Source: Firmicutes bacterium UBA5766
GTDB lineage: Bacteria > Bacillota > Desulfotomaculia > Desulfotomaculales > Nap2-2B
Assembly (NCBI GenBank): GCA_002418775.1
Contig: DIEU01000049.1
Span: forward strand, 32,241 to 96,240
Length of the DNA: 64,000 bases
Direction: 5' to 3'
Shown: positions 1-64,000 of the stretch, one piece after another
Layout of the letters: each line of letters opens with the position of its first letter
How positions within the stretch are numbered: the stretch's first letter is position 1
Program-made: the position numbers and the translations under genes
The notes under the pieces: generated by a model
Database searches by the model: none
Told to the model about the DNA's origin: nothing
What the model saw: only the letters and a program-made list of their open reading frames with translations

Positions 1-1
1 T

Positions 2-337
2 GATCTGATGGCAAGTGTGCCGCCGAACATAAAGTTCAAAAGCGGCCAGCCAAAGTATCTCTTCCGTAAAGCGATTAAAAATATAGTTCCTGAAGAAATA
101 CACAAGCGCAAAGATAAAATGGGCTTTCCGGTTCCCCTGCACCTATGGTTTAAGGGGAAGCTGAGGGATTATACCCGCGAGGCGCTTCTTGATAATGCAG
201 CGAGGCAAAGGGGCATATTCAACCCGGAAGCAATAGAAACCGCAATCGAGCAAGAGCAGGACTTCGGCCGGGTGATTTGGGGCGCCCTCTGTTTGGAACT
301 CTGGTTTAAAACATTTATTGACAAGTCAGGAGAATAA
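2..337 (+). CDS. asparagine synthase family amidotransferase, C-terminal fragment (5' end lies left of the window)
   Basis: The frame is open from the window edge. 'KDKMGFPVPLHLW...' matches the C-terminal synthetase-domain tail, also seen in the next gene as 'TDKMGFVTPEEIW'. Confidence 0.7.
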   Translation, partial: DLMASVPPNIKFKSGQPKYLFRKAIKNIVPEEIHKRKDKMGFPVPLHLWFKGKLRDYTREALLDNAARQRGIFNPEAIETAIEQEQDFGRVIWGALCLELWFKTFIDKSGE

Positions 338-340
338 AGA

Positions 341-2323
341 GTGTGTGGAATAGCCGGCATTGTTAGCTTTGGCGCTCCCATAAACGCTAATTTACTTTTA
401 AAAATGACGGAACTGGTCAGTTACAGGGGACCGGATGGAGAGGGCTTTCTATTATGTGAAAATGATAGGAGGCTTTCCAGTTTATATACCGATCGAGAAA
501 AAGAAGAATGGCGGAATAAGAAAATTCGCTTTGGTCTCGGGCACAGGCGGTTGGCCATACTTGATCTATCTCAGGCCGGCCGTCAGCCGATGGGTACACC
601 TGACGGCCGGCTCTGGATCGTCCATAACGGAGAAATATATAATTATATAGAAATAAGAAGTGAGCTGGAGAAGAAAGGATACCGTTTTTCTACTCATACT
701 GACACGGAAATAATTCTTTACGCCTACCGGGAATGGGGGACCGACTGCCTCAGCAGGTTTAACGGGATGTGGGCTTTCGCAATCCTGGATCTGGGGAAAG
801 GTATTTTATTCTGCTCACGGGACCGCGCCGGCATTAAACCGTTTTATTATTTTTTTAATAGAAAGGTTTTTGCATTTTCATCAGAAATAAAGCAGCTTCT
901 CCTGCTTCCCTGGATGAAGCCGGAAGTGAATCCGGGTGTTCTTTACGATTACCTTTTTTACGGATTACAGGAACATTCCGAACAGACTTTTTTTGAAAAT
1001 ATTAACTCACTGCCCGGAGGCCATTTTATCCAAATACCATTGGGGGAAACTCCTAGAGATGTGGATATGAAGATTTATTGGGACCCGGATTTGGAACAAC
1101 GGGAGATGGGGAGTGAAGAAGAATATGCCGGTAAATTACACGATTTGTTAAAAGACAGTATCCGCTTGCGCCTCCGCAGCGATGTGCAGGTCGGTTCCTG
1201 TTTGTCGGGGGGATTGGATTCTTCTGGAATAGTATGCCTTCTTAGCGAGGAGAGACGGGAAACGGGTTCTTCTAATAATCAGCTGACATTCTCATCCTGT
1301 TTCGAGGATCTCCGCTGGGACGAAAGAAAGTATATCTTTGACGTAATTAAAAAGACAGGCGTCGAGGCCAGGTACGTTTTCCCTTCTGCCGCAGAGTTGA
1401 CAGATATCCTGGATAGGCTCACTTATCACCAGGACGGTCCGTTCGGCTCGACCAGCATATTTGCCCAGTGGAAAGTATTTGAAAGCGCACGGGAGAACGG
1501 AGTTACAGTCATGCTGGACGGTCAGGGCGCCGATGAACTTCTCGCCGGCTATTATCCTTATTTGCCCTCATTTTGGTGGGGTTTGCTCAGAGAAGGGAAA
1601 TGGTTGAGTTTGTTAAATGAGCTTATCTGGATTACCCTCCGCAATCCTCTGAAGGTAAAAGAAACGCTCATTGAAGCGGCCAAAGCGTTTGTTTATCAGC
1701 GCATGAAGAAGAATTCCGCTGATAGTAACCAGATAAGTTGGGCCAAACCAGAATTTTTACAGACAGGCGCAGAGAAGTCGCCTTATAAAAAATATCTCGA
1801 TAGAAGAGGCACACTGAGAAAACAAAAGGGGGGCGGTGAGCTAAATTGGAAGCTTTACGAAAGTTTCCGGTTTACCAGTTTGCCGGCTCTCCTGCGCTAC
1901 GAGGACCGAAATTCAATGGCCTTTTCAGTTGAAGCGCGTCTGCCCTTCCTTGATTACCGGATAGTCGAATTCTTATTAGGTCTTCCTCCCGAACAGAAAA
2001 TACAGCGAGGTATGACCAAGGCAGTATACCGCCGGGCGATGAAAAGTGTTATTCCGGCTTCTGTGCTGGCCAGAACGGATAAAATGGGCTTTGTCACGCC
2101 TGAAGAGATCTGGATAAAGGATGCTTTGAGGGGCATAATGGATGAAGCTTTTAAATCTGTGCCCGATGATGATCAATATTTTTCCCGCAAAGGGCTGCAG
2201 GATTTGTATTATTCAGTTTTAAAAGGTGAAAAAGGGTTTAGTTTTTTACCCTGGCGGTTATTCAATTCAATTATCTGGCTGAGTAACCTGTCATCCAAGG
2301 GGATGTCTTTAAAACCGCTGTAA
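341..2323 (+). CDS. asparagine synthetase (glutamine-hydrolysing) family amidotransferase
   Basis: 660 aa. It starts 'MCGIAGIV' (Ntn Cys2 glutaminase) and carries the PP-loop 'SCLSGGLDSS'. GTG start 4 nt after the preceding stop. Confidence 0.9.
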   Translation: MCGIAGIVSFGAPINANLLLKMTELVSYRGPDGEGFLLCENDRRLSSLYTDREKEEWRNKKIRFGLGHRRLAILDLSQAGRQPMGTPDGRLWIVHNGEIYNYIEIRSELEKKGYRFSTHTDTEIILYAYREWGTDCLSRFNGMWAFAILDLGKGILFCSRDRAGIKPFYYFFNRKVFAFSSEIKQLLLLPWMKPEVNPGVLYDYLFYGLQEHSEQTFFENINSLPGGHFIQIPLGETPRDVDMKIYWDPDLEQREMGSEEEYAGKLHDLLKDSIRLRLRSDVQVGSCLSGGLDSSGIVCLLSEERRETGSSNNQLTFSSCFEDLRWDERKYIFDVIKKTGVEARYVFPSAAELTDILDRLTYHQDGPFGSTSIFAQWKVFESARENGVTVMLDGQGADELLAGYYPYLPSFWWGLLREGKWLSLLNELIWITLRNPLKVKETLIEAAKAFVYQRMKKNSADSNQISWAKPEFLQTGAEKSPYKKYLDRRGTLRKQKGGGELNWKLYESFRFTSLPALLRYEDRNSMAFSVEARLPFLDYRIVEFLLGLPPEQKIQRGMTKAVYRRAMKSVIPASVLARTDKMGFVTPEEIWIKDALRGIMDEAFKSVPDDDQYFSRKGLQDLYYSVLKGEKGFSFLPWRLFNSIIWLSNLSSKGMSLKPL

Positions 2324-2335
2324 GGTTGTGTTGAA

Positions 2336-3505
2336 TTGAAGCCTAAAAAGGTTTGTATTTTGGTGCGGAACTACGTAGATCGTGATCCGCGTGTAGCAAG
2401 ACAGATACGATGGCTGACGGAGAGCGGCGAATATCAGGTAACTGTCGTCGGATACGGGGAAAGCGGTCTAAATATAAAAGAGATTTATAAAGCTGTTACC
2501 TTTGAGTCCCGTGCGCGTTCAACTTTGGACAAGTTATTCAGCGCGCCGAAGCTGCTGTTGAACAATTTTACTCCCGCTCTGGCTGGGAGTATATACTGGA
2601 GCATGCCCTTAATCAAAGACATGTATGATGCTGCTCTAGCGGAAGATTACGATATTTTTCACGCTAATGATTGGGATACATTGCCTATAGCGGCAGCGGC
2701 GGCTGATAAACTAAAAACTTCCAAAGTAATCTACGACAGTCATGAATTTGCCACACTTGAGTTTGAAGAAAGCCCGAGATTCAACCTTTTTTACAAAAGA
2801 TTCAGGTCAACTCTGGAAAAAGAAAATATTCACAAGGCATCGGTTGTAATCGCAGTTTCCGGGATGATTTCCGAGGAGTTAAATAGAACCTACGGGGTGC
2901 GGCCGGAAGTAATTATGAATTGCCCGGAATGGGAAGAAACACGCTACCATGAGCCTGATCCCGGCGATATAAAATTGTGTCATCACGGGGTTTACCATAC
3001 AAGCAGGGGAATTGAAGAACTGATTAAATGCTTAAAACTTCTTGATAATAATTATTCTTTGCATTTCAGGCTGCTTTGTGATACAAGGACTATGGAAAAG
3101 CTCAAGGGAATAGCACAGAAAGCGGCGCCGGGACGTGTTTTTTTCCATCCTCCGGTTAAACCGGTGGAAATCGTGAGCGTTATTAACCAGTATGATCTGG
3201 GTGTTTATCTGCTCAAGCCTGTTAACTTCAACAGCAGGGCGGCGCTCCCCAATAAATTTTATGAATTTTTAATGGCTGGTTTGGGTGTTTGTATCGGGCC
3301 GCTTCCGGAAATGCAGCGAGTGGTGGAAAAGTGGGGCTGCGGCGTCGTTTGCGATGGTTTTGACCCCAAAAGCCTGGCAACTGCGATTTCTTCTCTTTCC
3401 CTGAAAGAGATGTCTGTTTATAAAACGCGTGCGCTGGAGGCTGCTAAAGAGCTAAACGCCGGAGTAGAAGGCAATAAATTTAAGAACATCTATAGAAACC
3501 TGTAG
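2336..3505 (+). CDS. glycosyltransferase (GT4/GT1-like)
   Basis: 389 aa. C-terminal 'ALPNKFYEFLMAGLGV' resembles the GT-B E-x7-E region. TTG start with a weak SD. Confidence 0.7.
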   Translation: MKPKKVCILVRNYVDRDPRVARQIRWLTESGEYQVTVVGYGESGLNIKEIYKAVTFESRARSTLDKLFSAPKLLLNNFTPALAGSIYWSMPLIKDMYDAALAEDYDIFHANDWDTLPIAAAAADKLKTSKVIYDSHEFATLEFEESPRFNLFYKRFRSTLEKENIHKASVVIAVSGMISEELNRTYGVRPEVIMNCPEWEETRYHEPDPGDIKLCHHGVYHTSRGIEELIKCLKLLDNNYSLHFRLLCDTRTMEKLKGIAQKAAPGRVFFHPPVKPVEIVSVINQYDLGVYLLKPVNFNSRAALPNKFYEFLMAGLGVCIGPLPEMQRVVEKWGCGVVCDGFDPKSLATAISSLSLKEMSVYKTRALEAAKELNAGVEGNKFKNIYRNL

Positions 3506-3577
3506 TTTTACGTTATTGTTCAAAAGGAAAACATATTAGATTATTTACATGTCTTACGAGGACATGCGTAGAAAATG
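3292..3577 (+). repeat. left copy of a split direct repeat that brackets the FN3 gene (blocks 3292-3348 and 3511-3577)
   Basis: Block 1 matches 4972-5028 and block 2 matches 5034-5100, each with about 10 mismatches by eye. Block 2 here is a dead copy of the next glycosyltransferase's 5' end (ATA in place of ATG, and a TAG). Confidence 0.8.
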
Positions 3578-4963
3578 GAGGTGGCGACTTTGAGAAGAAC
3601 TAATTCTATTTTACTGGCGCTGGCGTTAATGTGCTGTTTGCTCTTAATTACCGCCCAGGCTGTTTCGGGGGAAGTGTTAGAAGATGTTAATCCGCCCACA
3701 GCCCTGAAGGCAGAGGTGGTTTCTTCCTCGCAGATTAATTTGACCTGGACGGATAATGCATCAAATGAGTCTGGATTTATAATTGAACGCAAGGCGGGCA
3801 ATGATGCCTACAATCGAATCAATATCGTCCCGGAGAACTCCACGATGTTTGCGGATACCGGCCTTGCAGCCAACACAACCTATAAATACAGGGTCAAGGC
3901 TTATAACAACACAGTGGGATCTTACGTATATTCCGATTACTCCAATGAAGTTAACGCCACTACCAAAGATACTAAACCGGCGGCGCCTTCAAACCTTTCT
4001 GCCAGCGCGCAGTCGTCTACCAACATTAAACTAACCTGGAAAGACAACTCAAGCAATGAGAGCGGCTTTAAAATCGAACGCAAAATATCTGGCGGCAGCT
4101 ACAGTCAGCTAAAAACGGTAAGCGCCAATACAACCAGCTATACAGATACAGGGCTATCCGGCGGCGCCAAGTATTATTACAAAGTGCGGGCGTATAACGA
4201 TGCCGGAGACTCGGATTACTCCAATGAAGTTAACGTCACTACCAACGCCACCACTACTAACGATACTACATTGACGGCGCCTACAAAACTTTTAGCCAGC
4301 GTGCAATCGTCTACCAGTATTAAACTAACCTGGACCGACAACTCCAGCAACGAGACCGGCTTTAAAATCGAACGCAAACTTTCTGGAGGCAGCTACAGCC
4401 AGCTGAATAAGGTAAGCGCTAATACAACCAGCTATACCGACAAAGGACTATCCAGTGGGACCAAGTACTATTACCGTGTTTACGCTTACAATTCTAGCGT
4501 GAATTCAAAATACTCCAATGAAATTAACGCCACTACCAACGCTGCCACCACAGCTATTGCGAAGGCAACCGTGATTAAGCTAACTATTGATAAATCAACT
4601 TTTTATGTAAACGATCAGTTAAAAACAATGGATACAGCCCCTGTGGTCCGGGAAAATCGAACGCTTCTGCCTATGCGGTATGTTGCTGAAGCCATTGGGG
4701 CCTCGGTAACCTGGGGGACTAGCGATAAAAAAGCGACAGTATCTCTTAATAAAAAAGTGATTGAGCTCTGGATCGGAAAGAATTCAGCCTTGGTCAACGG
4801 CCAGAACATGCTCATTGACGCCGGAAATCCAAATGTAACACCCATTATCATCCAGCCAGGGAGAACCATGTTGCCATTGCGGTTCATTTCGGAATGCCTG
4901 GGCTCTAAAGTGGACTGGGATCATAACAAGAAAGAGATTACTGTGACATATCCGGCGCCTTAA
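3575..4963 (+). CDS. secreted protein: signal peptide, three fibronectin type III modules and a C-terminal copper-amine-oxidase-N-terminal-like (stalk) domain
   Basis: Hydrophobic N-terminus 'ILLALALMCCLLLITAQA'. Three repeats of 'LTW.DNSSNE.GF.IERK...Y.Y.V.AYN'. The C-terminus 'TLLPMRYVAEAIGASVTW' / 'TMLPLRFISECLGSKVDW' is typical of the Cu_amine_oxidN1 fold. Confidence 0.8.
   Translation: MEVATLRRTNSILLALALMCCLLLITAQAVSGEVLEDVNPPTALKAEVVSSSQINLTWTDNASNESGFIIERKAGNDAYNRINIVPENSTMFADTGLAANTTYKYRVKAYNNTVGSYVYSDYSNEVNATTKDTKPAAPSNLSASAQSSTNIKLTWKDNSSNESGFKIERKISGGSYSQLKTVSANTTSYTDTGLSGGAKYYYKVRAYNDAGDSDYSNEVNVTTNATTTNDTTLTAPTKLLASVQSSTSIKLTWTDNSSNETGFKIERKLSGGSYSQLNKVSANTTSYTDKGLSSGTKYYYRVYAYNSSVNSKYSNEINATTNAATTAIAKATVIKLTIDKSTFYVNDQLKTMDTAPVVRENRTLLPMRYVAEAIGASVTWGTSDKKATVSLNKKVIELWIGKNSALVNGQNMLIDAGNPNVTPIIIQPGRTMLPLRFISECLGSKVDWDHNKKEITVTYPAP
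3983..4545 (+). repeat. two diverged tandem 294-bp FN3-module repeats (a third, more diverged module lies at about 3690-3980)
   Basis: DNA-level similarity between 3983-4276 and 4277-4545 is visible by eye, for example 'attaaactaacctgga..gacaactc.agcaa.gag..cggctttaaaatcgaacgcaaa'. Confidence 0.7.
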
Positions 4964-4971
4964 TTAAAAGT

Positions 4972-5100
4972 TATTCGGCTGCTTCCAGAAATGCAACAAG
5001 TGGCGGAAAAGTGGGGATGCGGTGCCGGTCTTACTATCATTGTCCAAAAGGAAAACCTATGAGAATTATTTATATGTCTTGTGAGGACATGCGTAAAAAA
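4972..5100 (+). repeat. right copy of the split direct repeat (blocks 4972-5028 and 5034-5100)
   Basis: Block 1 still reads 'IRLLPEMQQVAEKWGCGAG', against 'IGPLPEMQRVVEKWGCGVV' in the intact glycosyltransferase at 3293. About 156 bp of the original is missing between the two blocks. Block 2 contains the live start of the next gene. Confidence 0.8.
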
Positions 5101-6228
5101 GGCGCCGGCAAAACACATTTCAAGGAGGTAGCCATTAACCTGGCGAATGCAGGCAATGAACTGCTTGTTCTTTTGCCGGGCTATCAGCCGCGCCAGAAAA
5201 TTGAAGACCTTCAAACAGTCCGTTACATACCGACACTTAAAAAGAATTTTCTGTCTTATATCCTCTACGAGATTTTGCACCCCTTTTTTCTATTTGCTTT
5301 TATAATAAAGTTCAAACCGCACATTATCTACTTCCGTCAGGATCTGTTGAATATTACTTCCCCGGTTCTTGCTGTTTTGTTTAGAATACCATATATAATT
5401 GAGAAAAATGGACTTGTCGGTGAGGATTACCGGTATCGCGGGTTTAGCGATTTCCTTATAAATATTCTAACATTAGCGGAATATATTAACGTTCACCTGG
5501 CTGCAGGAATTATTTGCGTTACGGAAGGTATAAAACGCGAGATTACCCGTAAGTATGCAGTTAACGAGGCGAAACTATCGGTGATTCCCAACGGAGCTAA
5601 TACCGGTCTCTTTTACGTTATGGAGAAAGCGGAGTGCCGGCGTTCCTTAAAAATAGACGAGAATTGTTTTTACGTGGGTTTTGTCGGAACTTTTGCTCCC
5701 TGGCAGGGATTGGATCTGTTGATTGACGCTGCTCATCAGGTAAAAGAAGCGGGTTTTGCGGATATTAAATACTTACTGGTAGGGGACGGAGAGTTGGAAG
5801 GAAAGATAAAAGAGAAAGCAGCCGATTTGGGTTTAAATGATGTTGTACATTTTACCGGTAGGGTAGATTACGAAAAAGTTCCGGAATGGATAAACACGTT
5901 TGATCTTGCTGTGGCCCCGTTTACAAGAGAAAGAAACAGTACCTGCGGGCTGTCGCCGATCAAAATATATGAATACCTGGCCTGCGGAAAGCCCGTACTC
6001 GCAGCTGACGTAGAAGGAGTCAGAGAAATAATTAAAGAGAATAAATGTGGTTTTCTCTTTAAGCCAGACGACAAATCCCAGTTGGCCGACAAGATTATTT
6101 GGTGTTATCAAAACCGGCAGGAGCTAAAAAATGCCGGTTCCCGCGGAGCCAGGATTGTGCGTGAGCGCTTTACCTGGCGGAATACGGCCGAAATGGTAGC
6201 CCGTGTGCTGGAAAGCGCATCCGGGTAA
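5059..6228 (+). CDS. GT4-family glycosyltransferase
   Basis: I moved the start to ATG 5059 ('MRIIYMSCEDMRKKGAGKTHF'), a typical GT4 N-terminus. The 16 codons upstream in the ORF track lie in the repeat remnant. C-terminal 'SPIKIYEYLACGKPVLA' is an E-x7-E-like motif. Confidence 0.8.
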   Translation: MRIIYMSCEDMRKKGAGKTHFKEVAINLANAGNELLVLLPGYQPRQKIEDLQTVRYIPTLKKNFLSYILYEILHPFFLFAFIIKFKPHIIYFRQDLLNITSPVLAVLFRIPYIIEKNGLVGEDYRYRGFSDFLINILTLAEYINVHLAAGIICVTEGIKREITRKYAVNEAKLSVIPNGANTGLFYVMEKAECRRSLKIDENCFYVGFVGTFAPWQGLDLLIDAAHQVKEAGFADIKYLLVGDGELEGKIKEKAADLGLNDVVHFTGRVDYEKVPEWINTFDLAVAPFTRERNSTCGLSPIKIYEYLACGKPVLAADVEGVREIIKENKCGFLFKPDDKSQLADKIIWCYQNRQELKNAGSRGARIVRERFTWRNTAEMVARVLESASG

Positions 6229-6436
6229 TGTCTCATATCTTGAATGATTGTTCCTGATCATCTTTTGGCGCGTGCATTGGAATCCGCCTGGAGCAGGGTA
6301 AATATCTTCTCGGCATACACAGCCTGCACGGGGTGCATATTATTGTTAATCTTAGTCAAATACTTGTCCCGCGTAGACATATACAGTAAAATAGCGTTTA
6401 GAAGGTATTCGCAGTCAGGATCGGGGGTGTAGTTTA

Positions 6437-7129
6437 ATGCGGCAGGAAGAGGAAACATCTTTCAATCCGGTTTTTCCGGTTGAACTGCTCTCTTTAGGGC
6501 ATGACACACGTTATGCCAAAAACACAGTGATCTGCATGCAAAATGAACCCGCTGAAAAAATCTTTTTCCTCAAGGAAGGTGAAGTATGCCTGTCCTATTA
6601 CGGGGAAAACGGTGAAAGAAAAATAGTTTTTTATGTTGATAAAGACAGCATCTTCGGGGGAGTAATTTCCCTGGTTTTGAACAGAAAGGTTTACGGAGTC
6701 TCCGCCATGACCCTTACCAGATCTCTGGTTACTGTTTTCAGCAGGGAAGTTTTTTTCTCCACTTTGATTAATAACATTGACTTTACACGATTCTGCCTTT
6801 GCGCGGTTGTCAAAGAACTCTGGGCAATGGGCAGCAGCCTTGAGTCGCTTTCCTTTCTGGAATGCAACAGGAGAGTTGCCAGCGCCCTGCCCTGGCTGAC
6901 CGACCATGCCGGGAAAGTCGAAAAAGAAGAAAGCGGGGAATTGGAGCATACCTTCAAGATAACACATCAGGAACTTGGGGAACTCGCCAGCGTAAACCGC
7001 GTTACTGTAACTAATGTGCTAAAGGAACTGGAAAAAGAAAAAATAATCCTCAAAGGCTCAAAAATAATTATGATCCCGGCGGGCGGGAAACAAAAGCTCA
7101 AACGCTATATTAAAAACATCTGGATTTGA
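6437..7129 (+). CDS. Crp/Fnr family transcriptional regulator
   Basis: N-terminal cNMP-binding-like beta-roll ('IFFLKEGEVCL'). C-terminal HTH 'THQELGELASVNRVTVTNVLKELEKEKII'. No FNR-type N-terminal Cys cluster. Confidence 0.85.
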   Translation: MRQEEETSFNPVFPVELLSLGHDTRYAKNTVICMQNEPAEKIFFLKEGEVCLSYYGENGERKIVFYVDKDSIFGGVISLVLNRKVYGVSAMTLTRSLVTVFSREVFFSTLINNIDFTRFCLCAVVKELWAMGSSLESLSFLECNRRVASALPWLTDHAGKVEKEESGELEHTFKITHQELGELASVNRVTVTNVLKELEKEKIILKGSKIIMIPAGGKQKLKRYIKNIWI

Positions 7130-7162
7130 TAGGCTGCTGAAAAAAGGGCTTTCCTTGTTGCT

Positions 7163-7858
7163 TCAGTTTTGGCGCACCATGCACTTTTCTACAAACTCTT
7201 CAAGCTGCTTCGCTATTTTAATAAGTTCTTTATCGTTGTATGTTTCTTCCTTGAGGAATTTCGGATCCAACAGTTTTGAAGGAACAAATTTTTGCAGGAT
7301 ATAAAGCTTTGCTCCTTTGATTGTCTTTGATATTTCCAAAATATCTTCCGGGGTGAGTAAGGATTTTACAATAGTTGTCCGGAATTCGTAATCCAATCCC
7401 GAATTGATGACCAAACTGACGCTCTGCAGAATTTTTTTCAGGTCGACCAGGGAATTTGTGACGCTGCAGTATTTATAAAAAGGCGCTTTAATGTCCATTG
7501 CCACATAATCCACCAGCCCGAGACTGATGATATTTTTTAAAACAGAAGGCAGGCTTCCGTTGGTGTTTAGTTTGACCGGATAGCCGGTTTTCTTTATCTT
7601 TTCCAGGAAGGGAATCAGATCTGCCTGAATTGTGGGCTCGCCGCCGGTAACGACAACCCCGTCAAGTTTTCCCCGCCGCATTTTGAGGAAATCCAATATT
7701 TCAAGTTCCAGTGCCGGGGTCTGACGGGGTTCGGATTTGACGAGTTCCGGATTGTGGCAGTAGGGGCATTTAAAGTTACAGCCCTTCGTGAAAATCACGG
7801 CGCAGATCCGGCCCGGATATTCATTCAGGGAAAACCTTCCAAAGCCTCCGATTAACAT
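7163..7858 (-). CDS. nrdG: anaerobic ribonucleoside-triphosphate reductase activating protein (radical SAM)
   Basis: 'CNFKCPYCHN' is the CxxxCxxC radical-SAM motif. The gene lies 3 nt downstream of nrdD. Confidence 0.9.
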   Translation of the reverse strand: MLIGGFGRFSLNEYPGRICAVIFTKGCNFKCPYCHNPELVKSEPRQTPALELEILDFLKMRRGKLDGVVVTGGEPTIQADLIPFLEKIKKTGYPVKLNTNGSLPSVLKNIISLGLVDYVAMDIKAPFYKYCSVTNSLVDLKKILQSVSLVINSGLDYEFRTTIVKSLLTPEDILEISKTIKGAKLYILQKFVPSKLLDPKFLKEETYNDKELIKIAKQLEEFVEKCMVRQN

Positions 7859-7861
7859 ATA

Positions 7862-10800
7862 TTACACCTTGAAAGTCTTTCGCAGGGCGAATTCCTCCTG
7901 CTTTCCCTTGTTCCACTGGTTTAAAGGCCGCAGGTAGCCGACGACGCGGGAGTAAATCTCACACTGGGCGCCGCATTCCGGGCACTTTTCCTGTTCCCCG
8001 GAAAGGTAACCGTGTGAGGGACAGACGCTGAAGACAGGTGTAAAGGTAAAATAGGGAATATGATAATTTTCACATATTTTACGGATTAATTTTTTAATAA
8101 CAACGGGGTCTTCGACACGTTCGCCGGCAAAGATGTGCAAAACGGTTCCTCCGGTATACTTCGACTGAATTTCATCCTGAAGATCAAGGGCTTCAAAGAC
8201 ATCGTCGGTATAATTGACCGGCAGCTGGGTCGAATTGGTGTAGAAAGGCTCGCCGCCGTTAATAAAGCTGTCCTCGTTTGCGCACATTAGCTGAGGGAAC
8301 TTATCCTTATCTTTTCTGGCCAGACGGTAACTGGTCCCCTCGGCGGGTGTCGCTTCCAGGTTATAGTTGTTTTGTGTCTCCTGCTGAAATTCAATAAGCT
8401 TGCTTCTCATAAAATCAAGCGCCAGGCAGGAGAATTTTTGCCCGGCAGGACTGGCGATGCTCTTCCCCAGCAGGTTAATGCAGGCTTCGTTCATGCCAAG
8501 CAGTCCTATAGTCGAGAAATGGTTTTTCCAGTATGATCCGAGGTGTTCTTTAATGTTTCTGAGGTAATACCTTGCATAGGGGTAGAGGTTGCCCTCGGTC
8601 AGCCTTTCCAGGACCTTTCTTTTTATCTCCAGCGCCTGCTTGGCCATGACCATAAGCGGTTCAAGCCTGACAAAAAAGTCATGCTCGTCATCGGACAGAT
8701 AAGCCAGCCTGGGCATGTTCAGTGTTACAACCCCGATGGAACCGGTAAGCGGGTTGGAACCAAAAAGCCCGCCGCCTTTTTTCTCCAGAGACCTGTTGTC
8801 TATGCGCAGGCGGCAGCACATGCTTCTTGCGTCTTCCGGGTTCATATCGGAATTTATAAAATTAGAAAAGTAGGGAACACCATACTTGGCTGTAACTTCC
8901 CAGAGAATGTTTAGGTCGGAGTTTTCCCAGTTAAAGTCCTTGCTGATATTATAGGTAGGGATCGGGAAAGTGAATACTCTTCCCCTGGCGTCTCCCTCCA
9001 GCATTACCTCCAGGAAGGCCTTGTTGAACATGTCCATTTCCTTTTGAAATTCTTTATAGGTGTCATTTTGCATTTTACCGCCGATGATCACCGGCTGGTT
9101 TAAGAAATACTCGGGCACGGTGAGATCAAGGGTTACATTGGTGAAAGGCGTATTTCCGGTTATAAAAACCTTACCGTTCCTTCTGGCAATCACGGTCTCA
9201 TTCACTGTGCTGGGGCACCAGATCACCCCGGAGTAATCAATCTTTTTTATAGTTTGGATATAGGTATCCTGATGGTCAATTAGCCTCAGGATATACAGCG
9301 TCCTCTTCCCGATGGTCGGATTCCGCGTTCCTACGGTGAAGCCGTACCCGGCATCGACGGTTAACTGCTGTAACCCATTCAGTATTTCTATATTAGTAGT
9401 AGTGATCTTTGAACCTTCATGGCCGTCTGCCTTCAGGTATGTATCCAGAAACAGCCTAGCCTGCCTGCGGCTCATGTTTTTAAGAATGTCCGGGATGAAC
9501 TTTACAGTTTGCCGTGTCTTAAAAAGGCTGTCCAGAAGTTTCTGGGAGGATTCGGCGTTTAGCCGGATCATTTGAGATGACGTCCCCAGGGCTGGAACGG
9601 ATTCTCTGTTGCTGTAGGTGAGTTCCATCCGATCAAGTATGCCTGTAATTTCATTATAATTTTGGGGGCTTTTGGTTCTTGACTGGTAGATCGTGATCCG
9701 ATGAGAATGCCGGTGCCTGGTATAGCTTTCCTTCGACCCCTCGGCTATTATCCAGGCAAGCAGGCGGATTTCATCGTCGGAAATGTCTTTATCCGGGTTG
9801 GTATTTTTGCCAGTAATCGGGATAATCACCGGGGATTTATAAGTGACAACCTTTTCAATTTCTTCAAGGACAAAAGCTTCGTTTGTGTTGAATTTCCTCC
9901 TGACTACCCGGTGTCCCGGCGAAATTAGTTGATCTTGAATCCTGTTCTTGAGGTTATACATCTTACCGGTATACGGTTTTGAAAACATATTTTTAACCGG
10001 CTGGTCTTCAATGGAGCCGGTTTGTATATTGAATGTCTTAATCAGTTGTCCGGCCTTGATGTCCTCGTATCCCGCCCATCCGTCAGGGGTAAGAATTTCG
10101 GTGTCCTCGGAAAGGCATTGAAATCCCACCCTGGTGGGCACGTTTATATTGAAGATAAATTCTTGCAGCGCCTGTTTGACCTCAGTATAGCTCAAGCCGT
10201 CATACCTGATGAAAGGGCTTAAAAGTGTGTCCAGGTTTGAGAACGCCTGCGCGCCGGCGGCTTCCCCCTGGAGGGTATAGAAAAAGTTGACAATTTGGCC
10301 AAGAGCGCTCCGGAAATGTTTGGCAGGTTTGCTCTCCACTTTGCCGGGAACTCCCTTGAAGCCTTCGACCAGCAGGTCGAAAAGATCCCAACCTACGCAG
10401 TAAACGCTGAGTATGTTTAAATCATGAATGTGAAAGTCTCCGCTTATGTGGGCGTCCCTTATTTCCGCGGGGTAAATTTTATTAAGCCAGTATATCTGGC
10501 TGATTTCTGACGAGATGTAGTTGTTTAAGCCCTGCAACGAAAAGGCCATGTTGGAGTTTTCATTTACCTGCCAGTCCAGTTTTTGAAGGTATTGGTCGAC
10601 CAGATCCACATTGGATTTGCCGACAATATCCCTTATCCTGGCATGCTGCTCGCGGTAGATTATATACGCTTTGGCCGTTTTCCGGTAAGGCGAGGAGAGC
10701 AGGACCTCTTCCACTATATCCTGAATCTCTTCAACGGTTGGCGTCTTTCTGGGGATAAGCTGTTCGGCGAGACTGAGAACCTTTAAAGTTATCATTCTGG

Positions 10801-10921
10801 CTATTTTTTCATCAAATTCTTCTGTCGCTTTACCGGCCTTGGCGATCGCGTTGGTGATTTTTTGGGCGTCAAATTTGACAATCCGGTTATCTCTTTTTCT
10901 TATTCTCTTAAACATCTGCAT
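7862..10921 (-). CDS. nrdD: anaerobic (class III) ribonucleoside-triphosphate reductase with N-terminal ATP-cone, interrupted by an in-frame intein
   Basis: ATP-cone 'IRKRDNRIVKFDAQKI'. C-terminal Zn/Cys site 'CPSHG...CPECG' and glycyl-radical motif 'SRVVGYLRP'. 1019 aa in total, 697 aa without the 322-aa insert. Confidence 0.95.
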   Translation of the reverse strand: MQMFKRIRKRDNRIVKFDAQKITNAIAKAGKATEEFDEKIARMITLKVLSLAEQLIPRKTPTVEEIQDIVEEVLLSSPYRKTAKAYIIYREQHARIRDIVGKSNVDLVDQYLQKLDWQVNENSNMAFSLQGLNNYISSEISQIYWLNKIYPAEIRDAHISGDFHIHDLNILSVYCVGWDLFDLLVEGFKGVPGKVESKPAKHFRSALGQIVNFFYTLQGEAAGAQAFSNLDTLLSPFIRYDGLSYTEVKQALQEFIFNINVPTRVGFQCLSEDTEILTPDGWAGYEDIKAGQLIKTFNIQTGSIEDQPVKNMFSKPYTGKMYNLKNRIQDQLISPGHRVVRRKFNTNEAFVLEEIEKVVTYKSPVIIPITGKNTNPDKDISDDEIRLLAWIIAEGSKESYTRHRHSHRITIYQSRTKSPQNYNEITGILDRMELTYSNRESVPALGTSSQMIRLNAESSQKLLDSLFKTRQTVKFIPDILKNMSRRQARLFLDTYLKADGHEGSKITTTNIEILNGLQQLTVDAGYGFTVGTRNPTIGKRTLYILRLIDHQDTYIQTIKKIDYSGVIWCPSTVNETVIARRNGKVFITGNTPFTNVTLDLTVPEYFLNQPVIIGGKMQNDTYKEFQKEMDMFNKAFLEVMLEGDARGRVFTFPIPTYNISKDFNWENSDLNILWEVTAKYGVPYFSNFINSDMNPEDARSMCCRLRIDNRSLEKKGGGLFGSNPLTGSIGVVTLNMPRLAYLSDDEHDFFVRLEPLMVMAKQALEIKRKVLERLTEGNLYPYARYYLRNIKEHLGSYWKNHFSTIGLLGMNEACINLLGKSIASPAGQKFSCLALDFMRSKLIEFQQETQNNYNLEATPAEGTSYRLARKDKDKFPQLMCANEDSFINGGEPFYTNSTQLPVNYTDDVFEALDLQDEIQSKYTGGTVLHIFAGERVEDPVVIKKLIRKICENYHIPYFTFTPVFSVCPSHGYLSGEQEKCPECGAQCEIYSRVVGYLRPLNQWNKGKQEEFALRKTFKV
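9152..10117 (-). mobile_element. intein with LAGLIDADG homing-endonuclease domain (aa 269-590 of NrdD)
   Basis: It starts 'CLSEDTEILT' (Cys1, codon 10117-10115) and has block B 'SPGH'. The dodecapeptide motifs are 'LLAWIIAEGS' and 'FLDTYLKADGH'. It ends 'VFITGN' (Asn codon 9154-9152), followed by Thr+1. The exteins join as 'RVGFQ|TPFTNVTLDL'. Confidence 0.85.
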
Positions 10922-10937
10922 CCGTCCTTTGTATTTG

Positions 10938-10984
10938 TCAAAACACAGGGGTCAAAACACAGGGGAAGAACCGTCCCCCTGTGT
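10938..10984 (-). promoter_or_regulatory. nrdD leader / intercistronic stem-loop with a tandem 14-nt repeat
   Basis: The minus-strand RNA reads ACACAGGGG-N10-CCCCUGUGU, followed by UUUGA and a second CCCCUGUGUUUUGA copy. The plus-strand tandem repeat 'tcaaaacacagggg' occurs twice, at 10938-10965. Confidence 0.4.
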
Positions 10985-11019
10985 CTACACGTTACTATTA
11001 TTTTAAAAACATAACTTCT

Positions 11020-11553
11020 TTAAAAGTTGATTTTTACCTCGTGCATGCCTTCTGCTAGATATTTTTTCGCCAGGTCAACATAGAGCTGTTTTCCCCATGT
11101 CCAGTGCTCAATATCCTTTTCCGCCAATTTCCGGGCTACCTTGGCTGGATTTCCGGCTACCACAACCTCGTCGGGGATTGCCTGCTCCATCTTGACTATC
11201 GCCCCCTCGGCAACGATAGTCCACCTGCCGATTTTAGACCTGATGCTTGTAATCGCGCCCATCCCAATTACGGCGTAGTCGTCCACCGACTGAGAATGGA
11301 TCACCGCGCCGTGGCCTAAAGTTACATGTTTACCGATCTTGCACGCCTGCTTCGGGGGAGCGTGGATAATTACTCCTTCCTCAACCGCCGTTCCAGAGCC
11401 TATTTCAATGCTTCCGTAATCTCCCCGGATAATTACCCCGTGGCCTATGTAGCAGTTATCCCCGATCTTCACATTGCCGATTACCAGGGCATGCTCGCTT
11501 ACATATGTATCCTTGCCTATTTCAGGCTGCCTGCCGTCAAAACTGTAGAACAT
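11020..11553 (-). CDS. gamma-class carbonic anhydrase-like / hexapeptide-repeat (LbH) protein
   Basis: 'FDGRQPEIGKDTYVSEHALVIGNVKIGDNCYIGHGVIIRGD' is typical of the YrdA/PaaY/CaiE family. I moved the start to ATG 11553, which follows 'AGGAGGGATTTG'. Confidence 0.85.
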   Translation of the reverse strand: MFYSFDGRQPEIGKDTYVSEHALVIGNVKIGDNCYIGHGVIIRGDYGSIEIGSGTAVEEGVIIHAPPKQACKIGKHVTLGHGAVIHSQSVDDYAVIGMGAITSIRSKIGRWTIVAEGAIVKMEQAIPDEVVVAGNPAKVARKLAEKDIEHWTWGKQLYVDLAKKYLAEGMHEVKINF

Positions 11554-11596
11554 CAAATCCCTCCTGATCAAGACTGTACCCAAACCATCCTTTTAA

Positions 11597-11625
11597 ACAA
11601 TAAAACAGGTTCTTTTTTATGTCAA
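11597..11625 (-). promoter_or_regulatory. candidate sigma-A promoter for the LbH gene
   Basis: On the minus strand: TTGACA (11625-11620), a 17-nt spacer, then TATTGT (11602-11597). Confidence 0.45.
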
Positions 11626-11896
11626 CAGGCAGTTGGGGACACAAGGGGACGTTTTTGTTGTGTCATTCATTCTCTCGGGGTAAGATGAACTGGGCAAGCG
11701 GGGACGGTTATTGTGTATTTAATCAATTTGAATTTCTGTGGTTGCTGTAGCACATCTGAATGTTACTTCTACCTGCACAGCCAACTATAAATATAATCAG
11801 GCTGGCGAATAACTTTTAAAGTATAAGTGTTTAATAGGGGGATATATAAGATTAAATAGCCAGAATTCTCTACGCAACGACAATACTTGTCAATAT

Positions 11897-11934
11897 TCGA
11901 TAAAGGAAAATGTGGCGTTTTATCGAATAAGAAC
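11897..11934 (+). promoter_or_regulatory. sigma-H-like promoter motif (TTCGATAAAGGAAAAT-N12-CGAATAAGAA) embedded in an 11-bp perfect inverted repeat
   Basis: AGGAAAA ... GAATAA fits the Bacillus sigma-H consensus RNAGGAWWW-N11-12-RNNGAATWW. The arms 'tattcgataaa' (11894-11904) and 'tttatcgaata' (11919-11929) are exact reverse complements. A twin motif sits at 31882-31919. Confidence 0.3.
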
Positions 11935-12024
11935 AAACAGCAGCGCTGGAACTCATAATTTGTTTATTTCGCCAGGTCGCATATTCCTGGCAAATAACGA
12001 TAGTTTTATTCTGTAGAAAGGACA

Positions 12025-12402
12025 GTGAAAGTGTTTTTGGATTTACCGGATAACAAGAAAAGAGAATCCACAAGAACAGCGGAAATTACTCTTAGATTAT
12101 CTGAATTCGAGTTTCCGCCCATGCAGGATGTGTTGCTAATCGGCAGGAAGGCTCCTATAGGGCCGGAGAGCGCCAGGAAAATGGCCGATGTATTATCACC
12201 TGACCAATATGAAATAATTTCTCTTGAACATCATTTTTTTGAAGCTGCCATAGTAAGGAAATCACTATTAACAATAATTCCCCAGGAAAAACTTCTGATG
12301 GTTGTTCTGGAGGAATGCGAAAAAATATCCCCTGAAAGCTTAGTATTGAAAATACATGTCAGTGTGGTTGTAAATGTAAAAAGAGTGGTGGAACTAGATT
12401 GA
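12025..12402 (+). CDS. hypothetical protein (125 aa), translationally coupled to the CBS-GGDEF gene
   Basis: GTG start. The stop overlaps the next start (TTGA, 12399-12402). I recognise no family motif. Confidence 0.4.
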   Translation: MKVFLDLPDNKKRESTRTAEITLRLSEFEFPPMQDVLLIGRKAPIGPESARKMADVLSPDQYEIISLEHHFFEAAIVRKSLLTIIPQEKLLMVVLEECEKISPESLVLKIHVSVVVNVKRVVELD

Positions 12403-13271
12403 ACAACATCAGTGAAATTATGGAGGATAGCCCTGTAACGATATCTCCTTATGTCAGCGTAAAATCGGCCAGCGAGGTTATGGAAAAGCACAGGTTCGGC
12501 GGATTACCTGTAATCAATGACGGTTTGATAGTCGGTATTTTGACCTCAAGGGACGTGAGAAGAAGCCATCCCAACAGGCTTGTTGCTGATGCAATGACAA
12601 AAAATGTTCTGACCATGCCACCGGAAACTTCGCTCTGGGAAGCCAGGGAATTTATCGAAAACAATTGTATTGAACATCTCATGGTAGCAAACGAATCAAA
12701 GCTTTTAGGCATAATAACAAAATCATTGCTTAATCTGGAATTTGGGAAACAAGTCGATACACTGACGGGGCTGTACCGTTCAGATTATTTGTACTACATG
12801 GCAGTTAAGCTGCTGCAAATAGGAACTGAAATAGCAGTTTTATTTATTGACCTGGATGATTTTGGGGCAATTGATAAAGAAATGGGTCATGTTACCGGGG
12901 ATGTAATCCTAAGACAGGTGGCGGAAGCATTTAAAAAAGTTGTCGATGACAGAAAAGATTATTTGTGCCGCTATGCAGGTGACGAGTTTGCTGTTGTAAC
13001 CTCACGTTGCTTGAAAGATGCACGAAAACTTGGAGTTATGCTGTTAGATTCGTTAGCCAAACAACAATGGCCGAACGGGATAAATCTAAATGCCTCAATA
13101 GGAATAGCAGGCGGGAGGAGAGGCCATCAGCGCCCAGCTAATGAACGGAATGCTGTGAGTAAGCTGATTAACCTGGCAAGCCTGGGTTCGGCTATGGCTA
13201 AGACAAATAACACAAGAATTTTTTTTGTAGGACAGATAGAAGTAGTAGAAGATGTGGGCTTAAGGAAGTAA
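12399..13271 (+). CDS. CBS-pair / GGDEF-domain protein (diguanylate cyclase-like, with variant AGDEF motif)
   Basis: Two CBS motifs ('GGLPVINDGLIVGILTSRDV', 'HLMVANESKLLGIITKSLL'). The GGDEF domain begins 'DTLTGLYRSDY' and its active-site region reads 'CRYAGDEFAVV'. Confidence 0.85.
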   Translation: MNNISEIMEDSPVTISPYVSVKSASEVMEKHRFGGLPVINDGLIVGILTSRDVRRSHPNRLVADAMTKNVLTMPPETSLWEAREFIENNCIEHLMVANESKLLGIITKSLLNLEFGKQVDTLTGLYRSDYLYYMAVKLLQIGTEIAVLFIDLDDFGAIDKEMGHVTGDVILRQVAEAFKKVVDDRKDYLCRYAGDEFAVVTSRCLKDARKLGVMLLDSLAKQQWPNGINLNASIGIAGGRRGHQRPANERNAVSKLINLASLGSAMAKTNNTRIFFVGQIEVVEDVGLRK

Positions 13272-13328
13272 GGGGACGAAAGCGTAGGGACATTCCTTTT
13301 GCTTTGTTATTTGGGCATTAAATTGAAA

Positions 13329-14027
13329 TTATTTTTTACCCGCCAATAAAATCCCGGCCAGAGCAAAGTCCAGCGGTGTGTCGATATCCACTGAACGTTC
13401 TCTGGGCATGATGCAGGCGTATGTCTGAGGACCGTAAAAAGAGTCGTTTTCAAGAAAGTAGTTCCATTGGATGAGATAGATAGCGCCGTTTAACTGGTAA
13501 AACACAGGAAGCTGCTGGCGGGATTGGTTGGCCTCGGGACGGATGAAATGTTCCAGGCAGTGGTCATCCGGGAGGGTGTTGACCAACCAGGGGTGATGGG
13601 GAGTCTCGCAGACGGAGACTACCGCTTTTGCCTGGCGTTCAATCATTAGCTTGCAGGAATTAACGATATCTTCAGGAGATCGAAGAGGGCTGGTTGGCTG
13701 AAGAATAGCCACCCAGTCAAATTTTTCACCCTGGTTTTCGCACCAGATCATTGCGTGCAACAGTACGTCGCTGCTTTTGGCGCTGTCTGTGGCCAGTTCG
13801 GCAGGTCTCAAAAAAGGCGCCACCGCCCCCGCTGAAAGAGAAACTGCCGCTATATCTTCGCCGTCGGTCGAAACTAGCAGTAAATCAAAAACGCCGCTGG
13901 CCAGAGCTGCTTCAATTGTATGGACGATCAGCGGTTTTCCGGCCAGGGGCTTGATGTTTTTTCCGGGGATCCCTTTTGATCCCGCGCGGGCGGGGATAAT
14001 TCCAAGGATCTTTTTGTTCTGATACAT
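13329..14027 (-). CDS. CMP-nonulosonic acid synthetase (acylneuraminate cytidylyltransferase family; NeuA/LegF-like)
   Basis: 'ILGIIPARAGSKGIPGKNIKPLAGKPLI' is the signature N-terminus. I moved the start to ATG 14027 (MYQNKK), because the longer ORF would overlap the upstream gene. Confidence 0.85.
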   Translation of the reverse strand: MYQNKKILGIIPARAGSKGIPGKNIKPLAGKPLIVHTIEAALASGVFDLLLVSTDGEDIAAVSLSAGAVAPFLRPAELATDSAKSSDVLLHAMIWCENQGEKFDWVAILQPTSPLRSPEDIVNSCKLMIERQAKAVVSVCETPHHPWLVNTLPDDHCLEHFIRPEANQSRQQLPVFYQLNGAIYLIQWNYFLENDSFYGPQTYACIMPRERSVDIDTPLDFALAGILLAGKK

Positions 14028-14034
14028 ATCTTGT

Positions 14035-15126
14035 TTACCCCGTAAGTTCAAAAGCCCGCAGAGTCTGGCGGTATTCTTCCCACTGTCCGATGTCGAACCA
14101 TTCACCGTGGTGGGGGAAAACTCCAACTTTCAGTCCCTTTTCCTTGGCCAAGTCAATCAAATCGGGCATCTGCAGCACTTTTCCTTTTGGAACGAGGCCC
14201 AGGACCTCCGGTTCCAGGACATAAACACCGCTGTTGACCAGGAAGTGGAAGTTCGGTTTCTCATTAATATTTTGAAGGCTGTCGTTGTCCACCTTTAAGA
14301 CGCCGTAAGGTATGGTGAATTTTCGCAATGCTCCGAGGATAGTCAGCGCATTTCCGTGCTCCCGGTGATATCTCAAGAGTTCGCCGTAATCTGTTTCTAC
14401 AATGATATCGCAGTTGGAGACAATAAAAGTCTCTTTAAAATCCCCGTTTAACAGCCCCAGGGCGCCTGCCGTACCCAGAGGCTCTTTTTCCTGGACAAAG
14501 CCTATCTTATATTTACGGCCGTTGTTTTCAGTGAAATAAAGCCGCACTATTTCCGCTTTATAGCCCAGGCTGATTGTGAAATCAGAGAAGCCCTGGCCGT
14601 GGAATTTTTCCATGATTACTTCAACGATAGGCTTATCACCGAGAGGGATCATCGGTTTGGGCAGTATTTTTGTAAACGGATCCAGCCTGGCGCCCATCCC
14701 GCCGGCCATGATGATTACCTTTTCTGTCCTTTTTTCCTTGCGGTTTCCAAAGACGTCCCTGCAGAGAAGAAGGTCGACTACCCGCTGCTGGTTGTCAAGA
14801 AGCGGAATATGCCGGATGTCATGATCGAGCATAAGTTTGCGGACAACGCCCAGGTCGGTCCCGGTTTTTACGGTTTTAGGATTTTTGCCCATGATTTCGC
14901 TCAGGCTGGCATCCATGTTGACTCCCCGTAAAAGCGCCCTGCGGATATCCCCGTCGGTAATTATTCCTACCAGGCGCTGTTCACGGTCGGTAACCAGGAG
15001 CACCTGCATACCTGCCTTATCCATACGCGGCAGGGCTTCAGAAAGTTTTTCCTCCGGCAGGGCGGTAATCTTTTTTAAATCCTTTTTATGCCAGGCCACA
15101 TTTTCATCCTCCCTCGAAATCTTCAA
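14035..15126 (-). CDS. CBS-pair + sugar-phosphate nucleotidyltransferase (PtmE-like)
   Basis: N-terminal CBS pair ('LLVTDREQRLVGIITDGDIRR'), then a nucleotidyltransferase fold 'VIIMAGGMGARLDPFTKILPKPMIPLG'. This architecture matches the Campylobacter legionaminic-acid enzyme PtmE, from memory. Confidence 0.7.
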   Translation of the reverse strand: MKISREDENVAWHKKDLKKITALPEEKLSEALPRMDKAGMQVLLVTDREQRLVGIITDGDIRRALLRGVNMDASLSEIMGKNPKTVKTGTDLGVVRKLMLDHDIRHIPLLDNQQRVVDLLLCRDVFGNRKEKRTEKVIIMAGGMGARLDPFTKILPKPMIPLGDKPIVEVIMEKFHGQGFSDFTISLGYKAEIVRLYFTENNGRKYKIGFVQEKEPLGTAGALGLLNGDFKETFIVSNCDIIVETDYGELLRYHREHGNALTILGALRKFTIPYGVLKVDNDSLQNINEKPNFHFLVNSGVYVLEPEVLGLVPKGKVLQMPDLIDLAKEKGLKVGVFPHHGEWFDIGQWEEYRQTLRAFELTG

Positions 15127-16141
15127 GCATTTCCCGGGTCAGCGCTGTTTCCGCCGGTATATCGACAACCGCTTTGCATCCGATTATAGAATCCCAGAGC
15201 ATTGGCGATATTCCTGTTCCCGGCCTCTTTACAGTCAGACAGTCTTCAGTAATTCTTGCGCCTGCCGGAATATTTCTGCTGGAAACGATACTGCGTCTGG
15301 CTGCTGCAGCGATTTTTATTTCATCGGGTACCGGGGCTTTGAAACCGTCTCCGAGGCTTTTTTCCGCCAGGCGGATAAATCCCACCATACTATTTAATTC
15401 GTCCGGTTCTAGGGAACATTTATGGTCAGGACCCTCCATTTTACGGTTTAATGTAAAATGTTTTTCAATTACTTCGGCTCCCATAGCCACCGCAGCGATG
15501 GGGACGGCGTATCCAATGGTGTGATCCGAATAACCTACGGGCGGGCCGAATGCTTGTTTGAGAGTGAGCATTGCTTTTAAATTTACTTCTTCGGGAGGCG
15601 TTGGGTAATTCGACGTGCAGTGAAGCAAAGTAATTTCCCCGGCGCCCGAACTTTCAAGTATTTGGATAGCTTTTTTAACTTCCTCCAAAGTTGACATTCC
15701 CGTAGACATGATTACTTTCTTTCTTTTTTCGCCTATCCGCCTCAGCAGGGGCAGATTGGTTATTTCTCCGGAGGGAATTTTGAAGCAGTCCAGGTTTAAC
15801 TCGTCCAGAAAATCAACGCTTTCCAGGTCAAAAGGGGAGGAAAGAAAAGTAATTCGGCGCCGGTCGCTGTACTCTTTCAGCTTTCTGAAATCATCAAAGC
15901 CGAGTTCGAGCTTTTTAAGCATTTCCAACTGGCTTTCAACTCTATGCGGCATGTTCTTTTGCTGGTATTGAGCCCTTTCGGCGAAAGAGGTGACTAATTT
16001 TTCTGCTTTAAAGGTTTGAAATTTAACCGCATCCGCTCCGCTTTTGCAGGCAAAATCAACCATCCGCATGGCCAGGTCCAGACTCCCGTTATGATTTACG
16101 CCTGCTTCGGCGATAATAAAAACACTGCTTCTTCCTGTCAT
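15104..16141 (-). CDS. nonulosonic acid synthase (NeuB/LegI family)
   Basis: 'VFIIAEAGVNHNGSLDLA...ADAVKFQTF' is the NeuB signature, with a C-terminal SAF-like tail. The start overlaps the upstream stop by 1 nt (TAATG). Confidence 0.9.
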   Translation of the reverse strand: MTGRSSVFIIAEAGVNHNGSLDLAMRMVDFACKSGADAVKFQTFKAEKLVTSFAERAQYQQKNMPHRVESQLEMLKKLELGFDDFRKLKEYSDRRRITFLSSPFDLESVDFLDELNLDCFKIPSGEITNLPLLRRIGEKRKKVIMSTGMSTLEEVKKAIQILESSGAGEITLLHCTSNYPTPPEEVNLKAMLTLKQAFGPPVGYSDHTIGYAVPIAAVAMGAEVIEKHFTLNRKMEGPDHKCSLEPDELNSMVGFIRLAEKSLGDGFKAPVPDEIKIAAAARRSIVSSRNIPAGARITEDCLTVKRPGTGISPMLWDSIIGCKAVVDIPAETALTREMLEDFEGG

Positions 16142-17322
16142 TATTGAATAATCACCTCACCGGGGCCCGGAAAATCAAGCCGCTTTTCTAAAATGGTTTT
16201 CCCAAGCGGAGTTTGTTCAAGTAGCCTGACAATTCTTTCACTCGCCTTTCCGTCCCGGAAGGGATCGTAAGGGTTGACTGTTTTGGGCAGACCGGCGCGA
16301 AATACCGGATCGGTCAAAGCTTTTTGCAGGCCTTGAACAATGTCTTCCCTGCGGCAGTTTACATCCAATACGCTTTCCGCCCTGATTCTGCCCTTTTGGC
16401 GGTTGCCTATGTTGACGGTTGGAATGTGGAAGCTGGGCGCTTCGATAATGCCGCTCGAGGAATTACCCACCACCGCTGAAGCAATCCGCATCAATCCGAG
16501 GTAACCCCGGGAACCCAGGCTTGGTTTAAGCAGCACATTGTTTTTATTCAAAGCATAATCCTGCCAGATTTGAATCACCGCCTGATAGCCTGTTTCCATG
16601 CCGGGATAGGTAATCACCTGCTGGTATTCCTGAAATTGCTCCAGGGCCAGCGCAACTTCTTTTGCCTGAGCTTCCGTATCATTTTCGCCGGTAATTGTTT
16701 CCGGGTGAAAAGTAATCAGCAGGGTGGGTGTTTCGGGATCTATGCCGAAGTTGTTTTTGATTTCTGATGGTGAAAGATAATCACAGGAGTAAATATTTTC
16801 GATTCCGGTTGAGCCGACAACGTGAATCCGCCATGCCTCTTCACCCATCCGCCTGATCCGGCGCCCATATTCCCAGGTTGAAACAAAATGAAGATGGGCC
16901 ATCTTTGTCAGCGCATGGCGCACCTGTTCGTCAAGCGCGCCCTCGGTTGATTCACCGCCGGCAATGTGGGCGATCGGCGCCCTATAGATTAAAGCGCAGG
17001 CAGCGGGGGCAAGGAGTTCGTATCGATCCCCCAAAAGAAGCAAAAAATCGGGCCTGTATTTCCCGATTATTGAAGCCATTTTAACGGTTGCCTCGCCGAG
17101 AGATCCGGCGATGGATTCATGATTATCGGAAGCGGGCGTGAAGGGGACTGTTTCGGCAACGGCAAATCCGTCCTTTTTAATGTCCGAAATTGTACCGCCC
17201 TTGTATGAGGCCAGATGATCGCCGGATGCGACCAGGATAAGCTCGAGGTCCGGGCTGTCCGAAATATTCTTCAGGACCGGTTTTAACAGGCCGTAATCAG
17301 CCCTTGTTGAAGAAAAGGCCAT
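16141..17322 (-). CDS. UDP/GDP-N-acetylglucosamine 2-epimerase (hydrolysing), NeuC/LegG family
   Basis: 'STRADYGLLKPVL...HIAGGE.TEGA.DE..RHA.TK..H.HF' is typical of NeuC. I set the start at ATG 17322 (MAFSSTRADYG), overlapping the upstream stop in TAATG. The Arg-rich 83-aa N-terminal extension in the ORF track is out-of-frame overlap with the acetyltransferase gene. Confidence 0.9.
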   Translation of the reverse strand: MAFSSTRADYGLLKPVLKNISDSPDLELILVASGDHLASYKGGTISDIKKDGFAVAETVPFTPASDNHESIAGSLGEATVKMASIIGKYRPDFLLLLGDRYELLAPAACALIYRAPIAHIAGGESTEGALDEQVRHALTKMAHLHFVSTWEYGRRIRRMGEEAWRIHVVGSTGIENIYSCDYLSPSEIKNNFGIDPETPTLLITFHPETITGENDTEAQAKEVALALEQFQEYQQVITYPGMETGYQAVIQIWQDYALNKNNVLLKPSLGSRGYLGLMRIASAVVGNSSSGIIEAPSFHIPTVNIGNRQKGRIRAESVLDVNCRREDIVQGLQKALTDPVFRAGLPKTVNPYDPFRDGKASERIVRLLEQTPLGKTILEKRLDFPGPGEVIIQ

Positions 17323-18047
17323 TATCCTGCGCAAGCTGCCATAACACCTCTGGAAGGATTCTTGACAATTACCGCCGGGTTTCCAAAGGCGGTCACACCT
17401 GCGGGTATGTCCCTTGTAACAACTGCCCCGGCGCCAATCAAGGCGCTTTCCCCGATAGTGATTCCCTGGATTATCCGTGCGCCTGCGCCGATAAACGCTT
17501 TTTCTTTTACCGCTACTTCTCCGCAAAGAACGGCGCCCGGACCGATCTGGGCCGAATGACCGATCAAACAATCATGTTCGACTATAGCTCCGGAATTGAT
17601 GATTACATTTTCTTCTATCACAGCGCGGGTGTTAATAATTGATCCGGCCATTACCACGGTAGCCGGGCCGAGCCGTGCAGTCCGTGAGACTATTGAACCC
17701 GGGTGCTTGAAAACGGGAAATTCAAAACCATTATATAGACAGTATTCGTAAAGGGTTTTTCTTTTCAGGTTGTTAAAACCCGCCATACCCATGGCGGCAT
17801 ATTTGAGCAGTTTATCAGGAAGGTTGGCAATAATACTGTCATTGCCGAGGTAGGGTAGCTCATCTCTTGTCAGAATGTTTTCTGGTTGAGGATCAACACA
17901 GCCGACCGGCTTGAACTTTTTTGTCATGAGGATTATTTCAACGACAACCCTTGCGTGGCAACCAGCCCCGATAATCACAATCGGTTTTTTATTCATAGGC
18001 ATATTCTGATACATCGTTTGCTTTCGATACAAGGGCAATTGAATCAC
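17322..18047 (-). CDS. sugar N-/O-acetyltransferase, NeuD/PglD/LegH family (LbH)
   Basis: N-terminal Rossmann-like 'PIVIIGAGCHARVVVEII' followed by hexapeptide repeats. GTG start preceded by GAGGAAAG. Confidence 0.8.
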   Translation of the reverse strand: MIQLPLYRKQTMYQNMPMNKKPIVIIGAGCHARVVVEIILMTKKFKPVGCVDPQPENILTRDELPYLGNDSIIANLPDKLLKYAAMGMAGFNNLKRKTLYEYCLYNGFEFPVFKHPGSIVSRTARLGPATVVMAGSIINTRAVIEENVIINSGAIVEHDCLIGHSAQIGPGAVLCGEVAVKEKAFIGAGARIIQGITIGESALIGAGAVVTRDIPAGVTAFGNPAVIVKNPSRGVMAACAG

Positions 18048-18200
18048 ATACTTTCCTCACAGATTCGTCAGTTACAAAGTAGCGCTGGAAATTTATACCC
18101 CTGTATTATAATTCGTCGGCAATACTGTTTTTCTGTAGGTCTACTATGAAAATTTACTATCCCCAGGGAGGGCAACTGCCTACGTGCTCATGTTCGTCTC

Positions 18201-19172
18201 TTACATTATATAAAGTCCTGATTTGTATATCGGGGTGTTCTGCGCAAACCATTCGATTGTTTCCCTAAGCCCTTCCTCCAGAGTGAACTGCGGTTGCCAG
18301 CCTGTCAGGGTAACCGCCTTTTTATTGTCGCAAAGCAGCCTTTCCACCTCGCTGGCTTCCGGTCTTATCCTCGGGGGGTCAATTTCAATTTCTGCTTTTA
18401 TACCTGAGATATTTTCTATCATCTTAACAAGGTCCCGGATTGAGATCTCACTGCCGCTGCCTAGATTGACTATTTCTCCCGTACATTTTTCCGAAAACCC
18501 CACACAGATCATTCCTTTTACCGTGTCCCGGACAAAGTTTAAATCTCTGGTTGGTATAAGGCTTCCCAGGCGGACTGTTTTATTTTCGCCAAGGATCTGG
18601 GTAATGATTGTCGGAACAACCGCCCGGGTAGACTGGCGCGGCCCGTAGGTATTGAAAGGCCTTGCCACAGCAACGGGAAGGCCGAATGAGCGGTAATAGC
18701 TTAAAGCCAGCTGGTCGGCGGCAATCTTTGTGGCGGCGTAGGGGGATTGGGCCTGCAGCGGGTGCGCTTCATCTATGGGTACATATCTGGCTGTTCCATA
18801 AACCTCGGAAGTTGAGGTGACAACTACTTTTTTTGTGCCCAGTTCCGCAGCAGCCTGACATATGTTGTATGTGCCTTCAAGGTTGGTTTTGATATATGCA
18901 AGCGGCGATATATAGGAGTAGGGGATACCTATTAAAGCAGCAAGGTGGAAAACAAGATCAACGTCTTGTAAACAACTTTTTACACTGTCATAATCCCTGA
19001 CATTGCCGGTGACAATCTCCATACCGCCAATTAAGGGGCTGTTTTCCAGCCATCCCCAGTTATTGCGGGAGTTGTAAAGAATTAAGGCTCTTACATTGTG
19101 CCCCCGCTTAACCAGTTCTTCGCACAAGTGAGAGCCTATAAAACCGCCTGCTCCTGTCACCAAGATTTTCAA
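18201..19172 (-). CDS. NAD-dependent nucleotide-sugar 4,6-dehydratase (LegB-like SDR)
   Basis: 'KILVTGAGGFIGSHL' is the NAD-binding motif and 'SPYAATK' gives the catalytic YxxxK. 'LYNSRNNWGWL' resembles the LegB-type subfamily as I remember it. TTG start. Confidence 0.75.
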   Translation of the reverse strand: MKILVTGAGGFIGSHLCEELVKRGHNVRALILYNSRNNWGWLENSPLIGGMEIVTGNVRDYDSVKSCLQDVDLVFHLAALIGIPYSYISPLAYIKTNLEGTYNICQAAAELGTKKVVVTSTSEVYGTARYVPIDEAHPLQAQSPYAATKIAADQLALSYYRSFGLPVAVARPFNTYGPRQSTRAVVPTIITQILGENKTVRLGSLIPTRDLNFVRDTVKGMICVGFSEKCTGEIVNLGSGSEISIRDLVKMIENISGIKAEIEIDPPRIRPEASEVERLLCDNKKAVTLTGWQPQFTLEEGLRETIEWFAQNTPIYKSGLYIM

Positions 19173-19200
19173 AGAAAAATGCCCCTTTCGACTTTCTTGC

Positions 19201-21030
19201 TTATTTTAAGGAATTTAAAGACGTACATATCCATTCTTCAATTTTTTCCGCCGCCTTGTTAAGATCTGTATAAAAAACGCAGGACTGTTCGATTATATTT
19301 CTTGACTTTTCAATTTGCTCAACAGTCTCCTGCTCTTCAACACGGGCAAATTTCTGGTAAGCAGGTGAAAAAATCGAATCAAGCCAGGGAAAAGCTTTTT
19401 GCTGTTCAAATATTTTTTGGTCCAAATGCTTTAGTTTTTCTTTGAACAGGTCTATCTTTTTAAGGGACGGCATTTCACCAGAGCTGTATAGCTGGTCCAA
19501 TTTCTGTGATATCTGCAGTCCTAAACGGGCATACTTTTTTACCCTTCTTAAGCATTGTTTTGTTTCTTTTAAATCAAAACATATTTTTTCGATCACATCA
19601 AGAGGAATATCTTTTTGTACAGCCAGTTTCTTTAATGTTTCGTCAATAGGATATTCTTTTGTCAGGTACCTGTCTATAGTTTCCCTGAAAGTCATTTCTT
19701 CAGTACCGGGAATTCTGGCTCCGCCTTCGGTAGCGTTGATTATTTTTACATGATCTTTGACCAGGGGGATCTCTTCTTCGTACCAGTGTAAAAAACAAGC
19801 CAGGGGAAGACTTGTTTCAACTTTTTTATTCCCTCCGTATCCCTCTACTTCAACCAGTTGTTCGCTGCCTGCGGTCCGCCCCTTGTAGATTGTCTTTTGT
19901 GAGTGTGTTTTGCGGCCGGTGTAGGCAAGGTCCTGACCGATAAAGATAATTGGATCAAGGCCTGCTTTTACGGCCAGGTCAAAGGAAACATTAGCCACAG
20001 AAGGGCCGCCCTTTAAAATGGTTCTTTTCTCATCAATGAAATTCTCCAGCCAGGACATAAAGTAAGGATCATATGCCCCTACAATTTTTGGCCCTTTAAA
20101 ATTGGCGGGGATGCTTTTATAGGTAACTGGAGAAAAGATCAATACAGAATCTTTAACTTCTGCATTTTCGAAATTTGCCGCGTTGGCTTCCGCTCCGTCA
20201 ACAGTGACGACCAGGTCCGGTTCCATTCCGATGCTTAATATTGCTTTAAAAGCGGTTCCGGCTGCAATAATAACCGCCTTGTTTTTAATTTCTTTGAGAA
20301 GGTGTATATTCTTATCCAGGGATGGACCCGCAGCAACAATTACCCCGGGTACGCCCTTAAATGGTCCGCAAAGAACGTCTACATCCGGGGCTTGAATTGT
20401 TGCCGGAAGATTATATAAAAAGTTTTCTGTCCAGTCGAACGAAAAATGCATCAAGGTATTCGAGCATAAGATATGATCAGCTACAACAGCGTTTACAGAA
20501 TCCTCGAGTTCCTTAAAACTATCACCCGCATTGCGCAGTACGGGCAAATACGCCAGGAGCTTAAGTTTTTCAGGCTGGTAGATGTTCAGTTGTCTTTCAA
20601 TCAGTTTGAGAATTTCTTTTTTTTCGGCGCCAAAGTATAAAGTAACGTTTTCCCTGTTAATCAGGGAAGTGAGGTCAACAGCATTTAAGGCGGTTTTAAA
20701 TGTTGACAGGTCAGGTTCCATGGCCACGATTTTTGCTTTTGGGTATAATAGACTCAATCTGTTAAGGTGGTAACCAAAGCCAATTCCACAGACAAGCAGC
20801 GTATCATCTTCCGCCGCGTAGATATTTTGAGCCCACCTGGCGGCCTCTCTCATCGGGTCGTAGGAGCTGTGCAAGTGGCAGACCTTTTTATTACGAGACA
20901 CTTTCAATGTGGGCAGTCCAGTCTTTGCCGGGACGACCTCGCCCAGAGGTGTCGTCTGTGGTAATCTGTCTGCCAGATCAGGATATCTGTTTTTTAGTGC
21001 GGAAAGATTTTTACTGGATAAGTTGCACAT
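19201..21030 (-). CDS. maf: motility accessory factor (Maf, DUF115/MptE-like) putative flagellin nonulosonic-acid glycosyltransferase
   Basis: 609 aa. The central segment 'VIVAAGPSLDKNIHLL...AVIIAAGTAFKAILSIGMEPDLVVTVDG' is typical of the Maf/DUF115 core. It sits between flagellar genes and the sugar genes. Confidence 0.8.
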   Translation of the reverse strand: MCNLSSKNLSALKNRYPDLADRLPQTTPLGEVVPAKTGLPTLKVSRNKKVCHLHSSYDPMREAARWAQNIYAAEDDTLLVCGIGFGYHLNRLSLLYPKAKIVAMEPDLSTFKTALNAVDLTSLINRENVTLYFGAEKKEILKLIERQLNIYQPEKLKLLAYLPVLRNAGDSFKELEDSVNAVVADHILCSNTLMHFSFDWTENFLYNLPATIQAPDVDVLCGPFKGVPGVIVAAGPSLDKNIHLLKEIKNKAVIIAAGTAFKAILSIGMEPDLVVTVDGAEANAANFENAEVKDSVLIFSPVTYKSIPANFKGPKIVGAYDPYFMSWLENFIDEKRTILKGGPSVANVSFDLAVKAGLDPIIFIGQDLAYTGRKTHSQKTIYKGRTAGSEQLVEVEGYGGNKKVETSLPLACFLHWYEEEIPLVKDHVKIINATEGGARIPGTEEMTFRETIDRYLTKEYPIDETLKKLAVQKDIPLDVIEKICFDLKETKQCLRRVKKYARLGLQISQKLDQLYSSGEMPSLKKIDLFKEKLKHLDQKIFEQQKAFPWLDSIFSPAYQKFARVEEQETVEQIEKSRNIIEQSCVFYTDLNKAAEKIEEWICTSLNSLK

Positions 21031-21060
21031 GGCGCTTCTCCTAAAGACCTGATTTTCAAG

Positions 21061-21414
21061 CTAAGCTAAAATGCATGTATTTACCTGTTCCACAAAAGGC
21101 ACAAGTTCGTATTCCAGCAAATCGCCAATCAAAACGTAATCGTCATTTTCCAATGCGTCAAGTAAACAGGTCAGATAATTGCCAAGTTCTTTTATCTCTT
21201 GACAGTCAAATGATTTTATGTTTCTTAAGAATCCCGCCAGCCAGCGCAACCCATCCGCGGCCTTGGTAAAAAAGAATGCCCCGTCTGCTTCATTGCCATT
21301 ACGCATCAATTCTGCGATAGCCATAAGACCCCCGGCTAACTTGGGCAAATAGTCTTCAGCGGTCTGATAGAGCTCATTGTCAGATAAATTGTTGTTTGTT
21401 TCTTCTGCAGCCAT
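21061..21414 (-). CDS. hypothetical protein (117 aa)
   Basis: Good SD for the downstream maf gene and tight operon spacing. I recognise no family motif. Confidence 0.45.
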   Translation of the reverse strand: MAAEETNNNLSDNELYQTAEDYLPKLAGGLMAIAELMRNGNEADGAFFFTKAADGLRWLAGFLRNIKSFDCQEIKELGNYLTCLLDALENDDYVLIGDLLEYELVPFVEQVNTCILA

Positions 21415-21426
21415 TTCTCCTGCCTC

Positions 21427-21840
21427 CTAAAAATCTTTTTGAATAAACCTTGGTGAAGGTACGATATTTCTCTTGTAGGCTTGAAAAGTATCCCTTGTTT
21501 TATTCAAGATCTTGTTTTCTTGCCTTTTTATTGAAATGCACTCGGTCATTAAATCCAGAAGTAAATCCATATTTATTTTGACTTCTTTTGTTTCGTGAAG
21601 AAGTTCTGAAAAAGCGCCTTTGACCATAGGAGATGTAAAGGGGGCAGAATGATTATTATACCTGCTTAAGTCTGTAATCCTTTCTCTTATTTCCGCTTCC
21701 GTCTTCCACAGCTGTGTTGCTTTTTCCAGGTTGCCCAGTTTTATTTCGTTCTCTGTTAATAGAATTAATTCCTTGAGGCTGGAATAGGCGTTTTTCTGTT
21801 TTTGTATAGCGGTCATTAATTCATCTGCCGTAAAGGTCAT
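21427..21840 (-). CDS. hypothetical helical protein in the position of FliT (137 aa)
   Basis: It lies immediately downstream of fliS (2-nt gap), as fliT does in Bacillus, and has helical, coiled-coil-like composition. The assignment is positional only. Confidence 0.45.
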   Translation of the reverse strand: MTFTADELMTAIQKQKNAYSSLKELILLTENEIKLGNLEKATQLWKTEAEIRERITDLSRYNNHSAPFTSPMVKGAFSELLHETKEVKINMDLLLDLMTECISIKRQENKILNKTRDTFQAYKRNIVPSPRFIQKDF

Positions 21841-21842
21841 CT

Positions 21843-22217
21843 TTACATCCCTATTTTACAGGCGCCCTTGGACCATGAGTCTTTTATTTCGGTAAGAAGT
21901 TCGGTTATCTCATCAAGGATTGTGACATCTCTCTTGATGTTTGCCTGGATAAGCCGAAAATGCATGTACTCATATAATCTTTCGAGATTAATGGCAAAAT
22001 CTCCGGCCTCAAAGTTCAAGCTTGCCCGCAGTTCATTGATTATCTTCTGGCTTCGGCTTAAAAGGTAATTTGTTTTGGCTATTTCACCCTGTTGGATCGT
22101 TTCCTTCGCCTGTTCAATGAAACTCAACGCTCCCTCATAGAGTATAAGGACGAGCTTTTCCGGCGGGGCTGTAATAACGTTATTCTGAGCGTATGCGGCT
22201 ACCTTTTCATCGATCAT
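21843..22217 (-). CDS. fliS: flagellar export chaperone FliS
   Basis: 'LILYEGALSFIEQAK...RSQKIINELRASLN...LERLYEYMHFRLIQANIKRD' matches the FliS family pattern. Confidence 0.9.
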   Translation of the reverse strand: MIDEKVAAYAQNNVITAPPEKLVLILYEGALSFIEQAKETIQQGEIAKTNYLLSRSQKIINELRASLNFEAGDFAINLERLYEYMHFRLIQANIKRDVTILDEITELLTEIKDSWSKGACKIGM

Positions 22218-22253
22218 TTGGTCGTCCCCCTTTGTCTGTTTCTTTAGTTTTTG

Positions 22254-23951
22254 TTAAGAACTGCTGTTCATCGCTGAAATTTGGTTTGTCAGCCATGTGC
22301 TGGTTGAATTGAACTGACTAATAAGTTCTTCCATCTGCGCGAACTGTCTCTCCAGTTGCTGCTGTCTGATTTCCAGCCGGTCGTTCATATCCTCAATTGA
22401 AGCGTTTAAAAACTTTATCTCTTTTTCGTAAGCTTTTTGGTGTGCAGATATAAGACCATTTCCATCATTAATCTGGCGGTCAATTTCTTCTATTAGGCGG
22501 ACTGAAATTCCATTTTCACTTTCTCCAAAAAGATTGGCCAGGGCTGTTGATTGGTCTTGGGCTGCTGAAGTTAATTTGCTCTCGTCTATAACTAATTTGC
22601 CGTCACGATCAATAGTAATTCCTGCCTGCGATAACCTGCTCAGGCTTGTTATTGTTCCTTCAACAGGAGCGATAGTCTTTCTCCAGATGGACTGAACCAG
22701 GGACTGCAAAGATATGTCTCCGTTTAATGTGCCTTCTTTATCCAGATCATCGTTGATTAAACTGACCACTTCATTGTACTGGTTGACGAAGTCACTGATC
22801 TTGCTTACAGTCGATTCATAATCAGGCTTAACTTCTATGCTTGCTTCTCCTGAAGTCAGCAGGGTAACGTTCAACCCGGGGATAATATCTGAAACTTCAT
22901 TCGAATCGCTGTAAAAAGTTGCCCCTCCGTTAATTTCCGATATTGAGAAAGCTGCGTTGGCCCCCAGATCCTGTTGAGCGTTTAATATGTCCAGGGTAGC
23001 CAGGAGATTCCCGCTTGTTTCTGATAAAGACATACCAATGCTGCCAGTTTTGCTTGATTTAAGAGCAATTTTGTCTGATACGGGATCATAGCTGGCATAA
23101 ACTTGAGCGTCAGAACTATTTATCCGGCTGATTATGTCGTTTAATGAATCAGCCGTAGTGTCGTAATCTATTGAAACACCATTGATTGTAAAACTGCCGC
23201 TGGTTGTGGAAAGAAGTCCGTTTTTCAAACGCGAATCATCCAAAATTGCATCTGTTTTGGTCATTCCCAGGTTCGCCTGGCTGGTTTTCGTATAAGGTCC
23301 GCTTCCCTGTGCAGGAGCGGCCAAAAGGCGTGTGGCGGTAAGAAAATTGCTTGTATCAGCGCCCTGGCCAAGGTTAAGGTTGTCAGGATTGTCGCTTGTT
23401 AAAACCAGGCGGTCGTTTAAGTAACTTGCTGTAACTCCGGTTGTTGACGACTGCGCATTGATCCGGTCGATTACATTTACCAGGCTGTCACTGGCTGCGT
23501 CCAGGGTAAAAGTATAATTGTTGATTGTAAATGTTCCGCTGGTGGGGGTAATGGCAAAACCGGCTTCGCTGCTGTTTAAAACGGCGCCGGTGTTAACCGG
23601 CTGGCCGATTGTCCCGGCGCTTTGCGTTTTGGTTCCGGTGGCTGTGCTGGTTATGTTAAAATGATATGTTTCCGGCAGGGCGCCGCTCTGTGCTGAAGCT
23701 TTAAGCACTGACTCATTGCTGACCGTGGTGGTTTTACCCGAAAAGGAAGTGGACAGGTTCAAATCTGACAGTGCGTTTTTCAGGGAAAGGAGTTTGGTGT
23801 TAATTGTGCCCCAGGCATTTTTTTTGGCGGTTAAATTTGTAACCTTTGTTTTCATATTGGTCACAGGTTGTTTTTCAAGCTGCATTAATGCCTCAATTAT
23901 GCTGTCTGTGTCAATGCCGGAGCTAATTCCCGTAAATTGAATGGTTGACAT
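22254..23951 (-). CDS. fliD: flagellar filament capping protein FliD
   Basis: N-terminus 'FTGISSGIDTDSIIEALMQLEKQP' and a C-terminal coiled coil '...LERQFAQMEELISQFNSTSTWL'. Confidence 0.9.
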   Translation of the reverse strand: MSTIQFTGISSGIDTDSIIEALMQLEKQPVTNMKTKVTNLTAKKNAWGTINTKLLSLKNALSDLNLSTSFSGKTTTVSNESVLKASAQSGALPETYHFNITSTATGTKTQSAGTIGQPVNTGAVLNSSEAGFAITPTSGTFTINNYTFTLDAASDSLVNVIDRINAQSSTTGVTASYLNDRLVLTSDNPDNLNLGQGADTSNFLTATRLLAAPAQGSGPYTKTSQANLGMTKTDAILDDSRLKNGLLSTTSGSFTINGVSIDYDTTADSLNDIISRINSSDAQVYASYDPVSDKIALKSSKTGSIGMSLSETSGNLLATLDILNAQQDLGANAAFSISEINGGATFYSDSNEVSDIIPGLNVTLLTSGEASIEVKPDYESTVSKISDFVNQYNEVVSLINDDLDKEGTLNGDISLQSLVQSIWRKTIAPVEGTITSLSRLSQAGITIDRDGKLVIDESKLTSAAQDQSTALANLFGESENGISVRLIEEIDRQINDGNGLISAHQKAYEKEIKFLNASIEDMNDRLEIRQQQLERQFAQMEELISQFNSTSTWLTNQISAMNSSS

Positions 23952-23968
23952 GGTTCCAACTCCCTTTT

Positions 23969-24337
23969 TTACACATAATCATCCATGAATGTCCCTACAG
24001 CATTTTTTATTTGGGCCAGTATATCCAGAAATTTTTCCTCAGGAATTTCTTTAATTACTTCTTCCGGATACCGGGTTGAATCAACGACTTGTACTATAAG
24101 CCGCTTCGTAGCTTTGTGGACCTTAAACCGCAGATCATAACCCACAAAAATTGCCAGCCTGTTTAAAGTCTCGGTGTCGGCTTTTAATACTTTGATATTT
24201 TCTTCCGCTGCCCCGGTTTTTCCCGCATTTGAATCGTCTTCATTTTGGGCCTGCTGTCTTTTTTGAACCGGTTTAAAGTCCTGCTGCAGGGTAGACTCTA
24301 TTATCGCCTGGATTGCGCTTTTTTCTTCGATTTTCAT
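23969..24337 (-). CDS. flaG: flagellar protein FlaG
   Basis: 'LRFKVHKATKRLIVQVVDSTRYPEEVIKEIPEEKFLDI' is the FlaG family core. The gene lies between the flagellin and fliD. Confidence 0.8.
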   Translation of the reverse strand: MKIEEKSAIQAIIESTLQQDFKPVQKRQQAQNEDDSNAGKTGAAEENIKVLKADTETLNRLAIFVGYDLRFKVHKATKRLIVQVVDSTRYPEEVIKEIPEEKFLDILAQIKNAVGTFMDDYV

Positions 24338-24397
24338 AGATCATCATCCTCTTCAAATTCCAAAGGGCCTTCTTAACAGGCATTTTGTTTCCCCTAA

Positions 24398-24439
24398 CAG
24401 GAGGGACGGCCGGATGCTGTAATACCCCGGCCGGTCCTG
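24398..24439 (-). terminator. GC-rich stem-loop after flagellin copy 1 (no clear U-tract; leaky terminator or RNA stabiliser)
   Basis: Plus-strand arms 'caggagggacggccgg' (24398-24413) and 'ccggccggtcctg' (24427-24439) pair with one bulge. Confidence 0.4.
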
Positions 24440-24456
24440 ATAAAGGGTTCCAAAAA

Positions 24457-25284
24457 TTATCTCATTAAAGAGAGTATCTGCGAGGGTATTTGGTTCGCCT
24501 GAGCTAACATAGCCATGCCGGTTTGCTGCAGGATCTGGTTTCTTGAGTACTCGGTCATTTCTTTGGCCATATCCAGATCGCGGATTCTCGACTCGGCTAC
24601 GGTGAGGTTTTGATTCATATTTCCCAGGTTGGTAATCGTATGCTCAAGGCGGTTTTGATAAGCGCCGAGCTGTGCCCTGCGGGTGGCAAGTTTCTCAATG
24701 GCATTCTGCACTTTCGTGATCGCGGCGTTTGCCCCGGTCACAGTAGTCAGTGACAGTGTTCCTCCTGTTACTATAGCTGAAAAAGCTGCTCTGTTAATGG
24801 CGATGGTCATCTTTTCGGCTGCCAGGGCGCCGACCTGGAAGACCTTGGTGTTGGCGGCGCCTGAGAAGCCGCCGCTTAACAGTTTGATGCTGTTAAAGTT
24901 GACATTGTCCGCCATCTGGTTGATCTGTGCTTTTAAAGCGCTGTATTCAGCATTAATCTTTGCCCGGTCGGTATTGTTCAGACTGTTGGTTGCAGCTTCG
25001 GTGGACAGGTCTTCCAGGCGGACGAGGATACCGTTTATGGTATCCAGCGCACCTTCAGCGGTCTGGATCAGCGAGATTGCGTCCTGGGCGTTCAATTCGG
25101 CTCTTTCCATCCCCTTGAGCTGAGCCCTCATTTTTTCCGAGATGGCCAGTCCGGCGGCATCATCGGCTGCACGGTTGATCCGCAATCCGGAAGACAGCTT
25201 TTCAAGGTTCTTGGTAATGCCAGCCTGGGTAATGCTAAGGTTTTTATTGGCATCCAGCGCCATGGTATTATTGTAAATGTACAC
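24457..25284 (-). CDS. fliC: flagellin (275 aa, short D0/D1-only type), copy 1
   Basis: N-terminus 'LSSGLRINRAADDAAGLAISEKMRAQ' and C-terminus 'QILQQTGMAMLAQANQIPSQILSLMR'. GTG start after AGGAGG. Confidence 0.95.
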   Translation of the reverse strand: MYIYNNTMALDANKNLSITQAGITKNLEKLSSGLRINRAADDAAGLAISEKMRAQLKGMERAELNAQDAISLIQTAEGALDTINGILVRLEDLSTEAATNSLNNTDRAKINAEYSALKAQINQMADNVNFNSIKLLSGGFSGAANTKVFQVGALAAEKMTIAINRAAFSAIVTGGTLSLTTVTGANAAITKVQNAIEKLATRRAQLGAYQNRLEHTITNLGNMNQNLTVAESRIRDLDMAKEMTEYSRNQILQQTGMAMLAQANQIPSQILSLMR

Positions 25285-25319
25285 TTCTTTTTTCCCTCCT
25301 TTTCTGAGTTTTGCGTTTC

Positions 25320-25349
25320 GTGCCTTTTTACGGCCGCTCAGAAAGGCAC
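25320..25349 (-). promoter_or_regulatory. conserved 5'-UTR hairpin of flagellin copy 1
   Basis: 8-bp stem GUGCCUUU / AAAGGCAC. The same stem occurs at 26581-26610. Confidence 0.4.
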
Positions 25350-25370
25350 AAAAACTTTTATTTGTGTATA

Positions 25371-25397
25371 GATTCGGTAAAAAAGTTGATTAACTTA
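25371..25397 (-). promoter_or_regulatory. candidate sigma-28 (SigD/FliA) promoter of flagellin copy 1
   Basis: The minus strand reads TAAGTTAA-N11-ACCGAATC, against the consensus TAAAGTTT-N11-GCCGATAA. It is identical to the site at 26632-26658. Confidence 0.45.
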
Positions 25398-25433
25398 AGG
25401 GTTTTGCAGGTCTGACTTACAAAATATAAATTA

Positions 25434-25478
25434 ATTTTCAAAAAAAAGACCTTCAGGGTTTTTACCTTGAAGGGTCTT
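25434..25478 (-). terminator. rho-independent terminator (duplicated copy of the flgL terminator)
   Basis: The minus strand reads AAGACCCUUCAAGG-UAAAAA-CCCUGAAGGUCUU followed by U8. Confidence 0.7.
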
Positions 25479-25486
25479 TGGAAAGT

Positions 25487-25716
25487 TAAGCTTATCTGCA
25501 AAACTTTTGCAGTACAGGACATGGAAGTTAAAGAATTCCCCATCTCAGTATGGGCAGTTTCCATTTGAGAAGTAAGATAGTTGAGACAAGTATTAAGTTA
25601 ACTTCAGTCTTTAGCTGTATTCTGACGGACTGAGGTTTCCTGGAGGCTGTTGCTCAATTCCTGCCAGGAGTTCCTAAAACTCTGTTAAGAGCTAGCTGAC
25701 TCCAGTGCCGGTCGTA
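25487..25716 (-). pseudogene. chimeric scar: a flgK internal fragment (aa ~107-171) fused to the last ~11 codons of flgL
   Basis: 25523-25716 aligns with flgK 28521-28712, with scattered mismatches. 25487-25520 aligns with flgL 26789-26822. The track ORF 25358..25564 ('METAHTEMGNSLTS...SCTAKVLQISL') is this remnant. Confidence 0.75.
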
Positions 25717-25729
25717 AGGATTCCAAAAC

Positions 25730-26548
25730 TTATCTCATTAAAGAGAGTATCTGCGAGGGTATTTGGTTTGCCTGAGCTAACATAGCCATACCGGTTTGCT
25801 GCAGGATCTGGTTTCTTGAGTACTCGGTCATTTCTTTGGCCATATCCAGATCGCGGATTCTCGACTCGGCTACGGTGAGGTTCTGGGTCATATTTCCCAG
25901 GTTGGTAACCGTATGCTCAAGGCGGTTTTGATAAGCGCCGAGCTGTGCCCTGCGGGTGGCAAGTGTTTCAATGGCATTCTGTACTTTCGTGATCGCGGCA
26001 TTTGCTCCGGACACAGTACTCAGCTTTAGTGTTCCGCTCGCTACTATTGCACTAAATTTTGCGGCGCCGATGGCGATGGTCATTTTTTCGGCTGCCAGGG
26101 CTCCAATCTGGAAGGCTTTGCCGGCTGAGAAACCGCCGCTTAACAGTTTGATACTGTTAAAGTTAACATTACTCGCCATCTGATTGATCTGTGCTTTTAA
26201 AGCGCTATATTCGGCAGATATCTTTAGCCGGTCGGTATTGTTCAAACTGTTGGTTGCAGCTTCGGTGGCCAGGTCTTCCAGGCGGACGAGGATACCGTTT
26301 ATGGTGTCCAGCGCACCCTCAGCGGTCTGGATCAGCGAGATTGCATCCTGTGCGTTCAACTCGGCTCTTTCCATACCCTTGAGCTGAGCCCTCATTTTTT
26401 CCGAGATGGCCAGTCCGGCGGCGTCATCGGCCGCACGGTTGATCCGCAATCCGGAAGACAGCTTTTCAAGGTTCTTGGTAATGCCAGCCTGGGTAATGCT
26501 AAGGTTTTTATTGGCATCCAGCGCCATAGTGTTATTGTAAATGTACAC
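25730..26548 (-). CDS. fliC: flagellin (272 aa), copy 2
   Basis: The N- and C-terminal ~90 aa are nearly identical to copy 1, and differences cluster in aa ~95-200. GTG start after AGGAGG. Confidence 0.95.
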   Translation of the reverse strand: MYIYNNTMALDANKNLSITQAGITKNLEKLSSGLRINRAADDAAGLAISEKMRAQLKGMERAELNAQDAISLIQTAEGALDTINGILVRLEDLATEAATNSLNNTDRLKISAEYSALKAQINQMASNVNFNSIKLLSGGFSAGKAFQIGALAAEKMTIAIGAAKFSAIVASGTLKLSTVSGANAAITKVQNAIETLATRRAQLGAYQNRLEHTVTNLGNMTQNLTVAESRIRDLDMAKEMTEYSRNQILQQTGMAMLAQANQIPSQILSLMR

Positions 26549-26580
26549 TTCTTTACCTCCTTTTCTGAGTTTTGAGTTTC

Positions 26581-26610
26581 GTGCCTTTTCACGGCCGCTC
26601 AGAAAGGCAC
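26581..26610 (-). promoter_or_regulatory. conserved 5'-UTR hairpin of flagellin copy 2
   Basis: Stem GUGCCUUU / AAAGGCAC with a 14-nt loop. Confidence 0.4.
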
Positions 26611-26631
26611 AAAAACTTTTATTTGTGTATA

Positions 26632-26658
26632 GATTCGGTAAAAAAGTTGATTAACTTA
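26632..26658 (-). promoter_or_regulatory. candidate sigma-28 promoter of flagellin copy 2
   Basis: The minus strand reads TAAGTTAA-N11-ACCGAATC. Confidence 0.45.
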
Positions 26659-26699
26659 AGGGTTTTGCAGGTCCGACTTACAAAATATAAATTAATTTT

Positions 26700-26742
26700 T
26701 TATATAATAAAAGACCTTCAGGGTTTCTGCCTTGAAGGTCTT
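26700..26742 (-). terminator. rho-independent terminator of flgL
   Basis: The minus strand reads AAGACCUUCAAGG-CAGAAA-CCCUGAAGGUCUU followed by UUUAUUAU. Confidence 0.7.
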
Positions 26743-26768
26743 GGGATGGTTTTTTAGATCTGTTTTTG

Positions 26769-27677
26769 TTAACTTATAAAATATAATAAGCTTGTCTGCA
26801 AAACTTTTGCAGTGCAGGAAAGGGTGGCTTGATAGGTGAGCATGCGTGAAGCCAGTTCGGTTGTTGCCGCTTCTATATCAGTATTCTGGAGACCGGCCAA
26901 AGATTTTTGCAGGTTTGTATTTTGATCTTCTAAAAACGTTCTGATCATCTCCAGGTGATTGGTTTTAACGCCTGCTTTAGAGCGTGCCTGGATAAAGAGG
27001 TTTTGATCATTGGTCAGGTTTTCTATTTGTGCGTTTACAGCCGAGGAGTCTCTTGCGTTCAAGGCATCCTTAAGGGCAAAAAGATGCGAAAAAACATTGC
27101 TGTTAATGAAAAGCTCCTTACCGTTGAAACCGACGGTTTCGCTAATCTGGTACATGACTTCCCTTGTCGACTCATTGAATATTTTTTCTGTGATGGAAGG
27201 GTTGACGACCACTTCTTCCCCCCCTTCCGCAACATCTTGCCTAATAAAGGGACGTTCTCCCTTGCTGTTGCTAAAAATATACCTGTCTGCAATTGAAGTG
27301 TTGGCAGTATTAATCAATTGGTCAATCAAGTTATCGACCTTTATGGCATAGTTGTCGAAATCCGAAGAATTACTGCCTGTGCTGCTGGCTGAAAGTGCGG
27401 TATCGAGCGCGTTTTGCATTACTTGGCTGGCGCTGTAAAAAGCGCTGTCAGCTTCATTTAGCCATAAAATCCCGTCTTCTATATTGCTGCTGTATTGATC
27501 CTGGCAGGCCAGATTTTGTTTTATGGAAATTACTTTCCAGAGACTGGAAGGATCGTCGCTGATTTGCTGCATTTTTTGCCCAGAAGAAATCTTATGCTGT
27601 AAACCGGCTATTTCCCGGATGTTTTGCTGTAAATTGCAGATTGTGTTTAAAGCGTTTATATTATTTGAAACACGCAT
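26769..27677 (-). CDS. flgL: flagellar hook-associated protein 3 FlgL
   Basis: 302 aa with a flagellin-like N-terminus 'MRVSNNINALNTI...ISSGQKMQQISDDP'. It follows flgK. Confidence 0.85.
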   Translation of the reverse strand: MRVSNNINALNTICNLQQNIREIAGLQHKISSGQKMQQISDDPSSLWKVISIKQNLACQDQYSSNIEDGILWLNEADSAFYSASQVMQNALDTALSASSTGSNSSDFDNYAIKVDNLIDQLINTANTSIADRYIFSNSKGERPFIRQDVAEGGEEVVVNPSITEKIFNESTREVMYQISETVGFNGKELFINSNVFSHLFALKDALNARDSSAVNAQIENLTNDQNLFIQARSKAGVKTNHLEMIRTFLEDQNTNLQKSLAGLQNTDIEAATTELASRMLTYQATLSCTAKVLQTSLLYFIS

Positions 27678-27698
27678 TTTTAAAAATACCCCTTCCCG

Positions 27699-29033
27699 CT
27701 AAGTCCGGTTAATCAGCGTATCCAGCATGTCATTAAAAATACTCATGGCCTTTGCCAACGCCTGGTAAGCAAACTGGTACTGCATCAACATGGTGAGCTC
27801 CTCGTCTATGGATACACCGGAGAGAGACTGGCGCTGGGCTTCAAATTGTAAGCCGATGGAATTAAAAGTTTCAGCATTATTACTGGCCTGACTTTGGTCT
27901 GAGCCAATCTTTGAAATCAGTTGGCTGTAATAACCCGTCAGGCTCTTATTGCCTAACTCCACATAATCGACTGTATTATTTATATAGGCTATGGCCATTG
28001 CGTTTCTGCCGTCGCTGGGGGAGGAACTTTCCTGGGCAGTTGCAATATTATTCGGGTCATTTAAAATATCCTCATTGACCGAGATTGTTTTGTTTCCAGC
28101 GGCATCATCCTCTAAAGTAAAAAAAGCCACTCCAGTCACATTGTCTAGGGTATATCCGTCTTCATGAATTTCGTTTACCTTGTCAGCCAGTGTCTGAATA
28201 AATAAATTCATTTTGTCCTGATAGTCTTCAAAAGATTGTTTGGTTGCCAGAAGGCCGCCCAATTCCCCTTTTCCCGATGACAGATCACCCTCGGAAAGGG
28301 GAGTAACATCCTGCCCTTCAACAATTGTTTTTCCACAGATAACTACAGTCGCCGTGTTATTGTCGTTAATAGTAATTGCAATGTCTGAAAGCCTGGACAT
28401 TTCATTGAGCAGGGAATCCCTTCGGTCCATTAAGGAGTTGTTTTCCCCGGTTACACATTTTTTTAAAGCCAGGTTGACGTCAGCCAATTGGTCCGCAAGC
28501 TGGTTTATCTCTGAGACCTTGGAAGTTAAAGAACTTTCTATTTCAGTGTGGGCAGTTTCCATTTGAGAAGTAAGATAGTTGAGATAAGTAGTTAAGTTAG
28601 CTGCTATCTGGGTTACGTTCTGACGGGTCGAGGCTTCCTGGGGGCTGTTGCTCAATTCTTGCCAGGAGTTCCAGAATTCTGTCAAAAGTGAGCTGACCCC
28701 GTCGCCGGACGTATCTGTGAAAAGACATGCTGCTTTGGCCAATTCAGTTTCCTGTTCTTCCCAGTATCCAATTTCGGAAAGATTGGCTCTAAGCTGGGGA
28801 TCGAGAAAATCATCCCGCATTCGCTGAATATTCTTTATCTCCACACCTGCATTTAGTTGTCCGTGATGCAGGGAAGGCGGCAAAGACGTTCCCGTGGCTG
28901 AAAGAACAGCCCGCTGGCGAGAATAACCTTCAGTATTTGCGTTTGCAATATTATTTTGGGTCGTTTCCAAAGACTGCTGGTAAGATAACAAGCTGCGACG
29001 GATTATTTCCAGACCCGAAAAAGTCCCGGACAT
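27699..29033 (-). CDS. flgK: flagellar hook-associated protein 1 FlgK
   Basis: I set the start at ATG 29033 ('MSGTFSGLEIIRRSLLSYQQSLETTQNNIANANTEGYSRQ') after AGGAGAG. The C-terminus 'LSGVSIDEELTMLMQYQFAYQALAKA' is typical. Confidence 0.9.
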   Translation of the reverse strand: MSGTFSGLEIIRRSLLSYQQSLETTQNNIANANTEGYSRQRAVLSATGTSLPPSLHHGQLNAGVEIKNIQRMRDDFLDPQLRANLSEIGYWEEQETELAKAACLFTDTSGDGVSSLLTEFWNSWQELSNSPQEASTRQNVTQIAANLTTYLNYLTSQMETAHTEIESSLTSKVSEINQLADQLADVNLALKKCVTGENNSLMDRRDSLLNEMSRLSDIAITINDNNTATVVICGKTIVEGQDVTPLSEGDLSSGKGELGGLLATKQSFEDYQDKMNLFIQTLADKVNEIHEDGYTLDNVTGVAFFTLEDDAAGNKTISVNEDILNDPNNIATAQESSSPSDGRNAMAIAYINNTVDYVELGNKSLTGYYSQLISKIGSDQSQASNNAETFNSIGLQFEAQRQSLSGVSIDEELTMLMQYQFAYQALAKAMSIFNDMLDTLINRT

Positions 29034-29062
29034 AGGACACTCTCCTAATAGTGTATTAAGTC

Positions 29063-29509
29063 CTAAAAAACCCTGTCGATCATTTGATTGACCTGAAGAG
29101 TTTCTTTTACTTTGCCTTTGGTATTGTACACTTTTTGCTGTTCCGGCGCGCACAGTACGGATAGGATTTGGTGGTGGAAATTAATACCGTTTTGGCTGAG
29201 TATAGCGTTCGTTTGACATTTTTCCTTTAACTGCTGCGCCAGGTTGACGATATTATTTTTTAACTGGGTTAATTCCGCTTTTTCTTCGTAAGGATTTTCT
29301 TTATTCTGGCTTAAATACTCAATTTTTTTTTGGTTTAATAAATTTAATTTGTCATTAATTTCTGATATATAATCATTAGCCTTACTCAGTTCCCCTAAAT
29401 TTTCTTCCTGAAGCGCATGCTGTTGTGTTTCAACTGCGTCAACAAGCTTCTTGGCCAGGGTCAGTTCAAGGTCTAAAATTTCCTCGAGAGTAAGCTGTTT
29501 ATTTGCCAT
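29063..29509 (-). CDS. flgN: FlgN-like flagellar export chaperone
   Basis: Helical 148-aa protein between flgM and flgK. The N-terminus 'LEEILDLELTLAKKLVDAVETQQHAL' is FlgN-like. Confidence 0.65.
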   Translation of the reverse strand: MANKQLTLEEILDLELTLAKKLVDAVETQQHALQEENLGELSKANDYISEINDKLNLLNQKKIEYLSQNKENPYEEKAELTQLKNNIVNLAQQLKEKCQTNAILSQNGINFHHQILSVLCAPEQQKVYNTKGKVKETLQVNQMIDRVF

Positions 29510-29522
29510 ATCGGTTCTTTCC

Positions 29523-29834
29523 TTAACGCTTTGTATCTTTCATGGAACCTATTTCCTCAGACAGTCCGTTAATGATTTCTTCCTCATCTACCTCAAAAGA
29601 TTCTTCTTCAATTCTTTGCTGAATACTTTCAATTAAATCCTGACGGACATCTGAAAGGTTATTTAATTTTTGATGGAAAAATTGTATTTCCCTTGCTTCC
29701 GGTGAGATTTCGAGCAAGTTGTTCCCCTCTTCAGTACCGGCGTCTTTTTTAACCCGAAGATTTTTATCCTGTTTTATCTCGCTGCGGTATATTTCTAAAA
29801 GTTTTTGAGCGTTGCCGCTTTCATTTATTTTCAT
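29523..29834 (-). CDS. flgM: anti-sigma-28 factor FlgM
   Basis: The C-terminal 'VRQDLIESIQQRIEEESFEVDEEEIINGL' is the FlgM sigma-28-binding region. ATG 29834 follows GGGGTGA. Confidence 0.8.
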   Translation of the reverse strand: MKINESGNAQKLLEIYRSEIKQDKNLRVKKDAGTEEGNNLLEISPEAREIQFFHQKLNNLSDVRQDLIESIQQRIEEESFEVDEEEIINGLSEEIGSMKDTKR

Positions 29835-29872
29835 TACAATCACCCCGATGGATTTTTTCTCCCTTTTTTATC

Positions 29873-29899
29873 TACTCGGCACAAATAAAATATACTTTA
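29873..29899 (-). promoter_or_regulatory. sigma-28 promoter P1 of flgM (proximal)
   Basis: The minus strand reads TAAAGTAT-N11-GCCGAGTA, a near-consensus match to TAAAGTTT-N11-GCCGATAA. Confidence 0.75.
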
Positions 29900-29931
29900 G
29901 GCCTTAATGAATATTTTTTCTCCTTTTTATC

Positions 29932-29959
29932 TATTCGGCACAAATAAAATATCCCTTTA
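29932..29959 (-). promoter_or_regulatory. sigma-28 promoter P2 of flgM (distal duplicate)
   Basis: The minus strand reads TAAAGGGA-N12-GCCGAATA. Confidence 0.6.
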
Positions 29960-29976
29960 GGCCTTTAAAAATATTT

Positions 29977-30756
29977 TTATTCTTCTTTGTTTTTTGTTTC
30001 CCTTTTTCTGTTTGTGGGTTTTAAGAATCCCGATAGCCGATCCCTGATCAGTGTGGGGTTATAACCGGCTTGAAGAGAGATAATTCCTTCCATCATCAGT
30101 TGCCTGATGAGGATTTCCTTTTTACTGAGGTTGCCCAGTTTTGTGGCGATTGGAAGCCAGATAACATTAGCGCTTCCCACTCCGTAAAGAGTAGCAATAA
30201 ATGCTACTGCAATAGCAGGGCCCAGTTTATCAGGCGTACTCATTTGGCCCAGTACATGAACCAGGCCCATCACTGTTCCGATAATTCCCATAGTAGGCGC
30301 ATAACCGCCGGCTGCTTCGAAAATATGTTTGCCGGTCTGATGGCGCTCTTCGGTGGCATAAATTTCTACCTCAAGCGTATTCTTGACAAGTTCAGGATCG
30401 TTGCCGTCTACAAGGAGTTGCAAGCCTTTTCGAAGGAAAGGATCACTTACTTCGGAAAGCCTGTTTTCCAACTGCAATAGACCTTCCCTTCGGGAAATTT
30501 CGGCCAGTTCAACAATTTTTTCGATAACTTCTCCTGGTTCGGGTACTTTTTGAGTCAGGACGATTTTAAACAAACCAGGAATCGTTTTTATTTCTTTCAT
30601 AGAGAAACTTGCGATAGTGGCTCCTATTGTGCCTCCGAAAACAATCATGGCGGCTGTCTTTTGCATGAGCGCGGATGCATGGCCCCCTTCCAACAGGAAA
30701 CCGCCGACTAAAAAAATAATTGCTCCGAATATGCCAATAAGAATACTAGGATCCAA
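29977..30756 (-). CDS. motA: flagellar stator protein MotA (MotA/TolQ/ExbB channel family)
   Basis: 259 aa with 4 TM segments. 'AAGGYAPTMGIIGTVMGLVHVL' and 'AFIATLYGVGSANVIWLPIA' are MotA core motifs. Confidence 0.9.
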   Translation of the reverse strand: MDPSILIGIFGAIIFLVGGFLLEGGHASALMQKTAAMIVFGGTIGATIASFSMKEIKTIPGLFKIVLTQKVPEPGEVIEKIVELAEISRREGLLQLENRLSEVSDPFLRKGLQLLVDGNDPELVKNTLEVEIYATEERHQTGKHIFEAAGGYAPTMGIIGTVMGLVHVLGQMSTPDKLGPAIAVAFIATLYGVGSANVIWLPIATKLGNLSKKEILIRQLMMEGIISLQAGYNPTLIRDRLSGFLKPTNRKRETKNKEE

Positions 30757-30770
30757 GATTAAATTCCCCT

Positions 30771-31529
30771 TTATTTATTAGTTGATGATCCAGGTTCCGC
30801 TACCTGGTATTCATTACGCAAAATTACTATATCAACCCGCCGGTTCATTTGGCGGTGCGCTTCCGTATCGTTGGGAACCATAGGCCTGTATTCGCCATAA
30901 GCCGAGGCGGAAAGCCTCTCAGGCGGAAAAGAGTGTTTGTTGATTAATTCTTTAACGACTGTAGTGGCACGGGCGGAAGACAGTTCCCAGTTGGACGGGT
31001 AGATTGGGCTATGAATGGGTAAGTTGCAGGTGTGTCCTTCTACCCTGACATAGTTGGGAACTTTACGCAGCATAGGAGCTATTTGCCCGATTATTTTACT
31101 TGCCTGTTGGGTCAGCTCGGAAGAACCGATTACAAATAGAACTTCCTCCTGGAAACTTATTACAACCCCTCTGTCCTCGCTGGTCACTGAAACCTTTGTT
31201 TGAAGGCTGCTCTTATCAATATAACTGGTCAGTTGCTCCTTGATATCCGATAATTTTATCGAATCAAGCTGATTTATATCGGTCATAGGTGATTTTGAAC
31301 CTGACTTTCCGATTGCCGCTGAAGGTCCGCCATTCATTAAAACCATCCCGCCTCCTCCCATAGCCTGGCTTAATGACTGCGACAAATATTTAAATTTCTC
31401 AAGGTCCAATTGGCCCAGGGAGTACATAACTATAAAGAAAATCAGTAGCAGGGTAATCAAATCAGCATAGGTGACCAGCCAGCGTTCAGAACCTCCATGG
31501 CTTTCCTGATTTCTTTTGGTTCTTAACAT
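30771..31529 (-). CDS. motB: flagellar stator protein MotB (OmpA-like C-terminal domain)
   Basis: 'ERWLVTYADLITLLLIFFIVM' is the TM segment with the conserved Asp. The C-terminus 'NWELSSARATTVVKEL...NRRVDIVI' is OmpA-like. Confidence 0.9.
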   Translation of the reverse strand: MLRTKRNQESHGGSERWLVTYADLITLLLIFFIVMYSLGQLDLEKFKYLSQSLSQAMGGGGMVLMNGGPSAAIGKSGSKSPMTDINQLDSIKLSDIKEQLTSYIDKSSLQTKVSVTSEDRGVVISFQEEVLFVIGSSELTQQASKIIGQIAPMLRKVPNYVRVEGHTCNLPIHSPIYPSNWELSSARATTVVKELINKHSFPPERLSASAYGEYRPMVPNDTEAHRQMNRRVDIVILRNEYQVAEPGSSTNK

Positions 31530-31881
31530 AAATCACGCCGCTTTCAAAAGAAAAATATCTTACTTTTTGAATCGGCTTTTTTCATTCAATGCTGTAGGAC
31601 CTTGCAGAAAAGGTTTAAATAAAGGAGAGCAATTTCTTGAATAATCCCAGAGCATAAATTTGTATTATATGACTTGACAGTATTATCAGATAATAAGAAA
31701 ATATTGTATAAATAAATTATGCGCTCCTTTGGCATATTTTCAAAAATTATGCATTGTTATTAGCCGCCAGGAAGCTTTTTCGACACGTATCAACAGACAA
31801 TAATGTTAAATATTGGTAATAGGTCAGGGCAGGACAAAAAAATAATTTAAATTCGACAATATGTTACAAAATACTACAAAT

Positions 31882-31919
31882 TTCGATAGAGGAAAATACT
31901 TCTTTGTGGCGAATAAAAA
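31882..31919 (+). promoter_or_regulatory. sigma-H-like promoter motif (TTCGATAGAGGAAAAT-N12-CGAATAAAAA) about 375 nt upstream of flgB
   Basis: 24 of 26 fixed positions, and the spacing, are identical to 11897-11934. It fits RNAGGAWWW-N11-RNNGAATWW. Confidence 0.3.
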
Positions 31920-32018
31920 ATATGTAAAAATATAAGATAATATGTTTTATCTGTAATAACAGCCATGGTAAATTAGGAAATATCTAATAAAAATAGAAGT
32001 ATTTCTCACTCCATAAGT

Positions 32019-32064
32019 CTTATTGCCTACTAATTGCCAGTAAGCAATAAGTCGCTATTTTTTT
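32019..32064 (+). terminator. terminator-like hairpin inside the flgB upstream region
   Basis: Arms 'cttattgcctact' (32019-32031) and 'agtaagcaataag' (32039-32051) form 13 bp with one mismatch and a 7-nt loop. T7 follows after a 6-nt spacer. Confidence 0.4.
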
Positions 32065-32218
32065 CTATCTCAAAAGGCTTCCGGTTAGTTAAAAATATAT
32101 ACTGTTTTTAGGGTTCAATAGAGGGAGTTGAAAAGTATTATTACAATATATGGCACACCGACAATGGTAAATATGGATTTAAATGATAGCCCCAACCAGA
32201 AAGTAACATATTGGTGTT

Positions 32219-32246
32219 TTGACAACTGATCGTTCTATCATATAAA
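32219..32246 (+). promoter_or_regulatory. candidate sigma-A promoter of the flgB (fla/che) operon
   Basis: TTGACA (32219-32224), a 16-nt spacer, then TATAAA (32241-32246). It lies about 47 nt upstream of the flgB ATG, which follows AAGGAG. Confidence 0.55.
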
Positions 32247-32292
32247 CACCTGTTCGGGATAGTGAATTATATTCGTAAAGGAGTGAGTTAAA

Positions 32293-32700
32293 ATGCCTTT
32301 GTTTGAAAGCGAGAATATTACTCTGCTGGCAAAGTACCTTGACGTAGAGACTTTGAGGCAAAAGTTGGTAGCCCAAAATATAGCCAACATAAGTACACCG
32401 GGCTATAAAAGACTTAATTTACGATTTGAGGATTGTTTGCAGGATGCCCTGAATCCGGACAAGATGAATATGGAAACTTCGCTGGAAAATCATATCAGCA
32501 ACATCCCGGACGTAAACAAATTAGAACCTTTTGTCGAAAAAGATAATACCTCTGAAACGCGTGCAGATCTAAATAACGTTAACTTGGAGCATGAAATGAC
32601 AATACTGTCTGCAAACACGATTCAATACAATCTGGTCATGCAGAGATTAACTGGTAGTCTTCAACAACTCAGCTACGTTATTACATCGGGGGGGCGTTAA
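32293..32700 (+). CDS. flgB: flagellar basal-body rod protein FlgB
   Basis: 'RQKLVAQNIANISTPGYKR' is the rod-protein N-terminal motif. It is the first gene of the operon. Confidence 0.9.
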   Translation: MPLFESENITLLAKYLDVETLRQKLVAQNIANISTPGYKRLNLRFEDCLQDALNPDKMNMETSLENHISNIPDVNKLEPFVEKDNTSETRADLNNVNLEHEMTILSANTIQYNLVMQRLTGSLQQLSYVITSGGR

Positions 32701-32703
32701 TAA

Positions 32704-33135
32704 ATGAGTTTAAACTTTATGAGCTTTAAGATAAGTGAATCCGGTTTGACGGCAGAAAAAATGCGTCTGAAGTTAATCGCCGCCAATTTGGCAAATATTA
32801 ACACTACAAGGACCAGCGCCGGGGGGCCGTATAAAAGAAAAGCTCTTGTTTTTGAGGAGAAATTGCAGCTGAAAAAAGAGGATGACGGGAATTACAGAAT
32901 TAATGATGCCGGGGTTAAAATAAATTCCATTTGGGAGGATCAAAGCCCACCGAGGCTTGTGTATGAACCAAACAACCCTGATGCTGATCAGCAGGGTTTT
33001 GCAGCTTATCCGAACATTAATGTGGCCAACGAAATGATCGATCTAATCACTGCGTCGAGGGCATATGAAGCAAATTTAATGACTCTGGAAGCGGCAAAAA
33101 CCCTGGATCAAAAAGCTCTGGAACTGAGCAGGTAG
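32704..33135 (+). CDS. flgC: flagellar basal-body rod protein FlgC
   Basis: 'SESGLTAEKMRLKLIAANLANINTTR' and the C-terminus 'ITASRAYEANLMTLEAAK'. Confidence 0.9.
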   Translation: MSLNFMSFKISESGLTAEKMRLKLIAANLANINTTRTSAGGPYKRKALVFEEKLQLKKEDDGNYRINDAGVKINSIWEDQSPPRLVYEPNNPDADQQGFAAYPNINVANEMIDLITASRAYEANLMTLEAAKTLDQKALELSR

Positions 33136-33153
33136 AAAAGGAGGTTTTCTTTT

Positions 33154-33441
33154 ATGCAGGTAAATAATATTTCTCACTCTTCTATTATACCTGTAGTTGA
33201 ACCGGCGCAAAAAAATAACGCGCAATCTTTCGGTCAATTTTTATCGGAACAGATTGAAAAGGTAAATGAATCTCAGTTAAAAACAGAAGAAGTGACTAAA
33301 CAATTCCTGACCGGAAATACTCAGGATATCCACCAGGTCCTGATCGCAGCTCAAGAATCTAAAATTACCCTGCAACTTGCGGTAGAAATACGTAATAAGG
33401 TAATTGAAGCTTATCAAGAAATATCAAGAATGTCCGTATAA
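33154..33441 (+). CDS. fliE: flagellar hook-basal body complex protein FliE
   Basis: 95 aa. The C-terminus 'DIHQVLIAAQESKITLQLAVEIRNKVIEAYQEI' is the FliE family core. Confidence 0.85.
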   Translation: MQVNNISHSSIIPVVEPAQKNNAQSFGQFLSEQIEKVNESQLKTEEVTKQFLTGNTQDIHQVLIAAQESKITLQLAVEIRNKVIEAYQEISRMSV

Positions 33442-33485
33442 TTGCTCTGTTTTACGCCTCTGCTGCAATAAGGAAGTGTTATTGA

Positions 33486-35018
33486 ATGAATTGGGCGAAT
33501 TTTCCTGCTGAAGCAAGTAAAAACTGGCAGACCATGCAGCCAAAACGCAGGATGTTAATTGCTGCTGTTGGCGCAGGGGTGATATTTTGTGTATTTTTTA
33601 TTTACGTTTTACTGAACCACATAACCTATGCGCCTTTATTTACCGGACTTGATCCCACTGAAGCCGGATCAATGGTTGAAAGGTTAAAAGAACAAAATGT
33701 GCCTTACCGTATAAGCGATCAGGGAAGAACAATCCTTGTGCCGGAAAAACAGGTTTATGAAGTAAGGATTGGGCTGGCCAGCAGTGGAGCTCTTGGACAA
33801 GGCGAGGGGTTCGAGTTATTTGATCAGACTAAGTTGGGTATAACGGACTTTGAGCAGCAGGTACAATACCAACGGGCCTTACAGGAGGAATTGAGAAGGA
33901 CGGTAACTCAGATGGACGAAGTTGAGCAGGCAAGAGTTCACCTGGTTCTTCCCCAAAAGTCAGTCTTTATTGAACAGGAGAGTCCGTCTTCCGCTTCTAT
34001 AGTATTAAAGTTAAAACCGATGGTGGTGTTAAAACCTAACCAGATCAAAGGGATTGTTGACCTGACGGTGGGGAGCGTGGAAGGTCTTAAACCTGAAAAT
34101 GTTCATGTTATTGATACGAATGGAAATGTTTTAGATGTGGAAGAAAAGAGTTCTATTGCCGGGGGTATGATGGAACAGTACCAGGTTAAAACCTCTTACG
34201 AAAACGCCCTGGAAAAACGTATCCAGGCAATGCTGGAGAAGATTTTCGGAACGGGCAAAACGGTTGTTATGGTTACGGCTGATCTGGATTTCGACAAACA
34301 GGAGATACAGGCGGATACATACCAGCAAGGTCCTATAGTCAGTGAACAGTTGATTAAAGAAAATACACCGTCTGCCGAAGCGGCAGGCGTTCCAGGGACT
34401 CAAACCAATACTCAAACCAATACTCAAACCAATTCTCAAACTGATTCTCAGGTTAACCAGCAAACACAAAGCAGCGGGACACCGCGGGTCGAAACGATAC
34501 GCAATTATCAGCCGATTAGCAGACAGGAGAAGATATACCCGGCAGTTGGAAATTTACAGCGACTGTCGATTGCCGTAGCGGTTGACTCACGTCTTTCTCA
34601 GGATATTGAGCAGCAGATTACCGATGTTGTAAGTTCTGCTGCAGGTTTAAACCAGAGCCGGGGTGATCAGTTGACAATCAGCACTCTTGCTTTTGACAAG
34701 TCCTCTCAACAGGAGACAGAGGCTGAGATGGCCCGGCAGGAAGCAGCCCAAAAGAAAGAGCAGCAGCAAAAAATTATTCTTACTGGTATTGCAGGTTTGA
34801 TCGGGATAATTGTCCTGTTCTTATTGATTAAAGCCATTTTAAGCAGAATATCCCAGGGCAGGGATATGGAAATTGAAGAGTTACGGCCTATTGAGGAAAT
34901 GCAGGTAAGAGAGATTCCTTTACAACCTACTGCGGAAGATAAGGTGCGCTACCTGGCAAAACAACAACCGGCCGAAGTGGCGGAAATAATAAAGGTGTGG
35001 CTGGCGGAAAATCAATAA
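33486..35018 (+). CDS. fliF: flagellar MS-ring protein FliF
   Basis: 510 aa with an N-terminal TM segment. 'YAPLFTGLDPTEAGSMVERLKEQNVPYRISDQGRTILVP' is the FliF signature, and there is a C-terminal TM segment. Confidence 0.9.
   Translation: MNWANFPAEASKNWQTMQPKRRMLIAAVGAGVIFCVFFIYVLLNHITYAPLFTGLDPTEAGSMVERLKEQNVPYRISDQGRTILVPEKQVYEVRIGLASSGALGQGEGFELFDQTKLGITDFEQQVQYQRALQEELRRTVTQMDEVEQARVHLVLPQKSVFIEQESPSSASIVLKLKPMVVLKPNQIKGIVDLTVGSVEGLKPENVHVIDTNGNVLDVEEKSSIAGGMMEQYQVKTSYENALEKRIQAMLEKIFGTGKTVVMVTADLDFDKQEIQADTYQQGPIVSEQLIKENTPSAEAAGVPGTQTNTQTNTQTNSQTDSQVNQQTQSSGTPRVETIRNYQPISRQEKIYPAVGNLQRLSIAVAVDSRLSQDIEQQITDVVSSAAGLNQSRGDQLTISTLAFDKSSQQETEAEMARQEAAQKKEQQQKIILTGIAGLIGIIVLFLLIKAILSRISQGRDMEIEELRPIEEMQVREIPLQPTAEDKVRYLAKQQPAEVAEIIKVWLAENQ
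34398..34457 (+). repeat. 12-bp in-frame tandem repeat (about 5 units) inside fliF
   Basis: 'actcaaaccaat' occurs three times, followed by two degenerate units. It encodes TQTNTQTNTQTNSQTDSQVN. Confidence 0.85.
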
Positions 35019-35041
35019 AAGAATTGCAGAGGTGAAGACTC

Positions 35042-36151
35042 ATGGAAAAAACAATGGGAAAATCACTTGAAAACACTGAACCCGGTCTGGTTTTAAGCGG
35101 GAAGGCGGCTCCAAGGAACTATGAAGAGATGGGGCAGGAAAAAAGCACAAGAAGGTTAACCTCTTTACAAAAAGCGGCAATTGTTCTTATTTCTATGGGT
35201 TCTGATCTCTCCAGTCAGGTTCTTAAACACGATTTTTATCAAGAGGATATTGAACGTATAACAGAAGCCATAACCAGATTGGGCAAAATACCTAAATCAG
35301 TCCGTGAGAATGTTCTTGAAGAATTTAAGGAATTAAGACAAGCTAAAAGTTTCATTATACAGGGGGGCACTAAATACGCACAGGAGTTGCTGGAAAAGAC
35401 GCTCGGACATCAGCGTGCGCAGGAAATAATTAAAAAGCTGACCTGGGAAGCAAAGACAATTCCTTTTGCCAGTTTAAGAAAAACGGATCCCCTCTATCTG
35501 TTTAATTTTATAAGAGATGAACATCCTCAAACTATAGCTATGATTTTGTCTTATTTAGAACCAGAAAAATCTGCTCAAATATTATCGTCCCTGCCAAAAG
35601 AAATGCAAAGCGATATTGCCCGCCGGATAGCAGTTATGGATCGTTCCAATCCCGAAGTCATCAAGGAAGTTGAAAAGGTATTGGAAACTCGTTTGGCGTC
35701 AGTCGTTAAACAGGGTCAGACGGTCATAGGAGGCATTCCTTCAATAGTGGAGATATTGAATATGAGTAATCGGAATACTGAAAAAACAATATTGGAAGAG
35801 CTGGAAAGCAAAGCGCCGGAACTGGCGGAAGCGATCAGGAAAAAGCTGTTTGTTTTTGAAGACATCGTAAAGTTGGATGACATTTCAATTCAGAGGATTC
35901 TAAGGGAGGTTGACGGCAAGGATTTAGCTCTGGCTTTACGAGGGTCCAGTGAAGATGTCCGTGGATGTATTTACAACAATCAATCCAAGAGAGCCAGCGA
36001 GATGTTGAAAGAGGAACTTGATTTTATGGGACCGGTACGCTTAAAACAGGTCGAAGAAGCACAGGCTAAAATTGTCAAGATTATCCGGACCCTGGAAGAA
36101 AGCGGGGAAATAATTATTTCAAGGGGTGGTGAGGATGCCATTATCATCTAA
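35042..36151 (+). CDS. fliG: flagellar motor switch protein FliG
   Basis: 'LTSLQKAAIVLISMGSDLSSQVLK' at the N-terminus. The C-terminus 'FVFEDIVKLDDISIQRILREVDGKDLALALRG' is the FliG torque-helix region. Confidence 0.9.
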   Translation: MEKTMGKSLENTEPGLVLSGKAAPRNYEEMGQEKSTRRLTSLQKAAIVLISMGSDLSSQVLKHDFYQEDIERITEAITRLGKIPKSVRENVLEEFKELRQAKSFIIQGGTKYAQELLEKTLGHQRAQEIIKKLTWEAKTIPFASLRKTDPLYLFNFIRDEHPQTIAMILSYLEPEKSAQILSSLPKEMQSDIARRIAVMDRSNPEVIKEVEKVLETRLASVVKQGQTVIGGIPSIVEILNMSNRNTEKTILEELESKAPELAEAIRKKLFVFEDIVKLDDISIQRILREVDGKDLALALRGSSEDVRGCIYNNQSKRASEMLKEELDFMGPVRLKQVEEAQAKIVKIIRTLEESGEIIISRGGEDAIII

Positions 36152-36854
36152 CAAGATAATTAGAAAACCACTGATATCTCAGGTTCGCAAGGTTAGTTTA
36201 ATCTGTGAAAACAGTACAGACGAACAAGAATATGCGGTGTCCCCAGGGAGTGCTGTGGGAGATATCACCAGCTATGATCCGGGCTCTATTTTGTATGCGA
36301 ACGGTGAAGCAGAAAAAATTCTTGAAAAAGCCCGTGTCGAAGCAGAGGAAATCTTTTTCCAGGCTAAAAAGGAAGGTTCCCAGGCGGGTTACCAGGAAAG
36401 CCTTGAAAAAGCTAATCAAGAAGCTGAGGAAATCCGTCAGAAAGCGCTTCAACTTTTAAGAGAAGCACACGAGGTAAAACGAAAAACGTTTGAAGGGATG
36501 GAAGAAGAAATAGTTCTTCTTTCCTGTGAAATTGCTGAAAGAATCGTCAACAAGCAACTAACCGTTGAACCGGAGACAATTTACGAAATTGCCAAAGAAG
36601 CAATTGAAGCAGTTTCTGATAAAGAGCGGGTAGACTTAATGGTCAACGTTCGGGATTTCGATATTTTTGATAAGAACCGGGAAGATATCTTAAAGAGGCT
36701 TCCGGGCGACGCCAAGTTGAATATATTAGCTGAGCCCTCAATAAAACAAGGCGGCTTAAAAATCAGGACATCGAGAGAAGAAGTTGACGCTACTTTAGAT
36801 AATCGATGGAAAGTTTTAAAAACTAATCTGGCTAAAGGGTACACAGATGTTTAA
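36126..36854 (+). CDS. fliH: flagellar assembly protein FliH
   Basis: Glu/Lys-rich coiled coil 'AEKILEKARVEAEEIFFQAKKEG' plus a FliH C-terminal domain. The gene lies between fliG and fliI. The start could instead be ATG 36135. Confidence 0.8.
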   Translation: MVRMPLSSNKIIRKPLISQVRKVSLICENSTDEQEYAVSPGSAVGDITSYDPGSILYANGEAEKILEKARVEAEEIFFQAKKEGSQAGYQESLEKANQEAEEIRQKALQLLREAHEVKRKTFEGMEEEIVLLSCEIAERIVNKQLTVEPETIYEIAKEAIEAVSDKERVDLMVNVRDFDIFDKNREDILKRLPGDAKLNILAEPSIKQGGLKIRTSREEVDATLDNRWKVLKTNLAKGYTDV

Positions 36855-38178
36855 AAATGTTCCGTCAGTAAATCTAAGATATTATCACGAGCGGATCAAA
36901 AAAGCTCAACTAATCAGAGCATGTGGTTTGGTTAAAAAGGTTACCGGACTGCTTATTGAAACTACGGGCTTAACTTCCTTCATAGGTGAGCTGTGTTATA
37001 TTAAAGTTCCTAATTTTGATCAGCCTGTCCTTGCCGAGGTAATCGGTTTCCGTGAAGGAAGTTCTTTAATAATGCCTCTGGGAGATCTGAAAGGTGTTTA
37101 CCCGGGATGCCCTGTGATTCCGACAGGCCATCCTTTGCTTATTAAGGTTGGGGATAATATCCGCGGCCGTATTCTTAACGGGCTTGGTCAGCCGCTTGAT
37201 GAAAAACCGCTTGACGAAGGCGGGATTTTTTGGCCGGTTGACAACCTTCCGCCAAACCCCCTTACACGCCGTCAGGTAAATGAAGTTTTGGCGACAGGGG
37301 TAAGAGCTATTGATTCATTATTGACTTGTGGTAAAGGGCAGCGGTTAGGCTTGTTTTCTGGAAGCGGTGTGGGTAAGAGTACTCTGTTAGGCATGATAGC
37401 CCGCTATTCCAAAGCACAAGTCAATGTAATTGCGCTGGTTGGTGAAAGAGGGCGAGAGGTCGGTGATTTCATCTGTCATGATTTAGGAGAGGAGGGATTA
37501 AGCAGGAGTATTGTTGTGGCGGCTACCTCGGATCAACCTGCTCTTGTCCGCCTGAAGGCTGCATTCGTGGCCATCGCTATTGCAGAGTACTTTCGGGAGC
37601 AAGGTATGGATGTGCTGCTGCTGCTGGATTCTGTTACACGTCTGGCAATGGCGCAAAGGGAAATTGGACTCACAGTGGGTGAACCCCCTGCAACAAAAGG
37701 GTACCCACCCTCTGTATTCGGGCTTTTACCGAGGTTGCTGGAACGGACTGGAACAGGAGAAAGAGGTTCTATCACTGCTTTTTATACAGTACTCGTAGAG
37801 GGTGATGATTTTAACGAGCCTATCGCGGATACTGTCCGCAGTATTTTAGACGGACATATAGTACTGACACGCGATTTGGCAAATCATAATCACTATCCTC
37901 CTATTGACGTCCTGCAAAGCGTAAGCCGTTTGATGCCCGATTTGGCAAGCTTAAGGCATCAGCAAATGGCCGGCCGTATGAGGGATTTGCTGGCAACATA
38001 TAAGCAATCAGAGGACTTAATTAATATTGGCGCTTATACGAACGGTTCGAATCAGAAAATTGACTCTTCAATCCGTCACTATGAAAAGATAGTCAATTAT
38101 CTTCGTCAGAGTCCCGAAGAATTTTGTGCTTTTGAAGATTCCATGGCTTTACTGGAAAATTTGCAGCTAGCGGAGTGA
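36847..38178 (+). CDS. fliI: flagellum-specific ATPase FliI
   Basis: Walker A 'GSGVGKST' and Walker B 'VLLLLDSVTR'. F1/T3SS ATPase family. Confidence 0.95.
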   Translation: MFKNVPSVNLRYYHERIKKAQLIRACGLVKKVTGLLIETTGLTSFIGELCYIKVPNFDQPVLAEVIGFREGSSLIMPLGDLKGVYPGCPVIPTGHPLLIKVGDNIRGRILNGLGQPLDEKPLDEGGIFWPVDNLPPNPLTRRQVNEVLATGVRAIDSLLTCGKGQRLGLFSGSGVGKSTLLGMIARYSKAQVNVIALVGERGREVGDFICHDLGEEGLSRSIVVAATSDQPALVRLKAAFVAIAIAEYFREQGMDVLLLLDSVTRLAMAQREIGLTVGEPPATKGYPPSVFGLLPRLLERTGTGERGSITAFYTVLVEGDDFNEPIADTVRSILDGHIVLTRDLANHNHYPPIDVLQSVSRLMPDLASLRHQQMAGRMRDLLATYKQSEDLINIGAYTNGSNQKIDSSIRHYEKIVNYLRQSPEEFCAFEDSMALLENLQLAE

Positions 38179-38182
38179 TCAA

Positions 38183-38629
38183 ATGTCTAATTTTGTTTTC
38201 TCGCTGGAAAAAGTTTTAAAGTATCGCTTGAGCGTGGAAGAGGCTGCCAGACAGACTGTGGCTGAAGCACAGGAAAGGTATGCTTTAAACAAAATAATAC
38301 TTGATGAGATGTACAGAAGCTATGAAAAGAGTTTTGTACAGGATGATAAAGATGTTGAAGATTCATGGGTGATCCGCCAAAATAACTACCGTCTTTATTT
38401 AACCAAATGCATAGAAAAGCAGCAAGACATTTTAACCGGAATCCAAAATGAGCTCCATGAAAGACGTGAAAAATTGATTCATGCGTGGCAGGAAAGGTCC
38501 GTTCTTGAAAAAGTAAGAGAAAAGTCATATCACAGATATCAGCTTGAGGAAAAGAACAAAGAAAAATTTCAAAATGACGAAACTGGACAGAGGACTTTTG
38601 TTTATCACAAAAGAGGTCAGTTATTATGA
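38183..38629 (+). CDS. fliJ: flagellar export protein FliJ
   Basis: 148-aa coiled-coil protein beginning 'FSLEKVLKYRLSVEEAARQTVAEAQ'. It follows fliI. Confidence 0.8.
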   Translation: MSNFVFSLEKVLKYRLSVEEAARQTVAEAQERYALNKIILDEMYRSYEKSFVQDDKDVEDSWVIRQNNYRLYLTKCIEKQQDILTGIQNELHERREKLIHAWQERSVLEKVREKSYHRYQLEEKNKEKFQNDETGQRTFVYHKRGQLL

Positions 38630-41112
38630 TTTTACCAACCGAAAAATCAGCCTGGGGCATCCCCTTTGCTGGTTCAAAACAAAAGGAAAAAAACGTATCT
38701 GCAGAAGGGATTGTTAAGGATCAAACCTGGGCTTTTCTGGATGCTGTTAATGCTGTTTATCTATCAGGCGATCTTTGTGCGCCAAAAGTAGAAACTGATT
38801 CCCCGCAGGCAGGCGTTATTCCGGCGGTGGATGCATCTAAAAGCAGCCTGGAGAAGCCTCAAAGTGAACTTTCAAATAAAAATATTAACAAAAATATTAA
38901 TGAAAATTCGTTTCAAAGTGCGATTGGAAAAGTTAACATTTTTGCCGGGTCCCCTGTTGTTTATCAAAGCAGGGATCTAATCAGCATTGATAAAAAGAAT
39001 GAGCTGCGGATGGACAGTCAGACTCAGGATGAAGAAAATGCTGCTGCACTGGCGGAAGCAATTCAAAAAGATAGTATTAATCAGACAACCGAAGGCTGGA
39101 CAGTGCTTACATCCAATTTAATACATGCTGCGAGTTCTGAACAAAATCCGGAAGAGCTTTTGGGAACAAAACCGGATCAGTTACCTGCCGGCGCACAGAC
39201 GCAGGGTAAAACGGACAACAAGCCGCAGGCTAAGGACATTCATGACGGTTCATTCCGGATAATTAAAGACAGTAAAACGGACGAACTGCAGGCTAAGGCC
39301 GAGAACACGGTAAACCTCAATCTAAAGAACGTCAGGTATGTAACAAACACAGGAGCGTCAAAGGAATCAGGGACAGTTCAGAGATCTGCCGCAGCCGTTG
39401 AGGACCTGAATCAAAGTACAGTCAAGTCAACCGGATTTCCAGGAGTTCCGGATATTGGATCTGATGCGGAAAAGCTTTTAGGAACAAAACCGGATCAGTT
39501 ACCTGCCGGCGCACAGACGCAGGGTAAAACGGACAACAAGCCGCAGGCTAAGGACATTCATGACGGTTCATTCCGGATAATCAAAGACAGTAAAACGGAC
39601 GAACCGCAGGCTAAGGCCGAGAACCCGGTAAACCTCAATCTAAAGAACGTCAGGTATGTAACAAACGCAGGAGCGTCAAAGGAATCAGGGACAGTTCAGA
39701 GATCTGCCGCAGCCGTTGAGGACCTGAATCAAAGTACAGTCAAGTCAACCGGATTTCCAGGAGTTCCGGATATTGGATCTGACACGGAAGAGCTTTTGGG
39801 CTCAACACCGGATCAGATACCAGCCGGCGCACAGACGCAGGGTAAAACGGACAAGCTGCAGGCCAAGGATATTTATGACGGTTCATCCCGGACAATCAAA
39901 GACGGTAAAGCGGACGAACCGCAGGCCAAGGATATTTATGACGGTTCATCCCGGATAATCAAAGACAGTAAAATGGACGAACCACAGGCTAAGGCCGAGA
40001 ACCCGGTCAACCTTAATCTAAAGAACGCCAGGTATGTAATAAACGCAGGAGCGTTAAAGGAATCAGGGACAGTTCAGAGTTCTGCCGCAACTGTTGAGGA
40101 GTTGAATCAAAGGACAGTCAAGTCAACCGGATTTCCAGGAATTCCGGATACTGATTCTGATCATAAAGAAATTTCGAAATCCACATCGGATCAATCGTTG
40201 ACTGGCATACAGCGGCAGGTTGAAACAGACAAGCTGCAAAGTATTGTTGGCGATTTCAATTCTTTGGAAGTTGCTCCTTTTGGTCTTAACCGGAGAGTAA
40301 TATCAAAATTTAAGACTGAGCAGTTTTCGCCAGGTTTAACTACACAGGGAAGTGGAACTGAAAATAATAGTAAAAACAACAATACCGGCCACATTGAATC
40401 AATCCGGACAGACACCTGGACGCCCGTCGTTTTAGAAACTGTTGAAAGTTCAACAAACTATACTCCTGACAAAGGCAGTGTCGTTCAATCGTTTGCGGCT
40501 TTAAAAAGTACCGGGAGAATATCTGCCGAAGAAAACGTAAGAGTTCCTGGCGGGGACGAGAAGATAGCCGGTCTGCAACAACAGTCTGACTTGCTGCAAA
40601 ACCTTGCCGGTTCTTTGTCTGAGGCTGCCGGTTTTCCCAGGAATACAGCTTTCAAGCAGGAATCAGCCGGGACTTATCAGCAGGTTTCCGTAGCTGAACT
40701 GCCTCAAATTGTGCTTTCAGCTTTGCGGTCTTCCGGTTTCGGGGAAAAGCTGGTTAGGATTAACCTGATTCCCGAAAATCTTGGTCCTTTAGCAGTTAAA
40801 GTTAAGGAAATCAAGGATAAAATTGTGATCCATTTCATCACTTCCAGCGTTGACGCAAAAGAAGTATTGGAGGTCTCAATGCCCCAACTGAAACAGTCAA
40901 TCTCACTGTTGTCTGGTTCCGCAAATGAAACCCTGGTCTTTTTGAGTCAGGGACAGGGTCAGGGAAATAATGATCATACTCAAGGGGGGTGGTGCTATTT
41001 TAATAATCCTTTTAACCAGTTGTTAAACGATTCTGTGAGTGATACCCGGCAGTTGTTTGAAAATGGTTTAACCAGTCAGGATGAGGCAAGAGCAGTTAAT
41101 TATTGGATTTAG
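38626..41112 (+). CDS. fliK: flagellar hook-length control protein FliK, unusually long (828 aa), with an internal tandem repeat array
   Basis: The C-terminal Flg_hook-type domain reads 'LVRINLIPENLGPLAVKVKEIKDKIVIHFITSSVDAKEVLEVSMPQLKQSI'. Its position between fliJ and flgD supports the call. The ATG overlaps the fliJ stop (ATGA). Confidence 0.8.
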   Translation: MILPTEKSAWGIPFAGSKQKEKNVSAEGIVKDQTWAFLDAVNAVYLSGDLCAPKVETDSPQAGVIPAVDASKSSLEKPQSELSNKNINKNINENSFQSAIGKVNIFAGSPVVYQSRDLISIDKKNELRMDSQTQDEENAAALAEAIQKDSINQTTEGWTVLTSNLIHAASSEQNPEELLGTKPDQLPAGAQTQGKTDNKPQAKDIHDGSFRIIKDSKTDELQAKAENTVNLNLKNVRYVTNTGASKESGTVQRSAAAVEDLNQSTVKSTGFPGVPDIGSDAEKLLGTKPDQLPAGAQTQGKTDNKPQAKDIHDGSFRIIKDSKTDEPQAKAENPVNLNLKNVRYVTNAGASKESGTVQRSAAAVEDLNQSTVKSTGFPGVPDIGSDTEELLGSTPDQIPAGAQTQGKTDKLQAKDIYDGSSRTIKDGKADEPQAKDIYDGSSRIIKDSKMDEPQAKAENPVNLNLKNARYVINAGALKESGTVQSSAATVEELNQRTVKSTGFPGIPDTDSDHKEISKSTSDQSLTGIQRQVETDKLQSIVGDFNSLEVAPFGLNRRVISKFKTEQFSPGLTTQGSGTENNSKNNNTGHIESIRTDTWTPVVLETVESSTNYTPDKGSVVQSFAALKSTGRISAEENVRVPGGDEKIAGLQQQSDLLQNLAGSLSEAAGFPRNTAFKQESAGTYQQVSVAELPQIVLSALRSSGFGEKLVRINLIPENLGPLAVKVKEIKDKIVIHFITSSVDAKEVLEVSMPQLKQSISLLSGSANETLVFLSQGQGQGNNDHTQGGWCYFNNPFNQLLNDSVSDTRQLFENGLTSQDEARAVNYWI
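39151..40161 (+). repeat. tandem repeat array in fliK: two 318-bp units (39151-39468 and 39469-39786) plus a diverged 375-bp third unit
   Basis: Units 1 and 2 differ at about 8 of 318 nt by my reading. Unit 3 carries an internal 63-bp duplication ('QAKDIYDGSSR.IKD.K.DEP' twice). A further degenerate partial unit follows, to about 40236. Confidence 0.9.
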
Positions 41113-41124
41113 GAGAAGATAAAT

Positions 41125-41529
41125 ATGTCAGTATCATCGGTTAGCGCTGAAAGCAGCACGCAGACACAGACGAGTTCATTCAGTACCAGTATTCTGGACA
41201 AAGATTCTTTTCTGAAACTGATGGTTGCTCAACTGGTCAATCAGGATCCTTTCAATACCCAGGATAGCGGGGAGTTTCTTGCCCAACTGGCCCAGGTAAC
41301 CCAGCTTGAACAGATGATCAACCTGAATGATAAGATAAATAATTTGGTGCAAAGCCAGGTTTACACACAAGCTGTATCTTTGGTAGGCCACCAGGTAAAA
41401 GTCCAGGATGCGAATGGAGAAGAAGTCGAAGGTTCAGTAAGTAAAGTTACTTTTCAAAATAGTGAAGTCGGTGTAGTCATTGATGGAACTTCTTACTTGT
41501 TATCCGATGTTGTTGAAGTAACTGATTAA
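41125..41529 (+). CDS. flgD: flagellar hook assembly (capping) protein FlgD
   Basis: 'LDKDSFLKLMVAQLVNQDPFNTQDSGEFLAQLAQVTQLEQM' is the FlgD N-terminal signature. Confidence 0.9.
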   Translation: MSVSSVSAESSTQTQTSSFSTSILDKDSFLKLMVAQLVNQDPFNTQDSGEFLAQLAQVTQLEQMINLNDKINNLVQSQVYTQAVSLVGHQVKVQDANGEEVEGSVSKVTFQNSEVGVVIDGTSYLLSDVVEVTD

Positions 41530-41614
41530 AGGAGGCGCCAAAATTGGGGTAAATAAAGTTGATCGACCAGCTTATTTACCTGAAGAAAAATCTGGGTCAC
41601 AGGTTTCGGGGCGG

Positions 41615-41920
41615 TTGCAGTCTGTTTCATTCCAGTCTGTTTTATACGATAAAATCCAGCAAGGCAGAGTAAAAATTTCCGCACATGCTCAAAAGCGTAT
41701 GGACGAAAGAAATATTTCTCTTAAAGAATCAGACTGGTCTAAAATAGACAATGCTGTGAACCAGGCTCAGGCAAAGGGGGTACGCGATTCACTGCTGTTA
41801 TATAATGATCTGGCCCTTGTGACCAGTATAACAAACCGTACAATTGTTACTGCTTTGGATAAGGAAGCAATGATCGATCATGTTTTTACCAATATCGACG
41901 GAGCGGTTATTATTAAATAG
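41615..41920 (+). CDS. small 'flagellar operon protein' (TIGR02530-like), N-terminus uncertain
   Basis: 'KISAHAQKRMDERNISL...ALVTSITNRTIVTAL' resembles the conserved small protein found between flgD and flgE in Firmicutes. The frame is open back to 41543. Confidence 0.6.
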   Translation: MQSVSFQSVLYDKIQQGRVKISAHAQKRMDERNISLKESDWSKIDNAVNQAQAKGVRDSLLLYNDLALVTSITNRTIVTALDKEAMIDHVFTNIDGAVIIK

Positions 41921-42012
41921 GTTAGCGGCCGGACCTTTTTAGGGGGCCGTGAGGTTGTTGAATGAAAGAGACAACCAAATAATATAAGGTCATTATAAGG
42001 AGGTCAAATAAT

Positions 42013-42834
42013 TTGATTAGGTCACTTTACTCAGGTGTTTCAGGTATGCGCAATCAACAGATCTGTATGGATGTAATCGGCAACAATATAAGCAATGCAA
42101 GTACATACGGCTTCAAGGCGGGAAGGGCATGCTTCAAGGACCTTTTCAGCCAGCAGTTAAAGTATCCTTCCGGAACCGATACCCCGCCTTACGTATATTC
42201 TTCACAGGTTGGAACAGGTGTAACGATAGGAAGTGTTCAGAATTTATTTGATCAGGGCGGGTTGCAGGTAACAGACAGGGCATTGGATCTGGCAATCCAG
42301 GGAAATGGTTTTTTCATGCTTAAAGACTCCACATCGAACAAAATTTATTATACACGTGACGGCAATTTTACTCTTGATAAGGAAGGTTATCTGACGAGTG
42401 TGGACGGTTTAAGGGTTCTTGACTCCAGTGGCGCGGAAATACCGGCTTTAACATCTGGCCAGCAGATTACAGGTATCGGAGTTAATGGCGAGATAAGTGT
42501 TTTAAACTTCGATGGGACTACGGGTACGCTGGGGATAATCGGAATCGCCAACATCATTAATCCTGACAGCCTAGAAAAATGTGGTAACAATAACTACATT
42601 CCCACCATAACTACCGGTAGTTTTTCTAACTTTTCAACACCTATAAATCCGGGCGCTCCTGGCGGTACAGGAGGTCAGGGTATAATTCAGTCAGGTTATT
42701 TGGAGATGTCAAATGTTGATTTAACCAACGAGTTTGCCAGGCTAATTACCACTCAGAGGAGTTATCAGGCAAATGCCAGGGTGATCACTACTTCTGATGA
42801 AATGCTGCAGAACGTTATTGATCTAAAACGGTAA
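42013..42834 (+). CDS. flgE: flagellar hook protein FlgE (short Bacillus type)
   Basis: 'MIRSLYSGVSGMRNQQICMDVIGNNISNASTYGFK' at the N-terminus. The C-terminus reads 'LEMSNVDLTNEFARLITTQRSYQANARVITTSDEML'. Confidence 0.85.
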   Translation: MIRSLYSGVSGMRNQQICMDVIGNNISNASTYGFKAGRACFKDLFSQQLKYPSGTDTPPYVYSSQVGTGVTIGSVQNLFDQGGLQVTDRALDLAIQGNGFFMLKDSTSNKIYYTRDGNFTLDKEGYLTSVDGLRVLDSSGAEIPALTSGQQITGIGVNGEISVLNFDGTTGTLGIIGIANIINPDSLEKCGNNNYIPTITTGSFSNFSTPINPGAPGGTGGQGIIQSGYLEMSNVDLTNEFARLITTQRSYQANARVITTSDEMLQNVIDLKR

Positions 42835-42840
42835 AGAAAT

Positions 42841-43383
42841 ATGTTGAAGAGTAAAGTAATGGCCCGCCTCAAAAAAAATAAGCCTAAGAAGGAGATAAGT
42901 GAGGAAGGGAAAAAACCGAAATCTCCAAAATTAGTCAAGCTACTTATTGCCGCGGGCCTAATCCTTTTTTTATTGGCAGGCAGCGCAGCTTACGTCTATT
43001 TTAACAAGGATATGAAAAACAAGATCGCAGGCCTTGCGCATTTTCATAAACAGAATGATAAAAAAGTAGAAAAGGATGCTGAAGAAATAATCACACTCCC
43101 ATCATTGGTCGTCAATTTATCCGGTGATGGCGGGCATTTTTTACGGGTATCCTGCGTGCTTGTCTATTCTAAAAATAATAAAAAGCTGGCGCTGGAACTT
43201 GAGGAGAAGAATTATATCTTAAGCGATACATTGATAGATACGCTTCGGGGAAAAAGTGCGGAAGAAATTCAGATGGATCCGGCGTCCAAAGACTTGAAGG
43301 AAAACCTGCGGCAGGCAATTAATGCCAGGTTGACCGCAGGGCAAATTAACGGTGTCTATTTTACAGAACTGCTGGTTCAATAA
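42841..43383 (+). CDS. fliL: flagellar basal body-associated protein FliL
   Basis: One N-terminal TM segment, then 'ITLPSLVVNLSGDGGHFLRVSCVLVYS'. Confidence 0.8.
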   Translation: MLKSKVMARLKKNKPKKEISEEGKKPKSPKLVKLLIAAGLILFLLAGSAAYVYFNKDMKNKIAGLAHFHKQNDKKVEKDAEEIITLPSLVVNLSGDGGHFLRVSCVLVYSKNNKKLALELEEKNYILSDTLIDTLRGKSAEEIQMDPASKDLKENLRQAINARLTAGQINGVYFTELLVQ

Positions 43384-43402
43384 ATAAGGGTGTTTCGAAG
43401 TT

Positions 43403-43774
43403 ATGAATGAAGAAGAAATTAGAGATTTTCTAAAAGGTTTAAAAGAAGATAGTATCACTGTTAAGAAAATTAAATTCCCCGAACTCAAACACTCTACCAA
43501 CGCATCCAGGATCAAGGTTAGTTTGAAGCACTTGTTTGATGTCAGGGTAACGATTACTGCTCAACTTGGTCAGGCAATCTTAAAAGGGTCAGAGATTCTG
43601 TCTTTTAAGAAAGGCAAGTTGATTGTTTTAAACAAGATTGTTGGAGAACAAATGGATCTTTATATTAACAACCAGAAGTTTGCCAAGGGGGAAGTCCTGG
43701 TTATCGGGGAAGTTTTTGCAATAAGAGTCAGTTCAATTTACCCGGATCCAAACAATGATTCCGAGGAGTTGTAA
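43403..43774 (+). CDS. fliN: FliN-like switch protein (SpoA domain only)
   Basis: 'DVRVTITAQLGQAILKGSEILSFKKGKLIVLNKIVGEQMDLYINNQKFAKGEVLVIGEVFAIRV' is a SpoA/FliN C-terminal domain. A separate fliY lies at 56229. Confidence 0.75.
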   Translation: MNEEEIRDFLKGLKEDSITVKKIKFPELKHSTNASRIKVSLKHLFDVRVTITAQLGQAILKGSEILSFKKGKLIVLNKIVGEQMDLYINNQKFAKGEVLVIGEVFAIRVSSIYPDPNNDSEEL

Positions 43775-43779
43775 ATTCT

Positions 43780-44154
43780 TTGAATGAGGGAGAATTCTTC
43801 CTGGTTGTTTTAAAATTAATCGTTACCCTGGTTGTTATTTTGTGCCTGGCTTATCTGTCTATCCGGTTTGGCTTGTCAAAAATATATACCCCGTCTGGAC
43901 GGACCAATTATATGAAAATCATTGAACAACTTTATCTTGGGCCGAAAATATTGTTGATTCTAGTCCAGGTCGGCGAAGAATACTTTTTACTTGCTTCCTC
44001 CAACGGGCAAATCAGCGGGATGAAGAATCTGGCGGGCAAACCGGAAACCCTGGAGCTTAACGCCAGCGCCGATGAAAAAGAAAATCAGCCTTATATTTAT
44101 CCAAGGCTTTTAGGAAATGCATTATTAAAACGTTTTTTTACTAAGAAAGAATAA
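43780..44154 (+). CDS. fliO: flagellar biosynthesis protein FliO/FliZ
   Basis: 124 aa with a single TM segment 'FFLVVLKLIVTLVVILCLAYL'. It lies immediately upstream of fliP. TTG start. Confidence 0.7.
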   Translation: MNEGEFFLVVLKLIVTLVVILCLAYLSIRFGLSKIYTPSGRTNYMKIIEQLYLGPKILLILVQVGEEYFLLASSNGQISGMKNLAGKPETLELNASADEKENQPYIYPRLLGNALLKRFFTKKE

Positions 44155-44175
44155 GCGCCGAAGGGAAAAATCAGT

Positions 44176-44949
44176 TTGGACAGCCGAAACAAAATGTTTT
44201 TAGATCTGCTTTTCTGTGGTTTGGCAGCTTGCTTTTTTTGCTTCCTGCCGGATTATGCTTTAGCCCAGCCTGTTCCCGTTCCCAATCTTAATATTCAGGT
44301 TGGACAGTCTTTAACACCGCAGCAAACAATGGATACTGTAAAATTGCTTGTTTTACTGACCATGCTTTCCCTTTTACCGGCTTTTTTGGTTATGTTAACC
44401 TCTTTTACGCGGATTGTTGTTGTCTTATCGATTCTGCGCAGCGCACTGGGCACGATGCAGATTCCCTCGAACCAGATTATAATAGGGCTGGCGCTGTTTC
44501 TGACAGTATTCGTTATGTCTCCCGTTTATAACGAAATCGATCGTCAGGCAATAAGACCTTATTTAGCCAACACGATCAGTCAGGAACAGGCTGTAAATGT
44601 CGCCCAGGCGCCTTTACGTACTTTTATGCTCAAACAAACAAGGGAAAAGGACCTTGCCCTTTTTGTAAGCCTTTCGAAAATTGAGAGACTCAACAATCCG
44701 CAAACGGCGCCAATGCAGGTAGTTATTCCGTCTTTTATTATAAGTGAACTAAAAACCGCTTTTCAAATAGGGTTTTTAATTTATCTTCCTTTCCTGATTA
44801 TCGATCTGGTGGTAGCCAGCATCCTTATGTCAATGGGAATGTTTATGCTTCCGCCAATTATGATTTCTCTGCCTTTTAAACTGCTGCTGTTCGTATTAGT
44901 TGATGGTTGGTACCTGGTTGTCAAATCTCTGATGGAAACCTTTCATTAA
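44176..44949 (+). CDS. fliP: flagellar type III export apparatus protein FliP
   Basis: 'LLTMLSLLPAFLVMLTSFTRIVVVLSILRSALG' and 'AFQIGFLIYLPFLIIDLVVASILMSMGM' are FliP signatures. Confidence 0.9.
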   Translation: MDSRNKMFLDLLFCGLAACFFCFLPDYALAQPVPVPNLNIQVGQSLTPQQTMDTVKLLVLLTMLSLLPAFLVMLTSFTRIVVVLSILRSALGTMQIPSNQIIIGLALFLTVFVMSPVYNEIDRQAIRPYLANTISQEQAVNVAQAPLRTFMLKQTREKDLALFVSLSKIERLNNPQTAPMQVVIPSFIISELKTAFQIGFLIYLPFLIIDLVVASILMSMGMFMLPPIMISLPFKLLLFVLVDGWYLVVKSLMETFH

Positions 44950-44970
44950 TTAAAAAAGCTGGGGGTTTGC

Positions 44971-45240
44971 ATGACTGACGCATATGTTTTAGGAGTCTGT
45001 CGCCACGCTATCTGGATAATATTAATAATTACTTTACCTATCCTGGGAGTGGGTTTGGCAGTCGGTTTGGCGGTAAGTATTTTCCAGGCGGCAACACAGA
45101 TCCAGGAGCAAACACTAACATTCGTACCAAAACTTGTTGTTACGTTTTTGGCAATAGTTGCTTTACTGCCCTGGATTATGCACATGCTGACCGCTTATAC
45201 AACAGAACTATACAGCCAGTGGCCGTTGCTGATGCATTAG
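44971..45240 (+). CDS. fliQ: flagellar export apparatus protein FliQ
   Basis: 89 aa with 2 TM segments. 'AVSIFQAATQIQEQTLTFVPKL' is the FliQ core. Confidence 0.9.
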   Translation: MTDAYVLGVCRHAIWIILIITLPILGVGLAVGLAVSIFQAATQIQEQTLTFVPKLVVTFLAIVALLPWIMHMLTAYTTELYSQWPLLMH

Positions 45241-45251
45241 GGAGAATTGTT

Positions 45252-46016
45252 ATGGATTTTACAAGTATGACAATTTTTTTACTTGTTTTTGCCAGAACGT
45301 TTTCATTCCTGGCTGCCTCACCTTTCTTTGCCATGCCGAATATCCCGGCTCTGACAAAGATAGGTTTTGGCTTTTGTCTGTCGATCATTGTTTGCCTCGC
45401 TTTTCCCAATATGCATCAGGATGTGCCCGGAGGTCTTCCAGGTTTTGTTCTTGCGCTGATTAGGGAAGCAGGATTGGGTCTGCTGCTGGGAATCATGGTA
45501 AACATGATTTTTAGCAGTATCCGGAATGCGGGACAGTATATGGATTTCCAGATGGGTTTCAGTATGGCTAGTGCAGTTGACCCCCTGACGGGGGTCCAGG
45601 TAACAATTATGGGACAGTTTATGAATCTTTTGGGACTGGTTTTTTTCTTAAGCATTGATGGGCACCACCGCTTGATTAATGCTCTTGTACAAAGCTACAG
45701 GCTTTTCCCCATAATGGACGGGAGTCTTAGCTTTGCCGGCAGGGTAGGACTTGTTGCAGCCAAAGCGGCTGGAGTAATGTGCCTGCTTGCTGTACAGATC
45801 AGCGCCCCCCTTCTGGCTGTATTGGTCATAATTGATTTGTCTCTCGGTCTGGTAGCCAAGGCTGCTCCCCAGGTCAATGTTTTTTTGCTTGGCTTTCCCA
45901 TTAAAATACTCGCAGGTCTTTTTGTCCTGATCATTCTGCTGCCTCTTTTGGCATCTCCTTTAGCCAATGTTTTTTTGTTAATGGAAAAAAATATGAACCA
46001 TTTGTTGGGCGGATGA
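45252..46016 (+). CDS. fliR: flagellar export apparatus protein FliR
   Basis: Polytopic membrane protein. I moved the start to ATG 45252 (MDFTSMTIFLLVFAR) after GGGAG. Confidence 0.85.
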   Translation: MDFTSMTIFLLVFARTFSFLAASPFFAMPNIPALTKIGFGFCLSIIVCLAFPNMHQDVPGGLPGFVLALIREAGLGLLLGIMVNMIFSSIRNAGQYMDFQMGFSMASAVDPLTGVQVTIMGQFMNLLGLVFFLSIDGHHRLINALVQSYRLFPIMDGSLSFAGRVGLVAAKAAGVMCLLAVQISAPLLAVLVIIDLSLGLVAKAAPQVNVFLLGFPIKILAGLFVLIILLPLLASPLANVFLLMEKNMNHLLGG

Positions 46017-46047
46017 TTTTTCTTTTTATTCTTAGGAGTCAATAAAT

Positions 46048-47109
46048 ATGTCTGACGCACATGATAAAACTGAAAAAGCGACACCTCGTAAACTGCAGGA
46101 AGCGAGGCAGTCAGGTCAGGTAGCTAAAAGCGCCGATTTGAACGCTGCTTTAATTCTTCTTTTTATGGCTTCTTTTATTTGGTTAACGAGGGGTTTGTTT
46201 TTAAATAATATGTCAGGCTTTTTAGCCGGGTTTTTTGAGCACGTACTCAGTACGCAGGGTGACGGGACTGATTATATACAGTTTTTCATGCGCACATCCC
46301 TGCAGGCTTTTTATGTTTTACTGCCTTATCTGCTTGTTCCTTTGATAATTGCTGTTGGAGCCAACTTGTTACAGGTAGGTTTTCTCTTTGCGCCTGGTGT
46401 TTTGTTGCCTAAAGCCGATCGGCTAAATCCCTTAAACGGGCTTAAGAAGGTATTCTCTTTCAGGGGGTTTTTTGAATTAGCCAAAACATTGCTAAAAATA
46501 GCCATAATAGGTTTTATAACCTACCGGTTGGTAAGAAATCAACTGCCTGATTTGATTGGATTATTCCGTTGCGGAACCCGTGAGACTGTGATGACTATAG
46601 CAAGTTTTGCGACATTAATTTTGTTGTATGGAGGATTGATTTATTTTATCCTTGCAATCATTGATTATGTTTTCCAGCGATTCCAGTACGATAAAAATAT
46701 GCGCATGTCCAAGCGTGAGATTAAAGAAGAAATGCGCCAAACAGAAGGAGATCCTTTGATAAAGTCTCAAATCAGGCGCAGGCAGAGGCAAATTGCTTTT
46801 AATCGCATCAAGCAGGAAGTACCGAGAGCCACAGTTGTAATTACTAATCCGACACATTTTGCGATTGCCCTGCTTTATAAAGACAAGGAGATGGATGCTC
46901 CGGAAGTTACTGCTAAAGGCGCCGGTGAAATTGCCCAGCAGATTAAAAAAATAGCCAGGGAGAATAATGTTCCCCTGGTTGAGAATAAAGAATTGGCGAA
47001 GTTTCTTTACTATAAGGTGGAAATTGGAGAAAAAATCCCTGTAGCTTTGTATCAGGTAATAGCTGAGATAATAGCTCACGTCTACCGTTTAAAGGGTAGG
47101 ACCGCTTAG
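46048..47109 (+). CDS. flhB: flagellar export switch protein FlhB
   Basis: N-terminus 'KTEKATPRKLQEARQSGQVAKS' and the autocleavage site 'NPTH' in 'VVITNPTHFAIAL'. Confidence 0.95.
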   Translation: MSDAHDKTEKATPRKLQEARQSGQVAKSADLNAALILLFMASFIWLTRGLFLNNMSGFLAGFFEHVLSTQGDGTDYIQFFMRTSLQAFYVLLPYLLVPLIIAVGANLLQVGFLFAPGVLLPKADRLNPLNGLKKVFSFRGFFELAKTLLKIAIIGFITYRLVRNQLPDLIGLFRCGTRETVMTIASFATLILLYGGLIYFILAIIDYVFQRFQYDKNMRMSKREIKEEMRQTEGDPLIKSQIRRRQRQIAFNRIKQEVPRATVVITNPTHFAIALLYKDKEMDAPEVTAKGAGEIAQQIKKIARENNVPLVENKELAKFLYYKVEIGEKIPVALYQVIAEIIAHVYRLKGRTA

Positions 47110-47135
47110 CAGGGCAGCTAAGGGAGGGTATTGAA

Positions 47136-49223
47136 ATGCCGCAGGACTTTTCGACAACTGTTAGAAATAACTTGAGCATAAGAAAAAATGGAGATCTAAT
47201 CGTTGCAGCAGCGGTAATCTTTATTATGCTTTTGATTATTATCCCTTTATCGCCATTTTTTCTTGATCTTTTGCTTTCGTTTAGTCTGACCCTGGCAATG
47301 GTCATTGTTCTGATAACTATGTTTACACTGGAACCCCTGCAGTTTTCTATTTTTCCAACCCTTCTTTTGGTTACTACGCTTTACCGGCTTGCTTTAAACA
47401 TATCTTCAACAAGACTAATCTTGACCCGTGCTGAAGCTGGAAGTATTATAGATACTTTCGGACACTTTGTAATCGGAGGTAATTATGTAGTCGGTATTAT
47501 TGTATTCATAATTATAACGATAATTCAATTTGTAGTGATAACAAACGGGACTACAAGGGTTGCCGAAGTAGCGGCGCGTTTTACATTGGATGCGATGCCG
47601 GGTAAACAGATGGGGATTGATGCAGAATTCAACGCCGGATTAATCAGTGAAGAAGAAGCCAGGAAGCGCAGAAAACATACCCAGCAGGAAGCAGATTTTT
47701 ATGGGTCTATGGACGGCGCAAGTAAATTTGTCAGGGGAGATGCAATAGCCGGTATAATTATTATCCTTGTCAATTTAATAGGAGGTCTGATTATCGGAGT
47801 GCTCCAAATGGGTCTCCCGATCGGTGAGGCAGTAAAAAAATTTACTTTACTTTCAGTTGGGGACGGGTTGGTGGCACAAATACCTGCGCTTTTAATCTCA
47901 ACTGCCGCCGGTATCCTTGTTACCCGTACGAGTCAAGAATCGACTCTCGGGCATGAAGCTTCCAGACAATTTTTAAATTTCCCGCGGGCTTTATATCTGG
48001 CTGCCGCAATTTTATTTATTTTAGCTTTGATTCCTACAATGCCTCATTTATTATTCTTGCTTTTAAGCAGCGGTTTTGCTTTTCTTTCCTACAACTTAAC
48101 CAGCCAGGAAAAAAGCAGAACAGCAAAAGAGGAGCGGGAAAAGATTTTAAAAACAAAAGAAGATCAAAAACAACCTGAAAATGTTGCCGGTTATTTTATG
48201 GTCGATCCACTGGAGATTGAAATTGGTTACAATTTGATTCCTTTAACCGATGAATCCAGGGGTGGGGATTTATTAGCCAGGCTCGCTGCTGTCAGGCGCC
48301 AGTGCGCCACCGAACTGGGCATTTATGTGCGGCCAATTCGGATCAGGGACAATTTACAGCTTGGTCCGGATACTTACACGTTTATTTTAAAAGGAGCGCT
48401 TGCCGGAAAGGGTGAACTTAAACCAGGATACCAACTTGCTTTGGTGTCTGCTGAGGATAATAGTACAATTAACGGTTTGCCTACCCAGGAACCAACTTTT
48501 GGATTGCCGGCCTATTGGATAGACACAACAGAAAAGTCACGTCTTGTTGCCCAGGGTGTTACGGTAGTCGATTGCGCTGCTGTACTGGTTACTCATTTGA
48601 CCGAGTTCATCAAAAGACATGCGCATGAACTGCTCAGCAGACAGGATGTAAAAGATTTATGTGACGCTGTCAAGGTTAAGAATCCTGCAGTGATAGAAGA
48701 ACTAATACCCAATGTTTTAAGCTTGGGGGAGATTCAAAAAATATTGCAGAACCTTCTTAAAGAAAACATACCCATTCGTACCCTGACTTCAATCCTGGAA
48801 GCAATAGCCGATGGAGCAAGATCCTCAAGAAACGTGGACTATTTAACGGATTATGTAAGATCTACAATGGGGTTAACGATCTGTAAACTTTATATGAAGG
48901 AAGATGATAAGCTAACGGTTATCACACTTCATCCGGTGTTAGAGCAAAAAATAATTAATTCTCTTCAGGAAAGCCAGATGGAAGTTTACCCCGTACTTGA
49001 GCCAAAAACAATTCAAAAGCTTCTGGAAAATGTAAAGAAGTCTATTGAAAAGGCTAATCTTATGGGCATAAAGCCTGTAATATTATGCTCCGGGAGAGTG
49101 CGCCTGCCGTTTAGAAGATTGATTGAGCGTTACTGGCCAAATCTTGCTGTGATTTCCTTGAATGAGATTACGGCGGAAATAAAAGTCGAATCTATTGGAA
49201 CGGTGAATTTAAATGAAAGTTAA
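47136..49223 (+). CDS. flhA: flagellar export gate protein FlhA
   Basis: 695 aa, FHIPEP family: 'RVAEVAARFTLDAMPGKQMGIDAE' and 'FYGSMDGASKFVRGDAIAGI'. Confidence 0.95.
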   Translation: MPQDFSTTVRNNLSIRKNGDLIVAAAVIFIMLLIIIPLSPFFLDLLLSFSLTLAMVIVLITMFTLEPLQFSIFPTLLLVTTLYRLALNISSTRLILTRAEAGSIIDTFGHFVIGGNYVVGIIVFIIITIIQFVVITNGTTRVAEVAARFTLDAMPGKQMGIDAEFNAGLISEEEARKRRKHTQQEADFYGSMDGASKFVRGDAIAGIIIILVNLIGGLIIGVLQMGLPIGEAVKKFTLLSVGDGLVAQIPALLISTAAGILVTRTSQESTLGHEASRQFLNFPRALYLAAAILFILALIPTMPHLLFLLLSSGFAFLSYNLTSQEKSRTAKEEREKILKTKEDQKQPENVAGYFMVDPLEIEIGYNLIPLTDESRGGDLLARLAAVRRQCATELGIYVRPIRIRDNLQLGPDTYTFILKGALAGKGELKPGYQLALVSAEDNSTINGLPTQEPTFGLPAYWIDTTEKSRLVAQGVTVVDCAAVLVTHLTEFIKRHAHELLSRQDVKDLCDAVKVKNPAVIEELIPNVLSLGEIQKILQNLLKENIPIRTLTSILEAIADGARSSRNVDYLTDYVRSTMGLTICKLYMKEDDKLTVITLHPVLEQKIINSLQESQMEVYPVLEPKTIQKLLENVKKSIEKANLMGIKPVILCSGRVRLPFRRLIERYWPNLAVISLNEITAEIKVESIGTVNLNES

Positions 49224-50436
49224 AAAGTATTTTGCAAATGATATGCAGAAGGCAATTTCAGAAATAAGAAGGGACATGGGTTCAGAGGCGATCATCATCA
49301 GCCAGCGCAGAGTGAGGGGCAAAGGTGTTTTTGGATTCTTTGTCCAACGGCTGGAGGTAACCGCTGCTCTTGAAGAAGAAAACAAAACAAGTTTTAGCTA
49401 TGAATTAGAACAGGAACTGCAGCAAGATTGGCCTGAATCAAAACAGGAGTTTCTGAACCGGTTGGGGTTTGAAAAAAATGAACCTGTGGATGCAAAAGAA
49501 GAAAGTATTGTTCCTGAATCCGAATATAATTATAATCCGGCTTTCGCAGATCTATCTTTGTATGAAAAGGCGGACCCAAGCTTGCCGATACAAGAAGAAT
49601 TGAAGGAAATGAGGAGTTTGATTGAGCAAATGGTATCTGCTCATGAGAACGGTAAAAGTGTCCATAATGAGCATTATGAATTATGGCGGCACAGGCTGCA
49701 AGCACACGGCATTGGAGAAACTTCCATTGACATGCTCCTGCAGATTATTCCTGAGGGGTCCTGGGAAGAAGATAAAAAAATCGTAAGTCTTTTTATAGAT
49801 CACTTAGCTGATCTGCTGAGACCTTTATATAAAGAAGTCCGACCTGGTCAGGTCTTGAGTTTCATAGGTCCCACGGGAGTAGGCAAAACAACTACCCTAG
49901 CCAAGTTGGCTGCGCAACTGGCTTTAAATCAAAGAAAAAAGGTGGCTATTCTAACTATTGATACATATCGAATTGGGGCGGTTGAACAACTTCAAACATA
50001 TGCCGAAATAATTGGTGTTCCCCTTCAGGTGGTTTTGTCTCCTGGTGAGTTAAAAGATGCGTTACTGAAAAACGAGGACAGGGACTATATTCTTATTGAT
50101 TCTGCGGGCCAACCTTTTTCAAAGGATGATCAGGTTCAGGAGTTGCGGGCATTCTTACGGGAAGTAAACAAGCCCCATGATGTTTTTTTAGTTCTGAGCA
50201 GCAATACAAAGAGCGCAGATCTACTGCAGGCCGCAGAATATTTTATGCCCTGCGGCTATAACAAACTGATTTTTACTAAATCTGATGAGACGATTTCGCA
50301 AGGTTCGATACTGGATGTAATTAATAAAGTTAAACTGCCGGTTATTTATATAACTAACGGCCAAAACGTACCTGATGATATTATACAAATTGAGTACCAT
50401 AGTTTAGCTTCTTTTATACTGAACGGGGTTGATTAA
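49213..50436 (+). CDS. flhF: flagellar SRP-type GTPase FlhF
   Basis: 'FIGPTGVGKTTTLAKLAA' (G1), 'DTYRIGA' and 'LIDSAGQ'. Confidence 0.9.
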   Translation: MKVKKYFANDMQKAISEIRRDMGSEAIIISQRRVRGKGVFGFFVQRLEVTAALEEENKTSFSYELEQELQQDWPESKQEFLNRLGFEKNEPVDAKEESIVPESEYNYNPAFADLSLYEKADPSLPIQEELKEMRSLIEQMVSAHENGKSVHNEHYELWRHRLQAHGIGETSIDMLLQIIPEGSWEEDKKIVSLFIDHLADLLRPLYKEVRPGQVLSFIGPTGVGKTTTLAKLAAQLALNQRKKVAILTIDTYRIGAVEQLQTYAEIIGVPLQVVLSPGELKDALLKNEDRDYILIDSAGQPFSKDDQVQELRAFLREVNKPHDVFLVLSSNTKSADLLQAAEYFMPCGYNKLIFTKSDETISQGSILDVINKVKLPVIYITNGQNVPDDIIQIEYHSLASFILNGVD

Positions 50437-50438
50437 AA

Positions 50439-51353
50439 GTGCCGGATGATCAGGCCGCCTTACTGAGAATATTAGCTGAAGAAAAAAATCTTGGCAAACA
50501 GAAATTGGGCTTTCCGGATTCTGGCGGTGGCCCCGTTGTTATTGCTGTCACAAGCGGCAAGGGTGGAGTCGGTAAAACGAGTGTGGTGGTTAACCTGGGG
50601 CTTCTTTTGGCAAAGCAGGGGGTCCGGACGGTGCTTTTAGATGCAGACCTGGGCCTGGCTAATGTTGAAGTGCTGGTTGGAGTTGTCCCGCCTTATTCTA
50701 TTTATGATGTATTGTATGGCGATAAGACTTTTCAGGACATCTTGGTTAATGGACCTTTTGACCTAAAAATTGTCTCCGGTGGTTCAGGTTTGCAGGAACT
50801 TGCCAATATAGAGCAGTCGCAGCGGGAAAGATTAATCAGCAGTTTAGCTTTTTTTCAGGATAAAACAGAAGTTCTGTTAATTGATACAGGAGCAGGTATT
50901 TCACGTAACGTATTGGGATTTGTTGCAGCAGCCGGAGAAGTAATCGTGGTAGTCACACCGGAACCGACATCATTAACTGACGCTTACAGTCTGATTAAGG
51001 TTCTGGCAAAATTCAAGGTGCACGAAAAGGTATCTTTTATTGTAAATCAGGCTTCAAATGAACAGGAAGCTATTTTAACCGCGGAAAGGATTACCCTGGT
51101 TACAAACAAATTTTTGAATAATATAAAGTTGGAGTATTTGGGTTTCATTTTAAAAGAGGATATTGTTGTTGAGGCTGTAAAGAACCAAACCCCCTTTGTC
51201 ATATCGCATCCAAACTGCCAGGCAACAAAAAGTCTTGCTCAGATAGCAATTAGACTAAATAATTTGATTGGGAGAAAGGATTACGGTACAGACTCAAAAA
51301 ATCCTATAGGCATGAAAACGTTTATACAAAAGCTGCTCAAACTCTATAAATGA
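50439..51353 (+). CDS. flhG: MinD/ParA-type ATPase FlhG (YlxH)
   Basis: Deviant Walker A 'TSGKGGVGKTS'. It follows flhF. GTG start. Confidence 0.9.
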   Translation: MPDDQAALLRILAEEKNLGKQKLGFPDSGGGPVVIAVTSGKGGVGKTSVVVNLGLLLAKQGVRTVLLDADLGLANVEVLVGVVPPYSIYDVLYGDKTFQDILVNGPFDLKIVSGGSGLQELANIEQSQRERLISSLAFFQDKTEVLLIDTGAGISRNVLGFVAAAGEVIVVVTPEPTSLTDAYSLIKVLAKFKVHEKVSFIVNQASNEQEAILTAERITLVTNKFLNNIKLEYLGFILKEDIVVEAVKNQTPFVISHPNCQATKSLAQIAIRLNNLIGRKDYGTDSKNPIGMKTFIQKLLKLYK

Positions 51354-51365
51354 CCACATTAAGTT

Positions 51366-52064
51366 ATGAAAAGGGAGTTAAAGTTGTCAAAAGAAATACC
51401 TAACGAACAAGGTCAATTGAAAATCAATCTTTCGGTAAAGATCGCCAGAAGCAATGAGAAAATATTTTATTCTTCTACAGTCCAGGATATTGGAGATGAT
51501 TTTGTCACAATTATGGCCCCTCTACAGGAGGGTTATCCCTTGATTCTTAAGCCGGGGGAAGCAGTGCTGGGGCGCTTCATTCAGGACAGGAAAAGCTACT
51601 TTTTCTATACTTTTGTTTTAGGTAAACATAAAGAAAACGAAGTAATTTTTTTAGAGCTTTCGATGCCGGAAGAAATAAAAGAAGACCAACAAAGAGCGAC
51701 CATTCGCTTCCCAATTCTTATGGACGTAGAAAAATCAACTTTATTATCCTCCCTAAAGAAAGGAGAGGAACCAGTTTATGAAAAGACAAAAGCTCTTGAC
51801 ATAAGCGCAGGGGGAATGAAAATAGCTAGCAGCATTGAGTATCCTATAGGGACCGTTTTTTCTATTCGATTTTCTCTTGATTTTAACGAAAACGGTAATA
51901 ATCAATCTGTACACTTTGTAACAAGAGCCCTATTAGTATACTGCAAGGAAATGGAAAAACAGAAGATTTACCATATTGGGATCGAGTTTATCGATTTGAA
52001 GGAGCCCCAAAGGGATAAAATATTTAAGTTTATTTTTAACAGGATGTCTAAAAGAATGGTTTAA
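51366..52064 (+). CDS. PilZ-domain protein (YcgR/MotI-like flagellar brake candidate)
   Basis: c-di-GMP binding motifs RxxxR ('RATIR') and DxSxxG ('DISAGG'). The gene is embedded between flhG and sigD. The start could instead be TTG 51384. Confidence 0.8.
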   Translation: MKRELKLSKEIPNEQGQLKINLSVKIARSNEKIFYSSTVQDIGDDFVTIMAPLQEGYPLILKPGEAVLGRFIQDRKSYFFYTFVLGKHKENEVIFLELSMPEEIKEDQQRATIRFPILMDVEKSTLLSSLKKGEEPVYEKTKALDISAGGMKIASSIEYPIGTVFSIRFSLDFNENGNNQSVHFVTRALLVYCKEMEKQKIYHIGIEFIDLKEPQRDKIFKFIFNRMSKRMV

Positions 52065-52078
52065 TCAGGAGAGATAAC

Positions 52079-52816
52079 ATGGAAGCGGAAGAAAAGGAGC
52101 TATGGGAGCAGTATCAAAGGAATCCCGATTTTCAGACAAAAGAAAAACTGGTCACGATTTACCTGCCGCTGGTTAAATATTTAGCCGGCAGGATGGCTAT
52201 TCATTTACCGGCAGGTATTGGGAAGGAAGACCTGGAGAGCTGCGGGGTTATGGGCTTGCTGGAGGCAATAAAAAAATTTGTTCCTGAGAGGGGAACAAAT
52301 TTTACGAGTTTTGCCCAGCAACGGATTAAAGGGGCAATGATTGATGAGATACGCAGGCTTTCCTGGGTTCCCCGGCGCTTATGGCAGCAAATTAATATGG
52401 TTGAGCAAGCGAAAAAAGAAATTGCATTGGCCGGCAAAGAGGTTAATGAAAGTAATTTGGTAGAAAAAACCGGTCTTTCACAAGAAAACCTGAAAAAAAT
52501 AAACGGATACTCCAAGCAGATGCAAGTTACCTCACTGGATCAGGATAATTTTTTAGAAGGTAAAAACCTGCTTGACTTTACCAATTCCGAACCGCTTGAT
52601 GTTGTTCTGCAGAATGAAAAACATGAAGTTCTTACAAAGGCTATTTCTTCTTTAGAAAGCAGAGACAAGCTTATTTTGGCTTTGTACTATCAGGAAAGGC
52701 TCACATTAAAAGAAATAAGTTTGGTATTAAGTGTTACCGAATCGAGGGTTTGTCAGCTGCATTCCCGGGCCATTTCTCGTTTGCGCGACAAACTGGGGGA
52801 GATGTCATATGTCTGA
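52079..52816 (+). CDS. fliA: flagellar sigma factor sigma-28 (FliA/SigD)
   Basis: Region 2 'NFTSFAQQRIKGAMIDEIRR' and region 4 HTH 'LTLKEISLVLSVTESRVCQLHSRAI'. Confidence 0.95.
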   Translation: MEAEEKELWEQYQRNPDFQTKEKLVTIYLPLVKYLAGRMAIHLPAGIGKEDLESCGVMGLLEAIKKFVPERGTNFTSFAQQRIKGAMIDEIRRLSWVPRRLWQQINMVEQAKKEIALAGKEVNESNLVEKTGLSQENLKKINGYSKQMQVTSLDQDNFLEGKNLLDFTNSEPLDVVLQNEKHEVLTKAISSLESRDKLILALYYQERLTLKEISLVLSVTESRVCQLHSRAISRLRDKLGEMSYV

Positions 52817-53300
52817 TTTTATGGATATTATTAATTCACTTGTCAACTTTTTTCAGGTCCAGAAGCTTTATATTTTCCTTTGTCTCGGTCTGATTGTTTT
52901 AATAATTGGAATTGTTTTAACGATTATTCAAAGGAATATTGCAAAGGCCGAAAAAGATCAAAAAGAAACAAATAACCAGGCCAAGCTAAAAAACCTGCAG
53001 AACCTGCATCGTCTCGGAGATGAAAAGGATGAGATACCGCAGGAACTTTTAACGAAGGTCAATAAATTGATTGAACTTGTAGAACAACTTACAAACACAT
53101 TAGCAAGAATCGAAAACAATCAGACTAAAATCTTGGAAAACTATTCTAAGGAAAGCCTTCTTACCCTGGATGAACGTATTTATCAAGCTTATAAGAAGGG
53201 ACAGGGCATTTCTGAACTGGCTGTTGAATTTGGGCGTCCCAAAGGAGAAGTAGAATTAATTTTAAATTTGTATAAAAGTAAATTAAGGAAGGAGGATTAA
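52809..53300 (+). CDS. single-pass membrane protein in the position of Bacillus SwrB (163 aa)
   Basis: I set the start at ATG 52809, 8 nt before the sigD stop and after GGGGGAG. It has an N-terminal TM segment 'LYIFLCLGLIVLIIGIVLTII', a coiled coil and a C-terminal HTH-like 'GQGISELAVEFGRPKGEVELILNL'. Confidence 0.55.
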   Translation: MSDFMDIINSLVNFFQVQKLYIFLCLGLIVLIIGIVLTIIQRNIAKAEKDQKETNNQAKLKNLQNLHRLGDEKDEIPQELLTKVNKLIELVEQLTNTLARIENNQTKILENYSKESLLTLDERIYQAYKKGQGISELAVEFGRPKGEVELILNLYKSKLRKED

Positions 53301-53301
53301 A

Positions 53302-54066
53302 ATGCTTGAAGGTATATTCATCAGTTCAGCTGCGCTTAATGTTCAGCAGGAAAGACTTGATCTTTTATCTCAAGATCTGGAAAATATTAATACCTACGGT
53401 TATAAAAAGCGGTCCTTAATTGTTGAAAACAGCTTTAAGGATTTAGTTAGTAATAATGAAAGTATGTGGAATAAAAATACTGAAGACATGCCTGAAGTTA
53501 ACTATAGCGGCCTGACTCCGTATATTGCACAGGTTTATACTGACTTTTCCCCTGCAGTTGTGAAGGAAACAAATGTACCGACCGACTTCATATTGAATTC
53601 GGAAGGTTTTTTTGTTATCCAGACTCCGGACAAAGAACAATACACCAGAAACGGTTTCTTTTCAATTGATACCGATGGTTATCTTGTAACCATGTCCGGA
53701 AACAGGGTTTTGGGGAAGGACGGACCGCTTAAGGTGGGTAGTCGGGATTTTCTTCTGGCAAAAGACGGCGGTGTTACTGTTGATGGACAGTCGGCAGGGA
53801 AATTAAAAGTTGTCGCATTTGAAGAACCACAATTGCTTCTTGATGAGGGTAACGGCTGCTTTAGTCAACCGTCCCAAGGAGCTGGTCTGAAGGATGCAGA
53901 GAATCCCCAAATAAGTCGGGGGTTCCTGGAACAAGCAAATGTTGATTTCGTTGATGATATGGTTAACATGATTGAAATCTCCAGGGCATATGAAACTAAT
54001 CAACGTGTGCTCCGCACTCAAGATGAATTATTGGGCAAAGCAATACAGATAGGTAACGCGAAATAG
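53302..54066 (+). CDS. flgG: flagellar basal-body rod protein (FlgF/FlgG family)
   Basis: N-terminus 'LNVQQERLDLLSQDLENINTYGYKK' and C-terminus 'LEQANVDFVDDMVNMIEISRAYETNQRVLRTQDELL'. Confidence 0.8.
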   Translation: MLEGIFISSAALNVQQERLDLLSQDLENINTYGYKKRSLIVENSFKDLVSNNESMWNKNTEDMPEVNYSGLTPYIAQVYTDFSPAVVKETNVPTDFILNSEGFFVIQTPDKEQYTRNGFFSIDTDGYLVTMSGNRVLGKDGPLKVGSRDFLLAKDGGVTVDGQSAGKLKVVAFEEPQLLLDEGNGCFSQPSQGAGLKDAENPQISRGFLEQANVDFVDDMVNMIEISRAYETNQRVLRTQDELLGKAIQIGNAK

Positions 54067-54248
54067 AGAAAGCCCAAAAACAACAAGCGGTGACAACACC
54101 ATGACTATAGGACTCATTATATGAAAAACTAATTTTCAGGATAGTTCCTTAAAAACAGAGATATATACACACGAGACAGTTTTTATAAATTGGACAAATA
54201 AGGCAACTTCTGGAAGATTTAACTTGTCCCGTAGAGGGGGAGTAACAG

Positions 54249-54842
54249 TTGGATGGTATTCAATTAGACGCTTTAAGAGAAACATGCAACATCGGTCTGG
54301 GCCATGCCAGTACGGCTCTGGCTGTAATGACCGGAAGGAAAATAGATATTGACGTTCCAAGAGCTTCATTTATGCCTCTGGACGAAGCAGTACACATTGG
54401 GGGTGAACCGGAAAAAGAAGTATCCTGTATTAACATGCCGATAACAGGTGATATTCCGGGATTGGTTATTTTTATGTTTGACGCTCACAGTACTTTTCTG
54501 CTTGTCGATGTGCTTTCCGGCTTGCCTGAGGGGACGACCGCAGAACTCGATGAGATGTCAAAGTCCATAATCAGGGAAACGGGTAACATACTGGCGGGTT
54601 CCTTTATTAGCGCAATAGGCGACCTGACCGGTTTAAAAATGTATACTGAGGTACCTGAGCTTGCTTTTGACATGCTGGGAGCAACCTTGTGCAGCGCGCT
54701 GATAAATCACAACTATACCGATGACCAGCTTCTGCTGATTGAAACTGTTATAGGTGAATTGGACAAGCAAATAAAGGGCTTTTTTTTCTTTATGACTTCC
54801 CCGGAAAACTTGGAAAAGCTCTTCAAAGCATTATTATTTTAA
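54249..54842 (+). CDS. cheC: CheY-P phosphatase CheC
   Basis: 'LDALRETCNIGLGHASTALA' and a second 'IIRETGNILAGSFISAIG' repeat, the CheC/CheX/FliY motif D/S-x3-E-x2-N. TTG start after GGGGGAG. Confidence 0.85.
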   Translation: MDGIQLDALRETCNIGLGHASTALAVMTGRKIDIDVPRASFMPLDEAVHIGGEPEKEVSCINMPITGDIPGLVIFMFDAHSTFLLVDVLSGLPEGTTAELDEMSKSIIRETGNILAGSFISAIGDLTGLKMYTEVPELAFDMLGATLCSALINHNYTDDQLLLIETVIGELDKQIKGFFFFMTSPENLEKLFKALLF

Positions 54843-54858
54843 AGGAGAGTACGAAAAT

Positions 54859-55224
54859 ATGAGGCGCATTTTGATTGTTGACGATGCTGCTTTTATGCGG
54901 ATGATGATTAAAAACATTGTTGTGAAAAATAGTTACGAAGTTGTTGGTGAAGCGGAAAACGGCGCTGTTGCGTTTGAACTGTATAAGGAGTTAAAACCTG
55001 ATGTAGTGACCATGGACATAACAATGCCGGAAGTGAACGGGATCGAAGGAATAAAAAAGATACGCGAGTTTGATCCCAAAGCAAAAATAATCGTTTGCAG
55101 CGCAATGGGGCAGGAAGCAATGGTAATGGAAGCTATCCAGGCGGGCGCAAAAGATTTTATTGTCAAGCCTTTTCAACAGGAACGCATTCTGCAGGCTCTG
55201 GAAAGAGCTCAGGCCCGCGCATAG
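54859..55224 (+). CDS. cheY: chemotaxis response regulator CheY
   Basis: 121 aa. 'ILIVDDAAFMR', the phospho-acceptor in 'VVTMDITMPEVNG', and 'FIVKPF'. Confidence 0.95.
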   Translation: MRRILIVDDAAFMRMMIKNIVVKNSYEVVGEAENGAVAFELYKELKPDVVTMDITMPEVNGIEGIKKIREFDPKAKIIVCSAMGQEAMVMEAIQAGAKDFIVKPFQQERILQALERAQARA

Positions 55225-55238
55225 GTGGGGATGATTAA

Positions 55239-56213
55239 GTGAAAGAAAAAGAGATTCTTTCCCAGGCTGAAATTGATGCTCTGCTTACTGATATTTCAAC
55301 TGGAAAAGCAGAGGTCGTTCCCGATTTTAAAGAAGAAGAAAAGAAACTTCATTATAAGTTTTATGATTTTCGGAGCCCGGATAAATTTTCAAAAGATCAA
55401 CTTCGTACTTTGAGTACTCTGCACGATAATTTTGCACGTTTGCTGTCGAGCTTTCTATCGGCTTACCTTCGTTATACGTGCAATGTACGGGTGGCTTCAG
55501 TCGAGCAGTTTACCTTTGATGATTTTATTCGTTCCGTACCAACACCGACAATTTTGAATGTTTTTTCTGCAAAACCTTGCAAGGGACTTGCCATAATGGA
55601 AACGAACCCTCAATTTTTATTTCCCGTCATAGACTTGATGTTTGGTGGTTCCGGCGAAATGCCGCCACAAGTCCGCGATCTTACTGAAATAGAGATGTCT
55701 GTTGTGCGTCAGTTGAATACACAGATTTTAAGCTACCTCAAGCTGGCCTGGACGGATGCTTTCGATATTACACCGCAGCTTGAGGCAGTAGAGGCCAATC
55801 CGCGGCTTTATCAAGTTATTTCCCCGGCAGAAATAGTTGCCGTTGTCACTCTTACTACTGTTTTAGGTCCTACGCGGGGTCTGATTAATTTTTGCTTTCC
55901 GTACCTTTTACTTGAGCCCGTATTGTCCAACATGTCCAAGTTTTATAGTATTAGCCAGTCTATTGAGGTTAGTGAAGAAGTAAACAACATACGTCACTGG
56001 CTTGAAAAGGCCGAGGTTGATTTAAGTGTCATTCTGGGTGACGCCGTTATAATGGTCAGAGATTTTCTTACTCTATCGGAAGGGGACGTGTTATCCCTGG
56101 ATAAACAAATCAATCAGGAGTTGGACATGTACGTTGGAGACCAGCTGAAATTTAAAGTGCAGGCAGGTTATTTGAAGAGAAACCTGGCAATTCAGGTAAA
56201 TGCCCTTAGTTAG
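55239..56213 (+). CDS. fliM: flagellar motor switch protein FliM
   Basis: N-terminal CheY-P binding peptide 'LSQAEIDALL' and a FliM middle domain. Confidence 0.9.
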   Translation: MKEKEILSQAEIDALLTDISTGKAEVVPDFKEEEKKLHYKFYDFRSPDKFSKDQLRTLSTLHDNFARLLSSFLSAYLRYTCNVRVASVEQFTFDDFIRSVPTPTILNVFSAKPCKGLAIMETNPQFLFPVIDLMFGGSGEMPPQVRDLTEIEMSVVRQLNTQILSYLKLAWTDAFDITPQLEAVEANPRLYQVISPAEIVAVVTLTTVLGPTRGLINFCFPYLLLEPVLSNMSKFYSISQSIEVSEEVNNIRHWLEKAEVDLSVILGDAVIMVRDFLTLSEGDVLSLDKQINQELDMYVGDQLKFKVQAGYLKRNLAIQVNALS

Positions 56214-56228
56214 GAAGGTGGATAATAA

Positions 56229-57338
56229 TTGGCGAATAATATCCTCAATCAGGACGAAATAGACGCTCTTTTAGGCGATCAGAACAGCCGGCAAAGTAAA
56301 GATCCTTTGACGAAAGAGTTAACAGAGCAGGAGAAAGACGCACTGGGTGAGATAGGTAATATCTCTCTTGGGGCAGCTGCGACAACACTTTCGCAATTGT
56401 TTAACCAGAAAGTCAACATAACCAGCCCAAGGATCACCGTCTGTCATACCGAAGAATTAAGGAATTTTTTCGCTACACCCTGCCTTGCCGTTAATATTGA
56501 ATTTATCAAAGGATTATTCGGTTTTAATGTTCTGGTTCTCAAACAGTCTGATGCTGCTGTTATGACTGACCTGATGATGGGCGGAGAGGGTAAAAGAACC
56601 CTGTCAGAAGGTGAGCAGATGTCTGAGATGGAAGTAAGCGCCGTTGCCGAAGCTATGAACCAAATGATTGGGACGGCTGCCACCTCAATGGCGGATCTAT
56701 TCGGTTTTGCCGTCAATATTTCACCACCCCGGACAGAATTTCTTAAGGAAGATTCTTTTTCTGAGGCGCTTAGCCGTTACCAGGGGAAAATAGTGGCTAC
56801 TTTTTTCCGTTTGACAATTGGGGATATCCTGGATACTGAATTTGTACAGATAATGGAAATAGATACGGCAAAAGAACAGGCCACAATGTTATATAAGAAA
56901 TATAGCCAGGAAGATATCCAAGAAGACGACCAGCTTAGTATAAAAGAAAACAGCAATAAAGAAGAATTATTTGAACAAAGAGAAGGGGATTTGCAGGAAG
57001 AACAGCAAGAAGAACTTTTTATTTTAACAGAAGAAATGAAGAAGTCAGTTCCTGGTTCGACACAAACGGGAATTAAACAAAAAATAGACCTTATCCTGGA
57101 TATCCCTTTAAAGGTTACGGTTGTTTTAGGAATTGCCAAACGTCCCATTAAGGAGGTTCTTTCCATAACTCCCGGTTCAATTGTTGAGCTGACATCCCTG
57201 GTTGACGAACCTGTTGAAATACTCGTTAATGAAACTCTTGTCGCAAAAGGGGAAGTGGTCGTTGTTGACGAGAATTTCGGCGTTCGTATTACAAATATAA
57301 TCAGTCCGGAAGAACGAATAAAGTACTTGGCACGATAA
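56229..57338 (+). CDS. fliY: flagellar motor switch phosphatase FliY (CheC-like domain + SpoA domain)
   Basis: N-terminus 'LNQDEIDALLG'. CheC-like 'KDALGEIGNISLGAAATTLS' and 'VSAVAEAMNQMIGTAATS'. The C-terminal SpoA domain reads 'PLKVTVVLGIAKRPIKEVLSITPGSIVEL'. TTG start. Confidence 0.9.
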   Translation: MANNILNQDEIDALLGDQNSRQSKDPLTKELTEQEKDALGEIGNISLGAAATTLSQLFNQKVNITSPRITVCHTEELRNFFATPCLAVNIEFIKGLFGFNVLVLKQSDAAVMTDLMMGGEGKRTLSEGEQMSEMEVSAVAEAMNQMIGTAATSMADLFGFAVNISPPRTEFLKEDSFSEALSRYQGKIVATFFRLTIGDILDTEFVQIMEIDTAKEQATMLYKKYSQEDIQEDDQLSIKENSNKEELFEQREGDLQEEQQEELFILTEEMKKSVPGSTQTGIKQKIDLILDIPLKVTVVLGIAKRPIKEVLSITPGSIVELTSLVDEPVEILVNETLVAKGEVVVVDENFGVRITNIISPEERIKYLAR

Positions 57339-57371
57339 ATTCCCACATTAAGCGGAGGTTGTAAATGTTTA

Positions 57372-57854
57372 ATGGCTGCTTTAGAAATTCCTATAGGTAT
57401 TGCCGAATATAAAGTAACCAGAGAGCCAAACCGTTTAATAACGCTAGGACTCGGTTCCTGTGTCGGGGTCAGTATATACGACCCTTTTACCCGTGTGGGA
57501 GGATTAATTCACATTATGCTTCCCGATAGCACATTATTTGAAAACCAAACCTCAAAGACGGGAAAGTTTGCTGACACCGGAATTCCTTTTATGATCCGCG
57601 ATATGCTCAGCTACGGTGTCAAAATAAACAATCTGGAAGCTAAAATGGTTGGCGGCGCACAGATGTTCGACGGTGTTGATCATTTCAAAATAGGGCAGCG
57701 AAATATTGAAAAAAGCGATCAAATTTTAAGCCGGATTGGAATTAAGGTTATAGTCAGGGAAACCGGCGGTAACAAGGGAAGAACAATGATTCTGGACACG
57801 GTTACAGGACAGGTAACCATCCGCCTTTTAGGGAATCAGATAAAAATTATCTGA
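57372..57854 (+). CDS. cheD: chemoreceptor glutamine deamidase CheD
   Basis: 'LITLGLGSCVGVSIYDPFTRVGGLIHIMLPDS' is the CheD signature with the catalytic Cys. Confidence 0.9.
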   Translation: MAALEIPIGIAEYKVTREPNRLITLGLGSCVGVSIYDPFTRVGGLIHIMLPDSTLFENQTSKTGKFADTGIPFMIRDMLSYGVKINNLEAKMVGGAQMFDGVDHFKIGQRNIEKSDQILSRIGIKVIVRETGGNKGRTMILDTVTGQVTIRLLGNQIKII

Positions 57855-58314
57855 CAGGGGTTATAGCTGTAAATTCATTAAAGATTAACTCCAGTTGACG
57901 GACAAAAGTTTGACATCTCGTGCGCATTATAATACAAGGGGGCTGAAACTAACAATTTATTTTAAGGCAAAAGCAGCCGGTATAATTTCTAAGAAAAAAA
58001 GAAAAGGAATTAGGAGTTGCAGTAAATATGATGGTCAATACATTTAGAAGATGGTTCTGGCTGTTTATGGTATTGCTGGCATGAAATCTCATTTTAGGAA
58101 GATTTACAGTTTAGGTCTATGAATAAACGAAAGATAATCCTTTTGGCTGATGAATCGATACACACGCACTTATAATAATACATACTCCCATAGTAAAAGT
58201 AATAATTCAGGTCTTTTATATAGCGCAGGTATGATAAAAACCCCCTGGTACTGTTATGAAATGTTTATTTAACATGAGTTAAAACTTTGGTCATAATATT
58301 TCTGGTAGAAAATT

Positions 58315-58346
58315 AAGGCCCCGCCGGGTTAAACCAGCAGGGCCTT
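58315..58346 (-). terminator. stem-loop downstream of the MFS gene (possibly bidirectional)
   Basis: 'aaggccc' (58315-58321) pairs with 'gggcctt' (58340-58346), with further imperfect inner pairs. The flanks on both strands are T-rich. Confidence 0.45.
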
Positions 58347-58377
58347 TGATTTTAAAGGTTAGGGTTTAATATCTGTA

Positions 58378-59616
58378 CTACGCCTTACGGGGAGGACGCA
58401 TCAGCAATAAAGCAATGACAAAACCAATGACTGCCAGGACCGTAACATACGGGAAAAATACAGATACGTAGCTGCCCGTGAGGTCTCGCAGCTTGCCGGC
58501 CAGCAGATTGCCGACGATAGCGCCGATGCCGTAAGCTGTGAAAACTATTCCATAGTTTGGCCCGTAATACTTGATACCGAAATAAGCGCCGGTGGCAGCC
58601 GGACCGATGGCCAGCCAGCCCCCGAGGCAGAGCCAGAGCAAGGAGAAACAAATTCCATATAAAGATGTGGAGCCAGACCCGGAGAACTTGCCGAGCAGGA
58701 TAGCGGCGATAAAGATAATTACGAAGCTCAAAGCAGCCGTGTTGCGGGCGCTTATTTTATCCACCAGGGCTCCAAATATGGGCCGGCCGATGCCGTTGAA
58801 GACGGCGAATATAGATACGAACATAGCTGCTGATGTAGCATCCAGGGCAAAGAGTTCCTGACCGACAGGGGCTGCGACGCCAATCGCCATTAATCCTGCC
58901 AGAGTGCCGATGATGTAGCAGAGCCATACGCCATAAAAACTTCCCGTAGACAGCATCTGACTGGCAGTAAAGTCTGCTTTTCCGCCGGCTGCCGCGGGCG
59001 GGTTCCAACCTGCGGGTTTCCAGCCGGCCGGCGGGAACTTCAAGGGAAGACCGAGGATTACGATGATAATTAGAAAGGCAATTCCAAATTGGAACATTGT
59101 TGCTAACGGACCCACTGACGCAATCATTGAGCGGGCTAAGGGAGCGGTGATTAACGCTGAGAGACCGAATCCTAAAACAGTCAGTCCTACAGCCAGACCC
59201 CGCTTGTCAGGGAACCACCTTCCCGCCACACCGATGGGACAGTTATAAGCAATTCCTACTCCAATTCCGCCAATAATTCCGTAATAGATAGCCAGCTGGG
59301 TCATGCCGGTAGACTTGCCGCCCAGAATCCAGCCTATTCCTACAATGATACCGCCTAGAATTGTGAACAGTTTTGGACCGAATTTGTCCAGGAATGGGCC
59401 AGTGATAGGCATAAGAATAGCAAAGAAAGCAAGGAAAAGAATAAACGGCCACGAGCTTTCGGTAGCGCTTGCGCTGAAAAGCTCCTCCAAAGGCTTCTTG
59501 AATACGCTCCAGGAGTAAACAGCGCCCAGGCAAATATTAATAATTAGACCTAGAATTACATAAATCCAACGACCAGCTTCTGCTTTCATACCAAAAACTT
59601 TTACGTCGTCAGCCAA
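58378..59616 (-). CDS. MFS transporter, oxalate/formate antiporter (OFA)-like family
   Basis: 'RWIYVILGLIINICLGAVYSWSVF' is a typical OFA N-terminus, with about 12 TM segments. I chose the TTG start at 59616, 8 nt after AGGAGG. ATG 59589 is the alternative. The ORF-track N-terminus overlaps the upstream gene. Confidence 0.8.
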   Translation of the reverse strand: MADDVKVFGMKAEAGRWIYVILGLIINICLGAVYSWSVFKKPLEELFSASATESSWPFILFLAFFAILMPITGPFLDKFGPKLFTILGGIIVGIGWILGGKSTGMTQLAIYYGIIGGIGVGIAYNCPIGVAGRWFPDKRGLAVGLTVLGFGLSALITAPLARSMIASVGPLATMFQFGIAFLIIIVILGLPLKFPPAGWKPAGWNPPAAAGGKADFTASQMLSTGSFYGVWLCYIIGTLAGLMAIGVAAPVGQELFALDATSAAMFVSIFAVFNGIGRPIFGALVDKISARNTAALSFVIIFIAAILLGKFSGSGSTSLYGICFSLLWLCLGGWLAIGPAATGAYFGIKYYGPNYGIVFTAYGIGAIVGNLLAGKLRDLTGSYVSVFFPYVTVLAVIGFVIALLLMRPPRKA

Positions 59617-59686
59617 TACTTGCGCCTCCTTGTTAATTTGTTTTCTTTTCTTATAAGTAATTAAATAATAGGAGTCCGTTAAAGCT

Positions 59687-60064
59687 TTATTTAATAGGCT
59701 CCACCTCCCAGTTTTCATTTACCCACAAGCCGATTAATTGAACAGGATAATTCCACCCGGAAATGGTTTTTAGAGCCTGTTTAAATTGCTCGTATTGGGT
59801 TTCTTTTGGAACCGGGTTTCCGGCGCAGTCATAGTGCGTAACTATCGCAACCAGCTTGGAGCCGTGAGCCTGAATGGATACATTTACTCTTTGTTTTATA
59901 GATTCTACTCCGGCCGTGTTTTCTGCAAGCATTTTCACCGGACCTGGTTCCGTAACCGTATCGATAAAGTCAAGGCCATATTCTTTTCTTAAGTAATCGT
60001 TTACAGGCAGCTGTGTGCGGCCGTCCATACAGTTTATCGCAGTGCCGAAATTTCCCTTAGCCAT
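59687..60064 (-). CDS. small beta-carbonic-anhydrase-like protein (125 aa)
   Basis: It contains 'CMDGR' (CxDxR) and 'HYDCAG' (HxxC), the beta-CA zinc-ligand signature. I set the start at ATG 60064 after GGAGGTTGAA. Confidence 0.45.
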   Translation of the reverse strand: MAKGNFGTAINCMDGRTQLPVNDYLRKEYGLDFIDTVTEPGPVKMLAENTAGVESIKQRVNVSIQAHGSKLVAIVTHYDCAGNPVPKETQYEQFKQALKTISGWNYPVQLIGLWVNENWEVEPIK

Positions 60065-60168
60065 TTCAACCTCCGTAATAATCTTATTCCTTGATGACAA
60101 CTTTTATTAAAAGCGCTGGTTATTTTTCCTTGGAATGCAAAAAATTCAATATTTTTATCTTTATTAAA

Positions 60169-60197
60169 ATTCTATTTAGGAGGTCTGTACATGTCAA
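60169..60197 (-). promoter_or_regulatory. candidate sigma-A promoter for the beta-CA-like / MFS pair
   Basis: On the minus strand: TTGACA (60197-60192), a 17-nt spacer, then TAGAAT (60174-60169). Confidence 0.5.
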
Positions 60198-60208
60198 GAA
60201 ATTTTTTG

Positions 60209-60258
60209 TAAAAAAAGAGGCCTCATTATCAACTGAAATGAGGCCTCTTTTTTATTTT
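60209..60258 (-). terminator. rho-independent terminator of acs (symmetrical, could act in both directions)
   Basis: 11-bp perfect stem 'agaggcctcat' (60216-60226) / 'atgaggcctct' (60238-60248), flanked by A7 and T-rich runs. Confidence 0.8.
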
Positions 60259-60262
60259 AGTC

Positions 60263-62233
60263 TTAGACTCTATCCTTGACGAGACCTTCAACAACAGTCG
60301 GATCTGCAAGTGTTGAGGTGTCGCCCAGGCTGCTTACGTCGCCGGCGGCGATCTTCACAAGGATACGGCGCATGATTTTGCCGCTTCTTGTCTTGGGCAG
60401 GAAGTCGGCCCACTGGATCTTATCGGGTGTGGCAATCGGACCGATTTCCTTACGGACGTGAGCGGTGAGTTCTTTCTTAAGCGCATCTGTCTTTTCTACG
60501 CCGACTTTTAAGGTTACGAAGGCGTAAATGCCCTGTCCTTTGAGGTCGTGGGGCATTCCAACGACGGCTGCCTCGGCTACTTTTTCGTGAGCCACAAGTG
60601 CGCTTTCCACTTCAGCAGTGCCGATCCGGTGACCGGAAACGTTGATGACATCGTCAATACGTCCCATCAGCCAGTAATACCCGTCTTCGTCACGGCGTGC
60701 GCCGTCACCGGTTGTGTACATGCCGGGGAACTGAATGAAGTAAGTGTTCTTGAATCTTTCGGGATCTCCGAAAACGGTGCGCATCAGGCCGGGCCAGGGT
60801 CTTCTAATGCAGAGCCAGCCGCCCTCGTTTACGCCCACTTCTGATCCGTCTTCCCTTACGATTACCGGGTCGACTCCGAAGAAAGGCAGCGAGGCGGCGC
60901 CGGGCTTAAGCGGAGTGGCGCCCGGGAACGGCTGGATCAGGAAGCCGCCTGTTTCTGTCTGCCACCATGTATCTATAATGGGGCATTTTTCTTTTCCGAT
61001 GATAGTGTAGTACCACATCCAGGCTTCGGGGTTGATGGGCTCGCCCACTGTACCTAGGATTTTGATTGAAGAAAGATCTCTCTTTAAAGCCCATTCGTCG
61101 CCTTCACGCATCAGAGCACGAAGGGCGGTAGGAGCGGTATAGAATTGACTGACCTTAAATTTCTCGCATATCTTCCAGAACCGGTCGGGGTTCGGGAAAG
61201 TAGGAACACCTTCGTACATTATGCTGGCAGTTCCGAGGGCCAGAGGACCGTAGACAATATAGCTGTGTCCTGTGACCCAGCCGATATCAGCGGTGCACCA
61301 CCAGGTGTCCTCTTCTTTTATATCAAAAACCCACTTAAGTGTCTGGTAAGTGTACAGGAGGTAACCGGCGCCGGTGTGCAGAACACCCTTGGGTTTGCCC
61401 GTGCTTCCGCTTGTATAAAGGATGAACAGGGGATCTTCCGCATCCATTACTTCGGGTTCGCAAACAGAGGACAGATTATCGTCAGCCATCAGGTCGTTAA
61501 ACCATACATCACGGCCTTCTTTCATGGCTACATCAAGACCGATTCTCTTGACTACAATTGATTTCTCTACAGTTGGGCACTGTGCAAGAGCGTCATCGGC
61601 AGTGTTCTTGCTGTTGACGACTTTGCCGCTGCGGTAGTAACCGTCTACACAAATGAGTATTTTTGAACCGCAGTCCTGCACACGGTTCGTTAAAGCATCG
61701 GCGCTGAAACCGCCGAAAACCACCGAATGGATTGCCCCGATACGGGCGCAGGCAAGCATGGCAATGGGAAGTTCGGGAATCATGGGCAGATAAATAGAAA
61801 CCCGGTCACCTTTATTGACGCCCAGGTTCTTTAAAACATTGGCAAATTTGCATACTTCGTAATGAAGCTGCTGATATGTATAAACTTTGCTTTCCCCTTC
61901 GGGCTCCCCTTCCCAAATAATCGCCGCCTTGTTTTTACGCCAGGTTGTCAGGTGGCGGTCCAGGCAGTTGTAAGATACGTTTATTTTGCCTCCGACAAAC
62001 CACTCGTGCTTCGCATTGGCGAAGTCTTCCACCATAACCTTATCCCATTTTTTAAACCAGTCAAGCTGTTCTGCCAGTTCACCCCAGAATGCATCCGGAT
62101 CCTCGATAGACTTTTTATGCATGGCCTTATATTCTTCCATACTCTTAATATAGGCCTTTTCTGTAACTTCTTTAGCAGGAGGAAAAACTCTTGTCTCTGC
62201 CATCATGGAGGTAATTGCTTTCGCTTCGGCCAT
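60263..62233 (-). CDS. acs: acetyl-CoA synthetase (AMP-forming)
   Basis: 656 aa. '[19 protein letters not shown]', the AMP-binding motif '[12 protein letters not shown]', and the C-terminus '[12 protein letters not shown]'. Confidence 0.95.
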
Positions 62234-62362
62234 TATCCTGGACTCCCTTCTCGAAATTTGTTTAAAGTTCTTAAAAGAATACCTTCTATCTTATAAAAAC
62301 CGCCTTTTCAAATCACCCCCAAAAAATAATCAGCTAGATAATTTAAAATTTTACCTTATGAA

Positions 62363-62391
62363 ATTTTATTAAAGCAATGGAAGGATGTCAA
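62363..62391 (-). promoter_or_regulatory. candidate sigma-A promoter of acs
   Basis: On the minus strand: TTGACA (62391-62386), a 17-nt spacer, then TAAAAT (62368-62363). Confidence 0.45.
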
Positions 62392-62432
62392 GGTTTTTCT
62401 TGACGTAAATCTTCCTTAAAGATAAATTGGGC

Positions 62433-62461
62433 TTGACATCAAAACGCATGGGAAGTATTAT
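62433..62461 (+). promoter_or_regulatory. candidate sigma-A promoter facing the decayed thioesterase gene
   Basis: TTGACA (62433-62438), a 17-nt spacer, then TATTAT (62456-62461). Confidence 0.5.
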
Positions 62462-62507
62462 TTAACATGAATTAATGTAGGTTTTAGCCGTCGGGACTGA
62501 TATTTTA

Positions 62508-62931
62508 AGGAAGAGCTGCTTTTTTTGCAAGGTTAATGGGCATAGTGCAAGTATTTGCCTGATCATGGTTTTAGAAAAGAAAGACATTGCCCCTGTTTAT
62601 GTCAGTGGAAGCATTGAGGTGTTTGCGACGCCGGTCATTATTACTCTTGTGGAAAATGCAGCGTTTTCTTCCGTAGAGCCTTTTTTAGGAGGTGATCTGA
62701 CGACTGTCGGGATCTATGTAAATGTTCGGCATCTTTCGGTGACGTTTGTTGTTGTATAGGTTGAGGCTCAGGCTGAACCAACCGGAGTAAACGGCAGAAA
62801 CCGGTTTTTAGGTAACTGCCTGTAATGAGAGTAAAAAGATTGGTTCAGAAACTCATGAACATTACGTGGTTTCCATAGCAAAAATTTTTAAAAAGCTAAC
62901 TGATTGTTATTCTGAGTGGTTTAATTTTTAA
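62508..62931 (+). pseudogene. hotdog-fold thioesterase (FlK-like family) pseudogene
   Basis: Conceptual translation gives '..KVNGHSASICLIMVLEKKDIAPVYVSGSIEVFATPVIITLVENAA...TTVGIYVNVRHLSVTFVVV*VEAQAEPTGVNGRNRFL', then a +1 shift, then 'VTACNESKKIGSETHEHYVVSIAKIFKK'. There is an in-frame TAG at 62757-62759, a frameshift near 62811, and no start codon at the expected N-terminus. Confidence 0.6.
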
Positions 62932-62992
62932 TTTATAGATAGGAGCGGCGCAAAATAATTTTAAATTTTACAGAAAAAAGGAGGTTTCTGTT

Positions 62993-64000
62993 TTGCAGCA
63001 GCCAGAAGCGATTGTAGTTTTTTTTCTACTTGCTGTAGTTTCGGTGGTAGCCTTTCTTTATGCCGCCAGCTGGCGTGTGGGAGTAGTAACTTTAGGCGAA
63101 AAGGAAAACAGGCTGGACAACCCCGGTCAGCGGTTCGGAAATTTCATAATGAACGTTTTTGCACAACGAAAGCTATTAGCCAAAAAAATCGGAATTGTGC
63201 ATTTCTTTATTTTCTGGGGTTTTATTTTTATCTGCCTTGGGGAGATACCGCTGTTCTTTGAGGGACTGTTCGGTATAAAAGTGCCTTTCTTCAGCACAAG
63301 TCCTATCTTTATTACGTTTCAGAATGTAATATCGTTGATTGTAGTGATTGTCCTGATTGTAGCGGTATACAGAAGGTGGGTGCTAAAACCTGATTATCTT
63401 TACCGTACTTCGGAAGCAGCCATAATTGTAATCTTAATCTTTGGCGTAGTAATTACTGAATGGTTTTCAACCTCAGCCAGGCTGGCTCTGGAGCCGAATC
63501 CGGCAGCAGCTTTTGCCCCGGCGTACAGCGTTATTGCTTCATGGCTGGCGGGCTACAGCAAAGAAGTGTTAGAAAAGGTCAGTGTTTTCTTCTGGTGGGC
63601 CCATATGCTGATCCTGTTAGGCTTTCTTGTTTACATTCCCAATTCTAAGCATATGCATTTATTGTTTGCTCCGTTTAACGCCTTTTTTGCCTCTTTGGAG
63701 CCTCGCGGAGCCCAAATCAGGGGAATGAATCTTGAAGATGAAGAAGTAACCGAGTTTGGGGTGGGAAGAATTGAACAGTTTACCTGGAAACAGCTTTTAG
63801 ACAGCCTTTCCTGCGGTGAGTGCGGGCGTTGTATGGATAACTGTCCTGCTAATCTTTCCAAAAAACCTCTGAATCCAAAGCAACTGCTCAGCCGGCAGTT
63901 AAAAGAACACATGCTTGAAAAAGGCACTTTAATGTTAAAGAAGGGGTTATTCAACACGGGTGAGGAGGCGGCGGATCAGGTTGAAAAAGTTATCGCTGCG
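62993..64000 (+). CDS. membrane-anchored Fe-S oxidoreductase (polytopic N-terminal domain fused to an HdrD/GlpC-like ferredoxin domain), partial; continues past the window
   Basis: It is not in the supplied ORF track because there is no stop in the window. I read 336 codons without a stop from TTG 62993, 8 nt after AAGGAGG. There are several TM segments ('IVHFFIFWGFIFICLG', 'FFWWAHMLILLGFLVYIP'), then 'CGECGRCMDNCP' (a CxxCxxCxxxCP 4Fe-4S motif). Confidence 0.75.
   Translation, partial: MQQPEAIVVFFLLAVVSVVAFLYAASWRVGVVTLGEKENRLDNPGQRFGNFIMNVFAQRKLLAKKIGIVHFFIFWGFIFICLGEIPLFFEGLFGIKVPFFSTSPIFITFQNVISLIVVIVLIVAVYRRWVLKPDYLYRTSEAAIIVILIFGVVITEWFSTSARLALEPNPAAAFAPAYSVIASWLAGYSKEVLEKVSVFFWWAHMLILLGFLVYIPNSKHMHLLFAPFNAFFASLEPRGAQIRGMNLEDEEVTEFGVGRIEQFTWKQLLDSLSCGECGRCMDNCPANLSKKPLNPKQLLSRQLKEHMLEKGTLMLKKGLFNTGEEAADQVEKVIAA

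Follow-up and report, generated by a model that had tools for sequence, protein, structure and literature searches.

How long the flagellar hook grows is tightly controlled and matters for swimming performance. To our knowledge, the relation between ruler and hook has been tested mainly in Salmonella, and engineered Salmonella FliK and YscP of Yersinia have supplied almost everything known about such rulers. Salmonella FliK is laid out as an N-terminal ruler part (FliKN), a linker and a C-terminal part (FliKC) whose core folds into four beta-strands and two alpha-helices (PMC6972891). Hook length influences motility in Salmonella, and FliK variants of 363–785 aa produced hooks of 42–135 nm, or 0.2 nm per aa; in the engineered series (310–785 aa) the 785-aa protein was secreted, switched export and gave tight 135-nm hooks (PMC6126814). 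With 40 aa added to the linker, switching was impaired (PMC6972891); a longer FliK is thus not in every case tolerated or read linearly. For YscP, natural variation in repeats of 14, 25 and 46 aa has been described among Y. enterocolitica strains, with proteins of 452–538 aa, and the length of the appendage is reported to follow that of YscP linearly (PMC3469391, which cites Wagner 2009 and Journet 2003). No description of natural tandem-repeat variation in fliK was found in the searchable literature. Here we describe a fliK ruler built from repeats, much as is known for YscP.

The gene lies in a window of 64,000 nt (the whole stretch of DNA analysed) from an uncultured Desulfotomaculum-like Firmicute of a Canadian hydrocarbon metagenome. 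A first-pass annotation had assigned the 828-aa ORF to FliK, and the Flg_hook score together with the gene order establishes it as a genuine fliK, the hook-length control gene. Flg_hook/T3S4 (PF02120) matches aa 709–760 with 35.9 bits (E 6.8e-9), above the Pfam gathering cut-off of 29.8 bits, and the precomputed Pfam match is concordant. The ORF, whose ATG overlaps the fliJ stop (ATGA), is located between fliJ and flgD/flgE in the order fliF-fliG-fliH-fliI-fliJ-[fliK ORF]-flgD-Flagellar_put-flgE-fliL-fliN-fliOPQR-flhB-flhA-flhF. This synteny is kept in 4 relatives, and both termini of FliK are conserved in 4 related lineages. The C-terminal Flg_hook/T3S4 domain and the fliJ and flgD/flgE context are shared with FliK of Salmonella enterica (405 aa), and so, as far as predicted, is the overall layout of an export region at the N-terminus, a poorly structured ruler and linker, the switch domain and a tail. 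In contrast, the window protein is twice as long and contains tandem units of 80–127 aa with nested 21-aa sub-repeats, and its similarity to Salmonella FliK is undetectable outside the C-domain. Rfam searches at gathering thresholds gave zero matches over the window, so no RNA element accounts for the fliK repeats. Details of the features are presented in Table 1.

Table 1. Features of fliK and its neighbours, in window positions; aa numbers refer to the 828-aa FliK.
Feature	Position	Strand	Basis or remark
fliJ, 5' neighbour of fliK	38183..38629	+	Pfam FliJ, E 1.6e-10
Shine-Dalgarno AAGAGGT, 8 nt 5' of fliK ATG	38611..38617	+	sequence inspection
fliK ORF, 828 aa + stop	38626..41112	+	ORF list; Pfam Flg_hook; fliJ/flgD flanks
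Non-repeat N-terminal region, aa 1-175	38626..39150	+	hydrophobic extreme N-terminus MILPTEKSAWGI; candidate gate-recognition motif
Candidate gate-recognition motif F37-L-D-A-V41	38734-38748	+	by-eye match
Repeat unit 1, aa 176-281, 106 aa	39151..39468	+	repeat search and unit comparison
63-nt (21-aa) sub-repeat, unit-1 copy	39223..39285	+	consensus PQAKDI[HY]DGS.R.IKD.K.DE
Longest run identical in units 1 and 2, 115 nt	39350..39464 (= 39668-39782)	+	unit comparison; junction of the 722-aa allele inside
Junction of units 1 and 2, TCTGATGCGGAAAAGCTTTTAGG	39460-39482	+	unique in window
Repeat unit 2, aa 282-387	39469..39786	+	8/318 nt different from unit 1
Further 63-nt sub-repeat copies	39541-39603, 39856-39918, 39919-39981	+	one in unit 2, two in unit 3
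Repeat unit 3, aa 388-514, 127 aa	39787..40167	+	unit alignment; extra 21-aa sub-repeat
Partial terminal (fourth) unit, aa 515-545	40168..40260	+	unit alignment; fourth member of repeat family D2
Linker-like region, aa 546-684	40261..40677	+	AF2 low confidence; helix aa 643-662
C-terminal switch (T3S4/Flg_hook) core, aa 685-760	40678..40905	+	Pfam aa 709-760; AF2
C-terminal tail, aa 761-828	40906..41109	+	AF2 low confidence; terminal ...EARAVNYW[IV] conserved
flgD hook cap, 3' neighbour of fliK	41125..41529	+	Pfam FlgD, E 2.1e-19
flgE-type hook protein, 273 aa	42013..42834	+	Pfam Flg_bb_rod, LlgE_F_G_D1, Flg_bbr_C

The repeats occupy the stretch that separates the N-terminus from the C-terminal switch domain. 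The first 175 residues are predicted to form the export region. The gate-recognition consensus is said, in work of 2013 by Evans, to be FxxxΦ. The N-terminus and residues A36, F37, D39, A40 and V41 are invariant in three of the proteins compared (P0001–P0003) and also present in L009 and P0062, and the AF2 model places a helix at aa 35–46. Hook-type export signals have been described as a hydrophobic extreme N-terminus combined with a gate-recognition motif near residues 36–40, and the M-I-L-P start and F37-L-D-A-V41, kept in all relatives, resemble them by eye (PMC8983047). About 39 aa of the linker-like region (546–585) are missing in the ortholog of the nearest relative, the 46_296 MAG. In the C-terminal core, AF2 predicts E685-688, H689-702, E708-715, E721-729, E732-739 and H742-760 with a pLDDT of only 52–62; at this low confidence, the count of four strands and two helices equals that of FliKC (PMC6972891). 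A PDB sequence search with the C-terminal 243 aa returned nothing at E<=1.

The anatomy of the array is as first annotated, namely two 106-aa units about 8 of 318 nt apart, a diverged third unit with an internal 21-aa duplication, and a partial fourth. Tandem Repeats Finder ranks it as the top array of the window (period 318, 2.5 copies, score 1391). Units 1 and 2, both in frame, are separated by exactly 8 differences in 318 nt, 5 of them nonsynonymous and 3 synonymous; their longest identical run and the next longest (101 nt) are, by a rough estimate, about what is expected for 8 random differences over this length. Unit 3 is 89–90% identical to them at the nucleotide level, indel excluded, and its additional length is a second copy of the 63-nt sub-repeat (2.4 copies at 39841–39994 by Tandem Repeats Finder), present once in units 1 and 2 and missing from the units of relatives. 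The partial fourth unit (61% nucleotide identity at 40163–40232) ends in the conserved QSIVGDF, and since relatives (P0003, P0004, P0062) possess such a partial unit too, it is ancestral.

Judged from the sequences, related lineages differ in repeat number, which is about 1 in one, 2 in the second, at least 2 in the third and 3 in that of the window. One relative (P0062, 533 aa) contains about one degenerate unit, which is missing in turn from a variant of it. A 635-aa relative has two old units which are 52% identical, a repeat undetectable at the DNA level. A lineage of Eubacteriales MAGs (L009/L011) has an array of its own, with 261-nt units of 98% identity, at least two in number, which breaks both contigs. 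A fixed, ancient structure had been raised as an alternative, and the relatives speak against it, as an equal number of units with old divergence was not seen among them. The window units are 79–95% identical to each other in amino acid sequence, as against 38–52% to any unit of the relatives. Within one species-level lineage (46_80), a possible case of variation is an in-frame indel of 144 nt at the unit, but the indel allele also carries a 65-nt frameshift.

Measured by dS, the duplication which produced units 1 and 2 is young when set against the divergence from the nearest relative. Between these two units dS amounts to 0.041, and between either of them and unit 3 to 0.19–0.21, as compared to 0.365 for fliI, 0.38 for fliJ and 0.62 for flgD between the window and the 46_296 MAG. 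The earlier description of the duplication as recent is borne out in this relative sense only (0.04 as against 0.37–0.62), as the 8 substitutions that have accumulated mean that the two-unit state was stably inherited for long. Gene conversion among units could also imitate young duplications; the lengths of the identical runs speak neither for nor against it.

The repeat units are apparently unstructured. The full-length AF2 model is coil over the repeats with a pLDDT of 22–35, and a single unit modelled from a 6-row alignment reached a pTM of 0.10 with no secondary structure; as the alignments were only 3–6 rows deep, this low confidence is weak evidence of disorder. The composition of the units is hydrophilic (mean hydropathy -0.86), and a Pfam search of the repeat region gave no family above threshold. 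The N-region of FliK has a dN/dS of 0.58, the linker one of 0.74 and the units 0.35–0.5, as compared to 0.09 for fliI. The units thus remain below 1, and 16 positions do not vary across six units of three lineages, so their sequence is to some degree constrained, and not for its length only.

The best explanation overall, to which we give a probability of about 0.6, is that nested duplications of apparently unstructured units in fliK have lengthened the ruler and should thereby lengthen the hook. An ancestral unit of about 80 aa would have given rise to a hydrophilic array between the export region and the FlhB-switching domain (aa ~685–760) by nested duplication on at least four occasions, with unequal homologous recombination or replication slippage as the most likely mechanism. 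In the proposed order, the 21-aa sub-repeat arose, the whole unit was then doubled into unit 3 and the ancestor of units 1 and 2, the sub-repeat gained its second copy in unit 3, and units 1 and 2 were duplicated last. By analogy, the 828-aa FliK would be secreted as an extended chain and the export gate switched once the C-domain meets FlhB, so each 106-aa unit should delay switching and lengthen the hook. The gain per unit would be about 16–21 nm if helical (0.15–0.2 nm per aa) and at most about 39 nm if fully extended; by extrapolation of the Salmonella calibration (0.2 nm per aa), every unit would add 21 nm, and a FliK of 828 aa would correspond to about 140 nm. That ruler length sets hook length in this organism is purely our inference from the work on Salmonella FliK and Yersinia YscP. 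YscP belongs to a homologous ruler family (T3S4 C-domain) in which tandem repeats in the ruler region likewise change the length. It differs in serving an injectisome and in its shorter, helical repeats, and strain variation and its effect on length have been demonstrated by experiment there and are inferred here. The inserts of the engineered Salmonella series are artificial helical segments of YscP, unlike the natural units of the window. Long hooks lowered bundle stability and motility in Salmonella (PMC6126814), a cost measured in a peritrichous enteric host, so that its transfer to the present organism is uncertain.

This reading requires a genuine array, and the 828-aa two-unit form is real. 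The index lists 9 contigs with it, from JGI, ENA and NCBI sources, of which one JGI and one ENA assembly were read: an ENA MEGAHIT contig matches the window base for base along 22.5 kb, and the JGI contig, with 2 mismatches and 3 gap openings in 22.5 kb, codes for an identical 828-aa protein. Two strain haplotypes joined in tandem by the assembler could in principle produce such a pair, the data being of metagenome type and the units being separated by SNPs only. This is extremely improbable, as the 21-, 31- and 41-mers across the junction of units 1 and 2 each occur once in the window, the junction is underivable from the two other unit junctions (7 and 19 mismatches in 60 nt), two assemblies with different error profiles yield identical products, and a similar array arose independently in a related lineage. 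With the 8 fixed differences added, the assembly duplication that had been named as a possible refutation fails; the unique junction and the independent assemblies rule it out as the origin of the 828-aa form. A different question is posed by a 722-aa allele of a sister metagenome, which lacks exactly one unit (318 bp) of the window sequence and is otherwise identical to it in 22 kb. It is the sole candidate for strain-level variation in copy number. It comes from short-read metagenome assembly and contains no allele-specific base, so a collapse of the repeat is equally possible from the sequence itself. We consider it probable that the population is uniformly of the 828-aa form, with no strain-level variation, and that the shorter allele is a short-read collapse of the 97.5%-identical units. 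Every base of it is also found in the 828-aa allele, its junction falls in the longest identical run, it is found in only 2 contigs as compared to 9, all of one BioProject, and contigs of the Eubacteriales lineage end within their array, which thus defeats assembly as well. On the other hand, the same pipeline (k127_... contig names) kept the two units apart when it assembled the sister run, the 722-aa contig traverses the array where a loop in the graph would be expected to break it, and the longest identical run is also where the crossover of a true RecA-type deletion would be expected. A first search of the protein collection returned only forms of 828, 722 and 635 aa, and no allele with three or more near-identical units is recorded; neither protein patterns nor an exact 29-mer taken from the core of the repeat recovered further alleles from the JGI metagenome collection.

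Granted that the array is real, its units might be tolerated baggage in a disordered and weakly constrained segment, with no meaningful tuning of the hook and no adaptive significance. FliK outside the C-domain is indeed fast-evolving throughout the clade when compared to fliI, no structure is predicted for the unit, and the presence of repeats in 16 of 50 FliK-domain representatives suggests a general tolerance. We nevertheless hold this to be rather unlikely: wherever it was tested, the length of the ruler altered the hook or needle (PMC6126814; PMC3469391), and the two-unit state has lasted long enough for 8 substitutions to build up, although its identical stretches of 101 and 115 nt should allow deletion, which argues that it is at least not deleterious. 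The units might instead be functional interaction modules for FlgD, FlgE or the thick Gram-positive envelope, with copy number affecting avidity or timing. Salmonella FliKN binds FlgD and FlgE (PMC6972891), and PDQLPAG, QxKAEN, ASKESGxVQ and TVK are conserved across lineages of only about 40–50% identity, in line with the 16 invariant positions and a dN/dS below 1. Such a role appears improbable, as no fold is predicted and no Pfam family recognised in the repeat region, and P0062 retains only a degenerate unit that its variant has lost altogether. Nested duplication of ruler units, which should lengthen the hook, remains our preferred explanation, and a natural ruler that grows by units would reveal how evolution alters hook length. 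A bolder proposal, possible but doubtful, is that the FliK rulers of this clade evolve as tandem units are continually gained and lost, which would make hook length naturally tunable and possibly polymorphic within populations (828 versus 722 aa); it might be widespread because a third of the FliK-domain representatives recovered carry internal repeats. If true, it would parallel in the flagellum the repeat variation of YscP, with the proteins of 533, 635, 722 and 828 aa as a natural allelic series. The size series, with relatives at 533, 635 and possibly 722 aa, would also offer constructs ready to use for testing the ruler idea in anaerobes of Gram-positive type.

The FliK of the window had also been called oversized. 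It is about twice the length of the Salmonella protein (405 aa) but not exceptional, as repeat-built FliKs of about 800–1160 aa occur elsewhere. Among 50 near-full-length FliK-domain representatives outside the clade, 5 reach at least 780 aa, one of them 1161 aa, and all five are repeat-built, which suggests that repeat expansion is a common route to long FliKs. Proteins with internal repeats, as detected by 50-aa sliding queries, have a median length of 551 aa as compared to 487 aa for those without. Other metagenome proteins (for example P0025, of 827 aa, P0052, P0061 and P0022) carry tandem repeats before a single C-terminal Flg_hook domain, like the window protein; some of their copies are 84–96% identical, and their sequences are unrelated to the window units. 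In a further set (P0013, P0016, P0031, P0037, P0038 and P0049), unlike in the window FliK, the C-domain itself is repeated 2–4 times.

The 828-aa ORF is a true FliK in which nested tandem duplications have recently lengthened the ruler region. As proposed in the first-pass annotation, it has a C-terminal Flg_hook domain, which Pfam places at residues 709-760 (35.9 bits against a cut-off of 29.8). Its ATG overlaps the stop codon of the upstream gene (ATGA), with AAGAGGT located 8 nt upstream, and the neighbours identified by Pfam are fliI, fliJ, flgD, a 'Flagellar_put' ORF and a flgE-type hook gene of 273 aa. Gene calls on identical public contigs give the full operon, flgB/C-fliE-fliF-fliG-fliH-fliI-fliJ-fliK-flgD-flgE-fliL through fliOPQR-flhB-flhA-flhF. 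The fliF ORF contains a 12-nt repeat (ACTCAAACCAAT, 3.7 copies).

Positions of the fliK repeats and of other features in the window
Feature	Position	Strand	Remark
fliK ORF	38626-41112	+	828 aa, ORF list
Unit 1	39151-39468
Unit 2	39469-39786
Unit 3	39787-40167
Identical run, units 1 and 2	39350-39464 = 39668-39782		115 nt
Nested array	39841-39994		Tandem Repeats Finder
Two 63-nt sub-repeat copies	39856-39981		in unit 3
Partial fourth unit	aa 515-545		after unit 3
Segment following QSIVGDF	40261-40380 (aa 546-585)		~39 aa
fliF ORF	33486-35018
12-nt repeat	34398-34441		in fliF
59-nt tandem repeat	29852-29978	-	motA-flgM intergenic; 2.1 copies, 88% matches
flgM	~29523-29843	-
294-nt tandem repeat	3957-4542		2.0 copies, 80% matches; tandem fibronectin type III domains
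ORF with 294-nt repeat	3575-4963
UDP-GlcNAc 2-epimerase	16141-17571	-	adjoins fliD region
Maf/MptE-like protein	19201-21030	-	adjoins fliD
fliD	22254-23951

In strength, no other tandem array of the 64-kb window comes close to the one in fliK. Tandem Repeats Finder describes it as 2.5 copies of a 318-nt period (score 1391), with a nested array of period 63 (2.4 copies), and also reports a period of 378, which describes unit 3 including its extra sub-repeat. Units 1 and 2, of 106 aa each and earlier noted to differ at about 8 of 318 nt, differ by direct comparison at exactly 8 (5 nonsynonymous and 3 synonymous), in frame. The diverged third unit with its 21-aa internal duplication and the partial fourth unit were likewise recovered, unit 3 being 89-90% identical in nucleotides to units 1 and 2 when the 63-nt indel is excluded. 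The first-pass description is thereby confirmed in all its elements. The 21-aa sub-repeat, PQAKDI[HY]DGS.R.IKD.K.DE, is present once in each of units 1 and 2 and twice in unit 3; it is an addition of the window lineage and is absent in all relatives in the unit alignment. The ancestral module in this alignment is about 80 aa long (..PDQLPAG.Q..GKTD-[KR][PL]Q[VA]KAEN..K..Y.T..ASKESG.VQ...E..N..TVK...D.G.D...), and every aligned array closes with a partial unit leading into QSIVGDF. The two 63-nt copies in unit 3 show 5 differences, all nonsynonymous and 0 synonymous, numbers too small to interpret.

The two-unit form is real and not the assembly artefact considered earlier. The 60-nt junction between units 1 and 2 has 19 mismatches to the junction of the N-terminal flank with unit 1 and 7 to that of units 2 and 3, while its central 21-, 31- and 41-mers each occur once in the window. 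An assembler could not have made up this junction. An ENA MEGAHIT contig (run SRR636559) matches the window over 22.5 kb with no difference; JGI contig 3300000032, despite its different error profile (2 mismatches and 3 gap openings in 22.5 kb), still encodes the 828-aa form, and nine contigs in total carry the exact protein. The source samples are from BioProject PRJNA183510, on Canadian hydrocarbon-contaminated sites (PMC7164591).

A shorter form of 722 aa (828 minus 106) is present on two contigs of the sister run SRR636597. Its DNA is the window minus exactly 318 bp, with 0 other differences in 22 kb, and the deletion junction falls inside the 115-nt identical run. Loss of exactly one unit with a junction in such a run is typical of short-read assemblies that collapse a repeat. 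Collapse is the somewhat more probable origin of this allele, although homologous deletion would yield the same product; since no base in the 722-aa allele is lacking from the 828-aa form, the contigs cannot validate it. One assembly set of the 46_80-like lineage (L012:4001-5410 compared with L010:3710-5311) lacks 144 nt, in frame, at the degenerate fliK unit. This allele has in addition lost 65 nt from the C-domain, which shifts the reading frame; with a 400-aa product, it is possibly a decaying gene or pseudogene. From the aligned locus start as far as nt 540 of fliK the two loci are 97.2% identical, and beyond the 144-nt indel 100%, a step which hints at a recombination boundary at fliK.

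In 5.8 billion clustered proteins and 1.84 billion representatives, relatives of the window FliK are confined to a small clade sharing synteny, the N-terminus MI[LF]PTEKSAWGI and, at the C-terminal end, ...NYW[IV]. The ortholog of 'Desulfotomaculum sp. 46_296' / UBA7919 (635 aa) is 45% identical in the best local alignment and 53% in the three-sequence alignment; its two units share just 52% identity and were not detected by Tandem Repeats Finder. The 46_80-like member P0062 (533 aa) has about one degenerate unit, and the window lineage has three. A Eubacteriales MAG lineage (proteins P0004 and P0008, contigs L009 and L011) has a separate array of near-identical 261-nt (87-aa) units with 98% matches; of the two contigs (L011:1-487 and L009:3001-3766), one opens inside this array and the other closes inside it, and the copy number is therefore given as at least 2. 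Relatives with an equal repeat number and old synonymous divergence were not seen, and the counts of about one, two and at least two support a unit number that differs between lineages of the clade. The ~39-aa segment following QSIVGDF (NSLEVAPFGLNRRVISKFKTEQFSPGLTTQGSGTENNSKNN) is shared by the window, P0004 and P0062 and missing from the 46_296 / UBA7919 ortholog.

The recent duplication suspected earlier agrees with the synonymous divergence (dS, Nei-Gojobori), which is 0.041 between units 1 and 2 and 0.19-0.21 between these and unit 3, as compared to 0.365 for fliI, 0.38 for fliJ and 0.62 for flgD between the window and 46_296. Identity among the window units is 79-95% and to any relative's unit only 38-52%. 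The low dS and the closer identity within the window together indicate that all three units date, by origin or by homogenisation, from after the lineage split, and judged by dS units 1 and 2 are the youngest duplication event. Their 8 substitutions show that this pair already has some age; it has been stably transmitted even though the units share identical stretches of 101 and 115 nt. The dN/dS ratio of the units (0.4-0.5) resembles that of the remaining parts of FliK outside the C-domain (0.58 and 0.74) and is well above the 0.09 of fliI; on these ratios, constraint on the units is relaxed, yet not absent.

The full-length AlphaFold2 model (3-row alignment) shows coil with pLDDT of 22-35 for residues 1-684, followed by four strands and two helices in residues 685-760 (pLDDT 52-62). 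The FliKC core has been reported with four strands and two helices (PMC6972891). One unit modelled alone (6-row unit alignment) gave a pTM of 0.10 and zero secondary structure, and no other part of the protein is as hydrophilic as the repeat region. A PDB sequence search with the C-terminal 243 aa found no match at E<=1. The models, built on shallow alignments, are consistent with an unstructured ruler.

In Salmonella FliK, the ruler part FliKN spans residues 1-207, the linker 208-267 and FliKC 268-405; hooks become longer with insertions and shorter with deletions, and adding 40 aa to the linker impairs switching (PMC6972891). Engineered Salmonella FliK of 363-785 aa gave hooks of 42-135 nm, 0.2 nm per residue, and lengths other than the native one impair motility (PMC6126814). 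In the homologous Yersinia needle ruler YscP, natural size ranges from 452 to 538 aa between strains, depending on how many copies of 14-, 25- and 46-aa repeats are present, and needle length is linear with YscP size, according to the account of Wagner 2009 given in PMC3469391. The window FliK may be likened to a flagellar analogue of this variation; literature searches found no published natural tandem-repeat variation in fliK. By analogy, we infer that a longer array may give a longer hook in the window organism. Each 106-aa unit would add ~16-21 nm of hook if helical and at most ~39 nm if fully extended, and the Salmonella calibration would predict a hook of ~140 nm for 828 aa as compared to ~81 nm for the 533-aa relative.

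The protein had been called oversized; it is large but not exceptional. An exhaustive HMMER search gave 59 FliK-domain matches, 50 of them near-full-length and outside the window clade, with a median length of 504.5 aa. Five of the 50 reach at least 780 aa (one has 1161 aa) and all five are repeat-built; the window FliK is therefore an example of a recurrent pattern. Internal repeats (E<1e-4), some 94-100% identical, are present in 16 of the 50, and the median length is 551 aa with repeats against 487 aa without (Mann-Whitney p = 0.002; n = 50). The ruler region is repeated, as in the window, in P0025, P0052, P0061 and P0022, while P0013, P0016, P0031, P0037, P0038 and P0049 (560-1161 aa) carry 2-4 copies of the Flg_hook domain itself, some 98-100% identical. 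Such candidate rulers with several switch domains, which may be real or assembly artefacts, are mechanistically puzzling. In P0009 (487 aa) an apparently duplicated segment upstream of Flg_hook has a motif that by eye is lytic-transglycosylase-like (GALGIMQLMPATA); this protein may be a fusion or chimera.

Elsewhere in the window, each copy of the 59-nt repeat holds a sigma-D/sigma-28-like promoter (TAAAG-N15/16-GCCGA[AG]TAG) directly upstream of flgM, and the repeat looks like a putative doubled promoter of this anti-sigma factor gene. The Maf/MptE-like and epimerase genes beside fliD suggest a candidate flagellin glycosylation island. The ORF with the 294-nt repeat additionally encodes a copper amine oxidase N-terminal-like domain.
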